A stretch of 64,000 bases of DNA from Saccharolobus solfataricus P2 (GCF_000007005.1 NC_002754.1); one strand, 5' to 3'. Numbered from the stretch's first letter, positions 1 to 64,000 are shown. Numbers and translations: made by a program. Notes: generated from the sequence alone by a model not told the origin.

Positions 1-1854
1 TATATCTATCATAATGTAGAATGTGGTCTCCAACACTTGTTTATACTCATCCCATTTGAAGTTAAATGGTGAACCTCCATAGGACATTGCAACTTTAGGT
101 TTATAGGGTTGGCCATTCCAAGTAACTTGTCCCTTAATTGCGGCATATGATCCCGATTCTTCAAATAACGTATAAGCTCCAGCTGGTTTCTTCCCTTGTT
201 GCTTTAGAACTTGATTATAGGCATAGCTAAGTGCTGGAACACCAGTTATCCAGAATGAAGGGTTGTTATAAACATATATGATAGGAAACATGGCGAAGAA
301 AGCTCCTGGTAATTCATTGACTGGTAGTTGTTCCAATACCTCAGGCCTTTGTAATAATATACCAGGCTTCGTCTTCCCACTACTGACCATGTTATTATAA
401 GCATTTACCACTTTCTTAATACCTTCTCTATAAACTGCAGAGTACACCCAACCTCCTCTAATGTCTATGTTACCAGTTAACGCCATTATAGTTGCGTAAG
501 CTTTTCTAAATTGTACAGCTTGATCGTTGAAGAAACCTTTTAACCCGGTAATTATCGTCATTGGTTTCATTGTTGCAATTCTAAATGCTAACTCTTGAAG
601 TTGTGATAGGGGAACGTCTGCAACTTGAGCCGCGTATTCGAGCGTATAATTACTAACTTTTTGTGCTAGGAATTGGAATACTGTTTGTACTTGTTTACCA
701 TTATAAGTTAAACCTTGAGGAGCGTTTAATGCTGGCTTGATAAAATTACCATTAACGTCGTATTTATTAGTATTTGTAAACGGTGGTACCTCTATAATTT
801 GCCCACTTATCTCATCGTAAACGTAATATGCCTTTACAGTACCATCATCATAATCTTCCTCTAGTAATTTAACAACATCGTTTTCTTTATAGGCTAAGAA
901 GGGAGCATTAGTGTAATACCTTACAAACTCGTCATCATAATAGTTATTTTGGATTAAGTAGTTAATAATAGCCATGGCAATATAAAGATCAGAACCAGGT
1001 TTTGCTGGAATCCATAGATTAGCCTTAGATGCGGCTTCAGACATCCTGGGATCGATTGCTATAACATACGCACCGTTTTCTATACCTTTTGCATACCTTA
1101 TTGCCCTATTTACGAATATTCCTGCAGGGATTCCACTGGTACCCCACGCAACTATTAAAGAAGAATACGTCATATCATCCATCATATCAGTGGCATGTAG
1201 ATCGAATCCACCTATTACGAAACCTATTGGCACTTGATCACTAAATAAGCACGTTTGCATCGGAGTACCATTTATATTAGGTATTTGTGTACCTAGAGTA
1301 AACGGAATGAAATAGGGCTTATAATTTGCACATGGTATTCCACCCCCAATTAAAAGGAATTCGTATGGTTGTGGATTCAATTGTTTTATGTTCTGCATTA
1401 TGTAATTAATTGTCTCCTCCCAAGTGGCCTCTCTAAAACTCCAAGTACCTTTTGGACCAGTTCTAATTAGTGGTGTCTTAAGCCTATCTACATTGTAAGT
1501 TCTGAAAATCCCAGCTCTTCCTCTAGGGCAAACTTTACCCTCATTTAGAGGTGAAAGGGGATTACCATCGATTTCGAGAGCTCTCATATAACCATTTATA
1601 TATTCAGTTTCCACTAAAATGTCACAAGTTGACGAACAAAACGCGCATATACTGGGTACATAGGAATACTGCCAACCCGGTTGTAACTCTTCATCATTTA
1701 CGGCATCCCGTGTGACGAATATGTTAAAATTATATTTTGATGCAAAATAACCAAGCCCCATTACAAGACCGGCTGCGGCAGAAGCTTTCAAGAAGTCCCT
1801 TCTATTCAGTCTAAGACCTTTATTTTCTACCATTATGTTACTATCGTAGTTCAT
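1..1854 (-). CDS. Mo/W-bisPGD oxidoreductase catalytic subunit with Tat signal (partial, runs off left edge)
   Basis: Manually translated from ATG at 1854: [29 protein letters not shown] (twin-Arg RRDFLK), then CAFCSSTC...KVCPRG 4Fe-4S motif and DRLKTPLIR; the same frame is open at the left edge. Absent from the ORF track, presumably because its stop lies outside the window. Confidence 0.9.
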
Positions 1855-2129
1855 ACTTAAAAATTTTTAGAAAAAATGAGAAAAACGATAATTACAATAA
1901 TTAAATAAGACCATTAGATCGAAAATTCTTAAAAAATTGAATTATCTATATAAATTAAATTTCATATAAAAGATTAAATTGATCAGACGTCATTAATGTA
2001 GGAAATTTAATTCATACATTAGATTTATTTTGATGCTAAATTGCTTAAAAGTGAAAAATAGTACTATAATATTATTTTTCCAATGTTATTTCAAGTAAAA
2101 CTTAAATTTTTGAAACTTGAATAGACCAT

Positions 2130-4016
2130 ATGGAATATGAGACTATACTCAAGTTGTTCTCTCTTGTTTACATTATTATAATGATGACAATTGATTTTTG
2201 GATATTTGGTTTGATTTTAAGAAGAGAATACGTAAGGGTTAAGGGTTTGTTAATAATTCTTTCGATAGTATTGATGATGGGTTTGGAAAGTTTAGCGTTA
2301 GCTCAGCTTAATGTATTACTTTTCATATCTGGAATGCTTCTAGTATTGATACCTCTGTTTATATCATTCCTAATAAAGGACCATAGTATTAACGTTAATA
2401 GAAATTGGAAATATGGGTTATTATTATCATCGGTTATAGTTTTCGATGAGTTAGCAATGGGTTATCTTTATGGTAATTACTTCACTCCCTTACCTAATCC
2501 TTTACTTACCGCGATTAATAATCCAGCCTATGGTGCCATGATGTTAGGTGATGCGATTTTCTTCCTCTATATATTGAGGAGAAGAAGCATTATGGAGTTC
2601 GCTATAACCACATTTGCCATTTCCATGGCTTTCATGCCCTCCCTTTATTTGATGGATAGAATGCTTGAGTTCATAATGTCAATTTTGACCTCACTTTTTA
2701 TGATAGTAAACATCGTGTTGTTATACTTAACAGAAATGAGAATGTTAACATTTCAAGGACAATTAGTTGCGATCTCTCTATCCTTGTTCAATCTCCTAAT
2801 GATGCTCGGTTTAACCTTTTTTGCTTCACTTAGCAACTTATATTTCCTTACCCTATCTATGATTGCGTCAATGGTTTGGTACTTCTTTTTGATATTTTAC
2901 AATGTTCCTGCTAAGAAAATCTCACCTAAACCTTTCCTCTTCCTTGTATTAGTAAACTTAACAGAATTGGCAATGGGTTTTGGAGAGAGTGTATTAGGGT
3001 TTAATCTGACTAACTCACTCTTCGTTAATACGATGAACTGCGAGATGATGATAGGTTCACATATGATGAGATCGCCTTTCAATAATCCGTTTTGGTGGTT
3101 ATTCCCAATTAATCCTTTAACAATGATTACTATGACAATAATGAAGTACAATTTACTTGGTAAACTAGTGATGGTACCATTCATGACTATAATGACAACT
3201 ACCATGGCCCCATTTTACGTAATAATGATGGGCGCTGAGATGAGTTATTTAGTTTATGAGAGGTTTAAGAAAGTTAAGACAAGATATTTAAAGGCGTGGA
3301 CTTTAGGTATTCTAACCGGGATACCAATATTCGTAGTTTTGATCCCTTACTATACAAACTATTATATTTTCGGAATGAGTGGTATGATATTTCCCGTGAC
3401 TTTAGCACCTTTCGTAATTTCCCTAGTCGTTATTGCATTATTTTCAACATTATTTGGCAGGGGTGTTTATTGTAACCTTGTTTGTATGTCCGCTCACATG
3501 TGGTCTAATGTGTTCTATGAACAATTTTCAGCTAAGAAAAACAGTAAGTTTTGGGACTACTTGAGGTGGATTTTTCTCGTGCCATTGATCATCGCATTTT
3601 ACCTTTTCGTGATGATGGGTTTAGGGAAAATTAAGCTTCCTATTGATCCCTTAGACTTTTACGGTATGTTTACGTTAAACTACATATGGTGGTTCTTTTA
3701 CTTTTTAACTCCAATTTTTGGAATATATTCATGTGCTAGGCAAGGCTGGTGTGGTTTCGGCACTTTCAATGGAATATTTAACAAGGTGTTGTTTAAGATT
3801 AGGGCCAAAGACGTTAATACTTGCAAAGAATGCGTTAGTAAGGAATGTGATACTTCTTGCCCAGTTAAGATACCTATTAGTAACGATATTTTGAAAAAAG
3901 GTTATTCTAATAGGATAAGTTGTATTGTATGTGCTAGGTGTGTCGATGCTTGTGACAATGTTGAAATTGTTAATGTTGTAACTATTCTGAAAAATAGAGA
4001 AAGTAAAAGTTTTTAA
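2130..4016 (+). CDS. Polytopic membrane protein with C-terminal 4Fe-4S (NapH/MauN-like) domain
   Basis: Many hydrophobic segments; Cys clusters GVYCNLVC, SCARQGWC, CKECVSKECDTSCP, CIVCARCVDAC. Confidence 0.8.
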   Translation: MEYETILKLFSLVYIIIMMTIDFWIFGLILRREYVRVKGLLIILSIVLMMGLESLALAQLNVLLFISGMLLVLIPLFISFLIKDHSINVNRNWKYGLLLSSVIVFDELAMGYLYGNYFTPLPNPLLTAINNPAYGAMMLGDAIFFLYILRRRSIMEFAITTFAISMAFMPSLYLMDRMLEFIMSILTSLFMIVNIVLLYLTEMRMLTFQGQLVAISLSLFNLLMMLGLTFFASLSNLYFLTLSMIASMVWYFFLIFYNVPAKKISPKPFLFLVLVNLTELAMGFGESVLGFNLTNSLFVNTMNCEMMIGSHMMRSPFNNPFWWLFPINPLTMITMTIMKYNLLGKLVMVPFMTIMTTTMAPFYVIMMGAEMSYLVYERFKKVKTRYLKAWTLGILTGIPIFVVLIPYYTNYYIFGMSGMIFPVTLAPFVISLVVIALFSTLFGRGVYCNLVCMSAHMWSNVFYEQFSAKKNSKFWDYLRWIFLVPLIIAFYLFVMMGLGKIKLPIDPLDFYGMFTLNYIWWFFYFLTPIFGIYSCARQGWCGFGTFNGIFNKVLFKIRAKDVNTCKECVSKECDTSCPVKIPISNDILKKGYSNRISCIVCARCVDACDNVEIVNVVTILKNRESKSF

Positions 4017-4038
4017 ATTAGTAATTAGAATATCTTAT

Positions 4039-4932
4039 ATGTCACAACAGAATACGGAATTGGAAGGAATAGGAAAATTAAGGAGCGGCTCCCTCTTTAT
4101 GATACTTGCCGTGTTACTTGCCGCAATAGGAATTCTAGTAATTATATCTGCAGGTATGCTCGGTGGTATGTTTTCCGCTGCGAGCGGTAACGTTAGCGGA
4201 GTAATCGCCAGTGGTATTGGCCTTTTAGTAGGAATTGCTATAGTAATACTAATTGGCGCTATTATAGGGCTAATAGGTATATTGAGAATAAGGAGTGGTT
4301 TCGGTATTTTGAAAAGCCTAGGTAGAGATGTAGGAATAGGTGAAATTGGAACTACCCTCTATCTAGTGGGACTAATTATTATCATTATTGGAGCATTGCT
4401 TACAATTGTATTGATAGGATTCCCAATATTGATTTTAGGAGAAATAATAGCGCTGATTGGTGGGATATTAATTGGTATAGGGTTTTACAAGGTTGGTGAA
4501 ATATATAATGAGGGATTAGTTAAGATTGGTGGGATATTAATAGTAATACCCATAGATCTTATTAATTTCGTCGGCTTTATTTTGGCATATGTAGGTCTAG
4601 GTAAAGTAAGACCGTTACCAACTGTTGCACAGCAACCTTTAGTTCCCCAAGTTTATCAAGTGGGTCAAGGGACTATAAGGAATAATGGCTATGCTTATAT
4701 TACATTATACTCATCAACCCCAGCTAGCATTATATCTGCGAAAATTGAGGGTGCGAATATTATGTCAAGTGCAATAAATCCTACTGTATTGCAAATCGGT
4801 AATAATGAGGTAACAATATTCTTTGGAAATGTTCAATCATTAGCTCCAAATACTACTTACATTATAACACTAACGATAAACATTGGAGGGAATATAATTA
4901 ACATATCTACAACAGCCGTTTATCAACCATAA
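4039..4932 (+). CDS. DUF973-like membrane protein
   Basis: Gly/Ile-rich TM repeats (GIGKLRSG, LRIRSGF) plus a beta-rich C-terminal domain typical of this Sulfolobales family. Confidence 0.7.
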   Translation: MSQQNTELEGIGKLRSGSLFMILAVLLAAIGILVIISAGMLGGMFSAASGNVSGVIASGIGLLVGIAIVILIGAIIGLIGILRIRSGFGILKSLGRDVGIGEIGTTLYLVGLIIIIIGALLTIVLIGFPILILGEIIALIGGILIGIGFYKVGEIYNEGLVKIGGILIVIPIDLINFVGFILAYVGLGKVRPLPTVAQQPLVPQVYQVGQGTIRNNGYAYITLYSSTPASIISAKIEGANIMSSAINPTVLQIGNNEVTIFFGNVQSLAPNTTYIITLTINIGGNIINISTTAVYQP

Positions 4933-5060
4933 TTTAATAAATAAGTGGAATTTTTAATTTTTTACGTAATGAATTCCTGATACAAATCCCTTTAGCCAAT
5001 CTCTTTCAATATGATATTTGGATAAAGCTTATTAAATCAGCACATGAAATTGCTATAGCC

Positions 5061-6560
5061 ATGAGACCTAAAATGTTACTCTTAATTCCTATACTCCTTT
5101 CCCTACCAACACTTGCTCTTGCTGCTAACTCTTCATCACCTTCACTCTACGTAATGTATCAACAATATTCATCAACACTCCAGATTACCCCATCTCATAT
5201 AACGTACAAATACTCGTCAAGTTTTTATAACACTACAACGTCCTCAACCAATGACGAGAGGACAATAAAATACAATAGTAACTCATTTAATGTAAATGTA
5301 GGTCCCTTAACTAATTATACGGGAAAAGTAAGCGTAAATGTAAGCCCGTTCAGTATAAGTATTACATCACAAATACCGCAATTAGCTAGAGTGTTACTAA
5401 TTGAACCAGGGTTAATAGAAGAGGTAGTATGGGCTGGTTTTACAAATACTACAACCACGGTGAAGGGACTGACGTATTTTAACAATACTGCAACTCTAGT
5501 ATTACAGTTCCTAAATGGTAGTAATTTCGCCAATATAACATTTACAATATCACACACTCAAACAACGTATCAAAAGGCGTTAACGCTATTATTACATAAG
5601 GTTAACTTAACGATGACTGGAGAATATCAGCTTACTTTAACTATACAAGGAACACAACCGCAGAGGTATAGTAAGATGGAGTTCAATTATGAAGGGATAA
5701 GGGCTCAAGCACCTTACAATACTTCAATAGCCTATTATAATGGGACCTACGTTCCCGCAATGATATGGAGTAGTAAAGCCAGTGGACTTTTGGCTACTGA
5801 GCTTACGAATTTACAAGGTATTGTGGAGTTCACTGATATTGAATTCTTTGGTGTAAATGGTAGTGTTGTAGGATCTCTGGATAATACTTTCTCCTCAATC
5901 TACTTTACTCATCAAGGTTTTATATTAAACATAACGTATAATAGTTTAAATTCTAGAATAAAAATTGTTATTAATCCAAATGCAGAGTACGCTAAAGCCT
6001 CAGTAGCTACTACTGTCTTAGTCAACGGAAATCCTGCAGTTGTAGTTATTACTGATCAAGGAGTAGAGAGTACTGCAACTGTTAACTTATACCACAAGGT
6101 TATGGTATTTGGCCCAACAACCCTAATTTACGTTAATACTACATCCAGTGGAGCATATATTACCATATTCCCTAATGGATCTTACGAGTATGTAAGCCAA
6201 GTAGAGCCTAGTGTTACAGTTTCAAATATTACTTTAGGAGGAAAAACCTATACTACACAGATCGTTAACATTAACAATAGTTCAAATTACGTGATATTTA
6301 ACGTTAGTATGGCAAAGAATGAGACGTTTGCCGTTTTTAAACAAGGTAGTAATGGAATGGTTGAATTGAATCCAAATAATTATTTTATCTATAACGGAAA
6401 GATTGTGGTGTTTGACGATCCTTCAATGACTTATTACATAGTATATGGATATCAACCATCTTCTCAGTCATTTAGTATCTCCAGTAATCTACTTCTTCCC
6501 ATAATTATTGCGATAGTATTTATAGTAGTTGTAGCGATATTAGCATTAAGGAGAAGATAA
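5061..6560 (+). CDS. Secreted, C-terminally membrane-anchored surface glycoprotein
   Basis: Signal peptide, Ser/Thr/Asn-rich body with many N-x-S/T sequons, C-terminal TM helix ending LRRR. Confidence 0.75.
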   Translation: MRPKMLLLIPILLSLPTLALAANSSSPSLYVMYQQYSSTLQITPSHITYKYSSSFYNTTTSSTNDERTIKYNSNSFNVNVGPLTNYTGKVSVNVSPFSISITSQIPQLARVLLIEPGLIEEVVWAGFTNTTTTVKGLTYFNNTATLVLQFLNGSNFANITFTISHTQTTYQKALTLLLHKVNLTMTGEYQLTLTIQGTQPQRYSKMEFNYEGIRAQAPYNTSIAYYNGTYVPAMIWSSKASGLLATELTNLQGIVEFTDIEFFGVNGSVVGSLDNTFSSIYFTHQGFILNITYNSLNSRIKIVINPNAEYAKASVATTVLVNGNPAVVVITDQGVESTATVNLYHKVMVFGPTTLIYVNTTSSGAYITIFPNGSYEYVSQVEPSVTVSNITLGGKTYTTQIVNINNSSNYVIFNVSMAKNETFAVFKQGSNGMVELNPNNYFIYNGKIVVFDDPSMTYYIVYGYQPSSQSFSISSNLLLPIIIAIVFIVVVAILALRRR

Positions 6561-6609
6561 TTTTTATTTCCTATTTATTATGAATTTTAGTCATAACAGA
6601 TTTGGATCG

Positions 6610-6880
6610 TATTTAAAGATTTGGGATTACATCTCTCATCTGGTGGGCAGTCGAGTGGATCAGAGATCCACTCCCATTCGAATAGGGGACTTTCATCCAT
6701 AACGTCTAGTCCCTTAAGAGATACTAGATACTCCTCCCACAGTCCCATTAAGCCCTCAATCGAGCTGGGGAGGAGCATCATTAACATCACTAAAAGAATT
6801 TCAGAAAAAAGGATTATTTAAATATAAGGGGGCTATCCATCCCCGCTGGCGAGGCTTTCCGCCCCTTAACCTCCAATTTT
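6610..6880 (+). mobile_element. IS200/IS605-family right-end remnant
   Basis: Ends in ggggctatccatccccgc-tggcgaggctttccgcccc-ttaacctccaatttttgtaa; the distal part recurs at about 20298 and 54398. Confidence 0.55.
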
Positions 6881-6889
6881 TGTAAAGCA

Positions 6890-7741
6890 TTAAGCTAATG
6901 TATACAAGGTATCAATTAGATCCTCCATCTTCACTGAATACACTTCCATCTTACCTTGTCCTTTGGCGGAAATTATCAGAGATAATGCCTCAAAACCCGC
7001 TTTTACATTACTATCGGATCTGCAAATCGCCCTTTTCATGTCCTTATTTTGAACTATAATGTTACAATTTACTTTACCAAAGTTTACCTTAATGAGACCT
7101 AAATCTAGCTGAGATACCATCTCGTTAATCTTACTTAATATACTAGTAGCATCTCCACTGAACTCAAATAATGGTGTTAGCGATAATCCTTGTGTCGTTT
7201 TTTCTTTATCAGTTTCTTTATTAGTTAAACTCCTAATAATGTCTCCATATAATGATGGGAAATATACTCTTGCGTAAGTTGCGAAATGGTCTTCTACTAT
7301 ATGCTTTGCGAAATCAACGGCTGACTTTCCTAACATTTTATCTAATAGCGAATCGTTATACTTTACATTCGTCGCAACGTATAGCCTTGTCTGAGTATCT
7401 CCTAAACTTTTTGGCATAAATTCTATTGTAAACTCCAATTTTCCATCATCAGACATACCAGAATATTTTATGCTTTGCATGGTAACTTTCGGCCCATTGA
7501 AAATCCCCTCAGTGTATTTGAAGTCTTTATTGGTTCTCAATAATATGTACAGAGCTATGAACTCGTCTGTGGGTGCTGATAATTCCCTAATTCTATCTCC
7601 CATGATATACTCATCCTTTTGTTTATCCTTAAATTTTAAAATGGAAATATGTCCACTAACTCCACTAATAAACAGAGGATCCATAAGGAATTTTCTCACG
7701 ATCCAAATAGGGGAATTTAATGTCAATTCTGTGCTGTACAT
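6890..7741 (-). CDS. Hypothetical protein, possible N-terminal SRPBCC/CoxG-like fold
   Basis: 283-aa ORF; fold is a weak guess from the N-terminal pattern. Confidence 0.5.
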   Translation of the reverse strand: MYSTELTLNSPIWIVRKFLMDPLFISGVSGHISILKFKDKQKDEYIMGDRIRELSAPTDEFIALYILLRTNKDFKYTEGIFNGPKVTMQSIKYSGMSDDGKLEFTIEFMPKSLGDTQTRLYVATNVKYNDSLLDKMLGKSAVDFAKHIVEDHFATYARVYFPSLYGDIIRSLTNKETDKEKTTQGLSLTPLFEFSGDATSILSKINEMVSQLDLGLIKVNFGKVNCNIIVQNKDMKRAICRSDSNVKAGFEALSLIISAKGQGKMEVYSVKMEDLIDTLYTLA

Positions 7742-7919
7742 TCATGGTCATCACAACTTCTTAATATGTCTATTTAAATCTTTTCCAGTTTAGTTTTCGA
7801 CTTATTTTTAATTTTTATAGAAAGTTTATCGATAAGCTATAGAGTCTTTTTCGATAGGTAGATATATATTGTTAGGAATTTATACATTTCTACCGATCTC
7901 AAATATTATGATTTTTAAA

Positions 7920-8831
7920 TTAATATAATATAAGAAATATTATAGCAATTATTGTACTAATAGGTGTTAATATTAAGGTGGATTTCACTATGATTTCTGT
8001 GCCAAAACCATAAACTCTAGCCCAAACCACGTTTGTTATTGCTGGAGCCATAATCGCTGTTACCATAACTTGCTCGATAATTATCTTGGAAGTGATACCT
8101 AGAGAAATTAAGATAAGAAATATTAGGATTGGGCTAATAAGAATTCTTGATATATAAATTATCATGTAAGGCTTTGACGTAACATCTTTAATCCTCATTT
8201 CACCAATTACTCTTCTTATTTGATAACCGAATTCATAAAGTACTATTAAGATGAGAATCAAATTTATTGTATTAACGATGTCAACGTTTATAACTGAGCC
8301 TACAACATAATGTAAACTACCACCTATTAGAAAAGTTATTACAGGGAGATATCTTGAAAGATTTGTTCTTATTATTGAATTATTTGTAGTATTGTGTATC
8401 ACGCTTATACCCTTGTTTAAATACGTAAAAATTATCATCACTATCGGTAGCCTTAATGTAGCCATCGCCACTGCAACCGTTGCAGAGATTTCATAATTCC
8501 CCCTAAACGCTAGGAGTATTGAGAAAGGTAAATTAATTGTATTCATGAAGATTGAGTTTATTAAAACAGACCCTCTACTAAATGGTTCGATTTCTCTGGT
8601 TAAGTATAAAACTATCACAAACATTAAGAAATTATAAATTACAGAGGTTAGGAAAATCTTAGCGTCACTTACCTCAAAACCCCTCTGAAGATATGTGACG
8701 AGAAATATCAAAGGTAAGTTTATCCAGTTGTTTACAAAACTTACTATTCTCACGGATAACCTATTGTGAAGGAAATACCCTAAAATTGCTGACAACACTA
8801 GAAAGAGGCCTTGAAGCTGAAATATATCCAC
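7920..8831 (-). CDS. AEC-family (malate/auxin efflux-like) permease
   Basis: About 10 TM segments; FMNTINLPFS and MAPAITNVVWARVYG motifs. Confidence 0.7.
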   Translation of the reverse strand: MDIFQLQGLFLVLSAILGYFLHNRLSVRIVSFVNNWINLPLIFLVTYLQRGFEVSDAKIFLTSVIYNFLMFVIVLYLTREIEPFSRGSVLINSIFMNTINLPFSILLAFRGNYEISATVAVAMATLRLPIVMIIFTYLNKGISVIHNTTNNSIIRTNLSRYLPVITFLIGGSLHYVVGSVINVDIVNTINLILILIVLYEFGYQIRRVIGEMRIKDVTSKPYMIIYISRILISPILIFLILISLGITSKIIIEQVMVTAIMAPAITNVVWARVYGFGTEIIVKSTLILTPISTIIAIIFLILY

Positions 8832-9099
8832 TTTATAGGTACAATAGCAACAACTTTTATTTTTTATCTCAATAAGGCTAACGGATGTCCTTACACAATA
8901 AGAATGTGTAAAACATCAGAAAAATACCGCAATACTTCAAGTTTTAACGTAAACCATATGTAGTTCACTAAGGGGAAGTTGACTAGAAGTCATTATAACG
9001 TAGTAACATTAAACTATCCAAGAGTTCACATATACCGAATCGGAAGCGCATATAAAGAGAAGAGATAACGAAAATAGTTGAGTGTATCGAAAGTGTCAT

Positions 9100-9590
9100 C
9101 ATTAAGCTATTTATATTTATATATTGAGTATTACTTATGGATAGGAAACCCGTAACTAGCAGGATATTTCTTGCCCCTCTTGTGGTTCTCATCATGTAGT
9201 TAAGTGTGGTAGGCCTTTGGGTAGGCAGAGGTATTTGTGTAGAGATTGCGGTAGGTACTTCTTGGTGGGTGATACTTCTAATCATCATTATCATGAAAAG
9301 CCTAGGGAGGAGAATTTGAGGATGCTAACGGTATGAGTATGAGGGCTATTTCCGCTTTAAACGTTCCCTTGGATACTGTGTTCACTTTGATTAAGCATCA
9401 TGGTAGAAAAAGGTATAAGAAGTTAGTCCAGTTATGGAGTAAGGCTAAGGAGTTGGTCAAAGGTAGAAGTACTGGAAAGATTGTAGTTGAGATGTGGACT
9501 TACTTGTTTACGAATACTAGGGCTTTTTATAAGTGGGAGTTTAGTGATGGTTAAGTACTCACTAGTCCTAGTATTGTGAGATAGGGCTAT
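9100..9590 (+). pseudogene. IS1-family (ISC1173-like) transposase remnant
   Basis: Frameshifted SCPSCGSHHVVKCGRPLGRQRYLCRDCGRYF Zn ribbon, MSMRAIS HTH and EMWTYL DDE start. Confidence 0.8.
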
Positions 9591-9672
9591 CCCTAAATTT
9601 ATAACATAATGACGACACTATGAACACACTCAAATAGTTTCAAGTTAAACTTTTAAACTCATTCTGATATAG

Positions 9673-9695
9673 TTGTTATATGACAAATATAACAA
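9673..9695. promoter_or_regulatory. Perfect 9-bp inverted repeat over the start codon of the GntR gene; candidate autoregulatory operator
   Basis: ttgttatat-gacaa-atataacaa; TATA-like ttttaaa at 9651-9657 about 29 nt upstream of ATG 9680 (leaderless geometry). Confidence 0.55.
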
Positions 9696-10033
9696 TTCGA
9701 ATAGACCTCAACTCCAAAAAGCAGATCTACGAACAGATAGCTAATCAAATAATTGAACTAATAGCTAAGGGAGTATTAAATCCTGGAGATCCTTTACCCT
9801 CAGTTAGGGAAATGGCTGCAATGTTAAGTGTGAATATGTTAACCGTGGAGAAGGCATACAAATATCTGGAAGGTGAAGGATTTGTAACCGTTTACAAGAA
9901 GAGATTCGTAGTCAAGACTGATATAAGGGATGAGAAGTGGAAGGAATTGATGAAAGAAGCCGTTTATAGGGCTTTGGCTGGTGGCGCTAAAAGGGATGAG
10001 ATTCTCTTCTTTATATCAGCTTTGTTGAGGTGA
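9680..10033 (+). CDS. ytrA: GntR-family regulator, YtrA subfamily
   Basis: IYEQIANQI...PGDPLPSVREMAAMLSVNMLTVEKAYKYLE wHTH with short C-terminus. Confidence 0.85.
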   Translation: MTNITIRIDLNSKKQIYEQIANQIIELIAKGVLNPGDPLPSVREMAAMLSVNMLTVEKAYKYLEGEGFVTVYKKRFVVKTDIRDEKWKELMKEAVYRALAGGAKRDEILFFISALLR

Positions 10034-11073
10034 AAAACATGACACTTTTAGATATAATCATTTACGTGGAGTTCACATTTCTCTTTATCAATTTATTCCT
10101 ATTACCTAACTTACAACCTCCAGATATCCTCCTTGGGGCCAGGGTAACTACGGAGTTTAAAAAGAATAAGGGCAAGGATATAGTTAATAAGTATAGATTA
10201 TCCCTAATTGGTTTAACGTTGCTATCCCTTTTGCTTTATTATTTCGTAAGCTTTATTTCAGTTTTCATTTACGTTATTCTCCTTTTATTAAACGTTGTTT
10301 ATTGGAGGAGGATTGTGATAAGACGTAGGGGGAGTCTACCGGTGGCTTCTTCCAGATATGCTGTAATTGACACCAAAAAGAAGGAAAGTAGAAAGTGGAT
10401 AATTACTTTCATAGTAGCGTGGGGGATCTTGATATTTACATTGGTTTTTGGATCCCTAGTATACTCCTCTGCACCTAAATTACTTCCTACTCACGTTGGT
10501 CCTACTGGTACAACTTTTCTCGTTAAGACTCCATTAAACTTTTATAAGGTCGAAATAATTAATACTGTCGTTTTAGGGTTATTAACAGTACTGGGAGTCT
10601 TCATTACAAGAACTACTAACGTAATTAACCCAGCATATCCAGATAGAAGCTATTACGCATTTCTTAAATTTAAGGAAGAAGTAGGAATTATTGCAGGGAT
10701 TGTTGGAGTCTTTATGACTTCACTATATACTACAATATCGCTCTTCATATGGACAATAATAAACTTAAGCGAACTTGAAGTTTTTATAATCTTTCTCATA
10801 TCTATGCTCTTCACAGTTATCATAGTTTACGTGCTTAGAATTGGTATTGAAGGTGCTAGATATCTAAGAGATGTTATAGCTAATGATAACTTACTTAATG
10901 ACGATAAATATTGGAAGGGAGGAATAATATATGTTAACCCAAAAGACCCGAGAATATGGGTTCCAAAAAGAAATGGTTTAGGTTACACATTAAATTTCGG
11001 TCATGGAATTTCAATTTTGATTATCCTAGCCGTAGTTTTTGCTGTAATAACTACAATAATCCTTGTTAGGTGA
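10030..11073 (+). CDS. DUF1648/DUF5808 membrane protein
   Basis: C-terminal DDKYWKGGIIYVNPKDPRIWVPKRNGLGYTLNFGH motif; overlaps ytrA stop by 4 nt. Confidence 0.8.
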   Translation: MKNMTLLDIIIYVEFTFLFINLFLLPNLQPPDILLGARVTTEFKKNKGKDIVNKYRLSLIGLTLLSLLLYYFVSFISVFIYVILLLLNVVYWRRIVIRRRGSLPVASSRYAVIDTKKKESRKWIITFIVAWGILIFTLVFGSLVYSSAPKLLPTHVGPTGTTFLVKTPLNFYKVEIINTVVLGLLTVLGVFITRTTNVINPAYPDRSYYAFLKFKEEVGIIAGIVGVFMTSLYTTISLFIWTIINLSELEVFIIFLISMLFTVIIVYVLRIGIEGARYLRDVIANDNLLNDDKYWKGGIIYVNPKDPRIWVPKRNGLGYTLNFGHGISILIILAVVFAVITTIILVR

Positions 11074-11079
11074 TGGAGA

Positions 11080-11778
11080 ATGAGCTTTGATCCAATATAT
11101 TTCCTAACTCCCATAATAGTGATGGTGTTCTCTTTCGGAATGGTATATAAGCTAGTTAAGTCTATCAAAGTATTAATGTTTTCTGCACTAGCTTATTTCA
11201 TAGCTATCGTATTAAAGGTTTTAGTACAATTTTTTACCTTAGGTTATTTAGCATCAATTAATAGTTTAGCAGTTTTAGGTTTATATTATGGGTTGCAAAC
11301 TTCCATATTTGAAGTCGGTCTAGCTTACGTCTTTGCACTATTGGGGAAGTTAAAGAATGGTTGGGGTTATGGAGTGTCTTTAGCGATGTGGGAAAACGGA
11401 GTATTAATATCAATACCCACGCTCTTTATATACATAGCCTATTACTTTTTTCCGTTAATACTATCTACTCCCTCACAACTAGAATATCCAATTACACAAG
11501 CACTACCACTCATCGGGCTTAGCATACTTGAAAGGGTCTCGTCACTTCTAATTCATTCATCATGGGGATATCTCTCAGTATTAAGCGTTATTACGGGGAG
11601 AAAAAGATTGATCTTAGTGGCTTTTCCAATGGGTTTCGTGGACTTTCTAGTACCATTCGAGAAGTACCTCGGAATATTGACATTTGAGTTTATTTTCTTC
11701 TGTATTGGATTAATTTGTTTAGTTATGGCTTGGTCTTTGGGAAAATATTATCGTTCAACCTCCTCTAAGGATACGTAA
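11080..11778 (+). CDS. YhfC/PrsW-like intramembrane glutamic protease family
   Basis: TM protein with IFEVG, WENG and ERVSSLLIH motifs. Confidence 0.65.
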   Translation: MSFDPIYFLTPIIVMVFSFGMVYKLVKSIKVLMFSALAYFIAIVLKVLVQFFTLGYLASINSLAVLGLYYGLQTSIFEVGLAYVFALLGKLKNGWGYGVSLAMWENGVLISIPTLFIYIAYYFFPLILSTPSQLEYPITQALPLIGLSILERVSSLLIHSSWGYLSVLSVITGRKRLILVAFPMGFVDFLVPFEKYLGILTFEFIFFCIGLICLVMAWSLGKYYRSTSSKDT

Positions 11779-13055
11779 TTCGTATCTATACCTTTAAAGT
11801 ACCATATTATTGTAGCAATACCTCCAATTAGCCACAGTATCGTGTTATACAATATGTAATTAGTTAAATTAAAGGATTGAGTAACATAAGTTGAGATCGC
11901 ATATGCGGTAATTGGAACGAGCCTAATTAGGCCTATCATGAACGCCCTCAACTTCTTTGGCATTAACACAGGTTCGTATATCGTCCTAATTGCCCAGCTA
12001 AATTCACTAAACAACATATTGACAATTAGTAATGAGTAAAACATTCCGAAGTTGAAGTTAGTGGTTAGGTATAGAATTGGAATCATACTAAGACTACCTC
12101 CCACATATGATATTAACGCGAAGATTCTGGTCCTTATCTTGTTCGCAATATACGCTGCTATAAAACCAGAAATTGAAGCCCCTAAATTTGCTATGAAGAT
12201 AATGAAAGGGGTTTGTGACGAGGAGAAATAATAGTCTGCGACCACAAATGCCATTAAGCCATAGGTTAAATATTGAGAAAGTCCTATTATAGCTAGAAAT
12301 GCGTATCTAGAACCTAAACTTAGCTTTTTGTTCACATTAACTTCTTTTGCTTCTGTTGTACCGTCTTTTACAACCTTGCTAGCCTCAATTTTTGCCTTAT
12401 TTATATCTCCTTTAGTTGCCAACCATCTTACAGATTCTGGTAACAATAGCCTTATTATCACTGCCGTAACAATGCCCAATATTGCGACAACGGTAAGGGC
12501 TAAGAGTTCTATTATGAAAGAATTTGAAAGGCTATACGTTAAATACCCAACTAGAGCAGCTACCATTGCGCCAATATTGTCGAAATTTGGAGCCAATACT
12601 AACATCATATCTCTGTATTTGAGAGGCATCATCTCTGCAGTATATGATAGCATCACTGGGACTTCACCCTCAACTCCAAATATTCCTAAAACTATTCCTA
12701 AGATTATTAGAATTAATGAAGGGAATTTTGCTAGATTATCTGTACTGAAACCAGCTAAGACTGACGCTAAAACTAGTAATATGGTTCCAACAGAATATAG
12801 TGACATTGTAATGAAGAAGGTGGTCTTCCTACCCAACTTCTTATCTGAAAATAATGAAAGTGCTAAGTTACCTGCTAGTGTTGCAAATGTTGGGGTTAGT
12901 AGGAATAATACACTATTTATATTAGGATAAATTAAGGGAGCAATAGAAGCAATTACTCCCCACATGAAGTAACCTATTGCAAGTGAGGCAAACATTAGCG
13001 AATGTATTGAAGTCCACTTTGCCGTATCGATTAGTCTCTCAATACTCTTCTCCAT
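11748..13055 (-). CDS. MFS transporter
   Basis: 12-TM pattern, SDKKLGRK loop, AEMMPLKYR and LPESVRWL motifs. Confidence 0.9.
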   Translation of the reverse strand: MEKSIERLIDTAKWTSIHSLMFASLAIGYFMWGVIASIAPLIYPNINSVLFLLTPTFATLAGNLALSLFSDKKLGRKTTFFITMSLYSVGTILLVLASVLAGFSTDNLAKFPSLILIILGIVLGIFGVEGEVPVMLSYTAEMMPLKYRDMMLVLAPNFDNIGAMVAALVGYLTYSLSNSFIIELLALTVVAILGIVTAVIIRLLLPESVRWLATKGDINKAKIEASKVVKDGTTEAKEVNVNKKLSLGSRYAFLAIIGLSQYLTYGLMAFVVADYYFSSSQTPFIIFIANLGASISGFIAAYIANKIRTRIFALISYVGGSLSMIPILYLTTNFNFGMFYSLLIVNMLFSEFSWAIRTIYEPVLMPKKLRAFMIGLIRLVPITAYAISTYVTQSFNLTNYILYNTILWLIGGIATIIWYFKGIDTNYVSLEEVER

Positions 13056-13191
13056 ATGTAAAAATGATAATTAGTAACTTATAAAGTCACTTATTTTGAA
13101 TTTTTAATAGACCATCACCAAATCAGCCCTGAGACCACTCTTCACCTCTCAAGTCCTGCCCACTCATTCCTCTTCAACGAAATATAAAAAC

Positions 13192-13734
13192 CTAATCGTC
13201 TCCTTTAAATAATAATTCAACAATAGTGTTTCTAATATCGTAGGCTATCTTTTTACCTAATTCAGTACCTGGGCCTATGAAATATTCGTTTCCAGGTAAA
13301 GAGCCAACTGCAATTGCATCACTTACAGTACCCGTAAACTTATATCCCAAATCCCTTAAAGCTCCAGCCTTAGCCTCTGTTACTGTTCTTATTAAGTCAA
13401 CTAATCCATTAATGTTTAACCCTTTATCAACAAACACCCCAATATTAATAGTACAACCTGCATCCTCACCGCTTCTCCCAATTCCAGCACTGATGAAAAA
13501 TTTACCCCAATCAGTTTCTTTAAAAGTGTAATTCTTTGCAGCAGTCATGAACATTATGGCAGATTTAGAGGGACACCAGTTAATTACATCTCCCCAAGGG
13601 TTACCACTACAATAACTTTTATCAACGAAAATACTACAAATTTGGTTAACTCTAATTATTCCTTCTGGATATAAAGCTGAAGTTAAAATTATGTACTCTT
13701 TTCCAAGATCAAACCTAACAATTTTTGGCTCCAT
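13192..13734 (-). CDS. cbiZ: Adenosylcobinamide amidohydrolase
   Basis: FMTAA, GCTINI, TVTEAKAGAL, TGTVSDAIAV motifs. Confidence 0.75.
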   Translation of the reverse strand: MEPKIVRFDLGKEYIILTSALYPEGIIRVNQICSIFVDKSYCSGNPWGDVINWCPSKSAIMFMTAAKNYTFKETDWGKFFISAGIGRSGEDAGCTINIGVFVDKGLNINGLVDLIRTVTEAKAGALRDLGYKFTGTVSDAIAVGSLPGNEYFIGPGTELGKKIAYDIRNTIVELLFKGDD

Positions 13735-13907
13735 TAATCAAAGGTTTATTATCAATCTTTAAATTAATTTAGGTTGAAACAACTATAGAGGGGTTTTTTG
13801 AATGTTTTTAACAAAATTAAAAATCGAACTTATAGGTATGACTACTCGAGGTAAGTTTCCCTTGAAAACGAATTTATAATTTTTTAAACTCTTTAAACAT
13901 TAGAAGA

Positions 13908-15335
13908 TTGATGTCTTCAGTTAAAAACGAATACGATGCAATTCATAGGGAATTACGAGAACAAGGTTTTATTAGAACTGATTATCCCCCAAATCCATCT
14001 GAAGTGTTATGGAATAAGAAGATAATGACAATGAAAAGAGAGGAAATCGATAAGTTAAAGACGTTTAGACTAAGAAGGATTATAAAGTGGGCATGGGAAA
14101 ACATTGAGTTCTATAGAAGGTTTTGGAAATCTAAAAACTTCGAACCAGACATGATAAAGGACTGGAGGGATATCGCTAAAATACCGATATTGAGAAAAGA
14201 TGAAATTAGGAAAGACCTACAGCAAAATCCTCCATTTGGTACAATTTTCCATCCAGAATTGGCTAATCACATAAGATTTGTTGGAGCGACTTCTGGCTCA
14301 ACTGGATTACCTACCTTCCAAGGATGGGGGGCTTTGGAAATGGACTACTTCCAAGAAGCCCAGGCAAGGTACTTGTGGACTTTTGCCGAAGTTAAGCCAA
14401 CTAAGGTTTACGCAAACTACCTAAACATGAGTGGCTTTTATAGTTGGGGGCCTCCGGTTGTTGAGACCGCAATGTGGAGATGTGGGGCAACTGTCATAGC
14501 TGGAGGTGGTGAGACATACTTCTCATGGAAGAATAGACACAACCTGATCTTCAAACTATGGAAAGTTGACGTATTCGCCACAACTCCTTGGCTACATAGA
14601 TTAGTAGGAGAGGAGGCTAAAATTGAGGGTTGGGAAACTCCCTTCAAGGTTTTGCTACTTCACGGTGGTGCAGCTGCTGAAAACACTAAAAAGAAATTAT
14701 TCAAGGTTCATCCAAATGCTGAATTAGCTATAAGTGTTTGGGGAACCACTGATGGACATATGGCTATTGAAGTTCCAAGCTTAGAAGGACAATTAGTAGT
14801 TTGGGAGGACATGGAGATATTTGATATTGTAGACCCTAAGACTGATGAACCAGTATCTGGGGGAGAAAGAGGTGAACTGATAGCGACCTTGTTAAATCAC
14901 TTTACCATGCCTTTAATACGCTATAGTTTAGGAGATTACGTTAAGAATGACTTCCTGACCGATCCGGATCCTAAGTATGGTATAACTCACATGAGATTTG
15001 CTGAGCCAATACCAGGTAGGGTTGAGTGGATGTTCTTCGTTAAAGGGAAACTATTATTGCCAATTTACGTTGAGGACGCTGTGAATGAAATTCCAGACAC
15101 TACTGGAATGTTTAACATTTTCATTTACGATAATAGTATGGATAAATTGAAGATTAGAATAGAGACAAGGAGGGAACAGGTTAATTCTACTTACGATAAG
15201 CAAGCCAGAGAGATATTAGCGAGCAGGATTGGGATTAACCCAGATGACGTTGAGATAGAGTGGGTAAAGCCTGGAAATACAATATGGACGGGCTACAAGT
15301 TGCAAGTGTTTGTTGACCAGAGGAAGAAGAAATAA
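13908..15335 (+). CDS. Phenylacetate-CoA ligase-like (PaaK family) acyl-CoA ligase
   Basis: [10 protein letters not shown]-loop, [20 protein letters not shown]. Confidence 0.8.
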
Positions 15336-15518
15336 TTTTTCTTTTTACTTATTACTTTATTATACTAGAAATCAAAAATAATAATAGAAAAGTTCTTATG
15401 TAAATAGCTCCGCCCTAATATAGATGGTACGATGTTTCTATCTGAAAGATGTTTTCAAAAATCGTCTTTTCACCACCATTTATAAGTTATAGTATTTTCA
15501 TGAAATTACATCCTATTA

Positions 15519-17069
15519 TCACCATTTAGTTCTCTCTTTTAAAACTTTTTTGTTAACCTTTCCAGTGCTGGTTAGGGGTAAATCATCTACAATAACTATA
15601 TCATCTGGAACCCACCATTTTGGTATCAAACCTTGAGTTGAAGCACTTCTTAAATGGCTGATTATGTTTTCTTTTAAATTTGATCCCTTACCTTTGACTA
15701 ATGCTATAGGTCTTTCTCCCCATTTTTCATCTATTCTACCTATTACAGCAACGAGATCTACTCCACTTACTTCAGATATTATTGACTCAATTATACTAGG
15801 TATTATCCACTCTCCTCCACTCTTTATTAAGTCCTTCTCCCTATCCAAGATTCTTATAGTATGGTAGTCATCTATAATCATAGCTATATCTCCAGTTTTG
15901 AACCAACCATCCTCGTAGGAAGATTTAGTATTCTCTAGATCGTTAAGATACTCACCAGGTAGCCAAGGTGTTTTAACCCATAAATGTCCTATCTCTCCTA
16001 CTTTAGCCTCTTTACCGTCTGGCTTAACTACTTTCAATTCCACGAAAGGAAGAGGATGAGTATATACTCTCGCGTAATCTTCGATGCTTTGTATATTGGT
16101 ATTTGCGGGAATGATAGTAATTGAAATTGCTAACATATCTGTTCCACCATATATTGATGCAAAAGATACTCCACTTTCTTTTAACTTCTTAGCCAGATTA
16201 GATGATATTGGAGAACCACCTATCAAAGTTTTTAAGCCATTTAGTTGCCCTTGTTTGGCTGCGCTTAGTAACATATACATCATTGTGGGGACAGCGTTAA
16301 GCCAGGTTACCTTTTCCTTTTCTATTATTTCCAATGTTTTTATTGGCTCAAATTTTCCACTTGTGACGTATTTAGCGCCTAGGTAAGTAGCGTGAAATAG
16401 TGAACCCCATGACCATAAATGATAATATGGTATAAGACCTAATATGATATCGTTGTTCTTCAACGAAGAAGGGCTATTGTAAAGTGATAGCTGGTGCACC
16501 ATACCTATTGCTCCATGAACCGTTTTTTCATTAGTATACATAACCGCTTTAGGTAACCCTGTTGTACCTGACGTAAATAAGATAGAGTATGGATCACTTC
16601 CTTTAACGTAAATTTCGGGTTCCTTAACTAGTTTTCTACTTACCAAATCATCATAAGTTATCTTAGTATCATTGGAATCTATACTAATAATTTTCTCCTT
16701 AGTGAAGTCCTTAAATAAGAATATGAAATCTTTTGAAGCGAATAACCATTCTACCCTAGCGTGTTTAATTGTATAAAGTAATTGATCGTAGGGTAGTTTG
16801 ACATTAACTGGATATATTATTGTACCTATTAAGCTAGAAGCGAATAATAGCTCAACGAATTTAAGGGTGTTATAATCTGCAACCCCTATTATACTTCCCT
16901 TAGATATTCCAATCGATAACATTGAGTTAGATATACCTATTATTCTTTCATAAGTCTCCTTATATGACTGTCTAACATTGCGAAAAGGATCTACTATTTC
17001 CTTATCTGGCGCCATAGTTACAGCCCTTTTAAGAAGCGAGAATACGGTAAAACCCTCTTGCATTTCCAA
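15519..17069 (-). CDS. Medium/long-chain fatty acid-CoA ligase (AlkK-like)
   Basis: FTSGTTGLPKAV, YGGTD, GWFKTGD, DREKDLIKSGGEWI, LPLTSTGKVNKK. Confidence 0.9.
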   Translation of the reverse strand: MEMQEGFTVFSLLKRAVTMAPDKEIVDPFRNVRQSYKETYERIIGISNSMLSIGISKGSIIGVADYNTLKFVELLFASSLIGTIIYPVNVKLPYDQLLYTIKHARVEWLFASKDFIFLFKDFTKEKIISIDSNDTKITYDDLVSRKLVKEPEIYVKGSDPYSILFTSGTTGLPKAVMYTNEKTVHGAIGMVHQLSLYNSPSSLKNNDIILGLIPYYHLWSWGSLFHATYLGAKYVTSGKFEPIKTLEIIEKEKVTWLNAVPTMMYMLLSAAKQGQLNGLKTLIGGSPISSNLAKKLKESGVSFASIYGGTDMLAISITIIPANTNIQSIEDYARVYTHPLPFVELKVVKPDGKEAKVGEIGHLWVKTPWLPGEYLNDLENTKSSYEDGWFKTGDIAMIIDDYHTIRILDREKDLIKSGGEWIIPSIIESIISEVSGVDLVAVIGRIDEKWGERPIALVKGKGSNLKENIISHLRSASTQGLIPKWWVPDDIVIVDDLPLTSTGKVNKKVLKERTKW

Positions 17070-17074
17070 AACCT

Positions 17075-18715
17075 CTATTTCATCTCTTCCATATTTATGA
17101 GCTCACGTATCTCAGATATATAATCTCGTAGAATGCTTCTACCCATTAGAAATCTCTCATAGTAGATCTTCGACAACATTGTGAATCGCTCAATACCCAA
17201 CTTACGGCCCATATGGGATAGTAATATCACGGAAATACCATGCCCTAAAGTTAATAGTAAATCTTTTGAGTAAAACTGCATCTCATATTCTCTGTAAGTT
17301 AGGAGCGTGGTGGCCTTATCTTTGATGAAATCAAGCGTTTTGGAAGCTATCTCATCCTTTGCTTCATTTACAATCCCTTCCAAGTCCCTTATTAGTTGTC
17401 TATGTGCTTCCTTCTTCACCATGGCTTCGAGCATCTCTAAAGCCTGAATGTTTCCAGTCCCTTCCCAAATTGGAGTTATAAGCGCTTCTCTGTGAAGTCT
17501 TTCTATAGGAAACTCTTCGAGAAATCCAATTCCTCCATGAATCTCCATTGCCATTCTTGATACTTGAGATGCTATTTCAGCTGTAATATGCTTAGAAATA
17601 TGAGTCAATAGACGCGCATAATGGTACTGCTCATTGTAGAAAGGTGGCATAGCTTTCCAAGATTTTTGGAACTGATCTATTGCCTTAAAAGTTACTACCA
17701 TACCTCCTTCAATCATGAGCTCCATTTCAAGTAAATCTTTCTGAATTAGGGGATGTTCAATTAATGCCTTACCAAAAGCTTTTCTGGATTGCGAATAATA
17801 ATAGGATTCGAGAAAAGACTTCCTCGCTATACCTAAAGCCCCTACAGCATTGGATAATCTTGATACCATAAGATCCTCAGTTATGTAATATATCCCATAT
17901 TCCTTTTCTCCTATAAGATAAGCCTCTGAACTGTTAAACTCCACCTCTCCAGTTGGCACACTGTTTGTTCCACTTTTTCTCTTAAGTCTTCTTATCAAAA
18001 AATTCTTTTCACCTTTATTGTTCTTTTTAGGAACTAGGAATAGGGAAAGGCCTTTAGCCCCACTCTTACTTCCCATAGGTCTAGCACTTACTAACGCTAA
18101 ATCAGCCAACCCGACACCGCTAGCGAAATATTTAGTATTTCCTTTTAATAGCCAATACTTACCGTTAAATTCAGCCTCCACTAAATTAGATCCTAAGTCA
18201 CTTCCACCTTGAATCTCAGTGAACCACGTAGCTCCGAAAAGCAACTCATCTGAATCTCCTATTAGATAGGGAACGTATTTCTTTAGTTCCTCGCTACCGT
18301 ATTTATAGAGAGCGTATGCGGTCTGATTGGTAATTGTAAGTATGCATGCTATACCTGGATCAGAAACTAGATATATTGAAGCGTAGTGCTTATGCCAATT
18401 TTCCTCTTTATATGGAAATTTATTAATATCGAAATCTTTGATTAGCCTTTTAATAGCTGCCCTTAGAGAAGGATCAATCCATACTTCATCTACTCTCTCC
18501 CCATTTACGCTCCACATTACGTGTATGGGTCTAGCTCTCTTATCTACATGTTCCGCAATTTCATATAACTCTCCCCCTGCAAACTCACCTAATTTTGAGA
18601 AGTCTGCTTTCACATCAAAATATTCCAAAATCTTTTGTAATGGTTTATCAATATTAAAATGATTTTTGCCATACGCACTAGATATATATGAGAAAGGACT
18701 ATTACCCTTACTCAT
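17075..18715 (-). CDS. Acyl-CoA dehydrogenase (AidB-like)
   Basis: TWFTEIQGGSD, RLKRKSGTNSVPTGE, HGGIGFLEEF, PIWEGTGNIQ. Confidence 0.9.
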   Translation of the reverse strand: MSKGNSPFSYISSAYGKNHFNIDKPLQKILEYFDVKADFSKLGEFAGGELYEIAEHVDKRARPIHVMWSVNGERVDEVWIDPSLRAAIKRLIKDFDINKFPYKEENWHKHYASIYLVSDPGIACILTITNQTAYALYKYGSEELKKYVPYLIGDSDELLFGATWFTEIQGGSDLGSNLVEAEFNGKYWLLKGNTKYFASGVGLADLALVSARPMGSKSGAKGLSLFLVPKKNNKGEKNFLIRRLKRKSGTNSVPTGEVEFNSSEAYLIGEKEYGIYYITEDLMVSRLSNAVGALGIARKSFLESYYYSQSRKAFGKALIEHPLIQKDLLEMELMIEGGMVVTFKAIDQFQKSWKAMPPFYNEQYHYARLLTHISKHITAEIASQVSRMAMEIHGGIGFLEEFPIERLHREALITPIWEGTGNIQALEMLEAMVKKEAHRQLIRDLEGIVNEAKDEIASKTLDFIKDKATTLLTYREYEMQFYSKDLLLTLGHGISVILLSHMGRKLGIERFTMLSKIYYERFLMGRSILRDYISEIRELINMEEMK

Positions 18716-18785
18716 AGTCTATATTTATTCTTATATAACTTATAAGCGTATAGTACTTTAGGAATGTGAATTACCTCACCCTCAT

Positions 18786-18835
18786 GGTAGACCCAGAAAT
18801 TACTTCTTAAAAATAAATTTGTAATATTAGTAATC
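18786..18835 (-). mobile_element. Isolated degenerate ISH3-family (ISC1200/ISC1225-like) right end
   Basis: ggtagacccagaaattacttcttaaaaataaat resembles the reverse complement of the right end ending at 54391. Confidence 0.6.
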
Positions 18836-18839
18836 CACT

Positions 18840-19237
18840 TTACCAGTAGTGAAGAAAGGCGTACCATCAGTTAAGGCGTTCCACATCCAAAAGTTTTCCC
18901 TCTTAGGACAGTGCCTAACATAAGTCTAACTCTCGCCAAGAACAATAAATTTTGCAGTAAAATTCCTTAATTGATCTTGAAGAATTGATAGACTTTCCGC
19001 TTCCTCCGGAATTCTCTCCCTAAGAGTGAGGTTAATTACACTGATGATTACTCTGTTCATCAAGTTCTTGATAATCGTGTTGCGAGTAAGAAATACGCTA
19101 TCGAGAGTTATAATTCTTATTGTAGGTCCCACTTTGCTATATTAGCTAGGGATACTAAGGTCAATAGGGTGAGAGGATTGTTGATTATAGTCTTGTTGAA
19201 CGTCATGTACCTTGTTCAAGGTAGTCTTCTCCCTTGA
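18840..19237 (-). pseudogene. IS1-family transposase remnant
   Basis: Minus strand reads ES*TYVRHCPKRENFWMWNALTDGTPFFTTG, like the DESWTY...WIWNAL motif of Sulfolobus IS1-type elements. Confidence 0.5.
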
Positions 19238-20292
19238 CGGTAGACCCAAAATCATTTTACAAAATACTTTCGATAAGGTAATATTAGTTTTGCAGAAGAT
19301 AAATGGAATTTATAACAATATAAAGAGTTCAACAAATTGAAGAAAGGCTTAAGGTGAAAAAGACTGTATTATCACAAGATGAACCACGATGATAACACTT
19401 GATCTTCCCCACCAAAATAACACTCAACAAATAGGGTATAAATTACTTTCCATATTAGACTTCCAAGGGAAAAAGGCAGAGAACCTAGAGACGCTGAAGG
19501 GAGAGAAGGAAATAGACATTTCAATAGACTGGACCACCAAAACCTGGTACGGGAAACCGGTGGAAGTAAGCTCGGAAAAGGGAAACTCATGGAACTACGC
19601 CACTGAAATGACTAAACATAATGGGAAAGTGCTCCTACTGGCTTTCGTCACACAAGTAAACGAGATGACCAAGGACTACATCGTGAAGATCCTCGTGGAG
19701 CAGGTTACTGCAATGGGGTTCAAGATAAGGTTGATAACTCTTGACGCAGGTTTCTACACAGTTGATGTGCTCAATTTCATTTCACAGTTTAAGTATATAA
19801 TTGCTGTGCCTGTTGGGGACATGAAGGTTTATGAGGAGTTTGATGGAGAGTATATGACAAATAGTAAGAGGCATAGGAGGGATGAGCAGGTTAAGTTCAG
19901 GCTTTTGGTCTATGGTAGGGAGAAGATTAAGAGGAAGAAGGTTGTTTACTTTGCTAGGGGGACTAATCTCGACCTACCGAAGAAGGAGGCGTTAAAGTTG
20001 TACGACAAGGTAAGGAGTCCCATAGAGACTTCTTACCGGAACATCAAGGCCCTCCTTCCCTTCACCAGTTCCACTAAGTTCGTCTTCCACATGTTGATCT
20101 TCGTTTTAGCCATGATCTTCTACTCCCTGTACACCGTATTTAAGGGTATGGCGAGAAGGGAAGAGTTCAGGTTATTACTAATTCTTTTGTTTCCTGGTGA
20201 TTTATTCAATCTAGAAAATTCTCTATTTAAGCTACTAGAAACACTTATTAATACAATAGATTTATTTTTGTAAAATGATTTTGGGTCTACCG
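19238..20292 (+). mobile_element. ISH3-family element (ISC1200/ISC1225-like), internally deleted copy
   Basis: 27-bp perfect terminal IR cggtagacccaaaatcattttacaaaa (19238-19264 / 20266-20292) around a transposase ORF. Confidence 0.9.
19389..20273 (+). CDS. ISH3-family DDE transposase lacking about 52 internal N-terminal residues
   Basis: SIDWTT, TLDAGFY and RSPIETSYR motifs; alignment to 53404-54378 shows the in-frame gap. Confidence 0.85.
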   Translation: MITLDLPHQNNTQQIGYKLLSILDFQGKKAENLETLKGEKEIDISIDWTTKTWYGKPVEVSSEKGNSWNYATEMTKHNGKVLLLAFVTQVNEMTKDYIVKILVEQVTAMGFKIRLITLDAGFYTVDVLNFISQFKYIIAVPVGDMKVYEEFDGEYMTNSKRHRRDEQVKFRLLVYGREKIKRKKVVYFARGTNLDLPKKEALKLYDKVRSPIETSYRNIKALLPFTSSTKFVFHMLIFVLAMIFYSLYTVFKGMARREEFRLLLILLFPGDLFNLENSLFKLLETLINTIDLFL

Positions 20293-20517
20293 CAGAGAGG
20301 CGAGGCTTTCCGCCCCCTTAACCTCCAATTTTAGTAAATAAGCCGTTAGCTTCTCCTCCAATTACTACCACTGTAGTTCTCATTTTCATAGGATTACATC
20401 TGACTGATATTTATTAACGTTATCCTAAATTTTATTTATGGAGAATGCATTGTATCATCTTTATAAACTTAACTTCACAATTAAATATTAAAATTTAAAT
20501 ATATGTATACATAAATA

Positions 20518-22023
20518 ATGAATACTATGTCACATAAGTTTGTTCTAGCCCTAGATGAGGGTACTACAAGTGCTAGGGCTATACTCTTCGATAGTGACTT
20601 AAACATAGTAAACATAGGGCAATATGAATTCCCGCAGTACTATCCTCAACCTGGCTATGTGGAACATGACCCTGAGGAAATATGGGAAGCTCAAATGTTA
20701 GCCGTAAAAAAGGCTATAAGTAAAATAGATGCTAAACAAATAGTAGCAATAGGGATAACAAACCAAAGGGAGACAACGGTATTATGGGATGCTAAAAGCG
20801 GTAAACCGGTTTACAATGCAATTGTATGGCAGGATAGAAGAACTTCTCCAATAACGGACTGGCTAAAAGCAAATTACTTTAAAATGATAAAGGACAAAAC
20901 TGGGTTAGTTCCAGACCCTTACTTTAGTGCATCTAAGATAAAGTGGATACTTGATAATGTGCCCAATGTTAGGGAGAAAGCAGAAAGAGGAGAAATTAAG
21001 TTCGGGACCCTAGATACTTATTTAATCTGGAGGCTTACTAACGGAAAAGCTCATGTAACTGATTACTCTAACGCTTCTAGAACAATGCTTTTTAATATAA
21101 ATAAATTAGAATGTGATAGAGAAATCTTAGAACTTCTAAAAATACCCGAATCTATATTGCCAGAGGTTAAACCATCAAGTGAAATTTACGGTTACAGTGA
21201 GGCGTTAGGAAACTTAATACCTATATCTGGGGACGCAGGAGACCAACAAGCAGCTTTATTCGGTCAAGTAGCGTTTAACGTAGGTGAGATAAAAGCTACT
21301 TATGGTACCGGTAGTTTCATTTTAATGAATATAGGCAATAACCCAATACGATCAGAAAACCTCTTAACTACAATAGCTTGGGGTCTTGAGAAGAATAAGG
21401 CAACGTATGCATTAGAGGGGAGTATATTCATAACTGGTGCAGCTGTACAATGGTTTAGGGACGGCTTACGGGCAATAGACGTTTCAGATGAGATTGAACC
21501 TTTAGCCTCAAATGTGGAAGATAATGGCGGTGTCTATTTCGTTCCAGCTTTTGTTGGATTGGGAGCTCCTTACTGGGATCCATATGCTAGAGGTCTCATA
21601 ATAGGCATAACTAGAGGAACTACTAAAGCTCATATAGCTAGGGCTATTTTAGAATCAATGGCCTATCAAACTAGAGATGTAATTGAGGTAATGCAAAAGG
21701 AATCCGGCATCAGTATAAATTCGCTTAAGGTTGACGGAGGTGCAGCTAAGGATAACCTTTTAATGCAATTCCAAGCTGATATATTAGGTATTAAGGTAAT
21801 CAGACCTAAAGTTATGGAAACTACTTCTATGGGAGTTGCAATGCTAGCAGGTTTAGGTGTAGGCTTATGGAACTCTTTAGAGGAATTAAGGAGCATATGG
21901 AAGGTTGATAAGGAATTCATTCCAAGTATGAGTGAGGAGAAAAGGAGGGCATTGTACTCTGGGTGGAAGGAGGCTGTAAAGAGAGCTATGGGATGGGCTA
22001 AAGTTGTAGGAGGTCAAGTTTAA
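20518..22023 (+). CDS. glpK: Glycerol kinase
   Basis: [44 protein letters not shown]. Confidence 0.97.
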
Positions 22024-31209: not shown

Positions 31210-31631
31210 TTCATTAAGCGATAAAAAATTGTGTAAGTTTATAAAGGGCTTAGTCTATTAAATGCCGTAGTAAGTCTATTACTGCCTTACGAAATTTGGG
31301 GCTTAAGTACATTGCAATCCCTAAAGAGGCTAAAAAATTGCTAAGGCAATTTCTGGAGCGTATTGAACATACCAAGGTGTTGTATTCGGGAAAATAATTT
31401 TCCCATCTGGTACACTTATGTTTTCTTCACCCGGTGTACAATATATACAAGATGTCATATAAATGAGGTAAAAAAAGGATTAACTTATAAGTCTTTTCGT
31501 TATACTAGGAGTCCTAACGGTGTCTCTGTATAACTTAGTTGCAAGTTTCCATAAACTTGTGCACTACTACTTTATGTGTAAGCATTTGCTGAGTAACTGT
31601 TTCCGTTATAAGAAGAACTGACGTGGAAGAA

Positions 31632-31838
31632 CTATATGTCCTTTCTTAATATTATTCGCTTTAGTTTACTAATGATTCTTAATTCATGAAAAATGGTAAA
31701 TAATAACGATATGGAGGCTAGGGAAATAAGTATTAAAGATATTAAAAGAGGAAAGTAGTCTACGTTTCGAGGAGTAAAATGAACTGGGCCAAATGCGGGA
31801 ACTAAAGATTGATTTGTAACAGATGTAGATGTAGCCAT
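31632..31838 (-). CDS. Small single-TM hypothetical protein
   Basis: 68-aa ORF with one hydrophobic helix. Confidence 0.35.
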   Translation of the reverse strand: MATSTSVTNQSLVPAFGPVHFTPRNVDYFPLLISLILISLASISLLFTIFHELRIISKLKRIILRKDI

Positions 31839-31899
31839 TAAAAAAGGATGTACTTTTGATTTAAAAATCTTATCACAATTTTAGATAGGTACGTATTGA

Positions 31900-32435
31900 G
31901 TATTGTAGTTTAGTCCATTTATTGTATTATAACTCTGTCCCTCAGATAACTGTTTATAGTTTAGTCCATAATGCTGATATGTATAACTTCATCCAATGCT
32001 GAAGTACCATACATATGGGTTCGTCCAAACACCAAGAAACTCATTATGGAACAATGTTAAACCGCTTTCAACAACATATGATGGTATAGTTGCCGTATCG
32101 CCTACGCCGGTTGCTGATGAATACCCAACAACTGCATTAATATACGTAACCCATTGACCGTTAATGAACATGCCATACCAACCAGTTGACCATAATGATA
32201 TTATATTAAATAATTTGAATAGATCAGTGTAAGTTCCTTCAAGAGCAAAAGAGGGATTAACTGATCCGCCAAAATCGCTATTGGCGAAAATTACTGGAGT
32301 ACCACTATATAAGAACTGACGTGGAACGGGAATCGTATATGTGTTACCATTAAAGGTAAGGAATCCTTCTGCACAATATGAATTATTAACCAATAAAACT
32401 TGATTACCGCTAATTTTAACTTGCATGCTAATCAT
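31900..32435 (-). pseudogene. Secreted-protein-like gene fragment, inverted paralog of 29422-29709
   Basis: AVVGYSSATGVGDTATIPSY..GLTLFHN..NPYVWYFSIG; 46-bp perfect inverted identity 29627-29672 / 31918-31963. Confidence 0.6.
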
Positions 32436-32557
32436 AGCACATATAATTTTCAGAGATTACATAAAAAGTTCTTGTCTCTTTAAGAAGCATAAGGTTATTT
32501 GTAGCTGCAGCTTATAGAATCGTGTAATTTATAATCATCATGAAATATTATATCTAA

Positions 32558-33364
32558 TTATAACTCATAAACTAAGGAGGCTAATAATTTTTCACTATTA
32601 GCAAGTAATATCTCTAAATTATAAATATTTCCCGGAACAAACGTTACTCCAGATAGAGCAAATTTTATATATATTCTATTTTCTCCCGCCATAACTGTTT
32701 TGGGATTGATTTGTAATGCTTGAAAATTGTAGCCCATAATTTGGGCTGAGATTATTTCAGAGGACTCTTTAGAATAAACGACTACGTTTGCATCTCCGTT
32801 GCTTTTTAAAATTCCGTAACCTATACTCTTGTCGCTAGGAACTATTAGTAGCTTTTCTTCCCTAGGGGCTTGAAGCATTTTTCTCATAACTTCATCAGAA
32901 GCAAAGTAGGAAATTATGTAACCTATGAAAGAGGTTATAGATATCATTACCAGAATTCCTGCAATTTTCTCTGTATTTACTTGAAATCTCTGTCCTATCT
33001 TATATATAGTATACCCTATCATTACGTCACCTATAAATACTAGGGAACCTCCTATATAAATTAAAATCGGTAAAATAGCACCGAATAGCAATGCTACTAT
33101 GCCGATAATAAATATGTTAACTCCAGTTGTGCCTATGTATGTATTTATCGTTTTCGATAACTGGAAAAATCCAGTTCTCATTCTTGAAAATCCTATTAGC
33201 AATATGCCATATGCGACTAACTCAAATATTAAGACGAAAAAGCTATTAGCCAGTGAGTTTTCTCTCAATATAACTACTTCTGTTACCAAAGCTATAATTA
33301 TTGCTAAAAAGTAATATAGTGAACCTGTTTTGATGTTTTTTAAAGCTTGAATACTTGATTCCAT
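32558..33364 (-). CDS. DUF973-like membrane protein
   Basis: Paralog of 4039-4932 (IKTGSLY, RMRTGF, IYKIGQRF, GYGILKSNG). Confidence 0.7.
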   Translation of the reverse strand: MESSIQALKNIKTGSLYYFLAIIIALVTEVVILRENSLANSFFVLIFELVAYGILLIGFSRMRTGFFQLSKTINTYIGTTGVNIFIIGIVALLFGAILPILIYIGGSLVFIGDVMIGYTIYKIGQRFQVNTEKIAGILVMISITSFIGYIISYFASDEVMRKMLQAPREEKLLIVPSDKSIGYGILKSNGDANVVVYSKESSEIISAQIMGYNFQALQINPKTVMAGENRIYIKFALSGVTFVPGNIYNLEILLANSEKLLASLVYEL

Positions 33365-33747
33365 AGTTACAGTTTAATTTTAGGGTAAAAATAAGTGACT
33401 CATGAGGAAGTTGGTAGTATAGTCAATGAGATATAATATGTTTCTTGGACTAGGAAAAATACTTTAATCATTTTATGATTTAAGAATCGAAATATCCTAC
33501 TAAATACTTTAATTTTCTCAGATGCTATGCTATTAAGTTTCTTAAATTCCAAACCGAATAACTAAGAATAAGTTTAACGTAGCTAAAAGATAAAATTTGA
33601 TAGATATCTCATATTCTAACCATTAAGCTGTAAATTGTTTTCCTAATCTTCCAAACGTATATAAGAGTATCAATTTTAATAGCTTCACTTTATGAAGTCT
33701 AGTCAGCTTAATTAATTTGTAGCTCAGTGACTATACCATAATCTCGT

Positions 33748-33971
33748 GAGAGTGTCCGGAATGTAAAAAACTGAATTTTAATTTTTGAGAATAAATTGAT
33801 TCTTAGCGTTATCTTGGATTAAATTGTAGTAATACTTAAGTTATGGGAGGAGAGAGTAGTACCATGACACGTACACTAAGACGCATCCCAAACTTAGTGT
33901 ACTATTCTCTCCCCCCAAGAGAGGATATGCCGTGGAGGGAAAAATGATTAACGGATATCAAACCCGTGCTA
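33748..33971 (+). mobile_element. ISC1234-like element, left-end fragment
   Basis: IR gagagtgtccggaatgtaa and 5' region similar to 38647 onward; cut by the next IS. Confidence 0.85.
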
Positions 33972-35261
33972 GAGAGAGTGTCCCAAGCGCAAATAATTGA
34001 ATAAATATAGTATGATAGAAAAATAATTTTATAATTAATTAAGAATAAAATATAATTATATCTTTCAGTATAACGAGAGATTAAGCTTATATTGTAATGG
34101 AAAATAATCAAGTATAGAGAAAAACAGAATTTCCAACATAGTCCACACTACCTTGATCAACTCTCGCGGTACAAGTTAGTGGGCGAGTTGACTCTCCGGA
34201 ACACGCGATAACACAGAAGTGTAGATGTAGGAGTTGTAAATCAACGCGATAACGTAGACAAAGAACTCGACCATACCCTTTTCAGTAGCGTAAGGCCTCC
34301 AATACCTCCTCAAGAAGATCCCAAAGAACTCCACATACCTCCTGAAACTAGAGAAACCTATCAACCAGGTCGAGGACTTCCCCACGAAGCCCCTATCCAC
34401 TACCTTATAACCGCTGCGAGAGAAGCCAACCTTATTGTCCGGAAAATTGGCCAGTTCCACTTGAATCTCGTGAACTATCATTGTTGGCGACATGAGGTTG
34501 AAGACCTTGAAGCCGAAGTAACTCCTGTTCCTCTTCTTTGTAAACTCTCCCTTGAACCTCCTCCTCGCTTTGCACTTAATGTAAAAGAAGAGCGTGTTAG
34601 CCGCCTCCCTGTACTTCCTCTGCCTTAGGTCTAGCTCAAACTTCTTCTTCAATGTTTCCTTGTTCCTCTTCCCGAAGGGTACCTCGATTAGGAAGGAATC
34701 CACGATCCACAGCTTTCCAACCTTTCCGTATAACGCACTGCTAGGTAAGTAGTCGGCAAGTCTACTCATCTTCCCCTCCAACTCCTTGGCGTACTCCTTG
34801 AACAGAGTCTTTACCTCTCCCCTAAATTTCTTTGCCCTCCTATGGATCTCCGACTTAGACTTGTACTCGCCTAGGAACCACCTTACCACCACGTCTGACT
34901 CGTAGTAGCTCCGCACGTCCCTGTAGGAGCACGTCCACACAATCATTACTATTAACGCTCTCAATATGAAGAGGTCAGAGAGACGCGACAGCACTTCAGA
35001 CGTGATCAGCATGTAGTTCATTTTCACAAGTGTTTTATGCCTTGCTGATAAATGTTCATAGGGAACCGGGCCGTTGTAGTATTCTATCCAATGCTTCATG
35101 TGAATCGGTACTACATCGTCCCGGTTCCCTTTAAGTATTACGCGACTTTTTGCTTCAAGCGAAAATTCAAAATTTCTCAGTAATTCACGATATCTTTTGA
35201 ATTATTATCTATAAACCTTTACATAGATTTATTCAATTATTTGCACTTGGGACACTCTCTC
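33972..35261 (-). mobile_element. ISC1290-like IS5-group element, 1290 bp
   Basis: 35-bp IRs with one mismatch (33972-34006 / 35227-35261); no target-site duplication visible. Confidence 0.85.
34176..35099 (-). CDS. ISC1290-like transposase
   Basis: WIVDSF, VVDRGF, YVEFFG motifs shared with 38742-39701. Confidence 0.85.
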   Translation of the reverse strand: MKHWIEYYNGPVPYEHLSARHKTLVKMNYMLITSEVLSRLSDLFILRALIVMIVWTCSYRDVRSYYESDVVVRWFLGEYKSKSEIHRRAKKFRGEVKTLFKEYAKELEGKMSRLADYLPSSALYGKVGKLWIVDSFLIEVPFGKRNKETLKKKFELDLRQRKYREAANTLFFYIKCKARRRFKGEFTKKRNRSYFGFKVFNLMSPTMIVHEIQVELANFPDNKVGFSRSGYKVVDRGFVGKSSTWLIGFSSFRRYVEFFGIFLRRYWRPYATEKGMVEFFVYVIALIYNSYIYTSVLSRVPESQLAH

Positions 35262-35286
35262 GAGTTTTTTACCAGGAGCAAATCCA

Positions 35287-35955
35287 TTGTTTAACATTAA
35301 AGATAATTACATGGAATTTACATATAAGGATAAACGTTTAAGATTTTATGGCTTCCTTCTAAATGGACATGTATATAATCAATTTATAAGTTTTGAGTAT
35401 GGAAAAATTGATTTTAAAAATAAAACTGTTATAGATATTGGGGCAAATATAGGAGACTCATCTATATACTTTGCTATAAACGGAGCTAAAGAAGTTTATG
35501 CTATAGAACCTATGCCCAAATTGTTTAACTACTTAACTGAAAATATTAGATTTAATAATATTACTAATATTATACCTTTAAATGTAGCAATAGGTAATGA
35601 AGAAGGATTAATAAAAATACCAAATATAGATGTAGGTTTAGATGCTTATACCAAGAATTTCCAAAATTCAGAAAACGGTAATATTATTCCTGTAAAAACC
35701 TTAAGAAGTATAATTAGTGAATATGTTATATCAGAAAACATTGTTCTTAAGATAGATTGCGAAGGTTGTGAATATGATGCTATCTATAGCTTAGATAATA
35801 CTACCTTAGATAAAATAAGTCAAATAGCACTAGAATATCATTATGGACCTTATAAATTATCTGAGTTCCTAATAGAAAAAGGATTTAAGGTTGAATACAC
35901 AAAGCCTAAAAGATATAATGAACACGAAATTGGAATTTTATATGCGTTTAAATAA
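35287..35955 (+). CDS. FkbM-family methyltransferase (probably 5'-truncated by the IS)
   Basis: VIDIGANIGDSSIYF, LKIDCEGCEY; 222 aa versus 372 aa for the paralog at 47380. Confidence 0.85.
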   Translation: MFNIKDNYMEFTYKDKRLRFYGFLLNGHVYNQFISFEYGKIDFKNKTVIDIGANIGDSSIYFAINGAKEVYAIEPMPKLFNYLTENIRFNNITNIIPLNVAIGNEEGLIKIPNIDVGLDAYTKNFQNSENGNIIPVKTLRSIISEYVISENIVLKIDCEGCEYDAIYSLDNTTLDKISQIALEYHYGPYKLSEFLIEKGFKVEYTKPKRYNEHEIGILYAFK

Positions 35956-35979
35956 TAGGATTTTAATAGAGTAATATTT

Positions 35980-37005
35980 TTATAAAAATAATTTTAATAT
36001 ATTATCTATTATTTTTTGTTTATTAAAAATATCATATGCTTTTCTTCTTATTTCTTCTCTAATTAGATAATATTTTTCCTTGTTAAGTTTATATTGGTTA
36101 TAAAAATCTAAAATAGCTCTAGCAAAGTCTTCAGTATTAAAGGGTCTAACTAATTTACCCAATATTATATTATCCCTTATCTCAGGCAAATCAAAAGCCA
36201 CAATTGGTAAACCGTGAGATTGAGCTTCAAGTAATACATATCCAAAGGTCTCGTATCTGGAAGTAAGAATAAATAATGAAGCTCTCGCATACTCTTGGCT
36301 CAAAACTTCGTCATTAACTTCTCCTAAGTACTTTACGTTAGTTTGCTTTTTAGCTAACTCTTCTATGACGTTTTTACCTTCTCCATTACCTATTATATGG
36401 AATTCTATGTTAGTTTTTAACTTCAATATTATATCAACTAATAAATCTATTCCTTTGTGATTTATATCTAACCTACCTACAAATAATACGATAAACTTAT
36501 TACATCGTATAATCTCAGAAGAGTTAGAATATATAAAGTTAGGAATCAAGAAAATTCGCTTACATCCAATCTTCTCCATTAAGTTTTTGTCATATACATT
36601 TAGCACATGAACCGTTTCATGTTTTGCTACGTTCCTAAATATTTTCCCTTTAATACCATTATCTCTCTGAATAAAACCGTGTAGCCCGAATATAATTTTC
36701 CTTCCAAACAATTTTAAGATAAAATATATTAATAAAAAGAATGGTAGTGATGGAATATCTACAAAATATACAGAATTACATTTAAGTAATTTAGCTATAT
36801 TTCTTAGATTTGAAAATGTGGGTAATATAATATAAATACTTCCAATTTTTGCAATTTTAATTAAATACTGATTTTTCTGAAGTGAATTACTTTTTCCGAA
36901 ATAAAATAAGGATAAATCTGGAATAGCTTTTTGAACTTCTAAAGCCCATCTAACAGTACCAGTTTTAGATTCAATTATATCTCCCTTTAACAATAAACAA
37001 GGCAT
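35980..37005 (-). CDS. GT4 glycosyltransferase
   Basis: VGRL..HKG, TSRYETFGYVLLEAQSHGLPIV. Confidence 0.9.
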   Translation of the reverse strand: MPCLLLKGDIIESKTGTVRWALEVQKAIPDLSLFYFGKSNSLQKNQYLIKIAKIGSIYIILPTFSNLRNIAKLLKCNSVYFVDIPSLPFFLLIYFILKLFGRKIIFGLHGFIQRDNGIKGKIFRNVAKHETVHVLNVYDKNLMEKIGCKRIFLIPNFIYSNSSEIIRCNKFIVLFVGRLDINHKGIDLLVDIILKLKTNIEFHIIGNGEGKNVIEELAKKQTNVKYLGEVNDEVLSQEYARASLFILTSRYETFGYVLLEAQSHGLPIVAFDLPEIRDNIILGKLVRPFNTEDFARAILDFYNQYKLNKEKYYLIREEIRRKAYDIFNKQKIIDNILKLFL

Positions 37006-38646
37006 CAGTTTAGCTATAGTGAACTCTATTTAAAAACTTATAACGAAATATGCATTACTATTCGTTAGACAAATTAAGGAAAGACACTAATTGGCCTATG
37101 AAAAAACTTATATTTAATTACAAGACGATAAAATAAAATGATTAGGTTTATAGGTAATAATAGGCGTAACCTTATTACTGCTTTGATACTTTACCTACTT
37201 ACGTTAGTTCCTATTTATGTATTTCTATTTAGCAATGGATATTTGAACTTCTATGGCCCCAATTTGCCACTCTTCTCTGGAAAAGAAGTCGAACACTTAC
37301 TAGCCGCATCAATATATAACCCTGAATATGGATTTTCTGTAAATGACGGTATTTATTTTTTATATTTACTTATTTTTACATCATTAGGTATTTACAATAT
37401 TATTATATTATACAAGATTTTTCTTATTATCACCTTTTCTATAACATTTTTGTTATTATATACAATGATAAATAAAGCAATAAATATTTTTAAAATTAGT
37501 AGATATAAAAGCTTATCACTAATAATTGGAGTATTATTCTTTTTACTTAATCCTTTATATTTAGAGTACGTTGCGTTTAATTTTTATAACCTTATATGGG
37601 GAGTTATAATATTTTCTTACATCTTAATAAAACTAATTGATATTGTAGTAAATGATAAAAACGTGACTAAACTTGACATATTAAAATCTGGTATAGCCCT
37701 AGGTTTTTCGGGATTAATGGATCCAAGACTTTATATTTGGGGCTCATATATTCTAATATTGACATTTATAATTGTCATTATAATTAAGCCCAGATTAATA
37801 TTAAAGTTAATAAAATATCTTTCATTAACTTACATATCGTCATTACCTATAATCGCTTACATATATTATTTATTCGTTTATCCTTCATTAATAACACAAG
37901 CAAGCACAATAAACGCTATAACAGTACCAGCTTATAGGCCAGATACTTATTCTTATATCGCAACGTGGTCTGAGAATTCTTTACTCTTTAACGTCTTTGC
38001 TTTCATAAATTCTGAGTGGACTTCTATAGTATATGCTCCACCTTCAATTCTCTTTTATCCTAGAACACAATGGTGGTTCTTTCCGCATTTCGGTAATAAT
38101 TCCTTAATATTGCTGCCGCCTGGCATAATAACTTATATTTGGTTGGCATCTCTCTACATTTTCTTCATAGTAGCAGCACTAGCATTATTTGATAGAAAAA
38201 GAACACTTGCCTCTTCTTTGTTATTCATTCCAATGTTACTCATTATTTCATTATCTGCAGGAACAAACGTTCCTATTAAGGAATTTGTATATTTGCTAGA
38301 GATAGATCCTTCAAAACTACCTATTGTTGGAGGAATATTTGCCACAACTTTTGCAATTCCTTATTATGCTGAGGTCATGGCTCTGCCTTTTGCAAGTTAT
38401 CTTTCCATACTTGGTACCAATTATTTATTAAATAGAATTAATAAGGAGATTCTAAAGAAAATTGCGGTTAGTATAATAATTGTGCTAGCAGTGTTTGCCA
38501 GCTGGCAATACTTTAACGGTACTCTATACCCGTCAGAAGTCACCGGATCTTTCCCTGGTAATAGTATATCCTTAGAAGGATATTATTATCCTTTAAATCC
38601 TCCACCTCAATGGGTTCACGTAATGAATCTCTTATCAACCTCACGT

Positions 38647-39874
38647 GAGAGTGTCCGGAATGTAAAAAATTGAATTTTTATTGGCAAGAATAAATTGGTT
38701 TTTAGCATTATCTTGGATTAAATTGGAGTAACACTTAAGTTATGGGAGTAGAGGGTAGTACCATGGCAAGAACATTAAGACACATACCAAACTTGATGTA
38801 CTACCCTCTTCCCCCAATAGAGGATATGCCGTGGAGGGAAAAATGGTTAACGGAGATCAAGCCCGTGCTGGACGCCATGGATTTGGAGAGGGTTCTGGGC
38901 GAGGGCGCGCTGGTTTACTTGAAGTTGTTAATCGTCATGGTGCTCTACTCTTGCTCCTATAGGGACGCGGTGAAAATGGTTAACGTGAACGTGGTCGTGG
39001 CCTGGTTCGTGGGGAGGAAGGTGGGGAAGAGCACGCTGCACGACTTCGTGGGCAGGTTGTACGGGGTGAGGAAGAAGTTGTTGGAGATTTCCTTCAAGCT
39101 TGAGGAGAAGTGCCTACCCAGTTACCTCCCTGCGAGCGCGCATCTCGTGGACTTCATGGCGTGGCTAGTGGACTCCTTCCTACTGGACTTACCTCCTGGG
39201 AAGAGGAGCGTGGAGACCTTTCGGGAGAAGGCGGAGCTGGAGAGGAGGGAAGGTAACCTGGAGAGGGCCAGGAAGCTGCTCTCCCTGGGGAGAACCAAGA
39301 GGAGGTTCGAGGGAAGGTGGACCAAGAAGAGAGGGGTCTCGCACTACGGGCTCAAGGCCATAGCCGTGATCTCCGTCTCCCTCTTCGTGAGGTCCATCAC
39401 GGTGAAGCCGGCCAACTTCTCGGACAAGAGGTTCAAGTCACCGCTCAAGGGGATTAAGATCGCGGACAGGGGATTCTCTCCCTCCCCGACACAGCTCATA
39501 GCGCGGGAGAAGCCCTTCACTACCCTGAGGGCCCACGTGGAGTTCTTCGGCACCTACCTGAACGCGTTCTGGAGGCCCTACGGGACCACGACCTGGAGGA
39601 ACGACGTCTTCCTTCACGTCCTGGGAGTGATCTACAACATCAAGATGTTCCTCGCGATCCAACGGAGGACTCCTCCAGGACGTAGAGCCGTTCAGCTCTG
39701 AGACGCGCCTCCTCGCGATCAAGCAACGCTATGCGCGATAGGTAAATCCTCTCGTCTTGATATTTTTCCATTATAAAGTTTTTCTCGGTGATCCAGGTCC
39801 TACCCTTCTGGCAATATTAATATTTATCATTCTGTTTATCTATTCGTTCAGATAATTACATTCCGGACACTCTC
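38647..39874 (+). mobile_element. ISC1234-like IS5-group element, 1228 bp
   Basis: 19-bp perfect IR gagagtgtccggaatgtaa; flanking 4-bp ACGT duplication; GC-rich interior. Confidence 0.92.
38742..39701 (+). CDS. ISC1234-like transposase
   Basis: WLVDSF, IADRGF, HVEFFG. Confidence 0.9.
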   Translation: MGVEGSTMARTLRHIPNLMYYPLPPIEDMPWREKWLTEIKPVLDAMDLERVLGEGALVYLKLLIVMVLYSCSYRDAVKMVNVNVVVAWFVGRKVGKSTLHDFVGRLYGVRKKLLEISFKLEEKCLPSYLPASAHLVDFMAWLVDSFLLDLPPGKRSVETFREKAELERREGNLERARKLLSLGRTKRRFEGRWTKKRGVSHYGLKAIAVISVSLFVRSITVKPANFSDKRFKSPLKGIKIADRGFSPSPTQLIAREKPFTTLRAHVEFFGTYLNAFWRPYGTTTWRNDVFLHVLGVIYNIKMFLAIQRRTPPGRRAVQL

Positions 39875-40643
39875 ACGTCTTACATCCCATTAAGCAATTC
39901 TTTCATTTATTCCTATCTAAACCACTCTGGGCTTAAGGTAGTTTACGCAAATGCCGATGTTTACTTACTTGAACAGCCTAACGCTTCAGTGTTTAGGGAA
40001 GCTAAGATGGGCATTTATTTCAATTCATCTAATGAAACAATTTTATTTAAGGCCGAGTGCTTACTCTATCCTCTACTTAACTATACTCCAGCCATAATTA
40101 CACCAGTAAAAACTAGCAATACTGTGACAATGCTGCTTAATCCATCAATAGTTGATGAGAATAACATAGAAATATTTAATGAGAGTAAAAACGCGACCAT
40201 CCTTCAAGGGTCTTATATAATAGATCATAACGGAAGCATATCAACTTTTAGTCTATCTGGCGAAGAAAATATTAGCATAAAACCATGGACTATAATTATT
40301 CCAAACGATATTAACATTCGCGAGTTTGAATCCATACCCATCAATTTCTCCTTTAACCAATTTATGGCAGAATTTAGCGTTAATAATAACCCCGGATATT
40401 TAGTCGAAACTTCATTACCTTTACCTTACGGTGGAATAATAGTGAATAACGGAAAAGCTTTGGGCGTAAACGGCTTTGGGCAATACGTTTTTACGTCAGA
40501 CGGTAAACTAACGATTTCAATAAAATTAGGTTTTATAACTGATTTACTAATGACTGCTGTAGATATTTTCTTTTACGCATTATTTATATACTTTTTCGTT
40601 TACAAGAATATTTTTAAAGGTCTAGGTACTGAGGTTTTTAGGA

Positions 40644-41852
40644 ATGTTATCACTAGGATTAGCAGACTCAAGAGCTATAAGTAAAGCTAACAGTGGTTCG
40701 GAAAGGCATGTAAGGGAAGTTATTAAGAGGCTTTCCTTAAGATATAAACTTTACTACTTACCTACTACTCACGCTTTTTTAGACGCAATATCTGAAGATC
40801 AGTTAAAAGAGATAAAGAAATTCGCCAAAGTTCCCTCATTTTTTGAATATTTATTGGATAAAAAATTAGGCAAAGTTTCACTATTAAGAGAATTATTTAC
40901 CTTTTCCCCTTTAGCCAAGGAGCTCGTGAGAGAGTATGAAAGGGAAATAGGTATATTAGATTTCATTTATGTTCCTCATACTTATAGAATTCAATTAATG
41001 CCATCTATTCTATTTTCAAAATTAAGCCGAGGAAAGTACGGAATGTTATTAATGACCGATCCTCACAACTCTTTATTAGAAAAGGAGTCCTTTTTTAAAT
41101 GCGTAAATGTCTGGAGCAAAATATGGTTTTCAAGAAAGAGTGCAATCGAGTTCTGTAGTTTTCAAAGATTACAAAACATAGCATTTTTACTGAAGGCGAT
41201 AAAGACAAAGCCCAGTTTTATAAGCGTAATGAACAAATGTGCTTTAAATTATACTGGTCTGCCGAAATATTTTAATACAAAAGTTCTATCTCCTCCCCAC
41301 GCTTTTAACAACCTAGCCTTAAAGTACAGAAATTTTGATAAAGAGGACTACCTAGTATTTCTAGGAAGAATAAATACTGCCAAAGGAGCAAACGAAGCTC
41401 TGGAAGTAGGAAAACATGTAAAATTAAAAATGATAGGCTACAAAGAGCAGGAGTTTATAGTAAAGCAAGCAAGAAGCTTTGGAATAGAAGTAATTGAAAA
41501 CGTTTCTGAAGAAGAAAAATTCGAAATACTCTCAAAGGCAAGGGCTTTAGTTCTACCTTCACACCAAGAATCTTTTTCTGTAACCATACTTGAAGCACTG
41601 GCGGTAGGGACTCCAGTAATAACTTATGATTTACCTTCTTTAACCTCTACTTATAATTTTAAGCCAGTATTTTTTGTAAAGGAATTCGACGTTAAAGGTT
41701 TAGTAAACACTGCTTTAGAAGTATATAATATGAAAAAGATTGAAGAAATGTTTAATGATGAGAGGTTGGAGGAATTTATTAAAATGCACTCAAGTTGGGA
41801 TAACGTAAGTAATGCAGTTGATAAATTAATTACTGAAGCTATTCAAGAATGA
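40644..41852 (+). CDS. GT4 glycosyltransferase
   Basis: LGRINTAKG, PSHQESFSVTILEALAVGTPVI. Confidence 0.9.
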   Translation: MLSLGLADSRAISKANSGSERHVREVIKRLSLRYKLYYLPTTHAFLDAISEDQLKEIKKFAKVPSFFEYLLDKKLGKVSLLRELFTFSPLAKELVREYEREIGILDFIYVPHTYRIQLMPSILFSKLSRGKYGMLLMTDPHNSLLEKESFFKCVNVWSKIWFSRKSAIEFCSFQRLQNIAFLLKAIKTKPSFISVMNKCALNYTGLPKYFNTKVLSPPHAFNNLALKYRNFDKEDYLVFLGRINTAKGANEALEVGKHVKLKMIGYKEQEFIVKQARSFGIEVIENVSEEEKFEILSKARALVLPSHQESFSVTILEALAVGTPVITYDLPSLTSTYNFKPVFFVKEFDVKGLVNTALEVYNMKKIEEMFNDERLEEFIKMHSSWDNVSNAVDKLITEAIQE

Positions 41853-41985
41853 CGAAATTTGTAACTAAATATATACGGATTAAAAAACATCTCATTATTA
41901 ATTATAGGAAATAGATATATTTTATTACTATCTCTAGTAATGTCACCATAGAGCTATTAAAGGTTAAATACGCAAAAATTTTATA

Positions 41986-43011
41986 CTATTTACTTTCCAT
42001 TATTTTATAGATTGCTTTCTTCTCCATTTCAGCTGCTTTTTCCCAATTTAGGGTTTTAGCTAATTCCCTACTTTTCTCTCCTATAGACTTCCTTAGCTTC
42101 TCATCCTTTAATAGTTTAACAACTTCTTCAGCAAAAGAGCTGATATCAGGGTATGTTACTCTTATTGCAACTGGATATCTTTCACTCCATTTTAAATCCC
42201 AAGTAACTACTGGTAAATAAGCTGATAAAGCCTCAGTAACTGCTAAGGCAAAGCCTTCATACAAAGAGGGGAAAACAAAGACTTTAGACTTTGCGAGCAA
42301 ATCAATTTTCTCTCTTTCAGTAACGAAACCGTAATAAACGGAATTTTTAGGAATTTCGCTCCATCCTTTTCCTATAATACATAGTTTAGCGTCAATTTTC
42401 TCATTAACTTTATCCCATATTTGAAATAAATACCTTGATCCTTTCCTCTCGCCGTAGTTCCCTACAAAAATTCCGTCGCATATTTTCTCCTCTGACGTGT
42501 AATAATCCTCGACACTAACGCCATTAGTTGAAGTTAAAATAACCTTGTTAGGAAAGAGACTTTTAAGTTCTTCATATACTTCAGGATTATCTAGGCAAAT
42601 GATTCCCTTACTTCTTGCAATGACAGTACGCAAGAATTTGCTTCCTCTAATCTCTTCAGTAACATGATGAACTACCACAATAAAAGGCTTCCGCGAGAAA
42701 AGGGATAATAACCACGTATAATAAACGCTTAATGAATACTCACTATAACTTATTAAGACGTCTACTTTCCTAGCGTATTTAAGGCAATTTAAGAATCCTT
42801 TCAAGTAGGTTTTCTTATCAGTACTTGAGGAACTAACTAAGTGAAATTTTGAAAGCAAAGGAGATATTTCTGGATCTACTTGTGGCAAAGTTCTTTCGTC
42901 TACACATAAATAAACTTCCTCTCCCATTCTGCTGTAAACTTCTAACGTTCTCCTCATTCCACCAAGGAATTCCTTACCAAACCTCATCGGAGGTGATATT
43001 AAAATCCTCAT
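41986..43011 (-). CDS. GT4 glycosyltransferase
   Basis: [15 protein letters not shown]. Confidence 0.9.
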
Positions 43012-43359
43012 TGGTATTGTTTCTAAGTTACAATATAATAAGAATTCTGTCTTCTTTACGCATATCTTTGCTCATCAATAAGCGTACTTATCTACCGCGG
43101 ATGACATCTTCTAAAATGACGCATCAGTAATCTCATCTTGTAAATTTATTTTAGTCTTATGTACGTGAAGCTAACGAATTAATTCAGCGCCAACATAATA
43201 CAACTAATCTAGTTTAAGATCGGTATAAAATAAAATGCATATATAGCTCTTAAAATTGCTTACAAGTCTTTATGGTGTATAAAAGTCAGTTACTGCTAGA
43301 CACGTTATTTTACATCTATTTGTTGGTTTTCTTTCTATAGAGAATAGAACATTATTAAC

Positions 43360-44577
43360 TTATTTATTTAGTGAGCATTTTATAATTTTTGCAACGTTTT
43401 CTGCAACATTATCCCAATTATGAAACTCAATAAACGAGTTAACTCTCTTATCATATATTGCCTCTTGTAAATTTCCGGTTTTAAGTTCATTTTCTACCTC
43501 ATCAACGAATTTTCTTATATCTCCTTCTTTTACAAACTTTACTGCAGGTATATCTTTGAATACAGAATGCACAGTAGGTATAGAATACGCTATTACTGGA
43601 GTCCCTAATGCTAATGACTCTAAAATTGTAATAGAAAATCCGTCGGCTAAAGAAGGATATATAAGAAGTTTAGCTTTAGATACCGTAACGTAAAGTTCTT
43701 TCCTATCTAAAAAACCCAAATATTCTACGTCTAACCCATTATCTCTTATGTAGTTAAAGAATAGTCTCTTAAACTTATCATAAATAAACTTCCCTGAAAC
43801 TTTTGCTCTTACTGATATACCTCTCTTCTTAAGTAAATTGATTATATAGAGAAAGTTTAGAATACCCTTAGGTGGAATTAAAGTAGTCCAGAAGATAACA
43901 TAGTCCTCCTTCTTAGTAGTCCTATATTGCAATAACTCTTTATCAACTCCATTTCCAGGGTATAGGATGTACTTCTCTGAATTTTTTATTTTCACAGAAT
44001 CTAGCGTGCCTTTACTTACTGCAGCTATGAAGCTTAAGTATCTCGATTTACTTATGTAATTAGCTTTACTTCTAGTTAGCAAATAAAGTCCTATAGACCT
44101 CTTTAGAAAATAGTCTAAGGATTGCAAAAAGAACGGACGTAGAGTATAATATGTGTAAAATATGGATTGAGAAAAGGAGTATAACGGCTCGTGAAGCGTT
44201 AAACCTAAAGGTATTCCTACCTTGTTCGAGATGAATATACTCTCTGGAGTAGTATAATCTGGATCGTAAATAAAATCAGAATCTACTTTCTTTACTCTTT
44301 CTGCGTATTCATTATACACGGAGAGAGAATAAGGCAAGAATGAAGGTTTCAAATTACTAAATTTCGATAGAAAGCTAATGAAGTCTGGGATTTTTATACC
44401 GAGTTTTTTTATATTCTCGATCTCCTCATTTATCCTATCATTATTTATAAAAAAACTTATGGAAGGAATAAATTCTACCTCAAAGTACTTCGTAAGCCTT
44501 CTAACAACATTATTAACGTGAACGCTTCCTCCAGAGTAATTTGACCTCAATCCCGAGGTTACTACTGTTATCTTCAC
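43360..44577 (-). CDS. GT4 glycosyltransferase
   Basis: PSLADGFSITILESLALGTPVI. Confidence 0.9.
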   Translation of the reverse strand: MKITVVTSGLRSNYSGGSVHVNNVVRRLTKYFEVEFIPSISFFINNDRINEEIENIKKLGIKIPDFISFLSKFSNLKPSFLPYSLSVYNEYAERVKKVDSDFIYDPDYTTPESIFISNKVGIPLGLTLHEPLYSFSQSIFYTYYTLRPFFLQSLDYFLKRSIGLYLLTRSKANYISKSRYLSFIAAVSKGTLDSVKIKNSEKYILYPGNGVDKELLQYRTTKKEDYVIFWTTLIPPKGILNFLYIINLLKKRGISVRAKVSGKFIYDKFKRLFFNYIRDNGLDVEYLGFLDRKELYVTVSKAKLLIYPSLADGFSITILESLALGTPVIAYSIPTVHSVFKDIPAVKFVKEGDIRKFVDEVENELKTGNLQEAIYDKRVNSFIEFHNWDNVAENVAKIIKCSLNK

Positions 44578-44613
44578 AAATGGCTTTATTGTTTATAAAA
44601 ACTAATAAACTCG

Positions 44614-45627
44614 ATGAGAGTACTATTAATAGCAGGCAAAGATGATTTCAATGAAGACGTGAGTAAAGTCACTGGAATAGGAAGATACGTTAGAGAAGTT
44701 TACGAAGGACTAAAAAAGCAAATAGACGTAGAAGCATATCCTCTTTTTGACTACTCTTCAATCTTCTCCTCTATCAATAGTATAATCAAAGGGACTTTTC
44801 ATGATTACTCTAGTTATGATATAATTCATTTACTTTCACCTAAACCTTTCTTCCCTCTAAGAAAAGGTAAGGCTAAATGGATAACCACAGTCCACGATCT
44901 CTTTTTCCTTAAATATAATGAATCAAAGCCTTCACCTTTTATGCAGAAGATCTATCTAAAGAGTATACTAAGCTCAGATGCAATAATCGCTGTGTCTAGT
45001 TTAGTTAAAGAAGACGTAGAGAAATTAGGTTATAAAAAGAAGATTTTTGTAATAAATCCAGGAATAGGAGAAGAATTCTTCACATCTCCTAAAAAACCAG
45101 AGAAAAAAGATGTGATAAAGATTGGATACATAGGAAGACTTGATAGCGAAAGAAAGGACTTAATTAGGGGGATAGAAGTATTCAGAAAAATAAAGGAAAA
45201 GAACGTTATATTCGAGCTTTGGGGGAATTATAATCCTGATAGTGAGATTTTTAAGAGAATAAAAAAAGAAAGCGAAGAAGACCCAAGAATAAGGATCATG
45301 GGACCTGCACCAGATGAGAAATTAGTTGAAATCTACGATTCATTTGACGCATTCTTCTTCCCCACAAAGGAGGAAGGCTTCGGATTACCTATCGTTGAGG
45401 CGCAAGCGAGAGGAGTTCCGGTAATTGTATTTAAAGACGCTAGGATTCCAGAAGAAGCATGCAATTACTGCATAAGAATAAATGAGGAGTTTCCCCAAAT
45501 AGATTACATTAAATCTTTTAAAGAAAAATATAATGATGCGCTAAGAAAATACGCCAGTAAATTCTCTTTGGGAATCTCCGTTAAAAATATATTGAACTCT
45601 TATGGTAGTATAATGCTAGAATTATAA
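44614..45627 (+). CDS. GT4 glycosyltransferase
   Basis: TVHDL, PTKEEGFGLPIVEAQARGVPVI. Confidence 0.9.
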   Translation: MRVLLIAGKDDFNEDVSKVTGIGRYVREVYEGLKKQIDVEAYPLFDYSSIFSSINSIIKGTFHDYSSYDIIHLLSPKPFFPLRKGKAKWITTVHDLFFLKYNESKPSPFMQKIYLKSILSSDAIIAVSSLVKEDVEKLGYKKKIFVINPGIGEEFFTSPKKPEKKDVIKIGYIGRLDSERKDLIRGIEVFRKIKEKNVIFELWGNYNPDSEIFKRIKKESEEDPRIRIMGPAPDEKLVEIYDSFDAFFFPTKEEGFGLPIVEAQARGVPVIVFKDARIPEEACNYCIRINEEFPQIDYIKSFKEKYNDALRKYASKFSLGISVKNILNSYGSIMLEL

Positions 45628-46102
45628 TGATTGTTACTAAAAATTTATCTCTTAATAGTTATCTATCGTAAAGGCACAAATTATAAAATTTTAATACTCA
45701 AACAAAAATATATGGAGATAATTAGTGAAAAGCCAGTAAATGTACGTATTGGCAAGCACGTTATCATGCTACCCTTATCAGCTATAAGAGAATTCTTGCT
45801 ATATGCAGGAAAAATAAGGTAAATAAACTGTACATAGATAACGATGAAAAATTTATAGTGATAAATTCTGACAAAATATCTATAAATGAAATATGAGGAA
45901 TTGGAGCTTATATCGAAGGCTGGAAATACGAAAATGACCTCTGGGCTTATAATGATGTTAAATTTCCTGAAATTAAATCTGTTTTCATTATGTAAGGAGA
46001 GATTTGCCCTTGTTAAAAGAATTATCTCTTAATGAGTAAAATTAGCTAAATATTGCTGAAGATAAGAAATCTTTTTATTTATATACAATAAGCTATCTCA
46101 TC

Positions 46103-47362
46103 ATGACTAATATGTTAAAGATCAGAGCTCCAAATATTTTTATGAAAGATTACGTAGGTGGGGCTGAATATGTTACGCTTAACTGGTTAAAAAGGTTCAA
46201 AAAGATAGAGTATGAAATTGTACCGGACGTAGATTTGGTCTATCTAGATTTATGCATGAATAAAAAAGTTCAAAAAGATAATATCTTAGAAATTATTGAT
46301 AAATTAAAGTTACATGTAGATAATGTAGTATTAGATTACTATCTGGATTGCAAATTGCATAATAATACTGATATATTTAAAAAAATACTAGACAATGAAA
46401 TTATACTGGACATGAAGATTGGTACAAACGTTAATATATCTCAATTCTTTAATAAACATATTTTAGAATTTATAAATGGTAGACCGGTAGGATATGATTT
46501 TTTATATTATTCATTAAAATATTCTAAGAAATATATTGGTATACTTCAACATCTTGGCGATATACCCATAAGTTTAAAATTCTATATTTATCACTTTAAA
46601 GAATTACTAAATTATCTTGAAAGCCTCGCAGAGTTGATGTACTTATTAGCTAGCGTTATAAGGGAAAAAACATGGGTACAAGCTTTAATACATAATAAAG
46701 ATAAGGTACATCTTTTAACTCCTTCAAGAGGAGCCATTAAGAAAGCGGGATTAGACAAGTTAAATTATACAGTAATTTTTCCTTATGTAGGATTAGATAG
46801 CACAATTTTAAATTATTCATGCAAAAACAAAGATAATTATGCAGTATTTTTTGCAAGACCTTATAGGACTAAGGGAATTCTAGAAGCCATTAAGATTTTC
46901 AAATTGGCTAGAAAAAAAGGATACTTACAGAGGTTATATATTATCGGGGGTAATATAAATGATATTACTTCAAAATATAATAATAAATCCGATATAGTAA
47001 ACCTTGGACGAATCAAAGATAAAAACGAAGTATATAAAATCCTAAGTAAAGCACAGATGAACATTTATCCATCTATATCAGACGCATTTGGTATAACTAT
47101 CCTAGAATCTTTAGCTGTTTATACTCCAGTAATAATGTATTATAATGAGGCTAATTATGAATATTTCTCAAAGTCTAAACTCGTAAAAATAGTAAAATTA
47201 TTTAATAAATACGAATTTTTAAATAAAATAAATGAGATTATAAATAATAATTTGGAAATAGATGAATATACATATAATCTTATTCTATCTCATTTAGACT
47301 GGAACAAAATTGTTAATAATATAGAAGAACACTTGCTTAATATTATAAATGATATTAAATAA
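46103..47362 (+). CDS. GT4 glycosyltransferase
   Basis: PSISDAFGITILESLAVYTPVI. Confidence 0.85.
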   Translation: MTNMLKIRAPNIFMKDYVGGAEYVTLNWLKRFKKIEYEIVPDVDLVYLDLCMNKKVQKDNILEIIDKLKLHVDNVVLDYYLDCKLHNNTDIFKKILDNEIILDMKIGTNVNISQFFNKHILEFINGRPVGYDFLYYSLKYSKKYIGILQHLGDIPISLKFYIYHFKELLNYLESLAELMYLLASVIREKTWVQALIHNKDKVHLLTPSRGAIKKAGLDKLNYTVIFPYVGLDSTILNYSCKNKDNYAVFFARPYRTKGILEAIKIFKLARKKGYLQRLYIIGGNINDITSKYNNKSDIVNLGRIKDKNEVYKILSKAQMNIYPSISDAFGITILESLAVYTPVIMYYNEANYEYFSKSKLVKIVKLFNKYEFLNKINEIINNNLEIDEYTYNLILSHLDWNKIVNNIEEHLLNIINDIK

Positions 47363-47379
47363 TTTCACAAAATACTTGC

Positions 47380-48498
47380 TTGTCATATTTCATTTTTAGA
47401 AAATTAGACATTAATAATTCTTATATATTATTTTTATTGTTTTTGATTTTACTGTCATTACTAGTTCTAAGAGTAACCGCTATAAGACTATATTTAAATC
47501 TTAGTCATGAAGAAGTATACTTAATGAAAGTGATAAATAAATCCAGAGAGACCCTTTATAATATTTATTATACACTATATAAGATTAATGTGTACAGGAA
47601 GATATTCTCCAACTGGTTTTATGTTATCCATAAACTCAGAAAAGGAGAAAAAGACATAGACGTCGTCCTAAAAAATGGGAGTAAAGGAAAGTGCAACATA
47701 AAATGTATATTGACATTAACTACAATAATATCAGAATTTAGCTCTATTAATTCAAGAAAATTTAATTTTGATGATAATAATAGATTATACTATGATAACA
47801 ATTTAATAATTCAAGAAAATAATACCACATGGTTATTATCAATTGGAGGATTTATTAAAAATAATGATTATTGGTTCTTTCCTAAATATAATGTAAAATT
47901 TAATACGATAGGATATGGCATATTTGAAACCTTCATAATAGAACAATATTATACTGAAATACAAGGTGAAGTAATAGATATAGGTGCTAATATAGGCGAT
48001 TCTGCAATTTATTTTGCCTTAAAAGGAGCTTCTCATGTATATGCTTTTGAGCCTTTGCCATTAGTTTACAAAGCAGCATTACAAAATATTAAGTTAAACA
48101 ATTTAGAAAACAAAATTACTCTGATTAATGGCGCAGTTGGATCTAAAGAAGGAAAGGTTAAGGTTCCTCTTAATATTAATCTAGAAGATTCAGGAGGCTT
48201 TTATATAACTAATCAAGGTGATGTTGAGGTTCCACTATTTTCATTCGATGATATTGTAAAAAATATGGTTAAAGATCCATATCTTTTAAAAATGGATTGT
48301 GAGGGGTGTGAGGCAGATATAATACTTAACTCTGATAGTATATCTTATTTTGAGAAGATTTTAGTAGAATCTCATCCGCATATAACTAAAGTTTCTGATA
48401 AAGCATTATTATCAAAACTAAGAAAGCTTAAGTATAAATGTGAAGAGAGATATAGAGTAGGTAAAACAAAACTGTTTTATTGTTCAAAAATCAACTAG
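47380..48498 (+). CDS. FkbM-family methyltransferase (true start possibly ATG 47524)
   Basis: VIDIGANIGDSAIYF, LKMDCEGCE. Confidence 0.85.
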   Translation: MSYFIFRKLDINNSYILFLLFLILLSLLVLRVTAIRLYLNLSHEEVYLMKVINKSRETLYNIYYTLYKINVYRKIFSNWFYVIHKLRKGEKDIDVVLKNGSKGKCNIKCILTLTTIISEFSSINSRKFNFDDNNRLYYDNNLIIQENNTTWLLSIGGFIKNNDYWFFPKYNVKFNTIGYGIFETFIIEQYYTEIQGEVIDIGANIGDSAIYFALKGASHVYAFEPLPLVYKAALQNIKLNNLENKITLINGAVGSKEGKVKVPLNINLEDSGGFYITNQGDVEVPLFSFDDIVKNMVKDPYLLKMDCEGCEADIILNSDSISYFEKILVESHPHITKVSDKALLSKLRKLKYKCEERYRVGKTKLFYCSKIN

Positions 48499-48710
48499 TC
48501 TTTCATTTTAATATTTTATTCGTATAGAGCTAAGAATAAAAATATAATTAAGATAAGAAGCATTCAAAGTAATAGACGTATTAATAGAAAGCCTTATTAT
48601 CATTAACATAAAGATAACCCTACATCTCAGCTGTGTTTTACTCTATATTTAAACTGTAACTATGTGTAATCAAAAAGCTTTAATATTTTCCTTTTAAAGA
48701 ACTAAACTGA

Positions 48711-50120
48711 ATGAATCCTATAAAGAACACTTTAAAGAGTCTTAGTGTAACTACTACCAACGTCATAGTTGCTTTAATCTTCTTCATCATTACAGCTAAG
48801 ATTACTAACCCAGAATTCTTCGGAAAAGTCGCAATAATTCAACTTCTCGAAGTAGTAACTTCTGCCTTCTTTTACTTTATTCCCGGACAAATAATAACGA
48901 GAGAAATTTCTTACCTTTACGCAAGGAAAGAGATAAGCAAGAGCGTAATAGGTAAGTTTCTTTCTTTCCCTTTCCTCGTCTTACCGCTTTTTCTTATTCT
49001 CCTCCTTTTCCCTAATTACGTTAAGTTGACAATACCTTACCTTTTCCTTTACTTGCTTAATGGTGTTATGGGCTCTATAATGGTTGGAATGGACATGTTC
49101 ACTGAGACAGCGATAACGGGGAACATCTTCCTAATAATAAGGTGGGGAATCTCAATAATTGCCGTCCTCTCTCACAACATTTACCTTTTCATTGAAATAT
49201 GGACTTTAGGAGGGATTATCTCAGTCTCCATGAACTACGCTTTTCTAAGTAGGAAAGTGGGGTTAATATTACCTTCTTTTGACTTTGCTTTTCTCTTTAA
49301 GCACTTCAAGGAAGGCTTACCTCTTTATCTATCTTCTTCAGCAACTTTCCTCTCTTCACAAGGTGACAGAGTTACAACTGCTTATCTGCTAGGTTCCTAC
49401 TACCTAGGTTTATACCAGTTTTCTGCTTTAGTAGCTGGAGTACCTTCAATGGTTTTAGGAGCTTTAGGAGGAGTTCTCTTACCTACAGCATCATTTTACA
49501 AGGCTTTGGGAAAAGACGAGAAGAAAATGTCTTCTATCTCCTTCCGCGTGCTGTCTTTAATTACCTTTCTCGCTGTCATTATTTCAATACCTACAGCCGT
49601 TTTGGTCGTTGAGAAATTCTTCCCTGCTTATATTTCCGGAATTAAAGTTCTGATCCTCCTCCTTTTAGCTACTACTTTGCCTTTCCCCATAGGCTCTTTA
49701 ACGAATTTCATTATAGCAGCTAAGAAGTCGTTGAGGCCTTTTCTCATCCTTTCACTACTTAACGGAGGTCTGGTTTTATTAACTTCTTTCCTCTTAATTC
49801 CTAGAATAGGAATAATTGGTGGAGCGATTTCTCAGGCTATCGTATCGACAATCTCCTCTTCCTTCGTCTTAGTTTACGCTTTAAAGGAAGATACTTTCGT
49901 TTTGGGCAAGAGGGAGAGTGCCATATTGTTCATGATGCCTTTAATAGCTTTTTATGAGGTTTTTGTAGACCCTCCTTATCTTGACTTTCTTTTACTTCTC
50001 TCCGTTATACTCCTTTTTAAGACATTTAGGATAATTACTGCTGAAGACATGAAATTGATAGACTCTTTTTTGCCATCTAAATTGAAGTTCATTATCTCGT
50101 TAATGAAGGCAATCAGTTAG
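48711..50120 (+). CDS. Wzx/MOP-family polysaccharide flippase
   Basis: About 12-14 TM segments, FGKVAIIQ, DRVTTAYLLGSYYLGLYQ. Confidence 0.85.
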   Translation: MNPIKNTLKSLSVTTTNVIVALIFFIITAKITNPEFFGKVAIIQLLEVVTSAFFYFIPGQIITREISYLYARKEISKSVIGKFLSFPFLVLPLFLILLLFPNYVKLTIPYLFLYLLNGVMGSIMVGMDMFTETAITGNIFLIIRWGISIIAVLSHNIYLFIEIWTLGGIISVSMNYAFLSRKVGLILPSFDFAFLFKHFKEGLPLYLSSSATFLSSQGDRVTTAYLLGSYYLGLYQFSALVAGVPSMVLGALGGVLLPTASFYKALGKDEKKMSSISFRVLSLITFLAVIISIPTAVLVVEKFFPAYISGIKVLILLLLATTLPFPIGSLTNFIIAAKKSLRPFLILSLLNGGLVLLTSFLLIPRIGIIGGAISQAIVSTISSSFVLVYALKEDTFVLGKRESAILFMMPLIAFYEVFVDPPYLDFLLLLSVILLFKTFRIITAEDMKLIDSFLPSKLKFIISLMKAIS

Positions 50121-50488
50121 TAAATAAATTATTGGAATTCTTCTAGTTAACTGAGAGATTTTAGTGTCATAACATTTTTATCTCCTACAAGAGAGGAATT
50201 TTGTATTACTTGCTTAAAGATTTAGTAAAAACTTAACGTGTAGTAGTTTTTACGGAAATTTCTCTTACTTAAATATCCTCATTCTTTTATACATCAATAA
50301 ATCTTATTTATTTTAGATGATAATATTTTAGGCTTTACAGTAAATAATTTAACTTCTCTTTCATTTTATAAAATTATTTTTAACGTTACATAATTACTGT
50401 AAGGATTTTCGTAGAAACCGTGGCGTAACTTTTCCTCTAATTCCACCACGGGCTAAGGGATCATACACACTCACCCTTCGAGGGAAAC

Positions 50489-50889
50489 ACCTATATAGGT
50501 TATATTAGCCGGGGAGAGTAATACTCCTCGGCTGGGGAAACGTGGTCGAGAGGGAAACTGAAGTAAAATCTTCGGGTAGCGGCGTGACAAGCCCCTACCG
50601 TCGGACTGAACATTGTGATAAAATTCACGAATATAGGTGTGACAAAGGGGTAGGGGTAATAGGACGTATCAAGAGATCATTTAATTACAAGTAGGGGGAG
50701 GGTGAGGAAGTACGAGAACAATAAAGAGGGTTATGAAGAAATCCTCAAGATGAAACCTTGTACAATAGTCCTAGAGCCCACTGGAGTATACGCAATAAGA
50801 CCTTCACAATACTTCAAGGAGAGGGGGATAAGAGTACTACAAGTTAGTCCAAACATACTATCGAGGGAGAAGGAGTTTAGGGGGAAGAA
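50489..50889 (+). mobile_element. IS110-family element, left end plus 5' third (copy C2)
   Basis: Closely similar to 23399-23850; truncated after EKEFRG. Confidence 0.9.
50507..50656 (+). ncRNA. Predicted bridge RNA of IS110 copy C2
   Basis: 5' hairpin 50507-50533; target loop 50545-50588; donor loop 50600-50643; guides match the left flank and the circle junction. Confidence 0.75.
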
Positions 50890-51693
50890 TCTTATCATCG
50901 ACATCAAAAATAAACGGTGTATAAAAATCTATTAATGGTGTATTATACTTATCCTTCGGTAAATCATTAGCAATTCTTTCTATAGCATCATTAAGACTTA
51001 CATTTGCTAATTTTCTTAATAAAGAATCATTTAAATAATATAAAAATATTTTAGTTATAGCATAAACTCCCTCTAAATCCTTTAGGGTCTTATAATCAGA
51101 ATAAAACGGATTATACAAGCGAATTAATACAACATTATCCAGTAAAGCTAATAAAGCACCTCGCAGATGAGCATGTATACTTATATCGTTTGCAGAGATC
51201 CAGCTCCTTTGAGCCATAAACCTATTAGCGTCTATTAATGCAACGAATTCATCACTACTTAAGTTCTCACATTTGTTAATATTCTCTTTAGCACATCTAA
51301 TAATTTTCTCTTTAATCCTATCATATATTTTGTTTCCGTATTTATAGTTTAGAAAGTACTTCACATATTCCTCGGCTTGTTTCTCAAATTGTTCTGTAAA
51401 ATTAACAACAAAAAGGTTTCCCTCACTATCTATATAAAATATCGGAGATAAGGTGATCGGATTTAAAATTATTGAGGGTAGTTTTTCAAGACTGTCTCTA
51501 AGACGCACGTTTTTTTAGCAAATTCACTAGTTTGCTCACTAATACTAGCTGTAATATCACAGTCTCTTCTCTCTTGTCCACCCCTCACTATAATACTTTT
51601 AAAGAGATCATGAAGATAACAAGATAAATAATTATTATTAATAAATTCCTTAAGATATTTTCTAAGTATCTCATCATGATTAATACTTCCCAT
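50890..51693 (-). pseudogene. cas10-like gene fragment (HD domain plus start of first palm), frameshifted and truncated
   Basis: YLHDLFK HD motif; ANDISIHAHL resembles the Cas10 (P/N)D(I/V)SLxxH motif; KTLKDLEG resembles KxLRDLxG; frame break at the A7 run 51510-51516. Confidence 0.5.
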
Positions 51694-51946
51694 GTAAATA
51701 TATAACTGGGTTTAATGTTTAAAAGGATTAACAACTGATATAGAATGCCAATCATACGAAGAACTTCATAATTTAATGTTTTTCATGTCACTCTTTTTAT
51801 GTCCAATAATGTTCATTTATTTGAAATTACCTTAAAACTGCTCGTCAGTATGAGAATCTCTTTTTTCACGTAAAAAACGAGATGAATAAAATACATAAAA
51901 ATTCTGGTTTATGCTAATTTTTGGAGAAAAGTTTGAGACCGTGGAG

Positions 51947-53011
51947 TTAAGCTAACTTTTCCATAATTTCCGTTAGCTTAATTGCGTGGTTTCTCCAAGA
52001 GTATTTCTTACCTGTTTCTAAAGCGTTAATTGAAAGACTTCTTCTAAGCTTATGATTCTCTAAAACCTCGTTTATTCTGTCTACAGCCTCCTTCCAGTCT
52101 TTTACCACATAACCGTTTTCCCCTTCAATTACGAACTCCTTTCCTCCTATTCCGTCATTTACTATTACAGCCGTACCATTACATAGGGACTCCAAAACAG
52201 CCATACCAGGTCCTCTTTCATCGAATCCAAAGCGTATAGTTAAGGACGCTTTTTTATAAAGTTCCCTCAGTTTATCTTCACTAATCCTACCAGTTACTAT
52301 AACTTCTGGGTATTTTCTTTTAAACTCCTCCATAGTATCCCTTCTTGCCCAGGATCCCGCCATTATTAACCTTCCCTTTATTCTTTTAGCTATCTCACCG
52401 TAAATTTCTGGTCTCCTCCCCTCATCCCACATTGATACCGCTAAAACGAAATTTTCCTTATCTTCTTCAACCTCATCTATTGTGTAACAACCTGGATATA
52501 ACACTTCAGCTCCCATACCTTTATCCTCTAGAACTCTTTTGTTCCATTGTGAATTTGTAAGTATGATTTTAGCACCTTCTAATACTTTTCTTTCCATTAC
52601 CTTAGGTATTAGATATTTAATACCCTTTAAAGTTAAAGAAGTCTCATGAAGATATATCGCGTAATCTTCTCCATGAAATACCTTACGTAAATAACCAGTA
52701 ATCCCAGCAAATTGATCGTGAAACAACGCGGGTTCCTTAATAATTCTAGATGCCTTAACTATAAGATCTAAATCCACAGTTGCTTCATCACCCCTATTTT
52801 TAGCGTAAATTTCCGTTATCTTCCTAAAGAGAGGTGTGAGGAATCCTTTCTCTCCTTTCCTTCTCAAGAACTCAACGTATATTCCACTGAGATCGTAATT
52901 GTAAAAGGATTCTCTATATACTAATAACTTAGCCTTAGCGTTCCTAGCCTGTTCCACTGCAATTCTGGCAACTCCTCCGTTCCATAAAACCCTTAAAGCG
53001 ATAGTAAACAT
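51947..53011 (-). CDS. GT4 glycosyltransferase
   Basis: GFDERGPGMAVLESLCNGTAVI. Confidence 0.85.
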   Translation of the reverse strand: MFTIALRVLWNGGVARIAVEQARNAKAKLLVYRESFYNYDLSGIYVEFLRRKGEKGFLTPLFRKITEIYAKNRGDEATVDLDLIVKASRIIKEPALFHDQFAGITGYLRKVFHGEDYAIYLHETSLTLKGIKYLIPKVMERKVLEGAKIILTNSQWNKRVLEDKGMGAEVLYPGCYTIDEVEEDKENFVLAVSMWDEGRRPEIYGEIAKRIKGRLIMAGSWARRDTMEEFKRKYPEVIVTGRISEDKLRELYKKASLTIRFGFDERGPGMAVLESLCNGTAVIVNDGIGGKEFVIEGENGYVVKDWKEAVDRINEVLENHKLRRSLSINALETGKKYSWRNHAIKLTEIMEKLA

Positions 53012-53192
53012 TACATATTATTTAAAAAAGGGCTTAAATATAAAAGTTAACGTAAACTAACTGATAGGTTTTACGGCTTCCTCACGTCTTAAAAGGGCTA
53101 AGATTTCCTCCAGAGAGCTTATCGCCCTATCATCAATTCAGCTTTTATTTGGTGGTAGACGAGATGGTCACTGACTTTCTCACCGCCCTGAA

Positions 53193-64000: not shown

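Follow-up and report, generated by a model that had tools for sequence, protein, structure and literature searches.

Positions 50492-50657 of the DNA analysed, a stretch of 64,000 nucleotides from Saccharolobus solfataricus P2 (GCF_000007005.1 NC_002754.1; hereafter the window), represent, as judged from the sequence, the bridge-RNA gene of an ISC1229-type element of the IS110 family, which has been kept in a dead, truncated copy (C2). A bridge-RNA gene of this type very probably works as in IS621. Indeed, the covariation between guides and insertion flanks among related copies, the invariance of the donor strands, the compensatory changes in the stems, and the homology of the recombinases to those of IS621 and ISCro4 together point to an IS110-type bridge RNA. 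The copy C2 itself is a fossil that cannot be autonomous, as its recombinase gene is both frameshifted and truncated. The initial annotation had regarded the locus as a programmable bridge recombinase; a working one is encoded neither by C2, cut off at 50889, nor by the other two copies in the window (C1 and C3), which are broken too.

Three ISC1229-type copies in the window

Repeat analysis of the window yielded three related IS110-family pieces, all on the + strand and all dead. C2 (50492..50889), the left part of an ISC1229-type element, starts with TATATAGG and is a fragment of about 400 bp, its likeness to C1 stopping at 50889. The remains of its recombinase gene (50542..50889, +) open with a GTG at 50542, in a frame that crosses both loops described below until a 5-nt deletion in the GIDxSK region makes it stop at 50694; a piece of the DEDD domain follows (50702-50889) and ends abruptly. 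C1 (23399..24676) is of full length, with a frameshift near 24005 and a 48-nt insertion in the bottom strand of loop 2 (23549-96). C3 (~59985..60388) is a right-end fragment that is more diverged (81-88% identical to C1), with ACTGAATA-CC-ACAAGG as right junction. C3 was considered as the lost right part of C2 and was ruled out, given a gap of about 400 nt in element coordinates and a right flank that misfits the right guide of C2.

The start-to-start distances from C1 amount to 27,091 nt for C2 and 36,756 nt for C3. Three partial ISC1229 copies have been reported in S. solfataricus P2 at 1,449,398, 1,476,489, and 1,486,154 (PMC10883916), the spacing of which is exactly that of C1, C2, and C3, and the lengths coincide as well. 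This indicates that C2 had already been catalogued as a partial ISC1229. C1 and C2 are nearer to copies of the S. islandicus type than to the single intact copy type of P2 (L187, 74% protein identity). The intact copy of P2 lies at 1,745,648-1,746,880.

Architecture and fold of the locus

All strings and coordinates given in the initial annotation turned out to be correct when checked against the sequence. A 5' hairpin (gccggggagag-taatact-cctcggc; 50505..50535, +), three pairs of which are altered on both sides among relatives, may belong to the RNA or represent an inverted repeat at promoter level. It is followed by loop 1 (50545-50588, +), composed of gtc (50545-47), gagagggaaact (50548-59), gaag-taaaat-cttc, gggtagcggcgt (50574-85), and gac (50586-88), and by loop 2 (50600-50643, +), composed of gtc (50600-02), ggactgaacatt (50603-14), gtga-taaaat-tcac, gaatataggtgt (50629-40), and gac (50641-43). 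Loop 1 is the putative target-binding loop (50545..50588), in which the left target guide (50548-59) has its pairing part at 50550-58 and the right target strand (50574-85) has ACG-CC-GCTACCC as its reverse complement. Loop 2 belongs to the putative donor-binding loop (50591..50657, +), enclosed by an outer stem of 9 bp (gcccctacc/ggtaggggt). Its left donor guide (50603-14) includes ACTGAAC, which is the right end of the element without the final G, and its right donor strand (50629-40) has ACA-CC-TATAT as its reverse complement. That ACTGAAC equals the right terminus of the element, as had been claimed, was confirmed in C1 (24667-73).

The locus also relates to its own insertion site. Directly upstream of the core dinucleotide CC (50490..50491, +) lies the left target (LT; GAGGGAAACA; 50480..50489, +), the first nine nucleotides of which equal the top strand of loop 1; GAGGGAAAC hence occurs both at 50550-58 and at 50480-88. 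This 9-nt identity, pointed out in the initial annotation, is not a matter of chance according to the pair statistics of the relatives given below. Similarly, ACACCTATAT (50487-96), across the left junction, was verified to be the reverse complement of the bottom strand of loop 2, ATATAGGTGT, which is the geometry of a handshake guide. The top strands of loop 1 in C1 and C2 differ exactly at cactat/gggaaa, as had been noticed before. The C1 top strand GACACTAT belongs to guide class E, but C1 sits at another left site; the reverse complement of its bottom strand, ACGCCCCC, agrees with C1's own right junction.

The region 50489-50700 folds with -71.2 kcal/mol (z = -4.9; 0/200 shuffles equally stable) into the 5' hairpin, the module 50545-50588, and a second module nested in the 50591-50657 stem. 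A scan of the window against Rfam gave zero matches at the gathering score, and a scan of 50400-50900 gave chance-level matches only (E > 1). The description of two identically built loops with TAAAAT is correct for C2 and fails as a general trait, since these apical loops are peculiar to C2, the relatives having CAAAGT, TGAAAT, or others. The stretch CUGA...UGAUAA in loop 2 resembles C/D boxes; this reading was abandoned, since several copies have GTGG and UGAU thus lacks conservation.

Covariation between guides and insertion flanks

About 100 related copies from Sulfolobaceae genomes and hot-spring metagenomes were compared. A protein scan of one genome per species yielded three close relatives (L001 from Sulfolobaceae RB850M, L002, and L003 from Metallosphaera yellowstonensis); the other 77 loci were distant bacterial or archaeal IS110 elements and were left out. 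When metagenomes were scanned for a DNA pattern, the conserved start of loop 2, 93 hot-spring contigs were obtained. Since the loops lie inside the annotated open reading frame (ORF), each guide variant constitutes a separate protein, and exact protein look-ups thus yielded 14 copies from finished genomes. Plasmids and phages or viruses were searched as well and yielded no copy. Metagenome contigs can be chimeric. One copy, L094, had been considered as a circle or tandem junction of right end and left end; it was not relied on, as 14 nt of left end are followed by divergence, and this reading is weakened further by CCTATATAGG being a palindrome.

When 19 diverse left ends were aligned (mean identity 83%), column entropy was high in the loop-1 strands only, namely in 8-9 bases of the top strand and in the 6-7 5' bases of the bottom strand. 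The loop-2 strands were invariant in these 19 copies and agree with the element's own ends. The hypervariable strands follow the insertion sites. For instance, the left flank of the intact copy L001 is ...GAGGGAAACA|CC, with which its top strand GAGGGAAAC agrees at 9/9 positions, and its bottom strand is reverse-complementary to the right junction ACGCCACTACCC at 12/12 positions. Agreement between top strand and left flank was found in at least 10 guide classes (A, B, D, E, E', F, L175, L179, L184/185, and L186). Guide and left flank read, respectively, CGTGAGTT and CGTGAATT in class B, ACGGGCAC and ACGGGCA-C in class D, GGCACTATCT and GACACTATCT in L180, and AAGTAAAA and AAGTGAAAA in L175, of which L177 is a decayed orthologue. 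They are the same string in class E (GACACTAT, e.g. L090), class F (CCCCTTAA), L179 (GACATTAT), L185 (TTTTACTCC), and L186 (CCCTTTGA). Compared with class E, L179 shows a paired C-to-T change, present in guide and flank alike. The reverse complement of the bottom strand agrees with the right junction in at least seven classes, and the first 5-7 nt past CC are matched by the bottom strand in L001, L115, L118, L125, L175, L176, L179, L180, L181, and L184.

When left matches were scored in one of three registers, 21 of the 48 non-redundant guide/flank pairs (44%) agreed at ≥7/8 positions, compared with 1.3% of 1650 cross-pairings of guides with flanks of unrelated copies. On the right side, a matching prefix of ≥5 nt occurred in 5/23 pairs (22%) against 3/402 cross-pairs (0.7%), the matches of L001 and L115 being additional to this count. 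The covariation between loop 1 and flanks across copies, which the initial annotation had proposed as a check, is thus present, and this outcome strongly supports its reading of an IS110-type bridge RNA of a thermoacidophilic archaeon, with target and donor loops, left guides of the same sense, and right guides that are complementary.

A mismatch to one flank or to both was seen in about half of the non-redundant copies, for example L177, L181, L182, L183, L187, the L003 type, and, on the left, C1; the single intact S. solfataricus copy type (L187) agrees with neither flank. These copies need secondary events, and their mismatches are attributed to recombination, gene conversion, decay, and chimeric metagenome assemblies, only some of which are documented. 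An inversion between copies is indicated by L174 (ACTGAACG-CC-TCCAATTTTT) and L183 (CCCCTTAA-CC-TATATAGG) in one S. islandicus genome, which represent the right and the left half, respectively, of one target site in occupied form, found unoccupied in the window at 20314-32 (see below). Similarly, L181 and L182 are identical copies at different sites, which points to conversion.

Crossover site, empty sites, and targets

Every right junction reads ...ACTGAACG-CC-RT (also written as ...TTATTACTGAACG-CC-), and every left junction reads LT-CC-TATATAGG, with a variable base preceding CC. In contrast with this double occurrence at the ends of inserted copies, CC occurs once in empty sites, which indicates that CC is the dinucleotide common to donor and target. 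The initial annotation had proposed an AC core; the junctions and the single-CC empty sites place the core at CC (50490-50491) instead and shift the element boundary 2-3 nt further right than it had been drawn. The element is thereby predicted to span TATATAGG to ACTGAACG. Unoccupied class-A targets read GAGGGAAA(C/T)A-CC-A(C/A)TACCC (L114, L118, L144), and empty sites of the target family of C2 read GAGGGAAACA-CC-ACTACCC. Since empty sites have ACACC where occupied right junctions have ACGCC, the G belongs to the right end of the element. The empty site forecast for C2 (GAGGGAA-AC-GCCGCT) was therefore wrong by one base and would read GAGGGAAACA-CC-GCTACCC; neither version was found within the window.

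Two further target classes were found unoccupied in the window. A site at 20314..20332 (+), CCCCTTAA-CC-TCCAATTTT, lies at the end of an IS5-like element and has a second copy at 54414-54432; a guide fitting this target class (GACCCCTTAACT) is present in L120. These class-F targets are the ends of an IS5-like element with a DDE transposase (19389-20273 and 53404-54378). A site at 61372..61390 (-), GACACCATCT-CC-ACTCTCA, is of the class of C1's guide and is homologous to the occupied site of L180.

The left flank of C2 (50398..50489, +) is a shortened copy of a repeat of at least ~150 nt (ccgtggcgtaactt...ttccaccacggg...aagggatcatacac..tcaccctt..gagggaaaca), within which lies the target that this guide class prefers. 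Dozens of related insertions are flanked by this repeat, and unoccupied copies exist too; a BLAST search with an unoccupied copy matched 50418-50476 and 25310-25383(-). Both class A, to which C2 belongs, and class D have their targets in this one dispersed repeat (≥150 nt), partial copies of which occur in the window at 50398-50489 and 25310-25383(-). IS110-family elements typically home to repeats and to other mobile elements.

Classes differ by 0-2 nt in the register of the left guide relative to CC. For classes A and E, as for L176, L179, L180, and L186, the ten bases directly 5' of CC are the aligned counterpart of the ten variable-plus-CT bases in the top strand. An alignment of eight bases reaching up to CC, with the conserved CU placed over the core (C-G, G.U), is seen in classes D and F, in L184/185, and in one class-B copy; the left donor guide (ACUGAAC-A-UU) has this geometry too. 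Most class-B copies are intermediate. The spacing of the left guide to the core thus looks flexible. Both right strands have GG opposite the CC core. At the core-equivalent position, the left strands have CU (target loop) or UU (donor loop), which allow G.U pairs only; in classes A and E, the matched left stretch ends just 5' of the core. In the commonest classes, neither left guide forms Watson-Crick pairs with the core.

Structural covariation of the stems

RNAalifold recovered the same architecture from the aligned left ends, with 97% of the cells paired. Both partners had changed in five pairs, of which three belong to the 5' hairpin, one to the base of loop 2 (G-C/A-U at 126:169), and one to the apical stem of loop 2 (A-U/G-C at 144:151). 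The number of compensated cells was 21, compared with at most five when the partners were slid. The stems of loop 1, the target loop, never vary and are uninformative for that reason.

Recombinase family and overlap of reading frame and guides

Pfam searches with the gene pieces in the window retrieved DEDD_Tnp_IS110 and Transposase_20. Indeed, all full-length relatives have both domains, DEDD (RuvC-like; PF01548) at the N-terminus and Transposase_20 (PF02371) at the C-terminus. The intact L001 protein matched those of ISCro4 (9t56; 4.7e-13) and IS621 (8wt6; 2.5e-12), at a similarity to these solved bridge recombinases of ~25-30% that is significant chiefly in the C-terminal domain. Its motifs GIDVSK, (L)EPTG, KTDfyDA, and ERSG align opposite the regions of the catalytic residues D, E, D, and D and S, the roles of which have been described for the bridge recombinase (PMC11208158). 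In a protein search, the family was confined to Sulfolobaceae (S. islandicus, S. shibatae, S. solfataricus, Sulfurisphaera, Acidianus, and Metallosphaera; 74-95% identity). Many relatives are labelled 'IS110 family RNA-guided transposase' at NCBI, and relatives share 77% identity with the 'second ORF in transposon ISC1229'. The GIDVSK motif is reached ~175 nt from the left end, and ~100 nt separate the stop codon from the right end, so that the layout is that of the IS110 group: a long left end, a short right end, no terminal inverted repeats, and 2 bp (CC) common with the target.

In intact copies, the frame is open from an ATG at the base of loop 1 across both loops, and the annotated proteins of 353-357 amino acids take in both loops. 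Between the loops and GIDVSK, no start codon was found besides a GTG within the right target strand, which implies that message and guide RNA must overlap. The open frame across the loops was rejected as evidence for coding, being not significant because just ~3 codons are free to vary.

Proposed mechanism and alternative explanations

By analogy with IS621, the RNA would be made, bound to the recombinase, and used in strand exchange along the IS621 pathway. An excised circular element would carry the donor junction ...TTATTACTGAACG-CC-TATATAGG..., and a predicted RNA of ~120-170 nt, transcribed from the left end, would fold into the two stem/internal-loop modules. The 5' strand of the target loop would have the same sense as the 8-10 nt of host DNA directly left of CC, and the 3' strand would be complementary to CC plus 5-7 nt rightward; its CGU would pair with the last bases of the donor (ACG) only after strand exchange and may thus represent a handshake guide. 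The donor-binding loop would apply the same scheme to the element's own right and left ends, and a tetramer of the RNA-bound DEDD/Ser recombinase would exchange strands at CC. Mutations in both target-loop strands would retarget the element, and such retargeting may have led to the at least 20 guide classes in Sulfolobaceae, several of which are aimed at the ends of mobile elements or at the dispersed repeat.

The handshake positions can be read from the strands. The reverse complement of the right target strand starts with ACG, the last three nucleotides of the donor, where the target has ACA. Conversely, the reverse complement of the right donor strand starts with ACA, the last three nucleotides of the class-A target, where the donor has ACG. 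Donor and target hence differ at the exact handshake position (G vs A), the handshake of the donor loop fitting some target classes only. In IS621, the bases that adjoin the core-pairing part in each right guide must be mismatched to the cognate DNA; once the top strands have been exchanged, they pair with the other DNA (PMC11208158).

Other explanations of the guide/flank agreement were weighed against a bridge RNA. The specificity might be encoded in the protein, a variable N-terminal peptide of the recombinase (MVE-xxx-EAKSS-xxx-VT...) reading the target instead of the RNA, as could be imagined from the frame of intact copies being open through both loops and from annotations that include them. 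However, literal identity of 8-12 nt on the left and reverse complementarity on the right are unexpected from a peptide code, the open frame carries no weight with just three codons truly free, and the solved homologues use RNA guides (PMC11208158), so that such a protein code is highly improbable. It is very improbable, too, that causality is reversed and that the loop strands were copied from the flanks after insertion, through gene conversion or templated repair. Differing guides at one site (L175 vs L177; L173 vs the L003 type) and identical copies at unrelated sites (L181, L182) do indicate that loop sequences are exchangeable between copies. Yet, one guide class (GAGGGAAAC / ACTACCC) recurs at dozens of separate repeat copies, unoccupied sites matching guides exist, and the right strand complements, as handshake guides do, a junction (donor ACG + CC + RT) that does not arise until the element has inserted, the ACG part being invariant; moreover, no mechanism for such copying is known.

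Coincidence in low-complexity, purine-rich DNA would be the simplest account of the 9-nt match in C2, and GAGGGAAAC does occur a third time in the window, at 51416-24(-) (three occurrences seen vs 0.37 expected). The probability of this account is nevertheless negligible in view of position-specific matches that recur in at least 10 unrelated guide sequences and of the excess over cross-pairs on the left (44% vs 1.3%) and on the right (22% vs 0.7%). Finally, the guides might act as DNA, with left-end hairpins or single-stranded DNA pairing with the target during transposition. Sequence analysis by itself cannot separate an RNA from a DNA strand, and the 5' hairpin could be an inverted repeat at the DNA level, but the near architectural match to the bridge RNA of IS621 (two loops, guide polarity, and handshake positions) and the homology of the recombinase to proteins solved with RNA (PMC11208158) render guiding by DNA improbable. 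A bolder version of the bridge-RNA reading, which is tentative and rather doubtful, would make the ISC1229 lineage a distinct archaeal bridge variant, with a CC core lacking Watson-Crick reading by the left guide (the left duplex being flexible by 0-2 nt from the cleavage site), a 3-nt handshake, and a bridge RNA that is the 5' part of a leaderless recombinase mRNA/ORF, one transcript serving as guide and message; it would have diversified naturally to at least 20 specificities, homing to other mobile elements at ~80°C.

Relation to known systems

To our knowledge, bridge recombinases, a two-year-old class of programmable DNA-rearranging enzymes, have so far been studied in mesophilic bacteria. 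IS110-group bridge RNA-recombinase systems of bacteria were described by Durrant et al. 2024 (PMC11208160) and Hiraizumi et al. 2024 (PMC11208158). Covariance models predict bridge RNAs in 85.7% of the ISfinder elements of the IS110 group, and the recombinase alignments of that study include ISC1229 and ISC1190 (PMC11208160). A 2024 preprint counted 662 archaeal IS110 recombinases without describing their RNAs, and a 2024 paper on Cbp1 handled ISC1229 as a conventional IS110 element (PMC10883916). The latter cites public Cappable-seq and RNA-seq datasets of strain P2 (GSE141290 and GSE226026). Targeted full-text literature searches found no description of a Sulfolobales bridge RNA, and the published ISC1229 accounts that they retrieved present a conventional IS110 element, without RNA, guides, or targets.

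The published rules for the guides of IS621 (LTG, RTG, LDG, and RDG) and for its handshake (PMC11208160, PMC11208158) fit the ISC1229-type copies. As in IS621, IS622, and ISCro4, the left end encodes the putative RNA, upstream of a DEDD(RuvC-like)+Tnp(Ser) recombinase, and a 5' stem-loop precedes the loop for target binding and that for donor binding. Likewise, the left guides are same-sense and the right guides complementary, a 2-nt core is common to donor and target, and the right strands run into handshake bases that match the non-cognate DNA (here donor ACG and target ACA). Shared features are, in addition, a hypervariable target guide next to a conserved donor guide and targets in dispersed repeats and other mobile elements. 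Unlike the IS621 systems, the ISC1229-type elements have an archaeal host growing at ~80°C, a CC instead of a CT core, a longer right target guide (core + 5-7 nt vs 2-5 nt), and a handshake of up to 3 nt. Moreover, their left guides end 0-2 nt before the core or cover it by C-G/G.U only, whereas the left guides of IS621 include the core (PMC11208160), and their RNA overlaps the annotated recombinase ORF, which begins at the base of the target loop. The variant details are the CC core, the long right guide, the 3-nt handshake, the flexible left register, and the ORF overlap. That ISC1229-type elements are an archaeal, hyperthermophilic member of the known bridge-RNA systems, and not a new kind of system, is well supported. 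The IS1111 group, with its seekRNA or right-end bridge RNAs, has the same recombinase family and RNA-guided target choice, but its RNA lies in the right end and is accompanied by long subterminal inverted repeats, in contrast to the left-end RNA of the ISC1229 type.

The concept of bridge RNAs is unchanged by these data, as a family-wide prediction existed before. They document an archaeal hyperthermophile lineage in which guides have been retargeted in a natural series, empty sites can be matched with occupied ones, and intact orthologues exist; guide rules, namely those on core identity, on guide register, and on the length of the handshake, can be studied there as in a natural experiment. 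This lineage is a possible source of thermostable enzymes and possibly of a genetic tool for Sulfolobales. In addition, it accounts for the target choice of ISC1229 copies in Saccharolobus genomes and for some of their past rearrangements. Archaeal C/D-box sRNA-Nop5 ribonucleoproteins (RNPs) have been proposed to descend from IS110 recombinase/bridge-RNA complexes (Vaysset et al. 2024, preprint), and the ISC1229 type provides a concrete archaeal system for testing this descent. Both have a bipartite guide RNA with guide strands of ~12 nt in internal loops, a protein with homology to the Nop domain, and an archaeal host lineage; the ISC1229 type differs in having no conserved C/D boxes, DNA targets, and a recombinase with catalytic residues.

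Probable rearrangement and possible gene conversion between copies

In S. islandicus L.S.2.15 (CP001399), two loci carrying ISC1229-type copies, L174 and L183 (at about 0.46 and 2.45 Mb), share the halves of a single target site, the left half lying beside L183 and the right half beside L174. Such a split site implies that the two copies took part in a large rearrangement, spanning about 2 Mb. A different kind of exchange is suggested by loci L181 and L182 of Sulfurisphaera ohwakuensis (AP031374), which possess the same recombinase and guides at different sites. Since these identical guides fit only one of the four junctions, gene conversion may have overwritten guides from copy to copy.

Landing sites and flanking DNA

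The main landing pad for two guide classes (copies sharing one target-guide sequence) was a dispersed repeat of at least 150 nt (gtgtttacccgtggcgtaactt...aagggatcatacac...gagggaaacaccactaccctcccatccac...), found at 50398-50489, 25310-25383 (minus strand), 38641-38872 and 33742-33973, as well as at 6770-7220 of the copy-bearing locus L118; a search of Rfam returned no match for it. It could be a MITE, the end of an element or an RNA gene. An unoccupied target, CCCCTTAA-CC-..., fitting another ISC1229 guide class, was present at the ends of both copies of an IS5-like element (19389-20337 and 53404-54437; 75-90% identical), which encodes a DUF4322 and DDE_Tnp_1 transposase. Two ORFs of 216 and 74 amino acids (50858-51693, minus strand), neither matching Pfam, adjoin the cut-off point of the truncated copy C2. 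The unannotated 216-amino-acid ORF contains, about 530 nt past the truncation, the third exact GAGGGAAAC of the window (51416-51424, minus strand), preceded by tatatagatagt and followed by C, which is probably a chance occurrence.

Element ends and recombinase start

Some 10 nt inward of the right and left ends alike is a direct repeat with the sequence AGGTTT(T)ATTA (24654-24664 and 23407-23418 in the full-length dead copy C1), which recurs at 50498-50508 in C2. In a circle junction, its two copies would sit at similar distances on either side of the CC core; they are TATA-box-like in sequence and could serve as promoter elements or protein-binding sites. Copy C1 further carries a 48-nt insertion (23549-23596) in the loop-2 bottom strand, the right donor guide, with a palindrome of its own inside (cctacg-tttgcaa-cgtagg). 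The right end contains a perfect 10-bp hairpin, gccacgtggg-ttgaaagga-cccacgtggc (24593-24621 in C1; 60313-60340 in the right-end fragment C3), whose loop motif TTGAAAG is similar to the sequence with which CRISPR repeats of Sulfolobales end on the 3' side. Cbp1, a protein that binds CRISPR repeats, has been reported to bind strongly next to ISC1229 copies, on their 3' flank (PMC10883916), and this hairpin is the likely site.

As annotated, the recombinase ORF starts with an ATG where the target-binding loop has its base (2452-3516 in L001, the intact copy of Sulfolobaceae RB850M; proteins P0002-P0028), so that in the predicted protein residues 3-6 and 12-14 vary with the guide. The ISC1229 protein in ISfinder, in contrast, has a different start, MAKGVIGIDVSK.
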